Shown one piece after another: positions 1 to 64,000 of a stretch of 64,000 nucleotides of DNA. Under the pieces are notes generated by a model that made no database searches, had not been told where the DNA came from, and saw only the letters and a program-made list of their open reading frames with translations. Position numbers and translations under genes: made by a program. Position 1 is the stretch's first letter. Every line of letters starts with the position of its first letter. The stretch is from the NCBI GenBank assembly GCA_964016885.1, contig CAXHJY010000386.1, forward strand, positions 14,115 to 78,114. The letters are read 5' to 3'. This DNA is from Eledone cirrhosa (taxonomy: Eukaryota).

Positions 1-129
1 GGAAAAGAGTCAGGACCCCGATGGGGTGCACTCTTTTCCTATTACCCACTCTACTACCCTAAGTATCGAGTACTCTGGTGCGTTATGGTCCACCTGGTTC
101 CTTACTACACTTTCTTTGTTTATATATAT

Positions 130-556
130 AACTTCCTTTTTGTATTTCTTGTGCAAGATTTCTTAACGTGTGTTGAAACAGATATTGTTATACTTTTTTT
201 TGGGGGGGGGGGGGGCATGCTGCTAATAAAAACACACGCATCTGTAGGTTTTCACTTTAATTTATAACGAATTTCCAATTGGTTGGTTTAATAACGAGAT
301 GGTTGTTTATTTATTTTCAAAGCTCTTTCGTCCACATATTCTGTGACCTCCTGAGTGACTAATTTGTTATTTTGTGTCTCTCTTTTGTTTTGTCCCCCGA
401 TCTTGTTTTTTTAAAACAAAATAACAAATTAGTTAGGGAGGAAAAAGAATGTGTGACGAATGAGCTTTCACAATAAATAAACAACAATCCGGTTATTAAA
501 CCAACCCACTGGAAATTTGTAATACATTAGCAGCATAACCCTCCCAAAGTATAACA
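130..556. mobile_element. Palindromic copy of the Penelope-type terminal-repeat family (same family as 17361-17901)
   Basis: About 180-345 is inverted relative to about 447-556. Shares gtgtgttgaaac.gatattgttatac and gtgtgacgaa.gagcttt with the copies at 17.4-18.6 kb and 34.1 kb. The hammerhead core is mutated here (CTCAGGA on the minus strand). Confidence 0.65.
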
Positions 557-699
557 GACACGCACACACATGTATATATAGAGAGACATATAACTTCATA
601 GAACGTGTCGGCTGCTTAGCACAAAACTTAATAACTTATACTTATCTCCCCCTCTCCCCCCACACACATACTCTCTCTCTTTCTCCTCCCCCTCTCTCT

Positions 700-905
700 C
701 AGTGATTAGAGAATTGGATTCGCAATCGTGAGGTTGCGAGTTCGATTCTCAGACCTGGCGATACGTTATGTCGTTGAGCAAGGCACTTGATTTAACGTTG
801 CTCCTTCTGCCAAGAGTTGCGACCGGTAGATAGTATCATCAATGGAAAGGCCAACGGAAACATTGTTTCCTCGGTCCGCTTTGACGAGGTCCACCCCCAC
901 CTGGT
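700..905 (+). mobile_element. tRNA-derived CORE-like SINE (family B)
   Basis: B-box gagttcgattctc followed by tgtcgttgagcaaggcacttg; near-identical layout to 44567-44775. Confidence 0.7.
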
Positions 906-946
906 AAGCGAATGAGGTTGGGGATCTTCTCGATTGGTTTCATATA

Positions 947-1160
947 TAATTGTTTCTACTTTAGGCACAAGGCCAGCAATTTGAAGGAGAGGAGAAAGTC
1001 GATTAAATCGACTCTAGTACATTACTGGTACTTTATTTTATCGACCCCGTAAGGATGAAAGGCAAAGCTAACCTGGGCGGGAGTTGAACTCAGAACGTAA
1101 AGGGCCGTAACTCTATCCTGCAAAGCTTGGTGTCCGACACTCTACCGATTCTGCCACCAA
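947..1160 (-). mobile_element. tRNA-derived SINE (family A, Meta-domain-like)
   Basis: Reverse complement of gttcaa..ccgcc..tttgcctttcatccttacggggtcgataaaataaagtaccag..gtagaaacaatt, which recurs more than 10 times in the window. Confidence 0.75.
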
Positions 1161-1364
1161 TGAAATATATTTACTTTTATTATGGTAATCTGCCACGGTT
1201 TATATATTAAGTAGGTGAACAGGATGTGTAAACATTTCGGTTTGTATATGTGTTTATGTATATAAAACGAGATGATTAGCCTCTGGAATGTTTTCGATCA
1301 TAAGTTTGCTCGGCCAAGGTCGACTTCGGGCTAAACAACACTCACGTCCACTTTTAAGTCGACA

Positions 1365-1720
1365 ATAGTGAGGGTGGTAGTGACAGTGCTGTTTTAATAG
1401 TGGTGGTGATCGTGGAGGTGACTGTGTTGTAGTAGTGGTGATGGTAATGATGGTGGTGACGGTGTTGTAGTGGTGATTGTGGTGTGGTAATGGTGGTAAT
1501 AGTGGCGGTGTTGTAGTAGTGGTGATGTTGTTGTTGTGGTGGTGGTGGTGGTGGCAAAGGTAGTGGTGATGGTGTTGGCGGAGGTGTGGTAGTGGTTGTT
1601 GACGGCCGTGGTGTTGGTGGTGATGTTGTAGAGGTGGCTGTGTTGCAGTGGTGGTAGTAGTAGTGGTGAAGGTGTGGTAGTGGTCGATGAAGGCCTTGGT
1701 GTGGAAGTGGTGGTGGCATT
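1365..1720. repeat. (GGT/GTA/GTT)n low-complexity tract
   Basis: Degenerate trinucleotide repeats; explains the P/H/T-rich ORF 1354..1758. Confidence 0.85.
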
Positions 1721-2314
1721 AATTTTTGTGTTAACATTTCTAAAACCATAATTAACATTAAACGACTGGCTATAACAATCGCTATTTGTTACGTAATCAC
1801 AAAATAATGATGCGTGTTGAAATTAACTTTGATTATGTCACGGCAAAGGAACTTTTCAGCTAACTTCTCATGGCACACCCAAAACTATAGAAATACTTCC
1901 AATATTTGTATGTATATATGTGGGACCCAAATCTATCGAAATATTTGTATGGAACCTGTGATCGTAGTTGTTTTTGATAAAGAGGTGTTCTTTAACAGTC
2001 GTGTGTGTGTGTGTGTGTGTGCGCCATCATCATCGTCGTTTTAACGTCCGCTATCCCTTCTAGCAAGGATTGGACGGGTCTACATTGACAAAGCCAGTGC
2101 TGAAGTGGGGCAACTGACCTCCCAGACAGACCAGGGATCTGTGTTTCGCTTATGTACGGTCTCACATTCTCTCTAGTGCACAGGAGAGGTTGTCATGTTT
2201 TTGACACAACTGTAGGTCTTCCCAACCATTTCTTTGGCAAGATTTCTACGAATGGATGCCCTTCCTATCACCAACCACTTCATAGCGTGTATTGGGTGCG
2301 TTTATTGTGTAGAT

Positions 2315-2510
2315 CAGCGCTTCCCAACCTATGGCTAAAATGGGCCATGGCAAATTTCAGGTGGGCCACAGAAATTTTATAATTTTTATTGGAAAATATT
2401 GCTCCTTACAGCTATAATTGTATGTGTTCATTAAATAGACATATTTGTATCTTTATTGGATATATTCTCTATATAATGGGGCCTGTGCTGAAAAAGGTTG
2501 GGAACCACTA
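2315..2510. mobile_element. hAT/Charlie-type MITE
   Basis: TIRs CAGCGCTTCCCAACCT and AGGTTGGGAACCACTA; perfect 8-bp TSD GTGTAGAT at 2307-2314 and 2511-2518. Confidence 0.85.
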
Positions 2511-2769
2511 GTGTAGATCACCAAACAATAGGGAGGCTGTCATGTCTTTTACAGCGTGTACTGGGTGCATTAATGGTTGGGAAGACCTACAGTTGTGTCA
2601 AAGATATGACAACCTCTCCTCTGCACTAGAGAGAATGTGAGACCGTACATAAGCGAAACACAGATCCCTGGTCTGTTTGGGAGGTCAGTTGCCCCACTTC
2701 AGCACTGGCTTTGTCAATGTAGACCCGTCCAATCCTTGCGAGAAGGGATAGCGGACGTTAAAACGTACA

Positions 2770-4146
2770 TACAGGTTGGTGCCCACCAGGGCTCTGTTCT
2801 TAGCCCTCTCCTGTTCATCATAGTTTTGCAGGCAATAACAGAGGAGTTTAAGACCGGATGCCCATGGGAACTCCTGTATGCAGATGACCTCGCACTTATA
2901 GCTGAATCTATGGTAGAACTAGAGAAGAAATTCCAAACATGGAAACGGGGACTAGAAAGAAAGGGTCTCAAAGTCAACCTGACAAAGACTAAGGTCCTTG
3001 TAAGTAGACGAGAAAACAGAACCCAGATCCCCTCAGAGAAATGGCCTTGCTCATTGTGTAGGAAAGGTGTAGGTAGCAACTCCATTCTCTTCCCCAAATG
3101 CAAACAATGGGTACACAAGAGATGTAGTGTGATCTCAGGAAGCTTAACTAAGAATGTAGGCTTCACATGTAGCAGCTGTGCTGGGACAGCAAGCAGCAAA
3201 CAGCCACAGGAAACAAGCACCACCAAACTCTGGGAGGGCTCTGTAGAAACAGTAGACAGCTTCTGCTACCTAGGTGACCAAATTAGCAGCGGAGGTGGGT
3301 GTTCGGAAAGTACAATAACTAGGGTAAGAACGGGATGGAAGAAGTTCAGGGAGCTACTGCCACTGCTAGCTGCAAAAGGCTTCTCCTTCAAAATGAAAGG
3401 CAGACTGTATGATGCGTGTATACGAACATCAATGTTACATGGTAGTGAGACCTGGGCGCTGTCTGTAGAAGACTTGTGTAGATTAGAAAGAAACGAAGCC
3501 TGCATGCTCCAATGGATGTGTAATAGTAATATACGTGAACGGCAAAGCATAAACGAATTGAGAGAGAGACTGAACATAAGAGGAATCAAATGGTGTGTGC
3601 AGGAGAGGCGGTTGCATTGGTATGGACATGTGATGCGTATGAAGGATGACAGCTGCATAAAAAGGTGCAGAGCACTAGAAGTCGATGGAAACCGCGGAGT
3701 GGGGAGACCCAAGAAGACCTGGGATGAGGTGATAAAAACTGACCTTACCCAATTACACCTCTCAAAGGTGATGACACACGACCGTCACCTCTGGCGTCAC
3801 GCAGTAATACAGAAGACCCGACCCCCCATGAGTACAAGCCGAAGCTGAAGCATATAGACAATATACCCCCACACCCTCCCACTGCAAAATGGTCGTGGAG
3901 GTGCCACGGCAAAAAAGCACCCAGCCCACACTGTAAAGTGGACGTGTAGGCACCACGGAAAAAAAGCACCCACCACTCACTGTAAATGAGGCTTGTGTTA
4001 GGAAGGGCATCCAGTTGTAGAAATCAAGCCAGAATCAGTTCCCGTATGAGCAAGACATGGTCAGCCGACTGGACATTGCCCACAACAGGACAACCCGTCT
4101 AACCCATGCTAGCGTGGAAGAACAGACGTAAAACGGTGATGATGAT
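2770..4146 (+). mobile_element. 5'-truncated RTE-clade LINE (RT C-terminal part, stop at 3848, 3' UTR, (GAT)n tail)
   Basis: QGSVLSPLLF, LLYADD, FCYLGD, LHGSETW, RLHWYGHV, GRPKKTW motifs; the 3' UTR ends gacgtaaaacggtgatgatgat. Confidence 0.92.
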
Positions 4147-4275
4147 ATATATATATGTGTATATATATGTGTGTGTGTGTGTTTATATATGTATGTGTGT
4201 GTATATAAGTATGTGTCTGTGTGTATATATGTGTTTATATATGTATATGTGTGTATATATATGTGCGTGTGTGTG

Positions 4276-4330
<55 letters not shown>

Positions 4331-4534
4331 AGAAAGCATGGTTGCACAGTAATAACCAGACAGCCATTATAAGAGAATCTTATTCAACAAATTTCTATTA
4401 AAATATCTTTAGAATAAAAAGAAAGAGAAAAAGAAAACATGCAATAAGAAGTAGAAGGTTTTAATGGGAGTGGCAGATTTCACACTCCCAGTCTAGACTG
4501 TATACTACTTCAACAAAATGGCAAAAGTATTACC

Positions 4535-4601
4535 ATGGAGATCAGCCAGCAACACCTACTTCACCAATCACACAACCTCATGCGGGAGACCCCTTCCTCG
4601 G
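4535..4601 (+). CDS. Probable coding exon 1 of the proline-rich PPxY tail-anchored protein (MEISQQHLLHQSHNLMRETPSS)
   Basis: Strong Kozak context ACCATGG, in-frame stop upstream, and a phase-1 donor G|GTAGGT matching the phase-1 acceptor at 14390. Alternative phase-1 donors exist near 1909 and 10503. Confidence 0.55.
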
Positions 4602-4802
4602 GTAGGTTGTACTCCTCCCGATTTTGCATAGGAAAACATAAGTGGACACGAGAAGTCTCAAAGGTGGCTGGAATGGAAAGGAAAGGAAGCAGTCAGTAAA
4701 GTCCCAGTATTTGGTTATCTTTCTCTCCTCTACATTACAGATGGAGGTGCCTGGCCATTTGGCTGAAGCAACAATTTTGGAAGTGGAGATTGTGTCACAG
4801 CA

Positions 4803-6208
4803 TGGGACATCCCAATATTGGAGGTAGAGAATATGTGACAGTATGTGACATCCATATATTGGAGGTAGAGAATATGTGACAGTACGTGACATCCCAATGT
4901 TGGAGGTAGAGAATGTGTGACAGTACGTGACATCCCAATGTTGGAGGTAGAGAATGTGTGACAGTACGTGACATCCCAATGTTGGAGGTAGAGAATATGT
5001 GACAGTACGTGACATCCCAATGTTGGAGGTAGAGAATATGTGACAGTACGTGACATCCCAATGTTGGAGGTAGAGAATATGTGACAGTACGTGACATCCC
5101 AATGTTGGAGGTAGAGAATATGTGACAGTATGTGACATCCCAATGTTGGAGGTAGAGAATATGTGACAGTACGTGACATCCCAATGTTGGAGGTAGAGAA
5201 TATGTGACAGTACGTGACATCCCAATGTTGGAGGTAGAGAATATGTGACAGTACGTGACATCCCAATGTTGGAGGTAGAGAATATGTGACAGTACGTGAC
5301 ATCCCAATGTTGGAGGTAGAGAATATGTGACAGTACGTGACATCCCAATGTTGGAGGTAGAGAATATGTGACAGTACGTGACATCCCAATGTTGGAGGTA
5401 GAGAATATGTGACAGTACGTGACATCCCAATGTTGGAGGTAGAGAATATGTGACAGTATGTGACATCCCAATGTTGGAGGTAGAGAATGTGTGACAGTAC
5501 GTGACATCCCAATGTTGGAGGTAGAGAATATGTGACAGTATGTGACATCCCAATGTTGGAGGTAGAGAATGTGTGACAGTACGTGACATCCCAATGTTGG
5601 AGGTAGAGAATATGTGACAGTATGTGACATCCCAATGTTGGAGGTAGAGAATAGGTGACAGTACGTGACATCCCAATGTTGGAGGTAGAGAATATGTGAC
5701 AGTACGTGACATCCCAATGTTGGAGGTAGAGAATATGTGACAGTACGTGACATCCCAATGTTGGAGGTAGAGAATATGTGACAGTATGTGACATCCCAAT
5801 GTTGGAGGTAGAGAATATGTGACAGTACGTGACATCCCAATGTTGGAGGTAGAGAATATGTGACAGTACGTGACATCCCAATGTTGGAGGTAGAGAATGT
5901 GTGACAGTACGTGACATCCCAATGTTGGAGGTAGAGAATATGTGACAGTACGTGACATCCCAATGTTGGAAGTAGAGAATGTGTGACAGTACGTGACATC
6001 CCAATGTTGGAGGTAGAGAATATGTGACAGTACGTGACATCCCAATGTTGGAGGTAGAGAATGTGTGACAGTACGTGACATCCCAATGTTGGAGGTAGAG
6101 AATGTGTGACAGTATGTGACATCCCAATGTTGGAGGTAGAGAATGTGTGACAGTATGTGACATCCCAATGTTGGAGGTAGAGAATATGTGACAGTACGAG
6201 ACATCCCA
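4803..6208. repeat. 41-bp minisatellite, about 34 highly homogeneous copies
   Basis: Unit gtgacatcccaatgttggaggtagagaatatgtgacagtac; produces the three spurious minus-strand ORFs. Confidence 0.97.
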
Positions 6209-6296
6209 AGAATAGAGTCAGAGAACTTGTTGCAGCCTGTGACGTCCCATTGTAATAGTTCACTTTTATTTTCTACATACTTCAAACAAAGATTAA

Positions 6297-6466
6297 CCCT
6301 TTAGCATTTACATTACTCTATGTTTACTATTATATTTTTACTATAAAGGCTTTAACTCACATAATTATCTCACATAATATCAGTATGAGTGGCCAGGTAC
6401 AGCCGGTTTGAACAGAAAGAGGTGAGAGAATTCTGGCTGGATATGGCCGGTTTAAATGCTAAAGGG
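6297..6466. mobile_element. piggyBac-type MITE
   Basis: TTAA-CCCTTTAGCATTTA ... TAAATGCTAAAGGG-TTAA; other copies at 9794-10273, 14686-14906 and 52597-52801. Confidence 0.85.
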
Positions 6467-6719
6467 TTAAGTCTTCTCTCAGCCTTAATGGTATGAATTC
6501 ACAGTAGCTCAATAACAATCTGTTATTCCATAGTTTAGTAAAGTACAGGTGTGAAATGGACAATGACTGATGCATAAATATAATTTCAAGTTTTACTTTA
6601 ACAATAAAAACAAGATATGAATAAAACATATTGTGACGTTTAAAAGAAATTTAAACGTTCAAGGAGTGATCAAAGCAAGTGTTAATATGTTTTTGTGATC
6701 GAGGGTAGCTTTAGAATGT

Positions 6720-7032
6720 GTCTGAGTAGCATTTTTCGGAAACATTTTTTATTCACACTCAGAGTTGCTGAAGCATGGAACAAACTACCTGCACTGGTTG
6801 TTAGCTGTCGAGACACTGCATCCTTTAAACCCTCCATGCTTCCTGAGATTCGCCAACATTACACCTAATATTCCCCCTCCATACACACGCACACATGTAT
6901 ATCATGACTCATACACTATTCACTTCCCTGACACTTGTATATTATTCTATGTAGTATACATGCACCTTTGACGAGTTGTAGTGCACCTGAGCACTGTACA
7001 TAATAATTTCATTATTATTATCATTATTATTA
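6720..7032 (+). mobile_element. CR1-like LINE 3' end fragment
   Basis: Encodes ..LRVAEAWNKLP.., followed by 3' UTR and (ATT)n tail; homologous to 19790-20070. Confidence 0.7.
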
Positions 7033-7034
7033 TA

Positions 7035-7480
7035 AAGCTATCTCTACAATTTGTGCCTTGGTATTTAGCATCATAAGCTAGCCCTACAATTTGTACCTGG
7101 GTATTTAGCATCATATGTTGGCTCTACAATACATGCCTGGGTATTTAGTACCCTAGGCTAGCTCTACAATGTGTGCCTGAGTATTTATCACCATCGGCTA
7201 GCTCTACAATGCAAACCTGGGTCTTAAGCACCCTAGTCTAGCTCTACAATGCAAACCTGGGTATTTAGCACCCTAGTCTAGCTCTACAATGCAAACCTGG
7301 GTCTTAAGCACCCTAGTCTAGCTCTACAATGCAAACCTGGGTATTTAGCACCCTAGGCTAGCTCTACAATGTGTGCCTGGGTATATAGTACCCTAGTCTG
7401 GCCCTACAATGTATACCTGGGTATTTAGCACCCTAGGCCAGCTCTACAATGGATGTCTGGGTATTTAGCATCCTATGAAT
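7035..7480. repeat. 40-bp minisatellite, about 11 copies
   Basis: gctctacaat recurs at 7201, 7241, 7281, 7321 and 7361. Confidence 0.92.
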
Positions 7481-7759
7481 AGCTTTACACGATATACTCT
7501 CGTCTCTCTGTTATGTGCCCCATTCTTCCAAATCTTGCTCAGGTCCACTTTATCTTTCATCCCTTTGAGGTTGATAAAGAAATCTGCCCACTCTCTTTCC
7601 AATTGTCACACTGTGGATAATCCACTGGATCAACAGGATAGAGAGTTGTGAGGGTGCCAGTATCTGCTGGCACCTACACAGACACTCAAAACGCTTAGTG
7701 AAAGCATGGTATATACTACCAAATCATACTCAATTGCAAATGACAGTTGTAATTTTTTA

Positions 7760-8062
7760 CTGTATATATACGCACATATATACTCCCTCTCACACACACA
7801 TATATACTCTCTCTCTCTCACATATATACTCTCTCTCTCTCTCACACACACATATATACTCTCTCTCTCTCACACACACATATATACTCTCTCTCTCTCT
7901 CTCACACACATATACTCTCTCTCTCACACACACATATACTCTCTCTCACACACACATATACTCTCTCTCTCACACACATATACTCTCTCTCTCTCACATA
8001 TATATATATATACTCACACTCACACATATGTATTCACACACACATGCATATACACATATATA
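7760..8062. repeat. Compound (CT)n(CA)n(TA)n microsatellite
   Basis: Direct reading of the sequence. Confidence 0.9.
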
Positions 8063-8221
8063 AATAGTGCCGATAGTTTCCAAAGAATTAGATCAAGGGA
8101 AAACAAACACTAATGTCCAGAGCCAAAATATAGGAGTAAGATCTCTCAACACAAATGTATTTACCTGACTTATTAGTATCAGCCTATTATTATTTATTAT
8201 TATAATTAGTAGTATTATTAG

Positions 8222-8835
8222 GGTGGTGGATTGGCAGTATAGGTAGAGGGTCGGATGCCATGCTTAGCAGCATAGAGTTACGTCCCTTTGCGTTCTGAGT
8301 TCAAATCCCGCCAAGGGTCAACTTTGCCTTTCATCCTTACAAGGTCGATAAAATAAAGTACCAGTAATGTACTGGGTAATTGCTGGCCTTGTGCCAAAAG
8401 TAGAAACAATTATTATTTTTATTATTTCCATTATTTTTGTTATTATTATTATTGGATTGGCAGTATTGGTAGAGCATCAGACACCATGCTTTGAAGCATA
8501 GAGTTACGGCCCTTTATATTCTGAGTTCAAATCTCACTGAGATTAGCTTTGCCTTTTGTCCTTATGGGGTCAATAAAATAAAGTACCAGTAATGCACTGG
8601 GGTCGATTTAATCGACTTTTCCCTCTCTTTGAAATTGCTGGCCTTGTGCCTAACGTAGAAACAATTATTGCTCAAGCATCAGACACCATGCATTGCAGGA
8701 TAGAGTTATGGCCTTTTAGGTTCTGAGTTCAAATCTCACCAAGGTTAACTTTGCCTTTCATCCTTATGGGGTCGATGAAATAAAGCACCAATAATGCGGT
8801 AATTGCTGGCATTGTGCCTTAAGTAGAAACAATTA
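8222..8835 (+). mobile_element. Cluster of three head-to-tail family-A SINEs
   Basis: ctgagttcaaatc...gcctttcatcctt..ggtcgat..aaataaagtacc...gtagaaacaatt at about 8222-8412, 8452-8668 and 8676-8835. Confidence 0.82.
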
Positions 8836-9879
8836 TTATTATTATTATGTTTACTATTATTAATACTTTCAGTATCTTTGTTTAATCATAAGACTACTAT
8901 TTATATCATTTTCCATATATGGTAGCTGGAAATTATTTGGTTATTCTAAAAAGAATATTAGTCTCCTGATTTTTTCATAGCAGAATTTGTTCTTCTTGAT
9001 TCACCTAATGAAATAATTCTCCTTGCATACATTTTGTTCCTCTCAAGAGAACATCTTCATGAGTTACCATTATCTCTTGCTATTTTCTTAAGACAATATT
9101 TGGTTGTAATTTTTCCCGCTTTAGGGTGAAAGTAGAAATTGCTTAAACTTTTAATCTGTAATTATCATTACACCTATATATACACACGCACACAGACACA
9201 CGGCTTAGTGGTTAGAGCATTTGGCTTGCAATCGTCTGTGGAACCTTCCTGCGACTAGATAAGGTTTATATCATTAGCAGTCTTCCTCTCGATTTCTCCT
9301 GTGCATCTTCTTCATGCAAAGTTCTCCCTTCCTGTTAGTCTACTTGTCATCCTACAACATCTTTTGTGTACCCAAGATTTACATTGTGTACACCGTATGG
9401 AGTTTATGCCTACTCCTATTTTGCATATTAAGCTGTGTATCTATTTTAAACCGGCATAAATAACCAAGATATTGACATCTCACTGGCTCAATCCAACAAG
9501 TTGTAAATAGGCACCATATGATGTCCGAGACAAATGTCATAGTCAAATATATACACACAGCTGTTATATTTTCTTAGAAACATGCTTTTAAAACTACATT
9601 ATAAAAGTGTGTTTAAAAATCAATGGCTTTGAAAACAAAGTAATGTTTATTGATGATCTAAATATCAGAATATTACTACCTGGTTGGATCATGAAGTGGG
9701 ATTGCACCCAGAACCATGAGGTTGTGAAACTTACTATTTAACAGTACAGAAATGTCTACACCTATCATGTTGTTACAGCTCACACCTATGCAACCCATTA
9801 GCATTTACATTATTCTATATATACTATTGTATTTTTGTGGTAAAGGCTTTATTTTAAATAATTATTCCACATAACATCA

Positions 9880-10195
9880 GAAGGCACATGGCTTAGTGGT
9901 TAGAGCAATCGAAAGGTTGTGAGTTCAATTCTCAGACCGAGTGATATGTTGTTTCCTTGAGCAAGACACTTTATTTAACATTGCTCCAGTTTACTCAGCT
10001 GTAGAAATGAGATGATAGGGACTGGGGTCCCTATCATTCCACTGTGAAGGTGCCATAGCAAAAAAGCACCCAGCACTCACTGTAAATGAGGTTGGTGTTA
10101 GGAAGGGCATCCAGCTGTAGAAATCAAGCCAGAATCAGTTCCCGTCCCACCCTTGCAAGCAGGGAAAAGCGGACGTAAAAATGATGATGATGATG
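9880..10195 (+). mobile_element. Family-B SINE head plus RTE-type 3' tail, nested in a piggyBac-type MITE (9794-10273)
   Basis: tRNA-like head gaaggcacatggcttagtggttagag, CORE-like block, then an RTE 3' UTR ending gcggacgtaaaaatgatgatgatg. MITE sequence resumes after it. Confidence 0.7.
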
Positions 10196-10753
10196 AATAT
10201 CAAATCTACAAAATTTTGATGTTATTTATTTTGAGAACAATACCTTAACACAGCCAGTTTAAATGTTAAAGGGTTAACTAGCCTCCTTCAAGGTTGCATC
10301 TCATAAGAGTATTCTTAGGTGTTTTAATGATAGGCTCCCCTATCATATGTTGTCGCAGCTCACACCTATGTAGTTTTAGCTTGCCTCCAACAAGGCTATA
10401 TCTCGTAGGAGTTCTCTCAAGTGTTTTAATTATAGGGGCCCCAATCTTTCTTATGTTGTTGATACAGCTCACACCTTTGCCAGTTTAGCATGATTACATC
10501 GGGTAAATTAACCCTGGAGACAGAAAAAAATGGTGGACAAAGCCACATGTATGAATCAATTGACTTTACCCTCCCAAAAAATTGTTGGTCTAAATTGTTG
10601 CCTAAATCAGAAACCATCATTTTTAGCATTACTTTTGGCTATTTGTTTACTTATACATACATATATATATATTTATTTATTATAAGAACAGGTTATAATA
10701 AATATTTGCTCTACGGCTTTATATATATTTTAGTTTTCACATTTATTATTACT

Positions 10754-13093
10754 ATCATCATCATCATCATCAACGTTTAACGTCCGTGTTCCACGCTTGC
10801 ATGGGTTTGGACGGGGGTAGTCCCACTTGAGGCAAGAGTGATTGTCTTGCTCGCATAGGACTGTCTGGCAGGTTTTCTACAGTTGGATGCCCTTCCTAAC
10901 ACCAACCACATTTACAGTGTGGGTCTGGGAGGTTTTTACCGTGTTGCCTACACGGCCACATTACAGCGTGGACTGTGTGTTTTTTTGTCGTGACACCTAC
11001 ACGATCTCGTTTGTTTCGGCCTGGATGGCGCGGCACCAACATAACTTTACATGGAACGGGGTGGTGTGGATGGGGTGGGGGTGGTGGCTGGACGGGGTGT
11101 AGTTTGTTAGAGATGCCTACTGGCAAGGCGGGTCTTCTCTGTTACTGAGTACCGCCAAAGGTCACGGTCCAGTGACATTGTCTTGGAGAGGTGTAAGTGT
11201 ATGAGGTCGGAGTTTATCAGCTCATCCCATGTTTTTCTAGGTCTGCCTATTCCGTGGCTACCGTCTATCTTTATTGCCCTGCACTTTGTAATACAGCTAT
11301 CGACTTTCATGCGCATCACGTGTCCATACCAACGCAGCCTTCTCTCGAGTAAACAACATCTGATCCCTCTTAGTTCGTTTATGCTTTGCCGTTCACGTAT
11401 ATTACTGTTACACATCCAGCGGAGCATGCAAGCTTCGTTCCTCTCTAGTCTGCGTATATCCTCTGCACACAATGCCCAGGTCTCACTACCATGCAACATT
11501 GCTGTTCGTATGCAGGCATCGTACAACCTGCCTTTCATTTTTATGGAGAACCCTTTAGCAGCTAATAGTGGTATAAGCTCTCTGAACTTTTTCCAACCAG
11601 TTCTGACTCTAGCTACAGTACTTTCAGAGCACCCTCCCCCACTGCTGATTTTATCGCCCAGGTAACGGAAGCTGTCCACTATTTCTATAGAACCCTCTGC
11701 GCAATTGAAAGAGCTAGTATTTTGTGGGCACTTGCTGCTACTTATTGCACCAGAACATCGGCCACATGTAAAGTCTATGTTCTTAGTTAGCTTACCTGTG
11801 ATCCCACTACATCTTTTATGCACCCATACTTTGCATTTAGGACATAAGATGGAGTTTCTACCTACGCCTTTCCTACATACCGAGCACGACCATTTCCCAG
11901 AAGGGACCGCCGCCTTGTTTTCTTTCCTACAAACTAGAACTTTGGTCTTAGCCAGGTTAATTTTAAGTCCTTTTGACTCTAGGCCGTGCTTCCATGTTTG
12001 GAATTTCTTCTCTAGCTCGGCCATTGATTCCGCTATGAGTGTCAGGTCGTCTGCGTATAGGAGTTCCCATGGGCAGCCTGTCTTGAACTCCTCTGTTATA
12101 GCCTGAAGGGCAATAATAAATAGTAGGGGGCTGAGAACAGAGCCCTGATGGACGCCAACTTTTACGCTAAACTCTTCACTATATTCGTTGTTAATTCTAA
12201 CCTTGCTGACTGTTTCTTTATACATGGCTTGTATAGCCCTCACAAGCCATTCGTCAACGCCTAGTTTTCTAAGAGCCCACCAGATAATGGAGCGGGGGAC
12301 TCTGTCGAAGGCTTTCTCCAGGTCGACAAAAGCTAAGTAGAGGGGTTTACCTTTAGCTAGGTACTTCTCCTGTAGTTGTCGTACTATGAAAAGAGCGTCT
12401 GTGGTGCTTTTGCCTGACACAAACCCGAACTGCATTTCATCTAGATCAATTCTCTCTCTGATTAGTTGCGCTATTACTTTTTCCGTGACCTTCATGACCT
12501 GGTCGATTAATTTAATGCCTCTATAGTTACTCCTATCTAGGGCGTCTCCTTTACCCTTATAACAGTTAACGATGATGCTGCTATGCCAGTCCTTCGGAAC
12601 AACCCCATTCTGTACGACTTGGTTAACTATGCGGGTGACCATGGTGTGTCCCACCGTGCCAGATGCCTTCAGCATCTCAGCAACTATTTCCGAAGGCCCA
12701 GCCGCCTTACCAGTCTTCATATCCTTGATTGCCTTACTTATTATACTCCCCTCGACTAACACTGCTGGTCCCTCTATCGGGTCGATATGGGGGAGACTGT
12801 CTTTCTCCCATTTATTCTCCTCATTTAGTAGCCTTTCATAGTGACACTTCCAAGCTACCTTCTTATCAGTGTCGGTGATGGCAAGTATGCCATCATCGTT
12901 AAGTACACACTTCTCCCCGACAATATCACGGTTTTCCTTGACGCATTGCCTGGCAATCCTGAACACCTCACGTTTTTGGTCATCGCGTTGTAGAACATGC
13001 TTGAACTTTCTTTCCTCCGCTTCCCTTCTTGCTAAGTACACTTCTCTCCTAGCTTCCCTCCTGGCCACTTGATAGTCTACTCTACTTCCCCCA
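10754..13093 (-). mobile_element. 5'-truncated RTE-clade LINE with uninterrupted 653-aa RT ORF (11107-13068); endonuclease domain absent
   Basis: NYRGIKL, QFGF, FVDLEKAFDRVP, GVHQGSVLSPLLF, LLYADD, a Cys/His cluster, LRWYGHV and GRPRKTW; 3' UTR and (GAT)n tail at 10754. Confidence 0.95.
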
Positions 13094-13116
13094 TAGAGTA
13101 GACTATCAAGTGGCCA

Positions 13117-13295
13117 TATATATATTTATATATATATATATTTATTTATATATATATATATTTATTTATATATATATATATTTATTTATATATATATATA
13201 TTTATTTATATATATATATATTTATTTATATATATATTTATTTATATATATATATATATTTATTTATATATATATATTTATATATATATATGTAA
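13117..13295. repeat. (TA)n array with TTTA interruptions
   Basis: Direct reading of the sequence. Confidence 0.9.
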
Positions 13296-13491
13296 GTATG
13301 TATGTATACGTACATACATGTATGTATAGACGTACAGTAGCATGCATATATATATATATATACATACATACAGGTACACATACATATATGTACGTATCAG
13401 TTTAGCGTACTAAGAGTGAGAAATGAAATTTCGTTTTCATTTTATTACAACTTATATATATATATATATTTATTTATTTATATAAAGATAG

Positions 13492-14055
13492 AGGGCAATA
13501 AAGATAGACGGTAGTCACGGAATAGGCAGACCTAGAAAAACCTGGGACGAGCTGATAAACTCCGACATCACACACTTACACCTCTCCAAGACAATGTCAC
13601 TGGACCGAGACCTTTGGCGGTACTCAGTAACAGAGAAGACCCGCCTTACCTAAATATATAGTAAAACCTACTCCAGCCAGTAGGCATCTCTAACAAAATA
13701 CACCCCGTCCCACCACCCCCACCCCCACCCGATCCACACCACCCCGTTCTATGTAAAGTTATGTTGGTGCCGCGCCATCGAGGCCGAAACAAATGAGATC
13801 GTGTAGGTGTCACGACAAAAAAACACACAGTCCACGCTGTAATGTGGCCGTGTAGGCAACACGGTAAAAACCTCCCAGACCCACACTGTAAATGTGGTTG
13901 GTGTTAGGAAGGGCATCCAACTGTAGAAAACCTGCCAGACAGTCCTATGCGAGCAAGACAATCACTCTTGCCTCAAGTGGGACTACCCCCGTCCAAACCC
14001 ATGCAAGCGTGGAACACGGACGTTAAACGTTGATGATGATGATGATGATGATGAT
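13492..14055 (+). mobile_element. Inverted near-identical copy of the 3' end of the adjacent RTE (10754-11280)
   Basis: Reverse-complement match throughout, with a 28-nt insertion at 13648-13675. Confidence 0.92.
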
Positions 14056-14390
14056 ATATATATTTATTTATTTATATATATATATTTATATATATATATA
14101 TTTATTTATTTATATATATATATTTATTTATATATATATCTTTATTTATTTATATATATATCTTTATCTATGTATATATATATCTTTATCTATGTATATA
14201 TATATTTATATATATATATTTATTTGTGTTTATATGTATATATATGTATATATATATTTATATATATATATTTATTTGTGTTTATATGTATATATATATA
14301 TATTTATATGTACATATAAATATTTATTTATATATATATGTATTTATAAATATTTATTTATATATTTATTTATATTTTCATCTTTTCCAG

Positions 14391-14632
14391 TCTCTGCCCT
14401 CGGGCCTCCACCTTCCTATGACTCAGTTATGCAAGGTGATGCCTACTCCTATGGTCCCGCGCCACCACCACCACCACCACCACATGGGATTTACCAGCCA
14501 ACTCCCCCATACCCACAACCACCTGGTATTATGGGGAGCCCTTATGGCCCACCAAATATTGGCTATCCATCGTATGGAATGCCACCCCCACATGCAGCAT
14601 CACCTGTGGTAGTGGCCCCAACAACAATCATT
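14391..14632 (+). CDS. Coding exon 2 of the proline-rich PPxY protein ([14 protein letters not shown]...VVVAPTTII)
   Basis: Acceptor ttttcatcttttccAG, donor GTAAGA; P/G/Y-rich open frame containing PPSY. Confidence 0.85.
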
Positions 14633-14685
14633 GTAAGACATTTATTTTGTTAGTTTTTTTAACATTTGTTTTTTTTATTTATTAA

Positions 14686-14906
14686 CCCTTTAGCATTTAC
14701 ATTACTCTATATATACGATTGTATTTTCACAATAAAGGCTTTATCTTACATAATTATCTCACATAATATTGAATATACAAGATTTTGATGTTATTTATTT
14801 TAAGAATAATACCTTAATGTCAGTATGAGAAGCCAGTTATGGTCGGTTTGAACAGAAAGAGGTGAAAGAATTCTTGCCAGATATGGCCAGTTTAAATGTT
14901 AAAGGG
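14686..14906. mobile_element. piggyBac-type MITE
   Basis: TTAA-CCCTTTAGCATTTA...TAAATGTTAAAGGG-TTAA. Confidence 0.85.
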
Positions 14907-14951
14907 TTAATTACTTATATATTTATTTGATTATTTCATCATCATCATCAT

Positions 14952-15625
14952 GGCAATCTTCAATTTCGTTTTCGTGCCAACCCTTACCTATGGTCATACA
15001 TCTTGGGTAATGACCGAAAGAATATCATTGTGAATACAAATGATCAAAATGGGATTCCTCCGAAGAGTCTTTGGAGTAACGTTACTTGATAAGGTGCGTA
15101 ACTTGGATATCAGAGTGTCACTCCAGGTAGAGCTGCTACTTCTCCAAATTGAGAGATCACAGCTCCGATACTATGGGCATGTGGTTAGAATGTCTCAGAA
15201 AAGAATATGTAGCTCAGAGATCAGAGAGTCACTCCATGTAGAGCTGCTACTTCTCCAAATTGAGAGATCACAGCTCCAATACTATAGGAATGTGGTTAGA
15301 ATGTCTCAGAAAAGAATATGTAGCTCAGAGATCAGAGAGTCACTCCATGTAGAGCTGCTACTTCTCCAAATTGAGAGATCACAGCTCTGATACTATGAGC
15401 ATGTGGTTAGAATGTCTCAGAAAAGAATCATTGGACAGATTTTATGGACAAAACCAACCGGCAAGAGACCCAGAAGTAGACCCTCCGAGCAAGATGGTTG
15501 GATAATGAGCTTGGCTGGTCACGGTTAGGGATCCAGCCGGATCTGTTGGAGACGGTTGCTTCTGACAGGACCCTCTGGAAGGAGTATTTGAGGACTCTGT
15601 CCCCATGACCCTCTCAGGAATAGGT
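14952..15625 (+). mobile_element. Decayed RTE (second family) 3' fragment with an internal tandem triplication of about 110 bp
   Basis: MGFLRRVFGVTLLDKVRN..LRYYGHVVRM; homologous copies at 47680-48050 (+) and 59645-60210 (-). Confidence 0.8.
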
Positions 15626-16758
15626 GGGTGTAGATCGTTGTTGTCATTACCATCATCAATGTCATCATCATCATCATAATCATCATTATAGTCATCTATA
15701 TATATATATGTGTGTATATATATATATATATATGTTTGTGTGTGTGTGTGATATATATATATATGTTTGTGTGTGTATATATATATATATATACACATAT
15801 ATATATATACACACACAGTCCTCAAACATATATATATATATATATATGTTTGTGTGTGTGTGTGATATATATATATATGTTTGTGTGTGTATATCATCAT
15901 CATTTTACGTCCGCTTTTCCCTGCTTGCAAGGGTGGGACACATATATACACATATATATATATACACATATATATATATACACACACAGTCCTCAAACAT
16001 ATATATATATATATATATATATCTCACGCTGTGAGATGGGTTAGCCTCCCCATATTGGTACTATCCAGTACTGGGCTCCAACTGGCCTCTTCACATAGTG
16101 GTGCTATCCAATGCCAGACTCCTAAACTGTGGCCCCACACCTGTCCCTCCTCATCCAGTACCAGGCCCCCAAAATGGTGGCTATGCTGTGAGACGGGTTA
16201 GGCTCCTCATATCGGTGCCTTCCAGTACCAGGTTCCTAAACTATGGTTCCACTGTTAGATTGGTTGGGCTCCAAAACTGTCATTCCGTTGTGAGACAGGT
16301 TAGGCACGGCCAACTTGCCCGTCCCTCCTCTACACAGAGCCATCCAGTCCCATACTGTAACTGTGCTTGATGTTAGGAAGGACATCTAGCCTTAAAATAC
16401 CCAGCCAAATTTACAGACCTCGACAGAGCAAGGTGTGACAAGGCTAATCCTGGCTAGACTTGCCTTCCAGCATCGATGACTCGTCTAACCCATGCAAGCA
16501 TGAAAGAATTGAAGCTAATTGGAAATGATGATGATGATGATAATGGTGCTTCTTTGTTGAAATCAATGCCTCACTGAATTGTTGCTAAAGGTCATCAAAC
16601 AAAGTAATAATTTGGAATAGATAATTTGTAGCGTCATTATTTGTGTTGTATGTTTGTAAAAATATATTCTTTTTATCTAATAATTGTACCTCATTCAATA
16701 TTAACCTAATCTAATGAAATTATTGGGGAGGTCTCTGAATTATGCTCAACACTGTATG

Positions 16759-16791
<33 letters not shown>

Positions 16792-16814
16792 TTATATATA
16801 TATATTTATATATT

Positions 16815-16939
<125 letters not shown>

Positions 16940-16946
16940 ACATTTT

Positions 16947-16979
<33 letters not shown>

Positions 16980-16994
16980 TTATATATACATTTT

Positions 16995-17029
<35 letters not shown>

Positions 17030-17032
17030 ATT

Positions 17033-17063
<31 letters not shown>

Positions 17064-17066
17064 ATT

Positions 17067-17115
<49 letters not shown>

Positions 17116-17134
17116 ATTTATATATATATATATT

Positions 17135-17165
<31 letters not shown>

Positions 17166-17168
17166 ATT

Positions 17169-17217
<49 letters not shown>

Positions 17218-17258
17218 ATTTATATATATATATTTATATATTTATATATATATATATT

Positions 17259-17307
<49 letters not shown>

Positions 17308-17360
17308 ATTTATATATATATATTTATATATATATTTATATATATATATATTTATATATA

Positions 17361-17901
17361 TATTGTTATACTTTGGGAGGGTCATGTTACCAATAAGAAA
17401 CACACGTACCAGTTGCTTTCACTTCAATTTATTATAATAAATTTATAAATTTAGGAATTTATAAATTTCTGGTTGGTTGGTTGGTTCCACAACCAGATAT
17501 TTGTTTATATATTGTCAAAGTTCTTTCGTCACACATTCTATGACCTCTTCAGTGACTGGGGATTCTTTTCTTTGTTTTTGTGTCTCTCCTTTGTTCTGTC
17601 CTACGCCACACAGAAACAAAATGGCGTAGGACAGAACAAAGGAGAGACACAAAAACAAAGAAAAGAATGCCTGTCACTGAAGAGGTCACAGAATGTGTGA
17701 CGAAAGAACTTTGACAATATATAAACAACTATCTGGTTGTGGAACCAACCAACCAGAAATTTATAAATTTATTATAATAAATTGAAGGGAAAGCAACTGG
17801 TGCGTGTGTTTCTTATTGGCAACATGACCCTCCCAAAGTATAACAATATCGGTTTCAACACACGATTTCAGATAAAGAATCTTGCTAAACAAATTCAGAA
17901 A
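17361..17901. mobile_element. Palindromic (arms about 240 bp) Penelope-type terminal-repeat element
   Basis: 17361-17608 is inverted to 17622-17849 around a 13-nt loop; each arm carries a hammerhead-like motif. Confidence 0.75.
17672..17716 (+). ncRNA. Candidate minimal type I hammerhead ribozyme
   Basis: TGTCA-CTGAAGA-G-GTCACA(gaatg)TGTGAC-GAAA-GAAC-TT-TGACA: stem I 5 bp, stem II 6 bp, minimal stem III, one extra G after the core. Mirror copy on the minus strand at 17514-17556. Confidence 0.6.
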
Positions 17902-17996
17902 CTTTATATATATATATATTTATATATATATATATTTATATATATATATATATATATTTAATTATTTATATATTTATTTATATATATATATATATA

Positions 17997-18037
<41 letters not shown>

Positions 18038-18058
18038 TTATATATATATATATTTATT

Positions 18059-18137
<79 letters not shown>

Positions 18138-18420
18138 TTATATATATATTTATATATATATTTATATATATTTATATATATATTTATATATATTTATATA
18201 TATATATTTATATATATTTATATATATATATTTATATATATTTATATATATATATATATTTATATATATTTATATATATATATATTTATATATATTTATA
18301 TATATATATATTTATATATATATATATTTATATATATATATATTTATATATATATATATTTATATATATATATTTATATATATATATATTTATATATATA
18401 TATTTATATATATATATTTC

Positions 18421-18645
18421 ATTTCTGAATTTGTTTAGCAAGATTCTTTATCTGAAAACGTGTGTTGAAACCGATATTGTTATACTTTGGGAGGGTCATG
18501 TTGCCAATAAGAAACACACGCACCAGTTGATTTCACTTCAATTTATTATAATAAATTTATAAATTTATTATAATAAATTGAAGTGAAAGCAACTGGTGCG
18601 TGTGTTTCTTATTGGCAACATGACCCTCCCAAAGTATAACAATAT
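18421..18645. mobile_element. Second palindrome of the same family, with no loop (centre 18559/18560)
   Basis: 18475-18559 is inverted to 18560-18645; 18421-18560 is also inverted to 17760-17901. Confidence 0.8.
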
Positions 18646-18838
18646 ATATATATATTTATATATATATATATTTATATATATATTTATATATATATTTATA
18701 TATATATTTATATATATATATTTATATATATATTTATATATATATATTTATATATGTATTTATTTATATATATATTTATATATATATATATTTATATATA
18801 TATATATTTATATATATATATATTTATATATATTTATT

Positions 18839-18873
<35 letters not shown>

Positions 18874-18954
18874 ATTTATATATATATATATTTATATATA
18901 TATATATTTATATATACATATATTTATATATATATATATTTATATATATATATT

Positions 18955-18989
<35 letters not shown>

Positions 18990-19138
18990 ATTTATATATA
19001 TATATATTTATATATATATATATATATTTATATATATTTATATATATTTATATATATTTATATATATTTATATATATTTATATATATATATATTTATATA
19101 TATATATATTTATATATATATATATTTATATATATATA

Positions 19139-19377
<239 letters not shown>

Positions 19378-19380
19378 ATT

Positions 19381-19503
<123 letters not shown>

Positions 19504-19530
19504 ATATATTTATATATTTATATATATATT

Positions 19531-19563
<33 letters not shown>

Positions 19564-19666
19564 ATATATTTATATATTTATATATTTATTTATATATTTA
19601 TATATTTATATATATATTTATATATTTATATATATATTTATATATTTATATATATATTTATATATT

Positions 19667-19697
<31 letters not shown>

Positions 19698-19698
19698 T

Positions 19699-19787
<89 letters not shown>

Positions 19788-19789
19788 GG

Positions 19790-20070
19790 TAGTTTTTTCC
19801 ATGCTTCAGAAACTCTGAGCATGAAAAAATGTTTCCGAAAGTCATGGGAGCTGTGCTGTTTTCTGACTTTGTGGGCATGCCCACGTGTGTTAGACACATG
19901 GAAATCAAAAAGGTACTCAGGGTTGTTGTTGGCAAGATGGTTAATAATTTTGTGGGTGTTTACCAAGTCCATTGCCAGACGGAGCTTCAATGTATCCATG
20001 CCCAGGGAAGCAAGGCGTTCAGAGTATGGTAGATGCCTGATGGAGGGTATTCGCTTGGTTGCACGTCTCT
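19790..20070 (-). mobile_element. CR1-like LINE ORF2 3' fragment
   Basis: LRLAMDLVNTHKII...TRGHAHKV...[18 protein letters not shown] is a typical CR1 C-terminus. Confidence 0.85.
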
Positions 20071-20157
20071 TATATATATAAGGGAAGCTAAATTCTCCCT
20101 CCCTGCTTCCTCCACTAAAGAAATAGTGCTTCTAACAGAAATCTATCTCTATTTCAG

Positions 20158-20280
20158 AATCCAACAGGAGGTCCAGCACAAGTAGTACCACAAAACAACA
20201 GCCGACGAAAAATCATGGCCATTCTTCTTGTTATTTTTCTACCACTCTGCCTTTTTATATTTATATACCTCATTTTTTGA
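20158..20280 (+). CDS. Terminal coding exon of the PPxY protein (NPTGGPAQVVPQNNSRRKIMAILLVIFLPLCLFIFIYLIF*)
   Basis: Acceptor ctctatttcAG, phase 0 matching the donor at 14633; a basic triplet, then 22 hydrophobic residues and TGA. Confidence 0.75.
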   Translation, partial: NPTGGPAQVVPQNNSRRKIMAILLVIFLPLCLFIFIYLIF

Positions 20281-20784
20281 TTAATTCCCTCCACAATCTA
20301 CATCCAATCTGCTGCTTCGTACAAAAACGTTTTTTTTTTCTTATAATTATTATATTTTTTTTGCGATGGGAGTTGTTTTTTGTTATGTTATTGATGACTG
20401 GAAGATAACAGCTTTGTGGCTGACCCATTTATTGTGTCCATCCATGTGCTAAGCCATTTGTTTGTCTATCTGTCCAGCTAACTGTTCATCTACCTATCTG
20501 TTTATCTATCTATCTGTCCATCTATCTATCTGTCTATCCATCTGTCCATCTATCTATCTGTCTCTCTACCCATCTATCTATGTGTCTATCTAATTATCTA
20601 TCTATCTGTCCTATCTGTCTATCTATCTATCTCTTCATCTATCTGTCTATCTATCTTCTCTTCTCCCCCTCTCTCTCTGTCTCATTATATGTCATAACAT
20701 TGTCATGCTGATTACTGTGCATGTGCATGACACTAAAATGTGTAATTTTTTTTATAATCAAGCCTGTGCAAAGCTGATATTAAG

Positions 20785-21262
20785 CTCAGGCCAGATGTAA
20801 AACGTTGCCCCACCTCCACAAGCTGGTAATAGGCTCAAGCCAGATGTAAAATATTGCTTCCCACCGTACCGCCACAAGCTAGTAATAGGTCAAAATCAGA
20901 TGTAAAATGAGCCCCTCCCCATCCCCGTAACCGGCTCATGCCAGATGTAAAATGTTGTCACTCTCTCTATAAGCTGGTAACAGGCCCAGACCAGATGCAA
21001 AATGACCCCCCCCCCCTCACATCTTTCCACAAGCTGGTAACCGGCTCATGCCAGATGTAAAATGTTGTCACTCTCCCTCCATAAGCTGGTAACAGGCCTA
21101 GACCAGATGTAAAATGACCCCCCCCTCCAACTCACCACAAGCTGGTAACAAGCCCAGGCCTGATGTAAAAGGCTGTCACTCTCTCCACAAGCTGGTAGCA
21201 AGCCCAGGCAGGCCTGATGTTAAATGTTGCCTCCCCTCCTCCCACACACAAGCTGTTAATAA
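20785..21262. repeat. Diverged tandem repeat of about 55-60 bp
   Basis: Recurring caagctggtaa..ggc....ccagatgtaaaa. Confidence 0.8.
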
Positions 21263-21689
21263 AACCCAGTGAACATATATTTACACGTATCATAACAGAG
21301 CAAAAATACTAGAACAATTTATATAAAGATAATTCTTTATCAGAGAGTTCTCCCTCAAAAACTGTAGGCCCATGTTAAATTGCCTCCCCGTCCCCCTTCT
21401 CTCTGTTGTTCTGTCCTTTATTTAAGGAGCGTAACAGAACACATCAGCTGTTATGTTGCCAGTGACTCTGATCTGTCATACCAGGTTATGTCACTACATA
21501 TTACAATATATGACACATACCATGTTATGTCACTACACATTACAAGAGACATTATGACACATGCCACTATGAACTGTCATACCCTTCTATGTTTCATATT
21601 ACAACAAATATTATGTCACAAGTCACTATGATCCGTCATACCGTGTTATATTACTACATATTACATCATATATTATGTCACAACCACTA

Positions 21690-22405
21690 TGACATAAGTC
21701 ACTATGATCTGTTGCAGCATGTTATGTCACAGCAAAAGTCCTGTCACATGTAATTATGATTTGTTAATGTTATGTCACAATCACTGTGATATAGGCCACT
21801 ATGATCTGTTACATGTTGTGTCACAATCACTGTGATATAGGCCACTATGATCTGTTACATGTTGTGTCACAATCAGTGATATAGGCCACTATGATCTGTT
21901 ACATGTTATGTCACAATCACTGTGATATAGGGCACTATGATCTGTTACATGTTATGTCACAATCACTGTGATATAGGCCACTATGATCTGTTACATGTTG
22001 TGTCACAATCACTGTGATATAGGGCACTATGATCTGTTACATGGTGTGTCACAATCACTGTGATATAGGGCACTATGATCTGTTACATGTTGTGTCACAA
22101 TCACTGTGATATAGGGCACTATGATCTGTTACATGGTGTGTCCAAATCAGTGATATAGGCCACTATGATCTGTTACATGTTATGTCACAATCACTGTGAT
22201 ATAGGCCACTATGATCTGTTACATGTTATGTCACAATCACTGTGATATAGGCCACTATGATCTGTTACATGTTATGTCACAAATAACTGTGATATAGGCC
22301 ACTATGATCTGTTACATGTTATGTCACAATCACTGTGATATATCACAGTCGCTGTGATATAAGCCACTATGATCTGTTACATGTTATGTCACAAATAACT
22401 GTGAA
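21690..22405. repeat. 46-bp minisatellite
   Basis: Unit ccactatgatctgttacatgttatgtcacaatcactgtgatatagg; more diverged copies extend back to about 21460. Confidence 0.93.
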
Positions 22406-22499
22406 TGTGTAACTATGTCGTGTGAAAGTGTCATAATGTGTGACATCAGAGTGTGATTTGACCTTCTTAATTTGTAACATGTATTGTTTAGATGTTATT

Positions 22500-22790
22500 A
22501 CACACAAGTCACATGCAGTTACACATCACAAGTCACATGCAGTTACACATCACAAGTCACACACAGTTACACGTCACAAGTCACACAATTAAATGTCACA
22601 AGTCACACACAGTTACATGTCACAAGTCACACACAGAGTTACACATGTCACAAGTTACACACAGTTACATGTCACAAGTCACATACAGTTACACATCACA
22701 AATCACACACAGTTACATTTGTCACAAGTTACACGTGACAAGTCACACACAGGTTACACATCACAAGTCACACACAAGGTACATGTCATG
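22500..22790. repeat. Minisatellite of about 24 bp
   Basis: Unit cacacagttacacatcacaagtca. Confidence 0.88.
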
Positions 22791-22946
22791 CGGGACACAC
22801 AGTTATGCATGTCAAACACAGAACACCACTTACATATGTCCCACACATAGCACCAGCAACACAGTCACATGTCACAATAAACCCAGCTGTAGTGTATATT
22901 ATATAATGTCAAATGAAATAGTAATATACACAACTATAGTGTAGAT

Positions 22947-22985
<39 letters not shown>

Positions 22986-24106
22986 GATGAGTTCCAGGCC
23001 TCGTGGATAAGTCCAAGATCGGGTATATCCGCAAAAAAGGAACGAAACTACTGGTAGTCGGGACTAGAGGAATTTTGGTTAAGTTTATATGAATTTTTTC
23101 TTCAAACTTCTATTTTATACCTAACTCCGTGTAGTTGATTATTTGTCTAGTCAATTTCTATGGGCTAAAAGAAATAACTAGGTAAATTTTATCTGGCTGT
23201 ACCTCACGGAAGATAATCTGTATCATTTGTCTATTATTTCTTCATAGTTACATTTTAAACTTATAGCCTCGTTTAAATGATTATTTATGTGGTTGATTTC
23301 TACGGACTAGGGAGAGGAAATACGGTATATATTTTATCTAATAATTCTTCAAACTTACAATTTTATATATATATCAAATGGAATACTAATATACCCAACT
23401 ATTGTGTTCAGTTCCATGGGAAAATTCATTTAAATAATAGCGGTCTTTGTTAGGGAAAAAGATGGGAACCATTGATGTATGTGGTTGTTCACCTTGCTAG
23501 AACTAGCAACCAAATTTCCCTCACATCACACTGTTCCTCTGCTTTATAAAAGAAGGAGGCATACATTAGATAATGTAGACAGACTTAATCCCTTTTCTCC
23601 TTTAACAATTCTACTTGGCCCTTGAGTACCTTTAATTGGGGTCCACTCTATTAGAAGTAGTCTCTGGTTTGAGAATACTTCCCTTCCCCCCCTTCTATTT
23701 GTCTTGGAAGACCTGAAAAGTGTTCTGGGTATTGGTTTTCCTTCTCTGACCAAGCAGTATAAGATAAAAATAGAAAGTTCTAGATAGCGCCCCCACCCCC
23801 CTCCAAATGACAGGATAGTCATAGCTGGAATGCATTTGTTCATAGTTGTTAGAACATATGGAATGTTTTGCAGTATTTGATGCAGCTCTCTGAGCATCAA
23901 ATCCTGCCATGGACAACTTTGCTTTTCATTTTTCCAGGGTCAATAAAAGATAGTACCAAAGTACCAGTCATGTACTGGGGTCATTTCCTTATATCCATTT
24001 CTCATTTTCTCTCTCACACACACACATACATGCATACATATATATATACATATATATATATATATATGTGTGTAAGGTTAGTCATTTGTTTTCCCTATAC
24101 CTTTAA

Positions 24107-24142
<36 letters not shown>

Positions 24143-24147
<5 letters not shown>

Positions 24148-24348
24148 GCAGTATGGTAGAGTGTCAGACAACATGCTTTGCAGCATAGAGTTTCGGCCCT
24201 TTATGATCTGAGTTCAAATCCTGCTGAGGTTAACTTTGCCTTTCATCCTTACAGGGTCGATAAAGTAAAGTACCAGTCACACACTGGGGTTGATTTAATC
24301 GACTTCCCCTCCCCCAAATTTCTGGGCTTGTGCCTATATAAGAAACCG

Positions 24349-24350
<2 letters not shown>
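24143..24350 (+). mobile_element. Family-A SINE
   Basis: Same consensus as 8222-8412. Confidence 0.8.
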
Positions 24351-24391
<41 letters not shown>

Positions 24392-24426
24392 TATAAGTAT
24401 TAATAAAATAGATGTTCTTTTGATCA

Positions 24427-24489
24427 ATTACATTTTATTATACATATTTCGGATGTACAACAGTACGTCCTCATCAGACAAAATATAAT
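24427..24489 (-). ncRNA. Candidate type I hammerhead ribozyme (best-formed in the window)
   Basis: Minus strand reads ATTATATTTTGT-CTGATGA-GGACGTAC(tgtt)GTACATCC-GAA-ATATGTAT-A-ATAAAATGTAAT: 12-bp stem I (2 G-U pairs), stem II 7 of 8 paired, near-palindromic stem III, AUA triplet. Confidence 0.72.
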
Positions 24490-24823
24490 GATACATGACA
24501 TACCCTGAGATGTTAAATGGTTAAGATTTAATCAAGGTAGTGATTACATAATCATCGAATATTGTTTAACAACTTAATACTTATATATATATATATATAT
24601 GACAAGTATGTATGTTTTGAAACAGCAAGCGAGTTTGAAATTAGAAACAGCTTTTGCCACATTTTTTTTTACTAAAGAAATTTTAGCCTGACATAGGAGT
24701 CTAGAACCCTCCAAGAAATAGAAAAAAATGAGTATTGACACATTTCCATTTCTTGGAGGGTTCTATGCCTCACTGACGGGCTAACATTTCTTTTGCCACA
24801 AAAATGTGGCAAAAGCTTCTGTT

Positions 24824-24905
<82 letters not shown>

Positions 24906-25112
24906 ATAATAATAAATGTGAAGACTAAAATCCAAAGAGGGGCTCGATAAGGATAAATATATATCAAATATATAAGAACCCTAGAGCAAATATTTATTAA
25001 AATAACAGATTAAAGTTTAAGCAAAGAATCGCTGCTTTCACCCTCAATGGGAACTTCAGAAGATCCCGTAAGGGTGAAAGCAGTGATTCTTTGCTTAAAC
25101 TTTAATCTGTTA

Positions 25113-25164
<52 letters not shown>

Positions 25165-25329
25165 GGGTTGAACAATGAAAAGAAAAAGATGAGGTCTAGG
25201 GCTTAATTAATTCAGAATATATATATGTATAAAGATACTTGCTAAAGATACCATGAGTGGGATTGAACCCTAAATTTTATGATTGTGAAATAAGGAGCTA
25301 CTTGGGCATTCAGGCAAGTTGTATCTGCT

Positions 25330-25640
25330 GTATCCAGTCGGAGAAAACTGGCAGCTGTATCATACATTACAATGTTTCAGCTCATTTTTCACACCTGATC
25401 CAAGCTTTCTTAGCAAAGAAAAGCATTTTGCTCATTTGCCAAGCTTCCTTCCCTTCCCACTCTCCAGACATGGCTCCTGCTGACTTTGAGAGCCATTCTG
25501 GGAGAAGCATTCCAGACTTACTTCGAACAATGGAAGGGTCACTGAGTTAAGCATGTGGAGGCACAAGGGGCCTATTTTGAAGGAGATTAGAAATTGAATC
25601 CCACCAAATACATGATTTTTTTTTCCAGGCCTAAGGCTGG
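25330..25640 (+). mobile_element. Decayed mariner transposase fragment
   Basis: IHYNVSAHFSHLIQAFLAKKSI...HSPDMAPADF resembles the mariner HDNAPAH...YSPDLAPCDF motifs. Confidence 0.75.
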
Positions 25641-25744
25641 ATACTTTTTTTTTATAGACCTTGCATCTTAAAATGAGCTTAATCAATAGAAGCAAACAAC
25701 ACAGACACACATGAACTGTTACTTTGTAATCACATATGTGGCTT

Positions 25745-25776
25745 TCTCTCTCCCCCCTCTCTCTCTCTCTCTCTCG

Positions 25777-25826
<50 letters not shown>

Positions 25827-25877
25827 ATGTATGTATATATATGTGTGTATGTATGTATATATATGTGTGTACGTATG

Positions 25878-25920
<43 letters not shown>

Positions 25921-25935
25921 ATATATATATATATA

Positions 25936-25974
<39 letters not shown>

Positions 25975-26365
25975 TTGTATATATATATATATATGTGTGT
26001 GTATATATATATATATATGTGTGTGTATATATATATATATATATATGTGTGTGTATATATATATATATGTGTGTGTATATATATATATATATGTGTGTGT
26101 ATATATATATATGTGTGTGTATATATATATATGTGTATGTATATATATATGTGTATGTATATATATATATGTGTATGTATATATATATATGTGTATGTAT
26201 ATATATATATGTGTATGTATATATATATATGTGTATGTATATATATATATATATGTGTGTATGTATATATATATGTGTATGTATGTATGTATGTGTATAT
26301 ATATATATATATGTGTATGTATGTATATATATATGTGTATGTGTATATATATATATATGTGCATG

Positions 26366-26396
<31 letters not shown>

Positions 26397-26780
26397 ATAT
26401 ATATATATATGTGTATATATATATATATATGTGTGTAGTTATGTATATATATATATATATATATATGTGTGTATGTATATATATATATATATATGTGTGT
26501 AGGTATGTATGTATATATATATATATATATGTGTGTAGGTATGTATATATATATATATATATATGTGTAGGTATGTGTATATATATATATATGTATATAT
26601 ATATGTGTGTATGTATATATATATGTATATATATATATATGTGAATGTATATATATATATATATGTATATATATGTATATATGTGTATATATATATATAT
26701 ATGTATATGTATATATATATGTGTATATATATATGTATATGTATATGTATATATATATATGTATATGTATATATGTATAT

Positions 26781-26812
<32 letters not shown>

Positions 26813-26828
26813 GTATATATGTATATGT

Positions 26829-26861
<33 letters not shown>

Positions 26862-26872
26862 TATATATATGT

Positions 26873-26906
<34 letters not shown>

Positions 26907-26922
26907 ATATATACATATACAT

Positions 26923-27010
<88 letters not shown>

Positions 27011-27026
27011 ATATATACATATATAC

Positions 27027-27058
<32 letters not shown>

Positions 27059-27249
27059 ATATACATATATATATATACATATACATATATATACATATAT
27101 ATATATGCATATACATATATATATATATACATATACATATATATACATATATATATATGCATATACATATATATATATATACATATATATACATATGTAT
27201 ATATATATGTATATATGTATATGTATATATGTATATGTATATATATGTA

Positions 27250-27306
<57 letters not shown>

Positions 27307-27365
27307 ATACATATACACACTCACACTCACACACACTATTTATATATACATACACACACATATAT
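25745..27365. repeat. Long compound (TA)n/(TG)n/(CA)n microsatellite
   Basis: Direct reading. Interruptions switch from G-type to C-type near 26890, making it roughly self-complementary. Confidence 0.95.
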
Positions 27366-27809
27366 CCACACATTCATTTTTCTTTTTTTCTTCTGTTATT
27401 GTCGTGCATGTTATATGCGATAACTGAAAAGGTTTGTACCAGGACAGGTATCCAACCATGAACTATTGCCTCAAACAGGAGCCCATAATGAATATGATTG
27501 AAACTGAGATGGGGCTTGCAAGGCTAACCCTTGCTTTATGAAGGAAAATAGCCTTAAAATGCTTATTTTATATAAATAAATCAAATAAAACAACAACAAA
27601 CTATATATATATATATATAAATAATAACAAAACAAAACGAGGTAATCACCTTACCAGACATTTTTGTGAAATAATTTATATATTAAAATGTAAAAATATA
27701 AAAAAAGTATGTTTAAGTATAAGAAAAAAATATATATATATACATATATATACCAAACATGATATCCTGATCACAACCCCAGGGCTTATTTTAAAAAAAA
27801 AAATTAAAA

Positions 27810-27960
27810 AAATATATATATTCAATGATATTAAATAAATGGAAACTATATTTATAAAACCATATTTATTCTATTGTATATATTTCAAGGTTACCAAAAC
27901 TTTGGTACGCTCTCATCAGATAAAATACAAAGTTTGTTTTATAAATACTGACATAACCAG
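27810..27960 (-). mobile_element. Putative pseudo-LTR of the Penelope-like element, with a degenerate hammerhead
   Basis: Minus strand tattttatCTGATGAgagcgtaccaa...ttggtaaccttGAAAtatata; lies 3' of the PLE ORF; solo copy at 42195-42330 (+). Confidence 0.65.
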
Positions 27961-28949
27961 GAAAGAATAAGCTTGAGGTATAGGGCTAAAAAAAACGTAG
28001 GAATGGTGGAATATGATTCCAGAATTTAAAAATTATTTAGCTATATTATGAGTTATAATATTGTATATATAATCAATTAGATTATATGAAGAATTATGGT
28101 TGTAAGTACATTTTATCTTATTACATTACAACAGGTTGTAAGTATATAAATATCTATATAGATTAATAATTGTGCATGTATAAGTATTATTGTTGATTTT
28201 ATAAAAATAGAAATAAATCACAATTATTAATTCTTTACATTTCTCATATGAGTTACGAAGGATGTTGATTTTGCATTTTACATTAAAAAAAAACACGTAG
28301 TTCAAGTTGTAAGAGGAGAACAATTTGTAGATTCAAATATTTTGTTCCAACATTGAAAATGTTTTCAGAATATTGTTAATTTAGCAAAGTTATATAGTTT
28401 ATCATACATATTATAATGTTTGTTTGCTCAATTGAAAAGGAAAAGATAACTCCAATCTTGTTTGCTAACCGTTAAATTTGATGAATGATTTACTCAGAAA
28501 ATATGTAGAGAAAATTAAATATTATTTTATGTGAGATTAATTTTTCCAAAGATGAAAGTTTCAATTATATATTATTTTAGTCAAAAGATGTGTGAAAAGT
28601 TTGAAGATCAAAGAAGAAAAAAAAAAGTATTGTGCATTTCGAAGAACTATCGTAAAGAGGATAACTTTCAGAATGTCAATTAAAGATTATCAATCTACAT
28701 CTAAAAAATAGATTTAGAGGAGTATTATTAAGAAAATAATGTCAAATAGTAAAAATATTAAAATTAAGAAGGAAGATCATTTAAAAAAATGTTAATTTTT
28801 AAAGAAATACTCAGTAAATAATAGGATCATTTTAAAGGTGTATAACTATAGTCAAGTGTAATGAATATCATAAATTAAAAATACTTCTGAAAGTGGAATT
28901 TTGGCGATGTCTGCAACTAGAAAATAATTCTGTTTTAAGATTAATAGAG

Positions 28950-30935
28950 TTTTGACAGTTAATTATATAAAAATCTCCTCGATACACAAGTGACAGATTC
29001 TTGAGAAAGCCATATTTCAGTATGCAGGTGCTTTCAAAATCGTTCCCCAAGATATTGAATTAGTCTATGTTGTTGTCTTTTAAATTCCAAATTAAATGTG
29101 AAAGTGAAGTGGAAGATTTTTTATCGGACCTATTAAATGTATGTTTATGGTTGTACCAGCATTCTTTGAATTTTGTAGAAGTGGCACCAATATAGTTATA
29201 TATTTTGTCTCTAGTTTTAACTGTGCATTTATAAATTACGTTTTTGTCTAAGCAATTATTTTGTAAAGGGCAGTTTGATTTAATTCTACAGTTACATTTT
29301 CTGGAGTTGTTGTTATTAGGAACGGTACTATTATTATGAATATTGTTGTTAGAAATATTATTATTGTTATCTTGGTTTGTTTGGTTAGGGTTTAAATTTA
29401 AGTTTCTATTATTAATTCTATTTATATTTTGAGCTATGTTCATAGTAGTAGAGTAGGATAGTTTTATACTGTGTCTGTTAAAAATAGAGTGGTATCTGTG
29501 GGCTTTAGGAAAACACTTATCTAGTACTTTAAAAAATAGCTTTGCTAAAGGTGTTTTAACGCCTAATGAGAATGGGGGAGAGTACCAAATAATATTTCTA
29601 GTTCTAGTTTTTTTGTTTGGTTTACTATTTAATTTGAATTGTTTATTGTTATTATAATAAATTCTAGGATGATTTATCATGTTATTGTTATCTATGTATT
29701 TAATTTTATTCGAGTTATCCTCCTCTATGTAAAGCCTCATTGTAATATTCTGCCTTATCATCAAAAATATTTTTATTAGCAGAGATGCGTGAAATCCATT
29801 GCTGGACGCTATTGACAATAGTGTTTTTTTATATTTCTAGGATGATTAGAATTGAAACTTACGTAATTTAGATTTTCGTTAATTTTATGGAATGGATGGT
29901 AAAGATCTGAGCTAAGGTTTAAGGTTACATCTAAGTTAACGATTTTGTAATTATTCTTGATTTCTAAATTAAGGTTGTAGTTGTTGAAAAATTGTATTAT
30001 GGATTTCTTTTTCCTATTAATTTCACTATTGCTTTGGTTTTCAATTAAAAGTAACATATCATCACGATATAAACCTCCGGTCATCTCGAGCATTTTTCTA
30101 TGCAGTACATTATTAATAAATAATCCGAGGTCCATTACTTGCGCTGAGTCAGATGATCCCATAGTGATATCAAAATTGTTTTTTCTGTCGGCTCTTGTCC
30201 AGAGATGATTATTAAATTCTATTAGGGTTTTACGTGCTGTTAGAATTATATTCATTTCTTCACTAAATAGGTCTGTATGTTTAGAAGCGTAGATAAGTGC
30301 CTTATTAAGTAAGCTAGGGGTAATAGAGGAGTAGTAATTTTGAATATCCATTTGAATGAATTTTTTCTTATGTTTTAATTTTATGTTATTAAACCAATCT
30401 ATTACTTCATTAGTACCATTCCATAGTTTAAGGTGTGATTTTTCTTTAAGTAGTGGTATAATTCTATCTAATATATGTTTGCTATGTAGGGGCTCCCAAA
30501 GGAGCACTGAGTGCAATGTCAACTCTGGATGTCGGTGAGCATGTCCAGCCAACCTCATGGCAGCGATAATGAGGGACAGAGACCGCTGGAGAGAACTCGT
30601 CCATGGATCTCGGGAATTTTACCCGCCTTAGATAGATAGATATGTTTGCTAATTATGCCTAAGTCAGATTTAGATGGTGCGATAGTCTGACTGGTAGTTC
30701 AATTTCAAAATTTCTTTTGTGGTCCTTCAAGTTAATCTTCGGTTTTCTGGGTATAAAGGGTTCAGCCCTATTTTGAATGCCTAATTTATAAATAATTTCC
30801 AAAGCTTCCCTATTTAAGGTTGAAAGATCTTCATTTGATGTCATTTTGTAGTTTTTCCTGAGTTCTTTCAGTATAAGGTTATTATATTCGTCCTTTTCCA
30901 TACCATATAAATTATTTGTTTTGTCAGATTTTATT
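28950..30935 (-). mobile_element. Penelope-like retroelement (RT plus GIY-YIG), frameshifted and interrupted
   Basis: QMDIQNYYSSI, FDITMGS, GLYRDD and WYSPPFS motifs, the CNCR..CPL..NC linker and VIYKC...YIGAT (GIY-YIG), spread over ORFs 30659-30901, 29809-30558 and 29060-29818. Confidence 0.92.
30485..30639. mobile_element. Short RTE-like insertion with 5' inversion inside the Penelope RT
   Basis: 12-bp TSD ATATGTTTGCTA (30473-30484, 30640-30651). The minus part encodes RLAGHAHRHPE..VLLWEP; the plus part encodes MRDRDRWRELV..* followed by (TAGA)n. Confidence 0.85.
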
Positions 30936-31274
30936 TAATATCATTGAATATTATACTCCAGAAAACTTGAGTGCTTTGAATCAGTTATAAACATTTATAT
31001 TTGTTGAATTACCAACAAATTGAACATCCCTTTTGCTTATATACATATATATATATATATATAACATACAAAAAAACTATTTTTCCTTAAACGATATATC
31101 AGTATTCTTCTTGGTATAAGAACCACCATGAAGACTGCTACTGCTGCTAATTAAATAAAATGGGATTTGTTAAAGACATTTTTTGTTAGTGTCTCTTGTT
31201 TGTTAATTCTTTTGTTCTTTGATACAAAGCTGAATATTTTAAAAGTATTTATCATCACCATCATCATCATCAGT

Positions 31275-32190
31275 TTCACAGCACACTTAATTAGGTTTCA
31301 TGGCACACCTAATTAGATCTTATGGCACACTGAATTATGATTTTGTGGCTCACCTAATTAGATTTTGTAGCTCACCTAATTAGATTTTTTGGCTCACCTA
31401 ATTAGATTTTTTGGCTCACCTAATTAAATTTTTTGGCTCACCTAATAAAATTTTGTAACATGCCTAATTATGATTTTGTGGCTCACATAATTTGATTTTG
31501 CGGCTCACCTAATTATGATTTTGTGGCTCACCTAATAAGAATTTGTGGCTCACCTAATTATGATTTTGTGGCTCACCTAATTATGATTTTGTGGCTCACC
31601 TAATAAAATTTTGTAACATGCCTAATTATGATTTTGTGGCTCACATAATTTGATTTTGCGGCTCACCTAATTATGATTTTGTGGCTCACCTAATAAGATT
31701 TTGTGGCTCACCTAATTATGATTTTGTGGCTCACCTAATTATGATTTTGCGGCTCACCTAATTATGATTTTGTGGCTCACCTAATTATGATTTTGTGGCT
31801 CACCTAATTATGATTTTGTGGCTCACCTAATAAAATTTTGTAACATGCCTAATTACGATTTTGTGGCTCACCTAATCAGATTTTGTGGCTCACCTAATTA
31901 GATTTTGTGGCTCACCTAATTAGACATTTCACAGCATATCTATTTACATTTCGCAACTCACCTAATTAGATTATGTAACCTGCCTAATTACTTTTTCACA
32001 GCACACCTATTTAGATTTTGTGGCTCGCCTCATTAGATTTTGTAGCATGCCTAATTACTTTTTCACAGCACAGCTAGTTACATTTCACAGCACAGCTAGT
32101 TACATTTCGCAGCACACCTATTTACATTTCACAGCACACCTATTTACATTTCACAGCTCACTAATTAGGTTTGTAAGCACATCTAATTAC
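31275..32190. repeat. 22-23-bp minisatellite
   Basis: Unit ggctcacctaattatgattttgt. Confidence 0.93.
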
Positions 32191-32514
32191 AGTTAATGAT
32201 ATATCAAATTATAATTTTATGACACACTGAGATGGCAACTTCTACTATAGAGGCTCCTTTGTTGCCATAGAGATTGTTGTTGTTGTTTAACACTAAGTCA
32301 GCAAAACTATGATCAAAGGTATTCCAACTGTTATTATATTTTTTGTTTTGTTTTTATCCTATAAGCAGGGAATCTATGACATTATACAATGTCCATTTTA
32401 AAAGATAGTAGGGTGTGAGTGGAGTGAGATTTGGCTGCTATTTCTTGCAGTTCACGTGACTATATGGTGGCTCTCTGTGGATAGAGAAGCCTTGTGCCTT
32501 GTTGAGGACCAGTT

Positions 32515-33810
32515 AATACACCAAATACACTTTGTAAAGTAGTGGTGCCAGTGCTATGATAAAATGCACCCAATCCTCTCTGTAAAGTGAGTGCTGTTGT
32601 CATAACAGAACACACCCAGTATACTCTGTAAAGTGGTAGTGCTGGTGCCACAATAGAACACACCCAGTAGACTCTGTAAAGTAGTAGTGCTGGTGCCATG
32701 ACAGAATACACCCAGTACACTCTGTAAAGTGGTAGTCCTGGTGTCATGACAGAACACACCCAGTGCACTCTGTAAAGTGGTAGTGCTGGTGCCACAATAG
32801 AACACACCCAGTAGACTCTGTAAAGTAGTAGTGCTGGTGCCATGACAGAATACACCCAGTACACTCTGTAAAGTGGTAGTCCTGGTGTCATGACAGAACA
32901 CACCCAGTGCACTCTGTAAAGTGGTAGTACTGGTGCCACAATAGAACACACCCAATACACTCTGTAAAGTGGTAGTGCTGGTGCCATGACAGAACTCGCC
33001 CAATACACTCTGTAAAGTGGTAGTGCTGGTGCCATGACAGAACTCGCCCAATACACTCTGTAAAGTGGTAGTGCTGGTGCCATGACAGAACACACCCAGT
33101 GCACTCTGTAAAGTGGTAGTACTGGTGCCACAATAGAACACACCCAATACACTCTGTAAAGTGGTAGTGCTGGTGCCATGACAGAACTCGCCCAATACAC
33201 TCTGTAAAGTGGTAGTGCTGGTGCCATGACAGAACACACCCAGTGCACTCTGTAAAGTGGTAGTACTGGTGCCACAATAGAACACACCCAATACACTCTG
33301 TAAAGTGGTAGTGCTGGTGCCATGACAGAACTCGCCCAATACACTCTGTAAAGTGGTAGTGCTGGTGCCATGACAGAACTCGCCCAATACACTCTGTAAA
33401 GTGGTAGTGCTGGTGCCATGACAGAACACACCCAGTGCACTCTGTAAAGTGGTAGTACTGGTGCCACAATAGAACACACCCAATACACTCTGTAAAGTGG
33501 TAGTGCTGGTGCCATAACAGAACACACCCAGTACACTCTGTAAAGTGGTAGTACTGGTACCACAATAAAATACACTCTGTAAAATGGTAGCACTGGTGCC
33601 ATGACAAAATGCACCCTGTGCATTCTGTAAAAAGGTTGTGCTAGGGCATGATAAAATGCACTCAGTACACTCTGTAAAGTGCTTGATGTTAGGAAATGCA
33701 TCCAGTCACAGAAACCATGCTAAAATATGAAACATGAGCAAGATGTGGTTTTTCAACCAATCCAACTCATATAAAACACACATGATGATGATGATAATGA
33801 TGATACTATC
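32515..33810 (+). repeat. 48-bp minisatellite (about 23 copies) expanded within an RTE 3' UTR, followed by the RTE tail
   Basis: Unit ctctgtaaagtggtagtgctggtgccatgacagaacacacccagtaca runs into tgttaggaaatgcatccag...atgatgatg. Confidence 0.9.
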
Positions 33811-34074
33811 AATAAATCAATCATTAATAATTTCACATAACTGTAATAAACAGTCAATTATTCTGAGCCAATGAAGGAGCTGCTACATGGTTATTCAACC
33901 TGCTAGAAATAGCAGCCAAATCTTCAAATCATAGTACACTGTCCTAATGTGTAGTAACTTTAGAAAACAGTATTCCATTCTGGAACAGTACACCTCCTCA
34001 TGCTCACAAGACAACAAATAACAATAACTCCAGTATACATATAAATCAATTTCTGTTTTATTTAAGGACATTTT

Positions 34075-34292
34075 AGATGGTGTAGGGCAGAACATAGGAG
34101 AGAGACAAAAAAAAAAAATACCTGGTCACTGAGGAGGTCACAGAATGTGTGACGAAAGAGCTTTAATAATATATAAACCATCCGGTTATCCAACCAACCA
34201 ACCAACCGGAAATTTAAAATAAATTGAAGTGAAAACCAACAGGTGCATATGATTTTATTGGCAGCATGACCCTCCCAAAGTGTAACAATATA
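34075..34292 (+). mobile_element. Single arm of the hammerhead-bearing Penelope-type repeat
   Basis: ggtcaCTGAGGAggtcacagaatgtgtgacGAAAgagcttt, with flanks matching 17622-17849. Confidence 0.7.
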
Positions 34293-34609
34293 CATATATA
34301 TATATATATATATCAAAAATGAAAGTATATAATCAAATCTCAAGGGAGAGTAGAGACAGGTTGTAAATGAGTAACCAGTTTTAATAAAAGTTGGTTGATT
34401 TTCCTTCAAATACTTTTGGATATATATATATATATATATCATTATCATCACTGTTTAACATCCATTTTCCATGCTTGCATGGGTTAGATGGGTTGTCCAC
34501 ATCATGAGACAAGTCTGGCCAGTTGGCCGTGCCGTACCTTGCTTAAACAGAACTGGGATTCTTATAGCTGGATGCCCTTCATAACACCAACCACATTTAT
34601 AGATATATA

Positions 34610-34940
34610 CTAAGTGCTGTGTGCAGAGGACTTGTGAAGATTGGAAAGAAATGAAGTTTGCATGCTTCAATGGATGTGCAATAGTAATATGTGTGAACGA
34701 CAAAGCATAAACAAACTGAGAGAGAAACTAGGCTTAAGAGGAATCAGATGCAGTGTGGAGGAGAGGAGATTGCGTTGGTATGGACATAATGCATATGAAG
34801 GATGACAGCTGTATAAAAGTGTGCAGAGTGCTCAAAGTTGATGGAAGCTATGGAGTAGGAAGACCCAGGAAGAATTGGGATGAGGTGATAAAAACTGACC
34901 TTGTACAATTGCACCTCTCAAAGGTGATGACACAGATAAT
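34610..34940 (+). mobile_element. RTE ORF 3' fragment
   Basis: Homologous to about 3460-3780 (MKDDSCIK..GRPRKNWDEVIKTDL). Confidence 0.85.
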
Positions 34941-35326
34941 TATGTGAGGTAAAGTATTTACTGTGGAAAGATAATAGTAAATATAGAATAATGTAAATGC
35001 TAAAGGGTTAAGTGAAAGGAGAAACCTTAACACTAAAATGAAACTGAATGAAACATGTGAGACATAGCACAGCCTTAGACAAGTTTCTTTCTTTCATGAG
35101 ACTTATACCCAACTACCTGCCACAAAAATACAATAGTAAATATAATGTAAATGCTAAAGAGTTAAGTTATATATACATATAGATATAGGTGAAAGATAAG
35201 AAAAATATTTCACAGTTGAAGATATCCAACCAATTGGTATTAAATGAGATAAGAACACTACTCTATCATTTTCTTTGTTTCTGTGAGTGTGTGTGTGTGT
35301 ATATATATATATACATATACATACAT

Positions 35327-35359
<33 letters not shown>

Positions 35360-36178
35360 GAGAGAGAGAGGGAGTGAGAAAGATCGATAGATAGATGAGT
35401 CATCCTCATCATCACCTTTTAACATGGTTTCCACACACACACACATATATATATAGTTCAAGGAGACAACAAACAGAGGTACAAAAAGTCTTATTAGTTT
35501 CACGCATGAATCACAAGACGCAGATCTTGTGTGTGAAGGAGAAGATCACTGAAACCCTTCAACCTCTAAAGCCGAGAAAAGGTACTATGAAGACATTATT
35601 GTCCAGGAGACAGACCAGTACAATGAGAAAGACTTTAATAGACTGGAGGAAGTCTATAATTCAGACAAGATTTTACATAAGCAGTGGATGGAGACCATGC
35701 AGGCGATATATGACAAATACTATGAGGAAATGAATGGAATAAAAAATAAAAATCGTTAGAAATATGGTCTCAGGATTAGGAATTCCTTAACATGGAACTG
35801 AGGAAAGTTGAAGAACAATCATCCCAAGAAGCAGTTCTACGTGTCACAAAAGAGAAAGTTAGTTTTGAGTTCCTGCAGAAAGTCATTAATCGGGTTGCTG
35901 AGCATAAGTCACGACTTAAGAGCCAACTGTTGTCCATCCACTCTACGATTGCCACCCACAAGGAGAAGTCACTGACCACTATCTATAGTCCTAAACATGA
36001 GCTCAGATGTTGAATATTTCATCATCATCATTATCATGTCCGCTTTTCCTGATCCCCAAAATTGATGGTAAAATTGGGGATAGAGTGTTCGCTTATATTT
36101 GAGTATATACGGTGTATGTATGTATATATATATATATATGTGTGTGTATATGTATATATATATATATGTGTGTATATG

Positions 36179-36209
<31 letters not shown>

Positions 36210-36228
36210 ATATGTATTTATATATATA

Positions 36229-36266
<38 letters not shown>

Positions 36267-36480
36267 CTAGCTGAGGTACCCGGTAATTCCCGGGAAACCT
36301 TAAAATACAAATACAAAGGACACAGAACTCCAAGGTCATCGGCCATTGAGATGGGCTTTGGCAGATTCAAACCCTATTAACAGTACTACTAGTCCGCCTG
36401 GGGTCACAGCATCTGACACAAGCCAAATGCTGTCCAGTGGAATAAGAGACGAGAGACAAAACATTAATTTATAGCATGTG
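36267..36480 (-). mobile_element. Non-autonomous Helitron-like element
   Basis: Minus strand ends with the hairpin cccgggaattaccggg followed by ...gCTAG|T. Confidence 0.55.
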
Positions 36481-37307
36481 TGTGTGTATATATATAGATA
36501 TATATACACATATATATAGAAAGGACACTTAGCAGCTGTAAAAACCTAGCCAAAGCATGGTCCCATACAAGCAAGGAACGACGCAGCCAACTGTCCAGAC
36601 CTACCTCGTAACGGTACCACTCAGTTGCATGGTTCTACTACCAGCAGGGTACAGTGCGGCCAACAGGCCAGAACCTCCTCATAACGGGGACACACAGTTC
36701 TACATTGTAAATGTGGTTGCTGTTAGGAAGGACATCTAGCAGCAATAAGAACCCAGCCAAAGCATAGTTACATATGAGCAAGGTACGGCACGGTCAATTG
36801 GCCAAACTTGTCTCATAAGGGTGACCACCAAGTACCTCACTGTAAATGTGGTTGCTGTTAGGAAAGGCATCCAGCAACCAAAACACAGGCCTCACTATGA
36901 GAAACGTGATGCAGCCAACTGGCCAGCCCTACCTCATAACGAGTCCACCCAGTTCCACACTGTCAACGTGTTTGGTGTTGAGTTCAACTTTCTAACCACT
37001 AGCCTGACCTGAAAGCCTTCTAGAAGAGCTTTGAACCGTCCCATCAACACCACCAATTATTCTCAGTCTATCTGACCTTAAACCTTCCTAGTCTATCATT
37101 TTACAGAATGTTAGTATGCACATTGCACAACTGGTAGTGTGCAGTAAGCATCAGGCAACACTGCATTGCAATTACCAAACAACCAGGACTGTAACTCTGT
37201 CAAAGAAATGTATTGCAGAAAAACAAAAGATTTTTCTTTTTCTTAGGAATGGCAACCATACTGAACCCTGCCAATGCAAAGAAAACCAATAAAACCATGA
37301 ATATTCC

Positions 37308-38219
37308 TCACAAGAATTTGATACCAGATTCTGAGATAGAAAAATAAAGAGTTTTCAAATCCATATTTGTCATACAAAACTTGGTTTCTGTTGCAGTTTT
37401 CGTAAAAATCAACCGTTTGCTAACAAAATTTTCCCACACTTTATCCAAATATTTTATATGAGACCGCTTAGCTGTTGATGAATAGGTAGTTGGGCTGTTT
37501 ACAGTATTAGGATTAATGATATGATTGTTATTATTAGTTGTAGTAGTATTTTGGGGGTCGGTGTATTTTGGTTTGAAGATGAGTGATTTGGTGGCTATAA
37601 CAAAGATATTTAAGTCGTTAACAAATTTCTTGAGTATTTTTGTAACTCTGCGTATGTTGAGGCCCTGGGTGCTGAAGTTATCGTTGGCACCACACCTGTC
37701 CAGCCAATAAAACGTTGATATGCTGTCGATAACCAACAAGCAGAAAGTAACATCGGTTGTCAGTTGGTATTCGAGGCTGTGCAAAGTGAGAAACAACTGC
37801 CATGAACTTGAACAGTAGACAATATAGACACGTTGGAGACAGTCGTCTGTGAACAACTGTATTTCTGATTCTAGCTTGCCGACGCTGCTCTCCCCATCAT
37901 CATTACTTGGCGATGACAATTCACTGAAATGAGGCTGAAGAATTTCGGTAATTTTCTTCTCCAAGATGAGAACGAGTCTCAAAATGGAAAACTTGTAATC
38001 AGTGCTGATAAAAATGACTTTCAACTCAGGACCATTCACAGGAACATTTTTCCAAACTTTTGGCAAAACACATCGGACAATTAAATTGAGCAAGACTTCA
38101 GTTTTCCCAGTTCCTTCTTCTCCAAAGAATTCTAGGATTTCTCCACTGCTTGACCTCTCCCCAAATAGTTCCGGAGCAACATTGCTCAAGGATTCACGTG
38201 TGCCAAGCCGAGCCAGAAG
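37308..38219 (-). CDS. XRCC2: DNA repair protein XRCC2 (RAD51 paralog), coding exon 2
   Basis: Acceptor tttcttcttcAG; LLARLG..; Walker A GEEGTGKT; Walker B LLVIDSISTFYWLDR; FISTDYKFSILRLV is an XRCC2-type motif. Confidence 0.95.
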   Translation of the reverse strand, partial: LLARLGTRESLSNVAPELFGERSSSGEILEFFGEEGTGKTEVLLNLIVRCVLPKVWKNVPVNGPELKVIFISTDYKFSILRLVLILEKKITEILQPHFSELSSPSNDDGESSVGKLESEIQLFTDDCLQRVYIVYCSSSWQLFLTLHSLEYQLTTDVTFCLLVIDSISTFYWLDRCGANDNFSTQGLNIRRVTKILKKFVNDLNIFVIATKSLIFKPKYTDPQNTTTTNNNNHIINPNTVNSPTTYSSTAKRSHIKYLDKVWENFVSKRLIFTKTATETKFCMTNMDLKTLYFSISESGIKFL

Positions 38220-38691
38220 CTGAAGAAGAAATAAAAACGAAAAAACCCCATTATTTTACATTATAAAAGGGAGCTGGATTGGCAGTGTTGGACAAATCCT
38301 GCCTGGGTTAACTTTACCTTTCATCCTTTCAATTCTGAAAAATAATGTATCAGTTACATACTCGAGTTGGTACATGCCAAGTCATACTCGCTATATTTAT
38401 ATATATATATATATCGAGTTTCAGATGATCCCACTTATGAAAGCAGAAATTCATTGCTTAAACTTTTAATCTGTACTAATAATAAATATTTGGTCTACGG
38501 GTTTATATATATTTATATACATATATATATACAACCTTTATCGAGTCCTCTTTGGATTTTGGTCATTGTATTTATTATTAACTTTGCCTTTCATCCTTAT
38601 GGGGTCGATAAAATAAAGTATCAGTAATGTACTGGGTAATTGCTGGTCTTGTGCCAAAAGTACAAACAATTATTATTATTATATATATATA

Positions 38692-38872
38692 CTAGGGTCG
38701 GCTGAAAAGTTCATACTCTTATGGTATGACCAAATGAGGTTTATTTTGCAACATAGTCAGCGGAAAAAAACAATGTATTTATTAAAGTTGAAAGTAATGC
38801 ATACAAGATTTCATAGACCTAGCTAGCATCACTCTTCCATAGTCAGCCTATGAACCTTTTAGCTGATCCTCG
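38692..38872. mobile_element. Mariner-type MITE in the XRCC2 intron
   Basis: Imperfect 24-bp TIRs ctagggtcggctgaaaagttcata and tatgaaccttttagctgatcctcg; TA on the left flank. Confidence 0.65.
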
Positions 38873-39013
38873 GACATAAACCATACACAAATGAACCCTA
38901 ACTCAATTCCAATGAATCTAGAGAATCAGACGATCTTTTCGTTTTTATTTCGGGACACACACACATATAATAGCGGGGAGGGATGGATTGAGAAGCTAAA
39001 CATTATCGTCCAG

Positions 39014-39190
39014 TTGGCAGTATCGGTAGGGGGTCGGACACCATGCTTTGACGCATAGAGTTACGGCCCTTGCCATTCTGAGTTCAAATCCCGCCGAAGT
39101 TAACTTTGCCTTTCATCCTTACGGGGTCGATCAAATAAAGTACCAGTAATGTACTGGGTAATTGTTGACCTTGTGCCAATAGTAGAAACA
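39014..39190 (+). mobile_element. Family-A SINE with TSD in the XRCC2 intron
   Basis: 12-bp TSD ATTATCGTCCAG at 39002-39013 and 39191-39202. Confidence 0.88.
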
Positions 39191-39384
39191 ATTATCGTCC
39201 AGAGTAAAACACAACAGTGTGTGCCACACTTTTTAACTTGTTGTTAATATATATAGAGAGGGGACAAGAATCTGAACCCTGTCACTTATATAAACAATGA
39301 AACCGGTGAATCGGACGAGGTATTTTTCTTATTTTTATATATATGGGATGCTTGCGCTGAAATGTTTTACATATTTTCACTCAC

Positions 39385-39417
39385 CTCCGAACCTGTTTCA
39401 ACTACCTTTACTGCCAT
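39385..39417 (-). CDS. XRCC2: XRCC2 coding exon 1 (MAVKVVETGSE)
   Basis: ATG..GAG|GTGAGT, phase 0; joins to give ETGSE-LLARL, comparable to vertebrate ESGTE-LLARL. Total protein 314 aa. Confidence 0.88.
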
Positions 39418-41939
39418 AACTTTTATAACTTATACCGCTTACAACAAATTCAAGAAAAAGTTGAAATTAGCACCACGCCTAGTACTTTATAACTAATACA
39501 AAATAAACGTGAACAAATATCTATTAATTTATCGAATGGCCAAGATTTAATAAATATATCGAAGGTTGGGGAGGGGGCTAGGAGAAAGACGTGTCTGTAA
39601 TTAAGGAAAGTAAAACGTCATTTAAAAAAGACCGAAGCGGCTTTTAAATAACTCAAGACGAATGAAGTGCTTTTGAATTGTCTCCCTTTAACGGTTGCTT
39701 CGTGGTAAATTAGCTTCGGTTTTACGTGACTGACGATCAAAGGCATTCTAGCTATAACCACTCCATCATTTTTCTCCAAATATAGTATATGCGGAACTCT
39801 ATTTTTGGTAATTTTTCACTGTTGCATCTCGCTTTGGAGGTGAAATTTGTGTTTTTTTCCTGTGGGTTTTGTTGCATTTTAAACGAATCTGACTATAAAA
39901 CCATTAGAAATTTTTTTTTTTAATTAACCGGGTGAGGTACCGGTGCTCCGTATTCATCTTCTTTGTCCAACCCATGTGAGCAAGAAAGAAAGATGTGCTT
40001 CCTACTCCCACGTACATCGTTGATTTACTTTCCCCAGTCCAACCCATGCCAGCATTGAAAGCCAAGCGTGCCTCACAATATACCCCCAAACGCAACTCAC
40101 TTCAAGGCCACCTCATGACTCGACGCTTCCTTTCTCACGGTTGTATGAGCACGACATTGGCACCTGATCAGTCTACTCTCAGTATCGTCTAACCTATGAA
40201 AGCATGGAAAATAGATGTTAAACGGTGGTGATAATGATGATATAGTTCAGGTGTAGATCAAGTCTACAACTGTCTGACGAACCAGTACCATACAGGGGGA
40301 ACAAACCACTGGATCAGCCTTAATAGACTAATCTCAAGTACGGTATTGGGTGTTCCTTCTCATGTTTGCATACTAAACATATATATACAATCACCATCAT
40401 CATCATTTAACGTGTATTTTCCATGTTTGCATAGGTTAGATGGCTGCCGCATGCTGAGGCCAGACCTGTCAGGTGACTAGGTCCTGCTCATATGCTCTGT
40501 TTTGGCTTGGTTTTTACGGTTGGACGCCTTTCTAATAAAAACTACTTTACAGTGAATACCTGAAGCATGGTTTCTATAACTGGATGCCCTTTCTAACACC
40601 AACCACTTCACAGCGTGTGCTGCAATATATATATATAGGCTCATATATTGGAAACACTGTCCAGAGACTTCGCATATGGATCGAGGATTATATGAACACA
40701 AACTTAGAATCAACAGCGATTATAGTAAAGAATTCAGCATGTTTGGTGGGTGTCCATCAAGGCTTTGTCGTTAGCTGGCTTCCGTTTTTAATAGTCTTTC
40801 TGGCAATAACAGAGTATCTTAGGCCTGGCTGCCAATAGGAATTCCTATATGCAGATGATTTAGTTGCCATAGCTTAATCTACTATGAAATCGGAGAAATT
40901 CCAGACTTGATAGTAAGATCTGGAATTAAAAAGTCTGAAAGTTAACCTACCCAACACACGTTATATTGAAGTCATCATGGAAGCCATTGAGAGAAACGTG
41001 GGTAATTTGGGAATCAAAGAGACCCTTCTTATCAACAGGTATAAACCTAGTATTAACAACAGATCTATGCTACATGGAGTTGATTGTTTATTGTAACTGG
41101 TCGGTGCATGTTAACTTGGAGCCTCTGACAATTAGTGGTACCAACACCAAAGAGGTTGTCATGCCCTTGGTATAACAGAATAATCTTCCCAGCCCTTAAT
41201 CTGGCAGGTTTTCTGTAGCTGGATGTCCAACCACATTACAGAAAGTACTGGGTACATTTGTATATTTATATGTAGCGAGAAAGTCAGTAAGAAAAACGTG
41301 CTCTATATATACTAATTTATTTCAAAATGGATGGCTGAAGAAATGCCGACTCATTCGCGATTATGATCATATAATTTAGTCAGACCATGAAACCTAAGGT
41401 TGCATAACGATTTTCATGTGTACAATTAAGAGTAAACGAGAGTGTATAAAGGCGCATGGCTTGGTTGTTAGGTTGTTGGGCTCACAATTGTACATAAATT
41501 TCAATTCCTGAACCGAGTAACATGGGTCTTTGAGCATGACATGTTATTTCCCGTTTTTCTGATGTCACTAGGGCATATGCCTTTCCCTTAGACAACATCA
41601 ATGTGGCATGCAGAAGGGAGACTGGCATGCATGGATGAGTACTCGTCTTTCACAAAACAGCTTGCCCAAAGTTGCACCCTCAAAGAACTTTCCAGATGCA
41701 AATCCATAGCGATATATACAGGATGGTCCCACCCACAACGTATACACATATTTATTAGGATGCTGTTGAAGTGTGTATACATTTTTGGGGACACCCTGTT
41801 TGTGTATATAAATATATATATATACACACACATGCATATAAATATCCTACATAAGGGTGAAAGCAGAAATTGTTTGCTTAAACTTTTAATCTATGCTAAT
41901 AAATAATTATATTTGTTTTTATTGTTTACCACCTTAATT

Positions 41940-41973
<34 letters not shown>

Positions 41974-42046
41974 AATTAAGGTGGTAAAAAATAAAAAATA
42001 CTGACCTTTCCTGTTTATAATTATATATAGTGTATATATAAGTATA

Positions 42047-42139
<93 letters not shown>

Positions 42140-42224
42140 CAAAGGGATATTTAATTATCCAGGAAAAACGTGAACCGTTAAGATCTCGTTCCTGAATATG
42201 TCAATATTTATAAAATAAACTTTG

Positions 42225-42285
42225 TATTTTATCTGATGAGTGCGTACCAACATTTTGGTACCCTTGAAATATATATAATAGAATA
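42225..42285 (+). ncRNA. Degenerate type I hammerhead in a solo Penelope pseudo-LTR
   Basis: TATTTTAT-CTGATGA-GTGCGTACCAA..TTGGTACCCTT-GAA-ATATATAT-A-ATAGAATA; the base of stem II is mismatched. Confidence 0.55.
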
Positions 42286-42689
42286 AATATGGTTTTATAA
42301 ATATAGTTTCCATTTATTAATATCATTGATATATACACACATATATATATATATTTAATACATTATCAGAGAAAGCTTTAAGCAATACTCCGACCGACTT
42401 CCTTAGTATAATCCCAATTATACGTTTGGGGTGCTAACTATACGTATTTTGAGGATAGTCAGTTGTATTATTTTATATTAGACATAATTAAATACACCCC
42501 TCTTTCCAAACGATCGTTTCATTATAAGTTTTCTACAAGTTGGGAAAATAATTGTTTCTACTTTTGGCACAAGGCCAGCAATTACCCAGTACATTACTGG
42601 TTGGGAAAATAATGTCCAGGTTATGTAGAAGCCTCCACATAGTCTATAGGAATATATGCAGGTGGGCACTTACAAATCATCAGGGATTT

Positions 42690-42828
42690 GAACTCAGAAC
42701 GTCCCTTTACGATCTGAGTTCAAATCCCGCCGAGGTTGACTTTGCCTTTCATCCTTACGGGGTCGATAAAATAAAGTACCAGTAATGAACTGGGTATTTG
42801 CTGGCCTTGTGCCTAAAGTAGAAACAAA
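42690..42828 (+). mobile_element. Family-A SINE fragment
   Basis: Matches the family consensus. A 47-bp minus-strand 3' fragment with a 14-bp TSD (gttgggaaaataat) lies at 42553-42599. Confidence 0.8.
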
Positions 42829-43458
42829 TATAAAGTTGAAGTTCCTGTCTGTTTGTTTGTTCACGAACGCCTATGGTTTTGGAGACAGACTCCCATAACC
42901 ATATATATTCTGAAACTACATTGCCCAGGGTACTTGGATAAGTATATTTCATTTTAATCAAAGGGTTCCCCGGGGGCACAAACAGCCGCTGAAAATTTTT
43001 TTTCTTCGATTTATGAAATTTAAACCATAGGTAAATGACAAGATATGATGCCTATTCACATAATTTCAGCAAATTTCAATAATATTAAGACACCCTAATG
43101 GGGATTAAGCACCCTATAGTGAACATTTTGGCAGCCCATAACTTGAGAATTGGAACTTTGAATTTCTAATTTGAAAATAATGCTTTACACAAATATGAAA
43201 TGATCAAGTTTTGAATTGATATTTTGAAAAAAATAATTTACAAGAAACAAAATAAGAATAAGATTTAATAATGTAATTTTGATTTGATATATTACAAAAA
43301 ATGTTTACCAATTTTTAACGCATTACAATCTAAATTGAGTAATATTGAAATGCAGAGTTTTTCTCCATAAATTATATCACTAATTTAAAATCAATCATCA
43401 TTTTCTTACAACAAAAAAAAAATGTATGAAACGCAGCAAGGCGCGGGTAATTCGGCTA

Positions 43459-43459
<1 letters not shown>
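42829..43459 (+). mobile_element. Non-autonomous Helitron-like element
   Basis: 5' tataaagttgaagttcctgtctgtttgtttgtt (microsatellite near the 5' end); 3' GC-rich imperfect hairpin followed by gCTAG|T. Confidence 0.6.
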
Positions 43460-43517
<58 letters not shown>

Positions 43518-43675
43518 AAAGTTAAACAAGGTTCAATGAATACATCAAAGAATGAGTTTTACAATATATTGGAAGCACTCAACAATGAGGGTTTCCAGAG
43601 TTATTCATATTAATTCAAAATATTAACAAAATAGATATTCTTGTGATCAATTATATTTTATTATACATATTTCAG

Positions 43676-43713
<38 letters not shown>

Positions 43714-43739
43714 CACGCAGAGAATTTTTTGTGTGGCAG

Positions 43740-44280
43740 AAAAAAAATCTACTGCGAAAAATGAGCATGCGCAATTATTTTTAGCAAGGGAGAGAAGTAA
43801 GAATCAACTTCCGTTTTCACCCCCTTACCATTACAGTCGGTTCAAAGAGATCAAAAGGCAAACATTGACGAGGTATCTAGAAATTGTTGATATTATCGTT
43901 GTTGTATCCAAATCCGTGGTTGTCGCGGCTTTCTTATTTCCCCCTCCCTTCTTCTTCACAGCTCTGTCCTCTTTACTACTTGTTCATTAAACGGGGCCCT
44001 AAAAAAACCAAGGGGTTCAAACATACGCTACCCCTTCTACTAGTTTTGCCTTGTATGTTTCACTTCTGTTGTCTACAGAAGTGCCCACACCCACGTGTCA
44101 TAAGGTCAGGGCAGTTCATTTAGAAAGCTGAGATGATAGGCATATCTCTTCTTACACCATCGTACATCCGAAACTTTTTCCAGGAAACGATGTGGGTTTG
44201 GTTGTGACATTTCCACTCGCAATTGAAAACACCTTTTACCACTTACACTCGCTAACCCTCATCGACTAATAAGTAAAGAG
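43740..44280 (+). promoter_or_regulatory. Candidate COP1 promoter and 5' non-coding exon
   Basis: Unique CpG-containing stretch with NRF1-like GCATGCGCA (43765) and ETS-like ACTTCCG (43807); possible donors at 44273 and 44281. The acceptor at 47464, upstream of the ATG, implies such an exon. Confidence 0.4.
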
Positions 44281-44566
44281 GTATTGTCACCGTTAATATT
44301 ATTGTCATCCTTGAAATTTCATTGAGTTCACTGGTTACTTACTGCCACACTAGTTCTGTCGTTTTTCCACCGAGCACCTAACCAATATTTTCCTCCATCT
44401 CGATATTCTATGTGTGAAAACAAACCTATCTCTCTCTATATATATGTCTGAAGTAGTAATTATATGTATGTATGTGCGTATATTTATATATATATATATA
44501 TATATTTGCGTATGTACCATTACATAAACACACACGTATATATATATATGTATATATATAAATAAG

Positions 44567-44775
44567 TGAAGGCGTGTGGCTGAGTGGTTAGAGTATTGGA
44601 TTCATAATCGTGAGGTTGTGAGTTCGATTCCTGAACCAGGCGATGCGTTATGTCCTTGAGCAAGACACTTTATTTCACGTTGCTCCTTCTACCTGGAGTT
44701 GCGACCGATAGATAGTATTAGCAATTGGAAAGACCAACGGAAACATAGTTTCCTCGGTCCGATTTGACGAAAGTC
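44567..44775 (+). mobile_element. Family-B CORE-like tRNA SINE
   Basis: A box tggctgagtgg, B box gagttcgattcc, then tgtccttgagcaagacacttt. Confidence 0.8.
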
Positions 44776-44873
44776 GATCGACTAGAAAATATATAAATAA
44801 AATGATGCCTATACTCTAGCTACGTATTGAATTCCTTTTTGAACTTTGACAATTTCCCAATCCCCAATGGAAT

Positions 44874-44939
<66 letters not shown>

Positions 44940-46886
44940 TACATACCCACGCAGTTTAGGAGAGTCGGCTGATTAGAATTTTTGTTGTTATTTTCATTGT
45001 CAAGTTCTCTAGTAATTACGCCTGTTTGTGCGTGTTTTGTCCCATTTCCCACTCTCTTCATTACTTTGATTCCAACGCAACACAGTATTCTCTCATCTCT
45101 GATATTTTGGTTATATATATATATGTACACACACAAACACACACATATATATATATATATATATAAGAGAGTCGGGGCCCCGACTCTAATATATTTACAC
45201 TACTGTCCTAAGTATCGAGTACTATATATATATATATATATATATAGGAAACCCAAATGGTTTTAAAACATTTTGGAAAAATATGTTTTAAATCCCGAAA
45301 CACCTTTGTATTTTCTTTAAATACATATTAATGCTCTATGATGTCGCTTATTTTCCAATCTTTGGAACCGAACCTTGGAACTATTTGATCTGAATGATCG
45401 ATAATCATAACAATACATCAGGTTTACCAGCATCTTGCTTAGTGAAAACCAAGTGGATATCTCCATTTATAAATTTATGTATATATATATATAAACATAG
45501 TCACAAACACCATTATCAAATACTATATGCACTTATGGTACCTTACATAGATAATGCCTGGAAATATCTAGCAGATACAGACAAATATATACCTTGTGAG
45601 TGAAATTTAGTAGACGGAATCTGTGAAGAAGCCCGTCATATGCATATCTAAACACCTATGCCTTGCGTGGTTTCATTAGTCAATGCTAAAAAAAAATAAA
45701 TAAACGTGATAGATCTCACATCGATTTGTGCGATGTGTGTTCAGTGATCTGATCAGTTGAAGTACTAGCGTACCTTTTGATGTGTTCAGTGGCTGATTAT
45801 TCTGCTGCAAACACTTGTAACCTTAATGTAAATAATCTCAAGTAGAATTATCTTGATACTGTGGGTGTGTGTGACAAAGTTGACTCCCTTCGAATAATGA
45901 GTGCTGTTCATACGATTTCTCTCACATGGTTAACTCGAGGATTCGATGAAAGATGATTGCTTTTGCAAGTCTGCGCCCATACAATGGCTTGCAAAGCCGA
46001 TAGCTTTGGCGAACCACAGCATTATAATAAGTATGTATATATTTTTTGGGACACCCTATATAAGTATATATATTTATATATGCATACACTCACACACGCA
46101 TATCTAAATGTGTGTGCATGTATGGACCTTTGGAGTCGTAGGGGTGTCGTAATGAGGTACGGCGTTTCTTGGTCACTTTAAACCTGGCGTAGACCCTCCC
46201 TTCTTCTGGTATGAATACAGCCGATTTCTCCCAATGAAGGAGAGAAAGTGAGAAAGAGATATAGTGGAAGAATCACCCAATACGGGATCGGTACTTTTTT
46301 TCATCGACTTCGATAGGATGAAAGGTAAAGTTGAACTCAACGGGATTCGAACTTCGGGCGCAATATATGTGTGTGTATATTTATATTTATTTATATTAGA
46401 GGTGTATACGAAAGTAGATGCGATATGTTTATGTATAATAAACATGCATAAGTCTTTCTACAAGTATTTTAAACTGTGCTCATGTCACAGTATCTCAGTA
46501 CCGTGTGAAATGCCAGATGCTAGCGTTTCAGGATTCTTGCTCATTATTGATGACGTTTACTCAATTGGTATTGAGACAAGATAATTTAATTGCTGAAATG
46601 ACAGGCCGATGAAACCGAGAATGCAAAGAACACGGCGGCCATATGCCTCTTAAGTCATAACCATCTTTCTAAAAATAACGTATTTTTATTGTATCATACA
46701 CGATGACAAATAAAATACAGCTATAGCTTATATACTTTCGCTTATAAAACGTCTGATGGTGATGTTGAGTTGCATATAGTGCGAACTTGACTTGCTAGAA
46801 TGAATTGGCGGTAGCTCTAACATAGCATCACTCATAATAGCGATGTATATATGGAGGTATGTACAATATTTATTTATACATACATA

Positions 46887-46985
46887 CAGGGTATCTTAAA
46901 AAATGTATACACACTACAACAGCATTCTAATAAATAATTGCTTGTACAAGTAATGAAAGTGAGTATACATTTTTGGGACACCCTG
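46887..46985. mobile_element. Tc1/mariner-type MITE
   Basis: TA-CAGGGTATCTTAAAAAATGTATAC...GTATACATTTTTGGGACACCCTG-TA; related copy at about 41719-41797. Confidence 0.75.
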
Positions 46986-47489
46986 TATATATAAATCAGG
47001 ATGGACTCAGTTTGAAACTAGTTAGACCATTACTCAACAGAGTACTTGGTACTTGAGGTAGTAGAGTATGGTTATATTATAAAGAGTTGGGACCCCAATG
47101 ACTGAACTCTTGCCGTTTCAACAGCTCATCCATCAGGTCCCCGGACTTATAATACACACACACACCTGTATGACGAAATGAACAGATATGCCTTTTCTCA
47201 ATTTTTTTTCCTTTTTGCCCTTGCTCACTCTTTATCTTTCTATTCTTTAATTTCTCATTCTATATTCTAATGAAGGACTAGCGTCTGAAACATCAAGACT
47301 ATTCCTACTGTATTAAGCTTGAAACTAATATATATCTTCATTGAAACTCATCGTTTGTTGTGTTTTTTCTGTATACTTTTTGCACATACACACACACATA
47401 TATATATATATGTGTATATATATATATATATATTTGAGTAAAGTGTTTGTTGATGTGATTGCAGGAAAATAAAAGTGATAGACGATACA

Positions 47490-63406
<15,917 letters not shown>

Positions 63407-63819
63407 GTGAGTACCTTTTAACCCTTTATACCTCCACCTGCTTTTATTTATAGTGGTGCCATGATAAAATTCACCCAGTACACTCTATAATATGTTAGTG
63501 CTGGAGCCATGGTAAAATTCACCCAGTGCATGCTGTAAAATCTTAGTGCTGGTGTCATGATAACATTCACCCAATGCACTATGTAGAATGTTAGTGCTGG
63601 TGCAATGATTTACTGCATTGTGTAAAGTGATAGTGTTGGTGTCATGATAAACTGTCACCTTGTTGGATTTCTGAATGGTGGGCATTATTTTAAAATTACC
63701 TTGAATTTTTTAATAGTGTGGCCCACCTTTTGCTGAACCATATCTCATTATCTCATGTGGCCCACTGCTTGAAAAAGATTGCCCTTGCCTGGTGTAAAGT
63801 GTTAGTGTTGGTCTACAAA

Positions 63820-64000
63820 GTGTAAAGTCTGCCTCGAGCCCGGAGGCTCATCAGGCTGGTGCTTATCCTGGTTTCCATGGCATTAATCGAATGAGAGTAG
63901 AAGACTCCCCCTTGGAGAGGGCGTCTGTCTATCGCAGGGTTAAACCCCCCAATTATTGCTGGTAGTCGTTTTCAGCTGAGTATACTGGAGCAACGTGAAA
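63820..64000 (-). mobile_element. 3' part of a SINE, cut by the window end
   Basis: Minus strand tttcacgttgctccagt.tactcagctg (shared with family B at about 9975-10000), a 3' stem-loop and a tttac tail. Confidence 0.6.

Follow-up and report, generated by a model that had tools for sequence, protein, structure and literature searches.

The locus at positions 17360-18645 of the 64,000-nucleotide stretch of Eledone cirrhosa DNA that we analysed (the window) consists of two head-to-head palindromic units inside (TA)n-type arrays. These are probably separate dead-end insertions made by double priming, each a pair of 5′-truncated pseudo-LTRs (pLTRs) in one (TA)n array. Judged by its sequence, each arm is the 3′ pLTR of an autonomous Penelope-like element (PLE) of ∼4.3 kb, which encodes a reverse transcriptase (RT) of telomerase-like type, followed at the C-terminus by a GIY-YIG endonuclease, in one open reading frame (ORF). 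The start of that ORF lies inside the pLTR, and the arms hold its first codons. The structures in the window are ordinary PLE debris, and their layout is ordinary for the class.

A sequence-only reading of the window had described the order (TA)n - arm> <arm - (TA)n - arm> <arm - (TA)n, which we recovered with the coordinates and motifs as claimed (Table 1). It had also given the first palindrome arms of ∼240 bp; the palindrome is there, but its arms are not equal, as one arm per palindrome carries an extension of 53-60 nt (the tail), which is a further part of the 5′ end of the PLE ORF. Within unit 1, one arm departs from the other by 3.6% in substitutions and by an indel of 20 nt. The second palindrome (18414-18645) is missing the hammerhead, and its arms overlap in the element's own self-complementary AT tract (18551-18568). 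Two further copies had been placed at 130-556, as a palindrome, and at 34075-34292; both are real (131-556 and 34077-34291), but the hammerhead cores of the former are damaged. A repeat search of the window was dominated by TA arrays. We note that an internal self-complementary (ATAAATTT)n tract lies at window 17437-17468 and 17756-17783, with a length that varies between arms, and that this tract is a recurrent truncation or junction point (unit 2, L050, L051).

Table 1. Features of the locus and of related copies in the window (positions are those of the window).
Feature	Position	Strand	Basis or detail
(TA)n-type array, left flank and target	16755-17363	.	TRF
Unit 1 arm A, 5′-truncated 3′ pLTR of PLE, short end at ATG+26	17360-17608	-	93% to natural full-length copy
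Type I hammerhead motif	17514-17556	-	4-bp stem I; one U-G pair in stem II
Unit 1 arm B, 5′-truncated 3′ pLTR with tail, end at ATG+79 (family mode +86)	17609-17902	+	
Type I hammerhead motif	17672-17716	+	5-bp stem I; core CUGANGA; extra base 17684; 6-bp stem II; GAAA; 2-bp stem III
First 26 codons of PLE ORF, ATG at 17824	17824-17902	+	tblastn with intact sister-family ORF as query, 77% identity
Tail of unit 1 arm B	17850-17902	+	
(TA)n-type array separating both insertion units	17903-18413	.	TRF
Unit 2 arm A, more heavily truncated pLTR with tail (ATG+86), without hammerhead	18414-18568	-	
Unit 2 arm B, truncated pLTR, short end (ATG+26)	18551-18645	+	
(TA)n-type array, right flank	18646-19787	.	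TRF
Older head-to-head unit of the same family	131-556		tailed arm -, short arm +; both hammerhead cores damaged
Solo truncated pLTR, older subfamily, short end, then (TA)n	34077-34291	+	

The parent element was traced by searching the species' own genome (3.0 Gb), where scoring of 40 of 766 candidates gave 30 loci. GIY-YIG or RT coding sequence lies upstream of the arm in L006, L007, L011, L025, L027, and L029, and three of ten wider stretches (L031-L033) hold full pLTR-ORF-pLTR copies of ∼4.3 kb; in every one of them the ORF is broken and a truncated copy stands inverted at the 5′ end. In these three loci, the reading frame that starts at the equivalent of window 17824 runs on into the ORF. 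The PLE origin proposed in the sequence-only reading is thus borne out by the continuation of the arms into coding sequence in other copies; the family is not a non-coding one, as that reading had supposed, since tblastn identifies the ATG at 17824 as the start of the PLE ORF, coding sequence lies upstream in other copies, and full-length copies exist. In this family (family A), the matches to Pfam RVT_1 (E=6e-4) and GIY-YIG (E=2.7e-4, 21.6 bits vs a cut-off of 22.6) both fall just under the curated cut-offs. The CCHH motif is present: two Cys residues lie between the GIY and YIG strands, followed by two His residues. Also present are the hallmarks of endonuclease-positive PLEs: pLTRs from partial tandems, an inverted truncated copy, an optional tail, and a hammerhead motif within the pLTR. 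Of the 143 proteins matched at E≤0.001, the best homologue that has a name comes from Octopus vulgaris, with 67% identity.

A search of the genome with that homologue uncovered a sister family (family B), and many of the 56 places scored contain uninterrupted frames of ∼1,217 codons. Family B has probably been active recently. The predicted model of its intact RT-endonuclease has a pLDDT of 90.5; telomerase RTs take Foldseek ranks 1-6, ahead of other RTs, and a comparison with telomerase RT gave VIA Z 14.5 and rmsd 3.7 with 278 aligned. Taken with the RT motifs in the alignment and the weak family A match to RVT_1, the predicted model identifies the RT as telomerase-like. The intact 1,210-aa family B ORF had no Pfam match at E≤1; a PDB sequence search returned weak RT matches only, and an Atlas search returned RT/GIY-YIG clusters without names. 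Many family B ORFs of ∼1,210 aa are intact and near-identical (L125:532-4161; L141-L150), and copies often stand in tandem, head to tail, at a spacing of 4.1 kb. In both families, the N-terminal half includes a long asparagine-rich low-complexity stretch (L125 ORF residues ∼255-410; L032:3658-6300); N-rich inserts have been described in rotifer PLEs (PMC3846280).

The hammerhead motifs in unit 1 lie where the sequence-only reading had put them, at 17672-17716 (+) and 17514-17556 (-), with a predicted cut after 17711. The plus-strand motif folds at -11.8 kcal/mol with stems I and II. The core (CUGANGA / GAAA / NUH) is invariant in 12 of 12 aligned variants, a figure that is partly circular because the variants were picked by the core pattern; N7 is A, G, or C, and H17 is U or A. 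The family B motif was first located by its position behind the ORF, without a pattern. Stem II is 100% paired, and at two of its pairs both bases differ between family A and family B, each double change being one event and the two events lying on one branch. Stem I is only 75% paired across the variants, and is 2 bp long and weak in family B; slid controls are 17-41% paired. With a conserved core and a stem II that covaries between families, the hammerhead identity is supported. Of the 131 matches at E≤1 in an Rfam scan of the window, none was to a hammerhead family. A loose hammerhead pattern aimed at further families gave, among the matches listed, sister-family variants only; overlapping matches swell the strand counts of this pattern, and these are left out.

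The same reading had noted an extra G between CUGANGA and stem II in all copies. The position is indeed shared, but the base is G in most family A copies, T (U) in a few, and T (U) in family B, so what is conserved is the extra position and not the G. The motif resembles the minimal hammerheads of PLEs in being of type I with a 6-bp stem II, a 4-5-bp stem I, a tiny stem III, an extra base between 9 and 10.1, and G10.1-C11.1; in the accessible text on those ribozymes, an extra base between A9 and G10.1 is reported as conserved, and D. virilis has a 2-bp stem I, as family B does (Cervera and de la Pena 2014, PMC4209133). Within a single arm, stem II has a predicted pairing probability of 0.96-0.995, which falls to 0.0 on either strand of the palindrome. 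A transcript reading through the palindrome is therefore predicted to form the long hairpin that had been expected, but without the foldable ribozyme motif that it had been expected to contain. The predicted dimer helix is weak in the window subfamily (-1.2 kcal/mol vs -6.9 in the older subfamily), since its stem III loop, AA, is not self-complementary. By analogy with other PLEs, the parent RNA would be where the hammerhead works, either as a dimer or assisted by protein, and in the palindrome it would be sequestered in double-stranded RNA. A microRNA reading of the palindromes was rejected, as the Rfam matches all fall below gathering scores and reflect the hairpin shape. The palindromes should be annotated neither as a new ribozyme element nor as a microRNA hairpin.

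Copies of both families are abundant. A 30-nt pattern for the family A hammerhead core has 15,975 exact matches genome-wide vs 0 for the reversed control, so the motif in the window is not a chance match; for family B, a 29-nt core pattern has 8,708 exact matches, and its reversed control again has 0. Exact ends of family A number 13,491 for the short type and 11,671 for the tailed type, and a further 444 matches read through into the ORF. Its copies have fixed end points at +26 and +86 from the ATG, both on ATAT, like the (TA)n target; among 142 de-duplicated ends in the fetched loci, 64 lie at +26 and 52 at +86, and TA-rich sequence follows 118. Over the initial 200 nt of the family A ORF, ATAT/TATA 4-mers are found at +16, +23, and +83 only, and each of the two end modes sits on such a 4-mer. 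In family B, 38 of 70 ends lie at +26, 12 at +69/71, and 17 at +79 to +85, with TA flanks at 66; the microsatellite association seen in the sequence-only reading is supported. Family B is without ATAT at +83, and its tail end is split between a 3-nt and a 2-nt target match. A 5-nt ATATA at +47 is used by only 1 of the 70 ends, while sites with a 2-3-nt match are preferred, which indicates that pairing alone does not set the end site. From these sequences, the end position seems to be fixed first and tuned second by target match; the true RT start may lie anywhere within the match between element and target. Owing to the TA flanks, a target-site duplication is unreadable here.

Outer ends within inverted units are paired by type. 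From 60 candidate inverted pairs, we dropped 8 duplicates, 2 mixed-family rows, and 1 pair cut by a locus edge. In the fetched loci, a short end is combined with a tailed one in 37 of 38 family A units (the exception, L072, is short+short) and in all 11 family B units, one of which was read across adjoining loci. Since some loci had been chosen with a tailed query, we retested the pairing on unselected ends, namely 100 short and 86 tailed exact ends, the first ones listed on contig C1, and considered minus/plus neighbours within 10 kb. Short and tailed ends are combined in 40 of 45 such adjacent pairs (0.50 expected, P=3e-8). Individual inspection of the other five identified two true tail+tail units (L181, L182) and three separate insertions. 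The units span 205 to 7,137 nt, and their junctions differ. Partner arms belong to one subfamily in 28 of the 35 units long enough to test, the median share of other arms that lie closer than the partner being 6%; this fits one donor, but gene conversion too, and arm-to-arm similarity cannot separate one RNA template from two. One and the same unit, flanks included, occurs in L003 and L004, 0.6 Mb apart on contig C2, as a segmental duplication or an assembly duplicate.

From these genomic end patterns, we infer double priming. The element endonuclease would nick both strands of the TA repeat, and the nicked 3′ ends, which terminate in TA repeat, would each pair with AUAU in the element RNA and prime cDNA, with one priming at each of two fixed RNA sites. 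The two cDNAs would stop early and be joined at their 5′-truncated ends, often via short shared sequence, to leave a palindrome with a one-sided tail. The two tail+tail units and the short+short unit are exceptions to this rule. In the only in vitro PLE system, that of PAc, a Poseidon element of Anolis, the RT start is reported as non-homologous to the cut DNA (PMC11167929), which counts against pairing. Alternatively, the same element could have acquired its inverted arm by self-priming or template switching on one cDNA or antisense RNA, with no second target-primed event, much as was proposed for PLE palindromes from an antisense template (PMC3846280). Such a route would suit partner arms of one subfamily and the fold-back of unit 2 at an internal self-complementary tract. 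Fold-back should, however, copy the same outer end, whereas the outer ends differ by ∼60 nt in 40 of 45 pairs and fall at two fixed sites, and an internal tract of 8-bp repeats is often longer in one arm than in the other; we consider this route unlikely.

The sequence-only reading had favoured a non-coding, PLE-derived fold-back family; such a family could be non-autonomous (retrozyme- or MITE-like), with the whole palindrome copied via the PLE protein. Many loci do hold short arms only, the head-to-head pair of short arms recurs, and retrozymes have been described as non-autonomous PLE derivatives (bioRxiv 10.64898/2026.07.22.740005). Against this, the inversion point varies from unit to unit, as the unequal spans and differing junctions attest, and the palindrome is hence not multiplied as a single block; its arms reach variable lengths into endonuclease and RT coding sequence; retrozymes are head-to-tail tandems; and the sole duplicated unit seen shares its flanks and is thus a segmental duplicate. 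This explanation is already largely refuted, and we hold it to be very improbable. An assembly or sequencing artefact from fold-back chimeric reads might be suspected where long AT-rich arrays lie on both sides, and the assembled short-read contigs (three runs, one sample) are too short for any to cross the window locus. Yet the arms of unit 1 are unequal in substitutions, indel, and tail, the same design recurs at dozens of loci on large contigs, and the short-read contigs from these runs hold many left-arm/right-arm joints at varied places, all of which makes an artefact exceedingly improbable. Double-primed insertion of a coding PLE is the reading that we retain. The non-LTR retrozymes, which are non-coding head-to-tail hammerhead monomers, were also rejected, as the arms here are head-to-head and variable and run into coding sequence.

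The extra base, the inverted pairs, the one-sided tail, and the (TA)n targeting are all published PLE traits. In the accessible parts of earlier work, inverted truncated copies, a tail that is often one-ended, and (TA)n targeting tied to the zinc-finger linker are described by Craig et al. (2021, PMC8557442); a pLTR that holds the first codons, palindromic junctions, and a one-sided tail by Arkhipova et al. (2013, PMC3846280); two RT start sites that bound a tail, with both strands cut and extended in vitro, by Frangieh et al. (2024, PMC11167929); and opposite-strand hammerhead pairs 100-700 bp apart in PMC4209133. PLEs are also reported to insert beside earlier copies (PMC6765202), and PLE families of O. 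vulgaris are catalogued without detail in the available part of PMC13282606. The present units resemble the insertion units of PMC3846280 and PMC8557442 in their pLTR with first codons, head-to-head inverted truncated copy, one-ended tail, partial tandems, heavy 5′ truncation, (TA)n targeting, and pLTR hammerhead. They differ in a tail of ∼60 nt rather than 30-40 nt, and the rule of one short and one tailed end is counted here, unlike in the earlier descriptions as far as these are accessible. PAc is similar in having two RT starts in the 5′ region of the ORF that bound the tail, an AT-rich target, and a pLTR hammerhead. Its starts, however, lie at ∼+111 to +118, at a site reported as non-homologous to the cut DNA, whereas the copy ends here lie at +26 and +86, each of them on ATAT; the PAc ORF starts within the hammerhead, whereas the ATG here follows the hammerhead by ∼110 nt; and PAc, of the Poseidon clade, is without the CX2-5CxxC linker.

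The affiliation of the element was examined by comparing its endonuclease and RT with published alignment rows. Both families have the endonuclease linker CX4CxxC-X7-C, the CCHH motif, YIGET, and a GIY-YIG domain at the C-terminus, and the short linker matches the Nematis rows and not the longer Neptune and Naiad rows (PMC8557442 Fig. S1-S2). A distance of 129-138 aa (median 132) separates RT3 from RT4 in 77 of 81 aligned proteins; by our own counts on published rows, Nematis and Poseidon have a distance of 63, a Naiad has 87, and human TERT has ∼118. Canonical C-terminal-endonuclease PLEs are reported, in the accessible text of PMC8557442, to be without an RT3-RT4 insertion in the fingers, and the absence of such an insertion that characterises Nematis is not seen here (median 132 aa vs 63). 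The ORF of ∼1,210 aa with its long N-terminal region and the reading DKS in place of DKG also depart from the Nematis rows. The RT3-RT4 insert has a conserved motif and is confidently modelled in the predicted structure. An insert of ∼70 aa between RT motifs 3 and 4 is conserved across a widespread C-terminal-endonuclease PLE lineage.

Three other assignments were rejected. Our first guess, the Neptune clade (see also PMC12602865), has ∼25-30 residues between CxxC and the GIY strand in its available rows vs 7 here; Naiad and Chlamys have an N-terminal endonuclease and no canonical hammerhead, whereas the endonuclease here is C-terminal and the hammerhead motif is present; and the Hydra clade is marked by absence of CCHH, CxCX5C, a length below 3 kb, and DKT, as against CCHH, CX4CxxC, 4.1-4.3 kb, and DKS here. 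We found no earlier description of the family or of the RT insert in the literature, with Repbase and Dfam outside the scope of the search. The supplement text of PMC8557442 likewise yielded none of the signature motifs of the lineage, but long sequence runs are incomplete there and the absence is hence weak. We offer, as a tentative proposal with somewhat less than even prospects, that the element belongs to an unnamed widespread PLE lineage that combines a Nematis-type C-terminal endonuclease with an RT bearing a telomerase-sized insertion in the fingers, and that it integrates by coupled double priming, in which both nicked (TA)n strands would pair with AUAU at two ruler-set RNA sites, one per strand.

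How PLEs form inverted repeats, tails, and their microsatellite bias is posed as an open question in PMC8557442. Coupled target-paired double priming, if true, would link PLE priming to telomerase-style primer-template pairing, and the long RT insert would bear on the origin of the telomerase insertion in fingers, should it be the mark of an unnamed clade. The ∼25,000 exact ends at two sites, together with the pairing within units and the target match, make up a natural data set with sharp predictions, and the intact, near-identical family B copies are a substrate that makes coupled double priming directly testable.

Other features were observed in the course of this analysis. A different RT and GIY-YIG-like element, with an RT4 motif that resembles the Hydra rows, lies at L038:2189-4393, and L037:2162-5584 (-) is an uninterrupted 1,141-aa frame, which we take to be a non-LTR retrotransposon with an RT and a C-terminal restriction-like endonuclease motif. 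In the window, positions 48840-48935 give a partial 5S rRNA match (46.7 bits vs an Rfam gathering score of 38), a pseudogene or a 5S-derived repeat. Minisatellites of 41-48 bp in 7-35 copies occupy window 4772-6209, 21755-22342, 32518-33681, 50693-51391, and 53538-53899, and a 47-48 bp minisatellite unit recurs at several places in the window.

Follow-up and report, generated by a model that had tools for sequence, protein, structure and literature searches.

A likely inert hammerhead ribozyme of Eledone cirrhosa is very probably a terminal-repeat piece of an abundant Penelope-like retroelement, in a two-armed (TA)n insertion probably made by two-site priming and run-off

Hammerhead ribozymes have been known from the repeats of Penelope elements since 2014 and from the Hydra clade of these elements since 2021, and their solo copies, inverted pairs and one-sided tail, as well as the Hydra clade itself, are already published. 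The published Penelope hammerheads share a type I layout, a long stem II, a G10.1-C11.1 closing pair and a palindromic stem III, and mostly occur as solo copies of truncated elements or as inverted pairs 100-700 bases apart. Those of metazoans cleave weakly even as dimers (PMC4209133). Elements of the Hydra clade, among them Hydra-1_Obim, insert into (TA)n and carry a type I hammerhead in their repeat; their protein has a C-terminal GIY-YIG domain, a DKT motif, a CxCx5C linker, and CxxC and CxH motifs around E and N, and the elements are generally <3 kb in length (Craig et al. 2021, PMC8557442). In vitro, the Poseidon element PAc of the green anole, a member of another clade, uses two internal reverse transcription start sites that define its tail, nicks and extends both strands of AT-rich targets, and takes uncut RNA as its main template; the start sites are within its ORF, and its ribozyme, which overlaps the start codon, depended on protein and could be dispensed with for insertion (Frangieh et al. 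2024, PMC11167929). The pLTR of Pen2a from Adineta vaga has a TATA box ~20 bases before a TCACT initiator-like site, and the element occurs as solo pLTRs and also with a pLTR in inverted orientation and a tail at one end; solo repeats were attributed there to recombination or deletion and inverted ones to antisense self-priming (Arkhipova et al. 2013, PMC3846280). A Penelope-type element of flies has a TATA-less internal promoter (PMC2377424). Non-LTR retrozymes, finally, are tandem arrays of non-coding monomers whose type I hammerhead derives from Penelope repeats (bioRxiv 10.64898/2026.07.22.740005).

We examined a 64,000-nucleotide stretch of the Eledone cirrhosa genome (the window), which carries a hammerhead motif on the minus strand at 24427-24489. 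The features listed above for published Penelope hammerheads and for the Hydra clade recur in this motif and in the family to which it belongs, with the exceptions given here. In comparison with published Penelope hammerheads, stem I is longer (12 pairs), stem III is an 8-base palindrome, there is no extra base between A9 and G10.1, stem II has a conserved internal C x A or C x C mismatch, and variation between copies is very low. The N-terminal and RT motifs of the family's protein are by eye colinear with those of the Hydra clade, and by eye there is no CCHH motif; in place of the clade's RWK the family has RWR in 5 of 9 translated starts, the other four being point variants. The element is ~4.1 kb long because of a ~1.6-kb 3' UTR, against the clade's tendency to stay below 3 kb, its tail has ~100 bases rather than 30-40, and it is present in thousands of copies with clear inverted repeats. 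Its hammerhead sequence is unlike the one listed for Hydra-1_Obim of octopus in PMC8557442, and the family therefore differs from that element. Unlike in PAc, it is the 5' UTR that contains the two start sites; ~100 bases separate them, and at the end of each a TA-like stretch blends into the target. The TATA box and TCACT layout is like that of Pen2a in kind. Unlike the retrozymes, the motif is a solo piece of a coding element. In a literature search whose scope left out most subscription papers and Repbase, we found no report of this family, of its end-pairing or of its 5'-end counts.

All parts of a type I hammerhead core (C3-A9, G12-A14, A15.1-U16.1 and an NUH triplet) are present in the motif, both by sequence and by descriptor (Table 1). 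The initial annotation, made from the sequence alone, had described a well-formed minus-strand hammerhead with intact CUGAUGA and GAAA, a 12-bp stem I, a stem II paired at 7 of 8 positions with a closing G-C, a near-palindromic stem III and an AUA cleavage triplet. Each of these particulars was borne out, as was the statement that no ORF explains the motif, since no stop-to-stop frame of >=120 aa overlaps 24427-24489. Positions given with a sign are counted from C3 of the core (window position 24477) along the minus strand, so that the predicted cut falls between +38 and +39.

Table 1. Coordinates of the hammerhead motif and of the two-armed island in the 64,000-nucleotide window.
Feature	Position	Strand	Details	Basis
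Type I hammerhead ribozyme motif, dimer type by predicted fold	24427..24489	-		Sequence, fold, descriptor versus shuffles, sister-family covariance model, pair counts across two families
Stem I	5' strand 24489-24478, 3' strand 24438-24427	-	12 pairs, two G-U	
Core	CUGAUGA 24477-24471; GAA 24450-24448	-	Second part of core extends to 24447	
Stem II	24470-24451	-	7/8 pairs, C x A mismatch, closing G10.1-C11.1, 4-base loop	
Near-palindromic stem III segment, AUAUGUAU	24440..24447	-	Predicted inter-copy pairing, 8 pairs, two G-U	Two-strand minimum-energy fold
Predicted cleavage site	24438..24439	-	After A17 (24439) of the AUA triplet	Hammerhead numbering on sequence
Short arm (pLTR)	24387..24547	-	161 bases, from -68 to -70 to the near 3' end site at ~+90	Query 40-200 identical in long family copies; end classes among 100 copies
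Long-site arm, inverted relative to short arm	24546..24583	+	Final 38 bases of the ~100-base tail (+158 to +195)	Query 1-41 matches tail end of long copies, opposite strand
(TA)n target tract, short-arm side	24350..24386	.		Tandem repeat table
(TA)n target tract, long-arm side	24584..24601	.		Sequence
Predicted 5' hairpin	24501..24539	-	Homologous hairpin in sister family	Folds; RNAalifold base helix with changes on both sides
Position -64, peak of family-copy 5' ends	24541	-	Initiator-like TCACT; putative transcription start	Copy-end counts
Predicted competing hairpin	24388..24450	-	Absorbs stem III, cut site and 3' strand of stem I	Stem I pair probability

Could such a motif have arisen by chance in AT-rich DNA? 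Stems I and II form when the 63-mer is folded, but the single-strand score is modest (z = -2.5; 1 of 200 shuffles equally good), and Rfam returned no match for the motif at the gathering score or at E up to 10, both of which would suit a chance match. However, the hammerhead descriptor found three sites in the real window and none in any of 200 block-wise dinucleotide shuffles. The covariance search that failed with Rfam succeeded with a model built from 13 copies of a sister family only, the motif's own family being left out: 24427-24489 scored 50.9 bits (E ~2e-9), and the best unrelated match reached 18 bits. Across the two families, 92.5% of cells in the stems are paired, two stem II pairs are changed on both sides, and the stem I differences preserve pairing, although covariation support for the stems is limited because only two lineages are compared. 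Moreover, a hammerhead motif was already published for this class of elements. The shuffles, the pair counts and the sister-family score refute a chance origin, which we regard as vanishingly improbable, and we conclude on sequence grounds that the segment is a real, well-formed hammerhead ribozyme sequence.

The motif sits in a 200-base island that the initial annotation had correctly placed between two (TA)n tracts. The island is a complete two-armed insertion in (TA)n, its arms joined head to head through a 2-base microhomology (24546-24547), and because of this arrangement both of its outer ends are element 3' ends. Insertion into (TA)n is a trait of the family. The short arm begins 4-6 bases upstream of the -64 peak and lacks the TATA box that long copies have 30 bases upstream of -64. 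The 64-kb window holds no other copy of the same family's core, an absence that concerns the island copy and does not extend to tandem elements, and the tandem repeat table lists no tandem array at the island. The annotation had also called the island unique, which is wrong at the scale of the genome: its exact 39-base core has 1,396 matches (697 on the plus and 699 on the minus strand; control 0), the 32-base stretch immediately 3' of the cut site has 2,822, and the 161-base arm is letter-identical in nine other fetched copies. When the 3.0-Gb genome was searched with the whole 200-base island, 667 candidates came up; we scored 40 of them and obtained 51 matches. The family is young and very abundant. 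The earlier description of the island as a remnant terminal repeat stands insofar as it is a pLTR piece of a Penelope-like family, and fails insofar as it implied a decayed remnant.

Walking upstream from long copies through the ~1.6 kb of AT-rich UTR led to a reading frame with RT motifs, the CxCx5C linker and a GIY-YIG-type endonuclease, as judged by inspection; its protein motifs comprise RWR, DKT, CxCx5C, CxxC and CxH. Copies attached to such an ORF, which the annotation had proposed to look for, are thus present: the hammerhead repeat is linked to the frame in loci L054-L058 and L211-L221. L058 is near full length at ~4.1 kb and consists of an inverted arm, hammerhead, tail, reading frame, UTR and repeat, and the tail continues into the same frame-start region at eleven further loci. 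The order along the near-full-length element is TATA box, -64, hairpin, hammerhead, tail of ~100 bases, frame with RT, CxCx5C and GIY-YIG, 3' UTR and again repeat. With a repeat flanking a single RT and GIY-YIG frame, partial tandems, an inverted truncated arm and an optional tail, the family has the architecture of an endonuclease-bearing Penelope-like element. Stops or frameshifts break the frame in all family copies seen, and Pfam gave no RT or GIY-YIG match on five frames of this and the sister family. The marks of the Hydra clade are carried by the element, whose placement relies on motifs. Next to a family copy, L060:7834-9051 (+) holds another kind of Penelope-type frame, which has a CX4CxxC linker and matches GIY-YIG in Pfam.

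These linkages bear on whether the island could be a non-autonomous retrozyme or hammerhead SINE, mobile as a unit of its own. Short copies do predominate, with 64 of 100 starting within 130 bases upstream of the core, and animal retrozymes reportedly derive from Penelope repeats (bioRxiv 10.64898/2026.07.22.740005). Against such a unit, the island copy has no tandem array, the sequence runs on into the 3' UTR and 5' UTR of the coding element, and the junctions vary between copies. Since linkage to the reading frame largely refutes the retrozyme or SINE reading, we consider it highly improbable; the hammerhead island is almost certainly a terminal-repeat piece of the abundant Penelope-like retroelement.

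The window holds five further intact-looking hammerhead motifs from two other families and one decayed motif. At 27819-31045 (-) lies a decayed sister Hydra-type Penelope element with an inverted tail arm, a broken RT/GIY-YIG frame, a 3' UTR and a hammerhead at 27919 in which U16.1 is changed to C. Its amino-acid identity to the island's family is 62% in the RT part and 47% in the linker and endonuclease part, which agrees with the earlier proposal that the island belongs to a separate family. The sister family shares the anatomy of the island's family, and its hammerhead start has 3,442 genome matches; the closing pair of its stem II is usually G-U. A solo sister-family repeat with an intact hammerhead at 42233 is located at ~42137-42331 (+), and a decayed relative with an altered CUGANGA box, scoring 36 bits with the sister model, at 63104-63177 (+). 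In the third hammerhead family stem I is short and a base bulges out ahead of stem II; the family is represented by a head-to-head pair, 17552 (-) and 17677 (+), in a palindromic (TA)n insert at 17363-17900 and by a further copy at 34129 (+).

To characterize the copy ends, we sampled the first 100 matches on contig C1 that were exact to the anchor +48..+79. Because this anchor sits downstream of the cut site, the sampling is unselective for the core. All 100 sampled copies fall into two classes by 3' end, 62 of them short (~+90) and 38 long (~+190), and the ORF leader appeared in the 12 letters past the 3' end in none of the 38 long-class copies. Among head-to-head pairs with both arms sampled, 15 of 16 combine one long with one short arm (expected share 0.47; P ~1e-4 if the arms are independent), and the island copy shows the same combination. 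Judging from these ends, paired priming at two sites is likely.

The 5' ends are also unevenly distributed. Among the 64 copies starting at most 130 bases upstream, 16 start at -64..-62 (1.1 expected if uniform), 29 at -71..-54 and only 6 at -129..-72, while none starts at +31..+47, around the cut site (6.1 expected). Both arms of insertion L112 are ambiguous and could start at the cut site. At ten further junctions, which overlap with copies already counted, the opposite arm ends near -64. Genome counts show the same step: a 33-mer from -64 has 1,250 matches, which fall to 760 with four more bases upstream and to 1,140 with four more downstream, and polymorphism does not explain the drop to 760 because the four upstream bases are present in 19 of 22 long copies. 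At two loci (C1:231754509-231754574 and C1:202313409-202313475) head-to-head copies are joined at -64 exactly or one base apart. Position -64 is the A of TCACT, and TATAWAWR stands at -31/-30 relative to it in 28 of 40 long copies (one copy without the landmark was dropped); these are mostly three sequence variants, and the count amounts to few independent observations because the copies are related. Of eight junctions exactly at -64, none has a clear extra G of the kind a cap would leave, the three that have a G being explicable by the flank. In the sister family, 17 of 30 5' ends fall at -93..-66 around the homologous site and none at -94..-242. The homologous hairpin follows the pile-up there, but by eye no TATA box lies 30 bases upstream, which argues against a transcription start at -64. 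A splice acceptor at the sister-family pile-up was rejected, as the AG is by eye not kept among variants. On the copy ends, we slightly favor -64 as the transcription start.

The end pattern suggests that uncut RNA was copied from two start sites up to the transcript 5' end. We propose that the element's endonuclease would nick both strands of a (TA)n tract and that reverse transcription of element RNA would be primed by each nick, at the near site (~+90) from one and at the far site (~+190) from the other. The two cDNAs would then join head to head through microhomology, so that every insertion would have a short end and a long end. The stop of many arms at -64 likely reflects the 5' end of the transcript, in which case uncut RNA copied to its end would directly yield solo repeats. 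Cleavage would require a ribozyme dimer and would probably be slow or helped by protein. In vitro results on the anole Poseidon element offer a parallel for two internal start sites, nicking of both strands and an uncut template (PMC11167929), and the copy ends point to direct two-site priming with run-off where the Pen2a paper invoked deletion, recombination and antisense self-priming (PMC3846280).

Alternatively, -64 might mark, instead of a transcript start, a stop or switch imposed by structure at the base of the 5' hairpin, or a nicked site in the element's own repeat, with longer-than-unit transcripts or ribozyme-made circles as templates. The hairpin starts at -62 and is kept in both families, and the TATA box is not. 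Copies that contain the frame start also speak for longer templates: 9 of 12 reach >200 bases upstream of the core, through a long upstream UTR, and only one starts near -64, so many templates did not start there. A circular template has been proposed for Penelope elements (PMC4209133); circles made by ribozyme cleavage and ligation would account both for the partial tandems and for the lack of copies that begin at the cut site. Head-to-head repeats, moreover, were read as products of antisense-RNA self-priming by Arkhipova et al. 2013 (PMC3846280). However, a polymerase blocked by an RNA hairpin is expected to stop at the hairpin's 3' base (~-24), where there is no peak, and the TATA box survives at canonical spacing in three variants, in a layout with TCACT like that in the rotifer Penelope repeat (PMC3846280). 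Self-priming alone does not predict one long and one short end per insertion. We therefore view a stop point or circular template as rather unlikely, and return to two-site priming with run-off.

As a whole, we consider it quite probable that the motif is a repeat piece of an abundant Penelope-like element with Hydra-clade motifs, likely inert in a two-armed (TA)n insert made by two-site priming and run-off. A broader reading is more tentative, and we rate its chances at a little under even. It holds that the copy ends record Penelope insertion in vivo, with paired priming at two RNA sites ~100 bases apart on uncut RNA and run-off at a 5' end set by the TATA box and initiator. Solo and inverted pLTRs would then be run-off products and not the outcome of deletion or antisense self-priming, and the 5'-UTR hammerhead, held off by the competing hairpin, would be a cap-removing switch that insertion does not need.

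With respect to activity, folding predicts a ribozyme of the dimer type, whose unstable palindromic stem III pairs between copies. Closing stem III within one molecule costs energy by computation (-9.4 kcal/mol closed, -12.2 open), and the minimum-energy fold of two 63-mers is a double hammerhead (-30.4 kcal/mol, compared with 2 x -13.8, or -27.6, for separate monomers). The flanks change this prediction: the stem I pair probability is 0.92 in the 63-mer, 0.03 in -64..+92 and 0.14 with wider flanks, and ranges from 0.35 to 0.9 in long-tailed copies. The annotation's suggestion that the motif is cleavage-competent as a dimer thus finds support in the predicted fold of the isolated 63-mer, but not in the copy's own flanks, where a competing hairpin is predicted and the window offers no partner of the same family.

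The alternative is that the ribozyme of the island copy is active or has been co-opted, and cleaves a host or read-through transcript in trans with another family copy or with the sister motif at 27919, which is located 3.4 kb upstream on the same strand. The intact core of the island copy matches the commonest sequence of the family letter for letter, the genome contains >1,000 potential partners, the isolated dimer fold is favored, and on paper cross-pairing between the two families is feasible for stems I and III. Nevertheless, the lowest-energy heterodimers with 27919 and 42233 are non-hammerhead folds, the 27919 motif has the U16.1 to C change, the native flanks are predicted to form the competing hairpin, and the copy lacks a TATA box; the published metazoan hammerheads, as noted above, are weak even as dimers. 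Nor is there a sign of separate selection on the island copy, because it is young and letter-identical to others. We judge activity or co-option very unlikely. The island copy is likely inert and silent, since it has no TATA box, no same-family partner in the window, a predicted competing hairpin and unfavored cross-family dimers.

Across the family, the core is intact in 59 of 71 copies and is slightly, though not significantly, more conserved than its neighbors (0.94% versus ~2%, P = 0.16), in a gapped alignment that includes indel-bearing copies. The stem II mismatch is C x A in 50 of 73 copies, C x C in 21 and C x T in 2. We rejected CpG decay of the island copy as its source, given that none of the 73 copies pairs at this position, which makes the mismatch a family trait. 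In a subfamily of ~21-23 of the 73 copies, stem II closes with G-U and carries the C x C mismatch, approaching the stem II of the sister family, and stem I contains a U x U.

Several host genes and other repeats share the window. A proline-rich exon with splice sites at both ends is located at 14390-14633 (+), and a search for later exons was negative; should the gene extend across the island, the hammerhead would lie antisense within one of its introns. A single-exon frame at 37308-38255 (-) matches Pfam Rad51 and is presumably XRCC2-like. Exons of a RING and WD40 gene lie at ~49590 and 61700-62520 (+); from their motifs we take them to be COP1-like, and the pieces tried gave no match in Pfam. 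A 5S rRNA-like sequence at 48840-48935 (+) (Rfam 46.7 bits) is probably a pseudogene or a SINE head. Two related LINE reverse transcriptase frames occupy 11107-13125 (-), which has RVT_1 and a PHD-like insertion, and 2610-3848 (+).

While the motif itself is ordinary, its family is a test bed, being young and represented by well over 1,000 near-identical copies, alongside which the genome harbors an independent sister family. Counting where its copies end gives answers to questions posed in the Penelope literature: the origin of inverted repeats, that of the one-sided tail, and whether the template of reverse transcription is also a substrate of the ribozyme. The long-short pairing rule would carry the anole in vitro result into a genome and into another clade.
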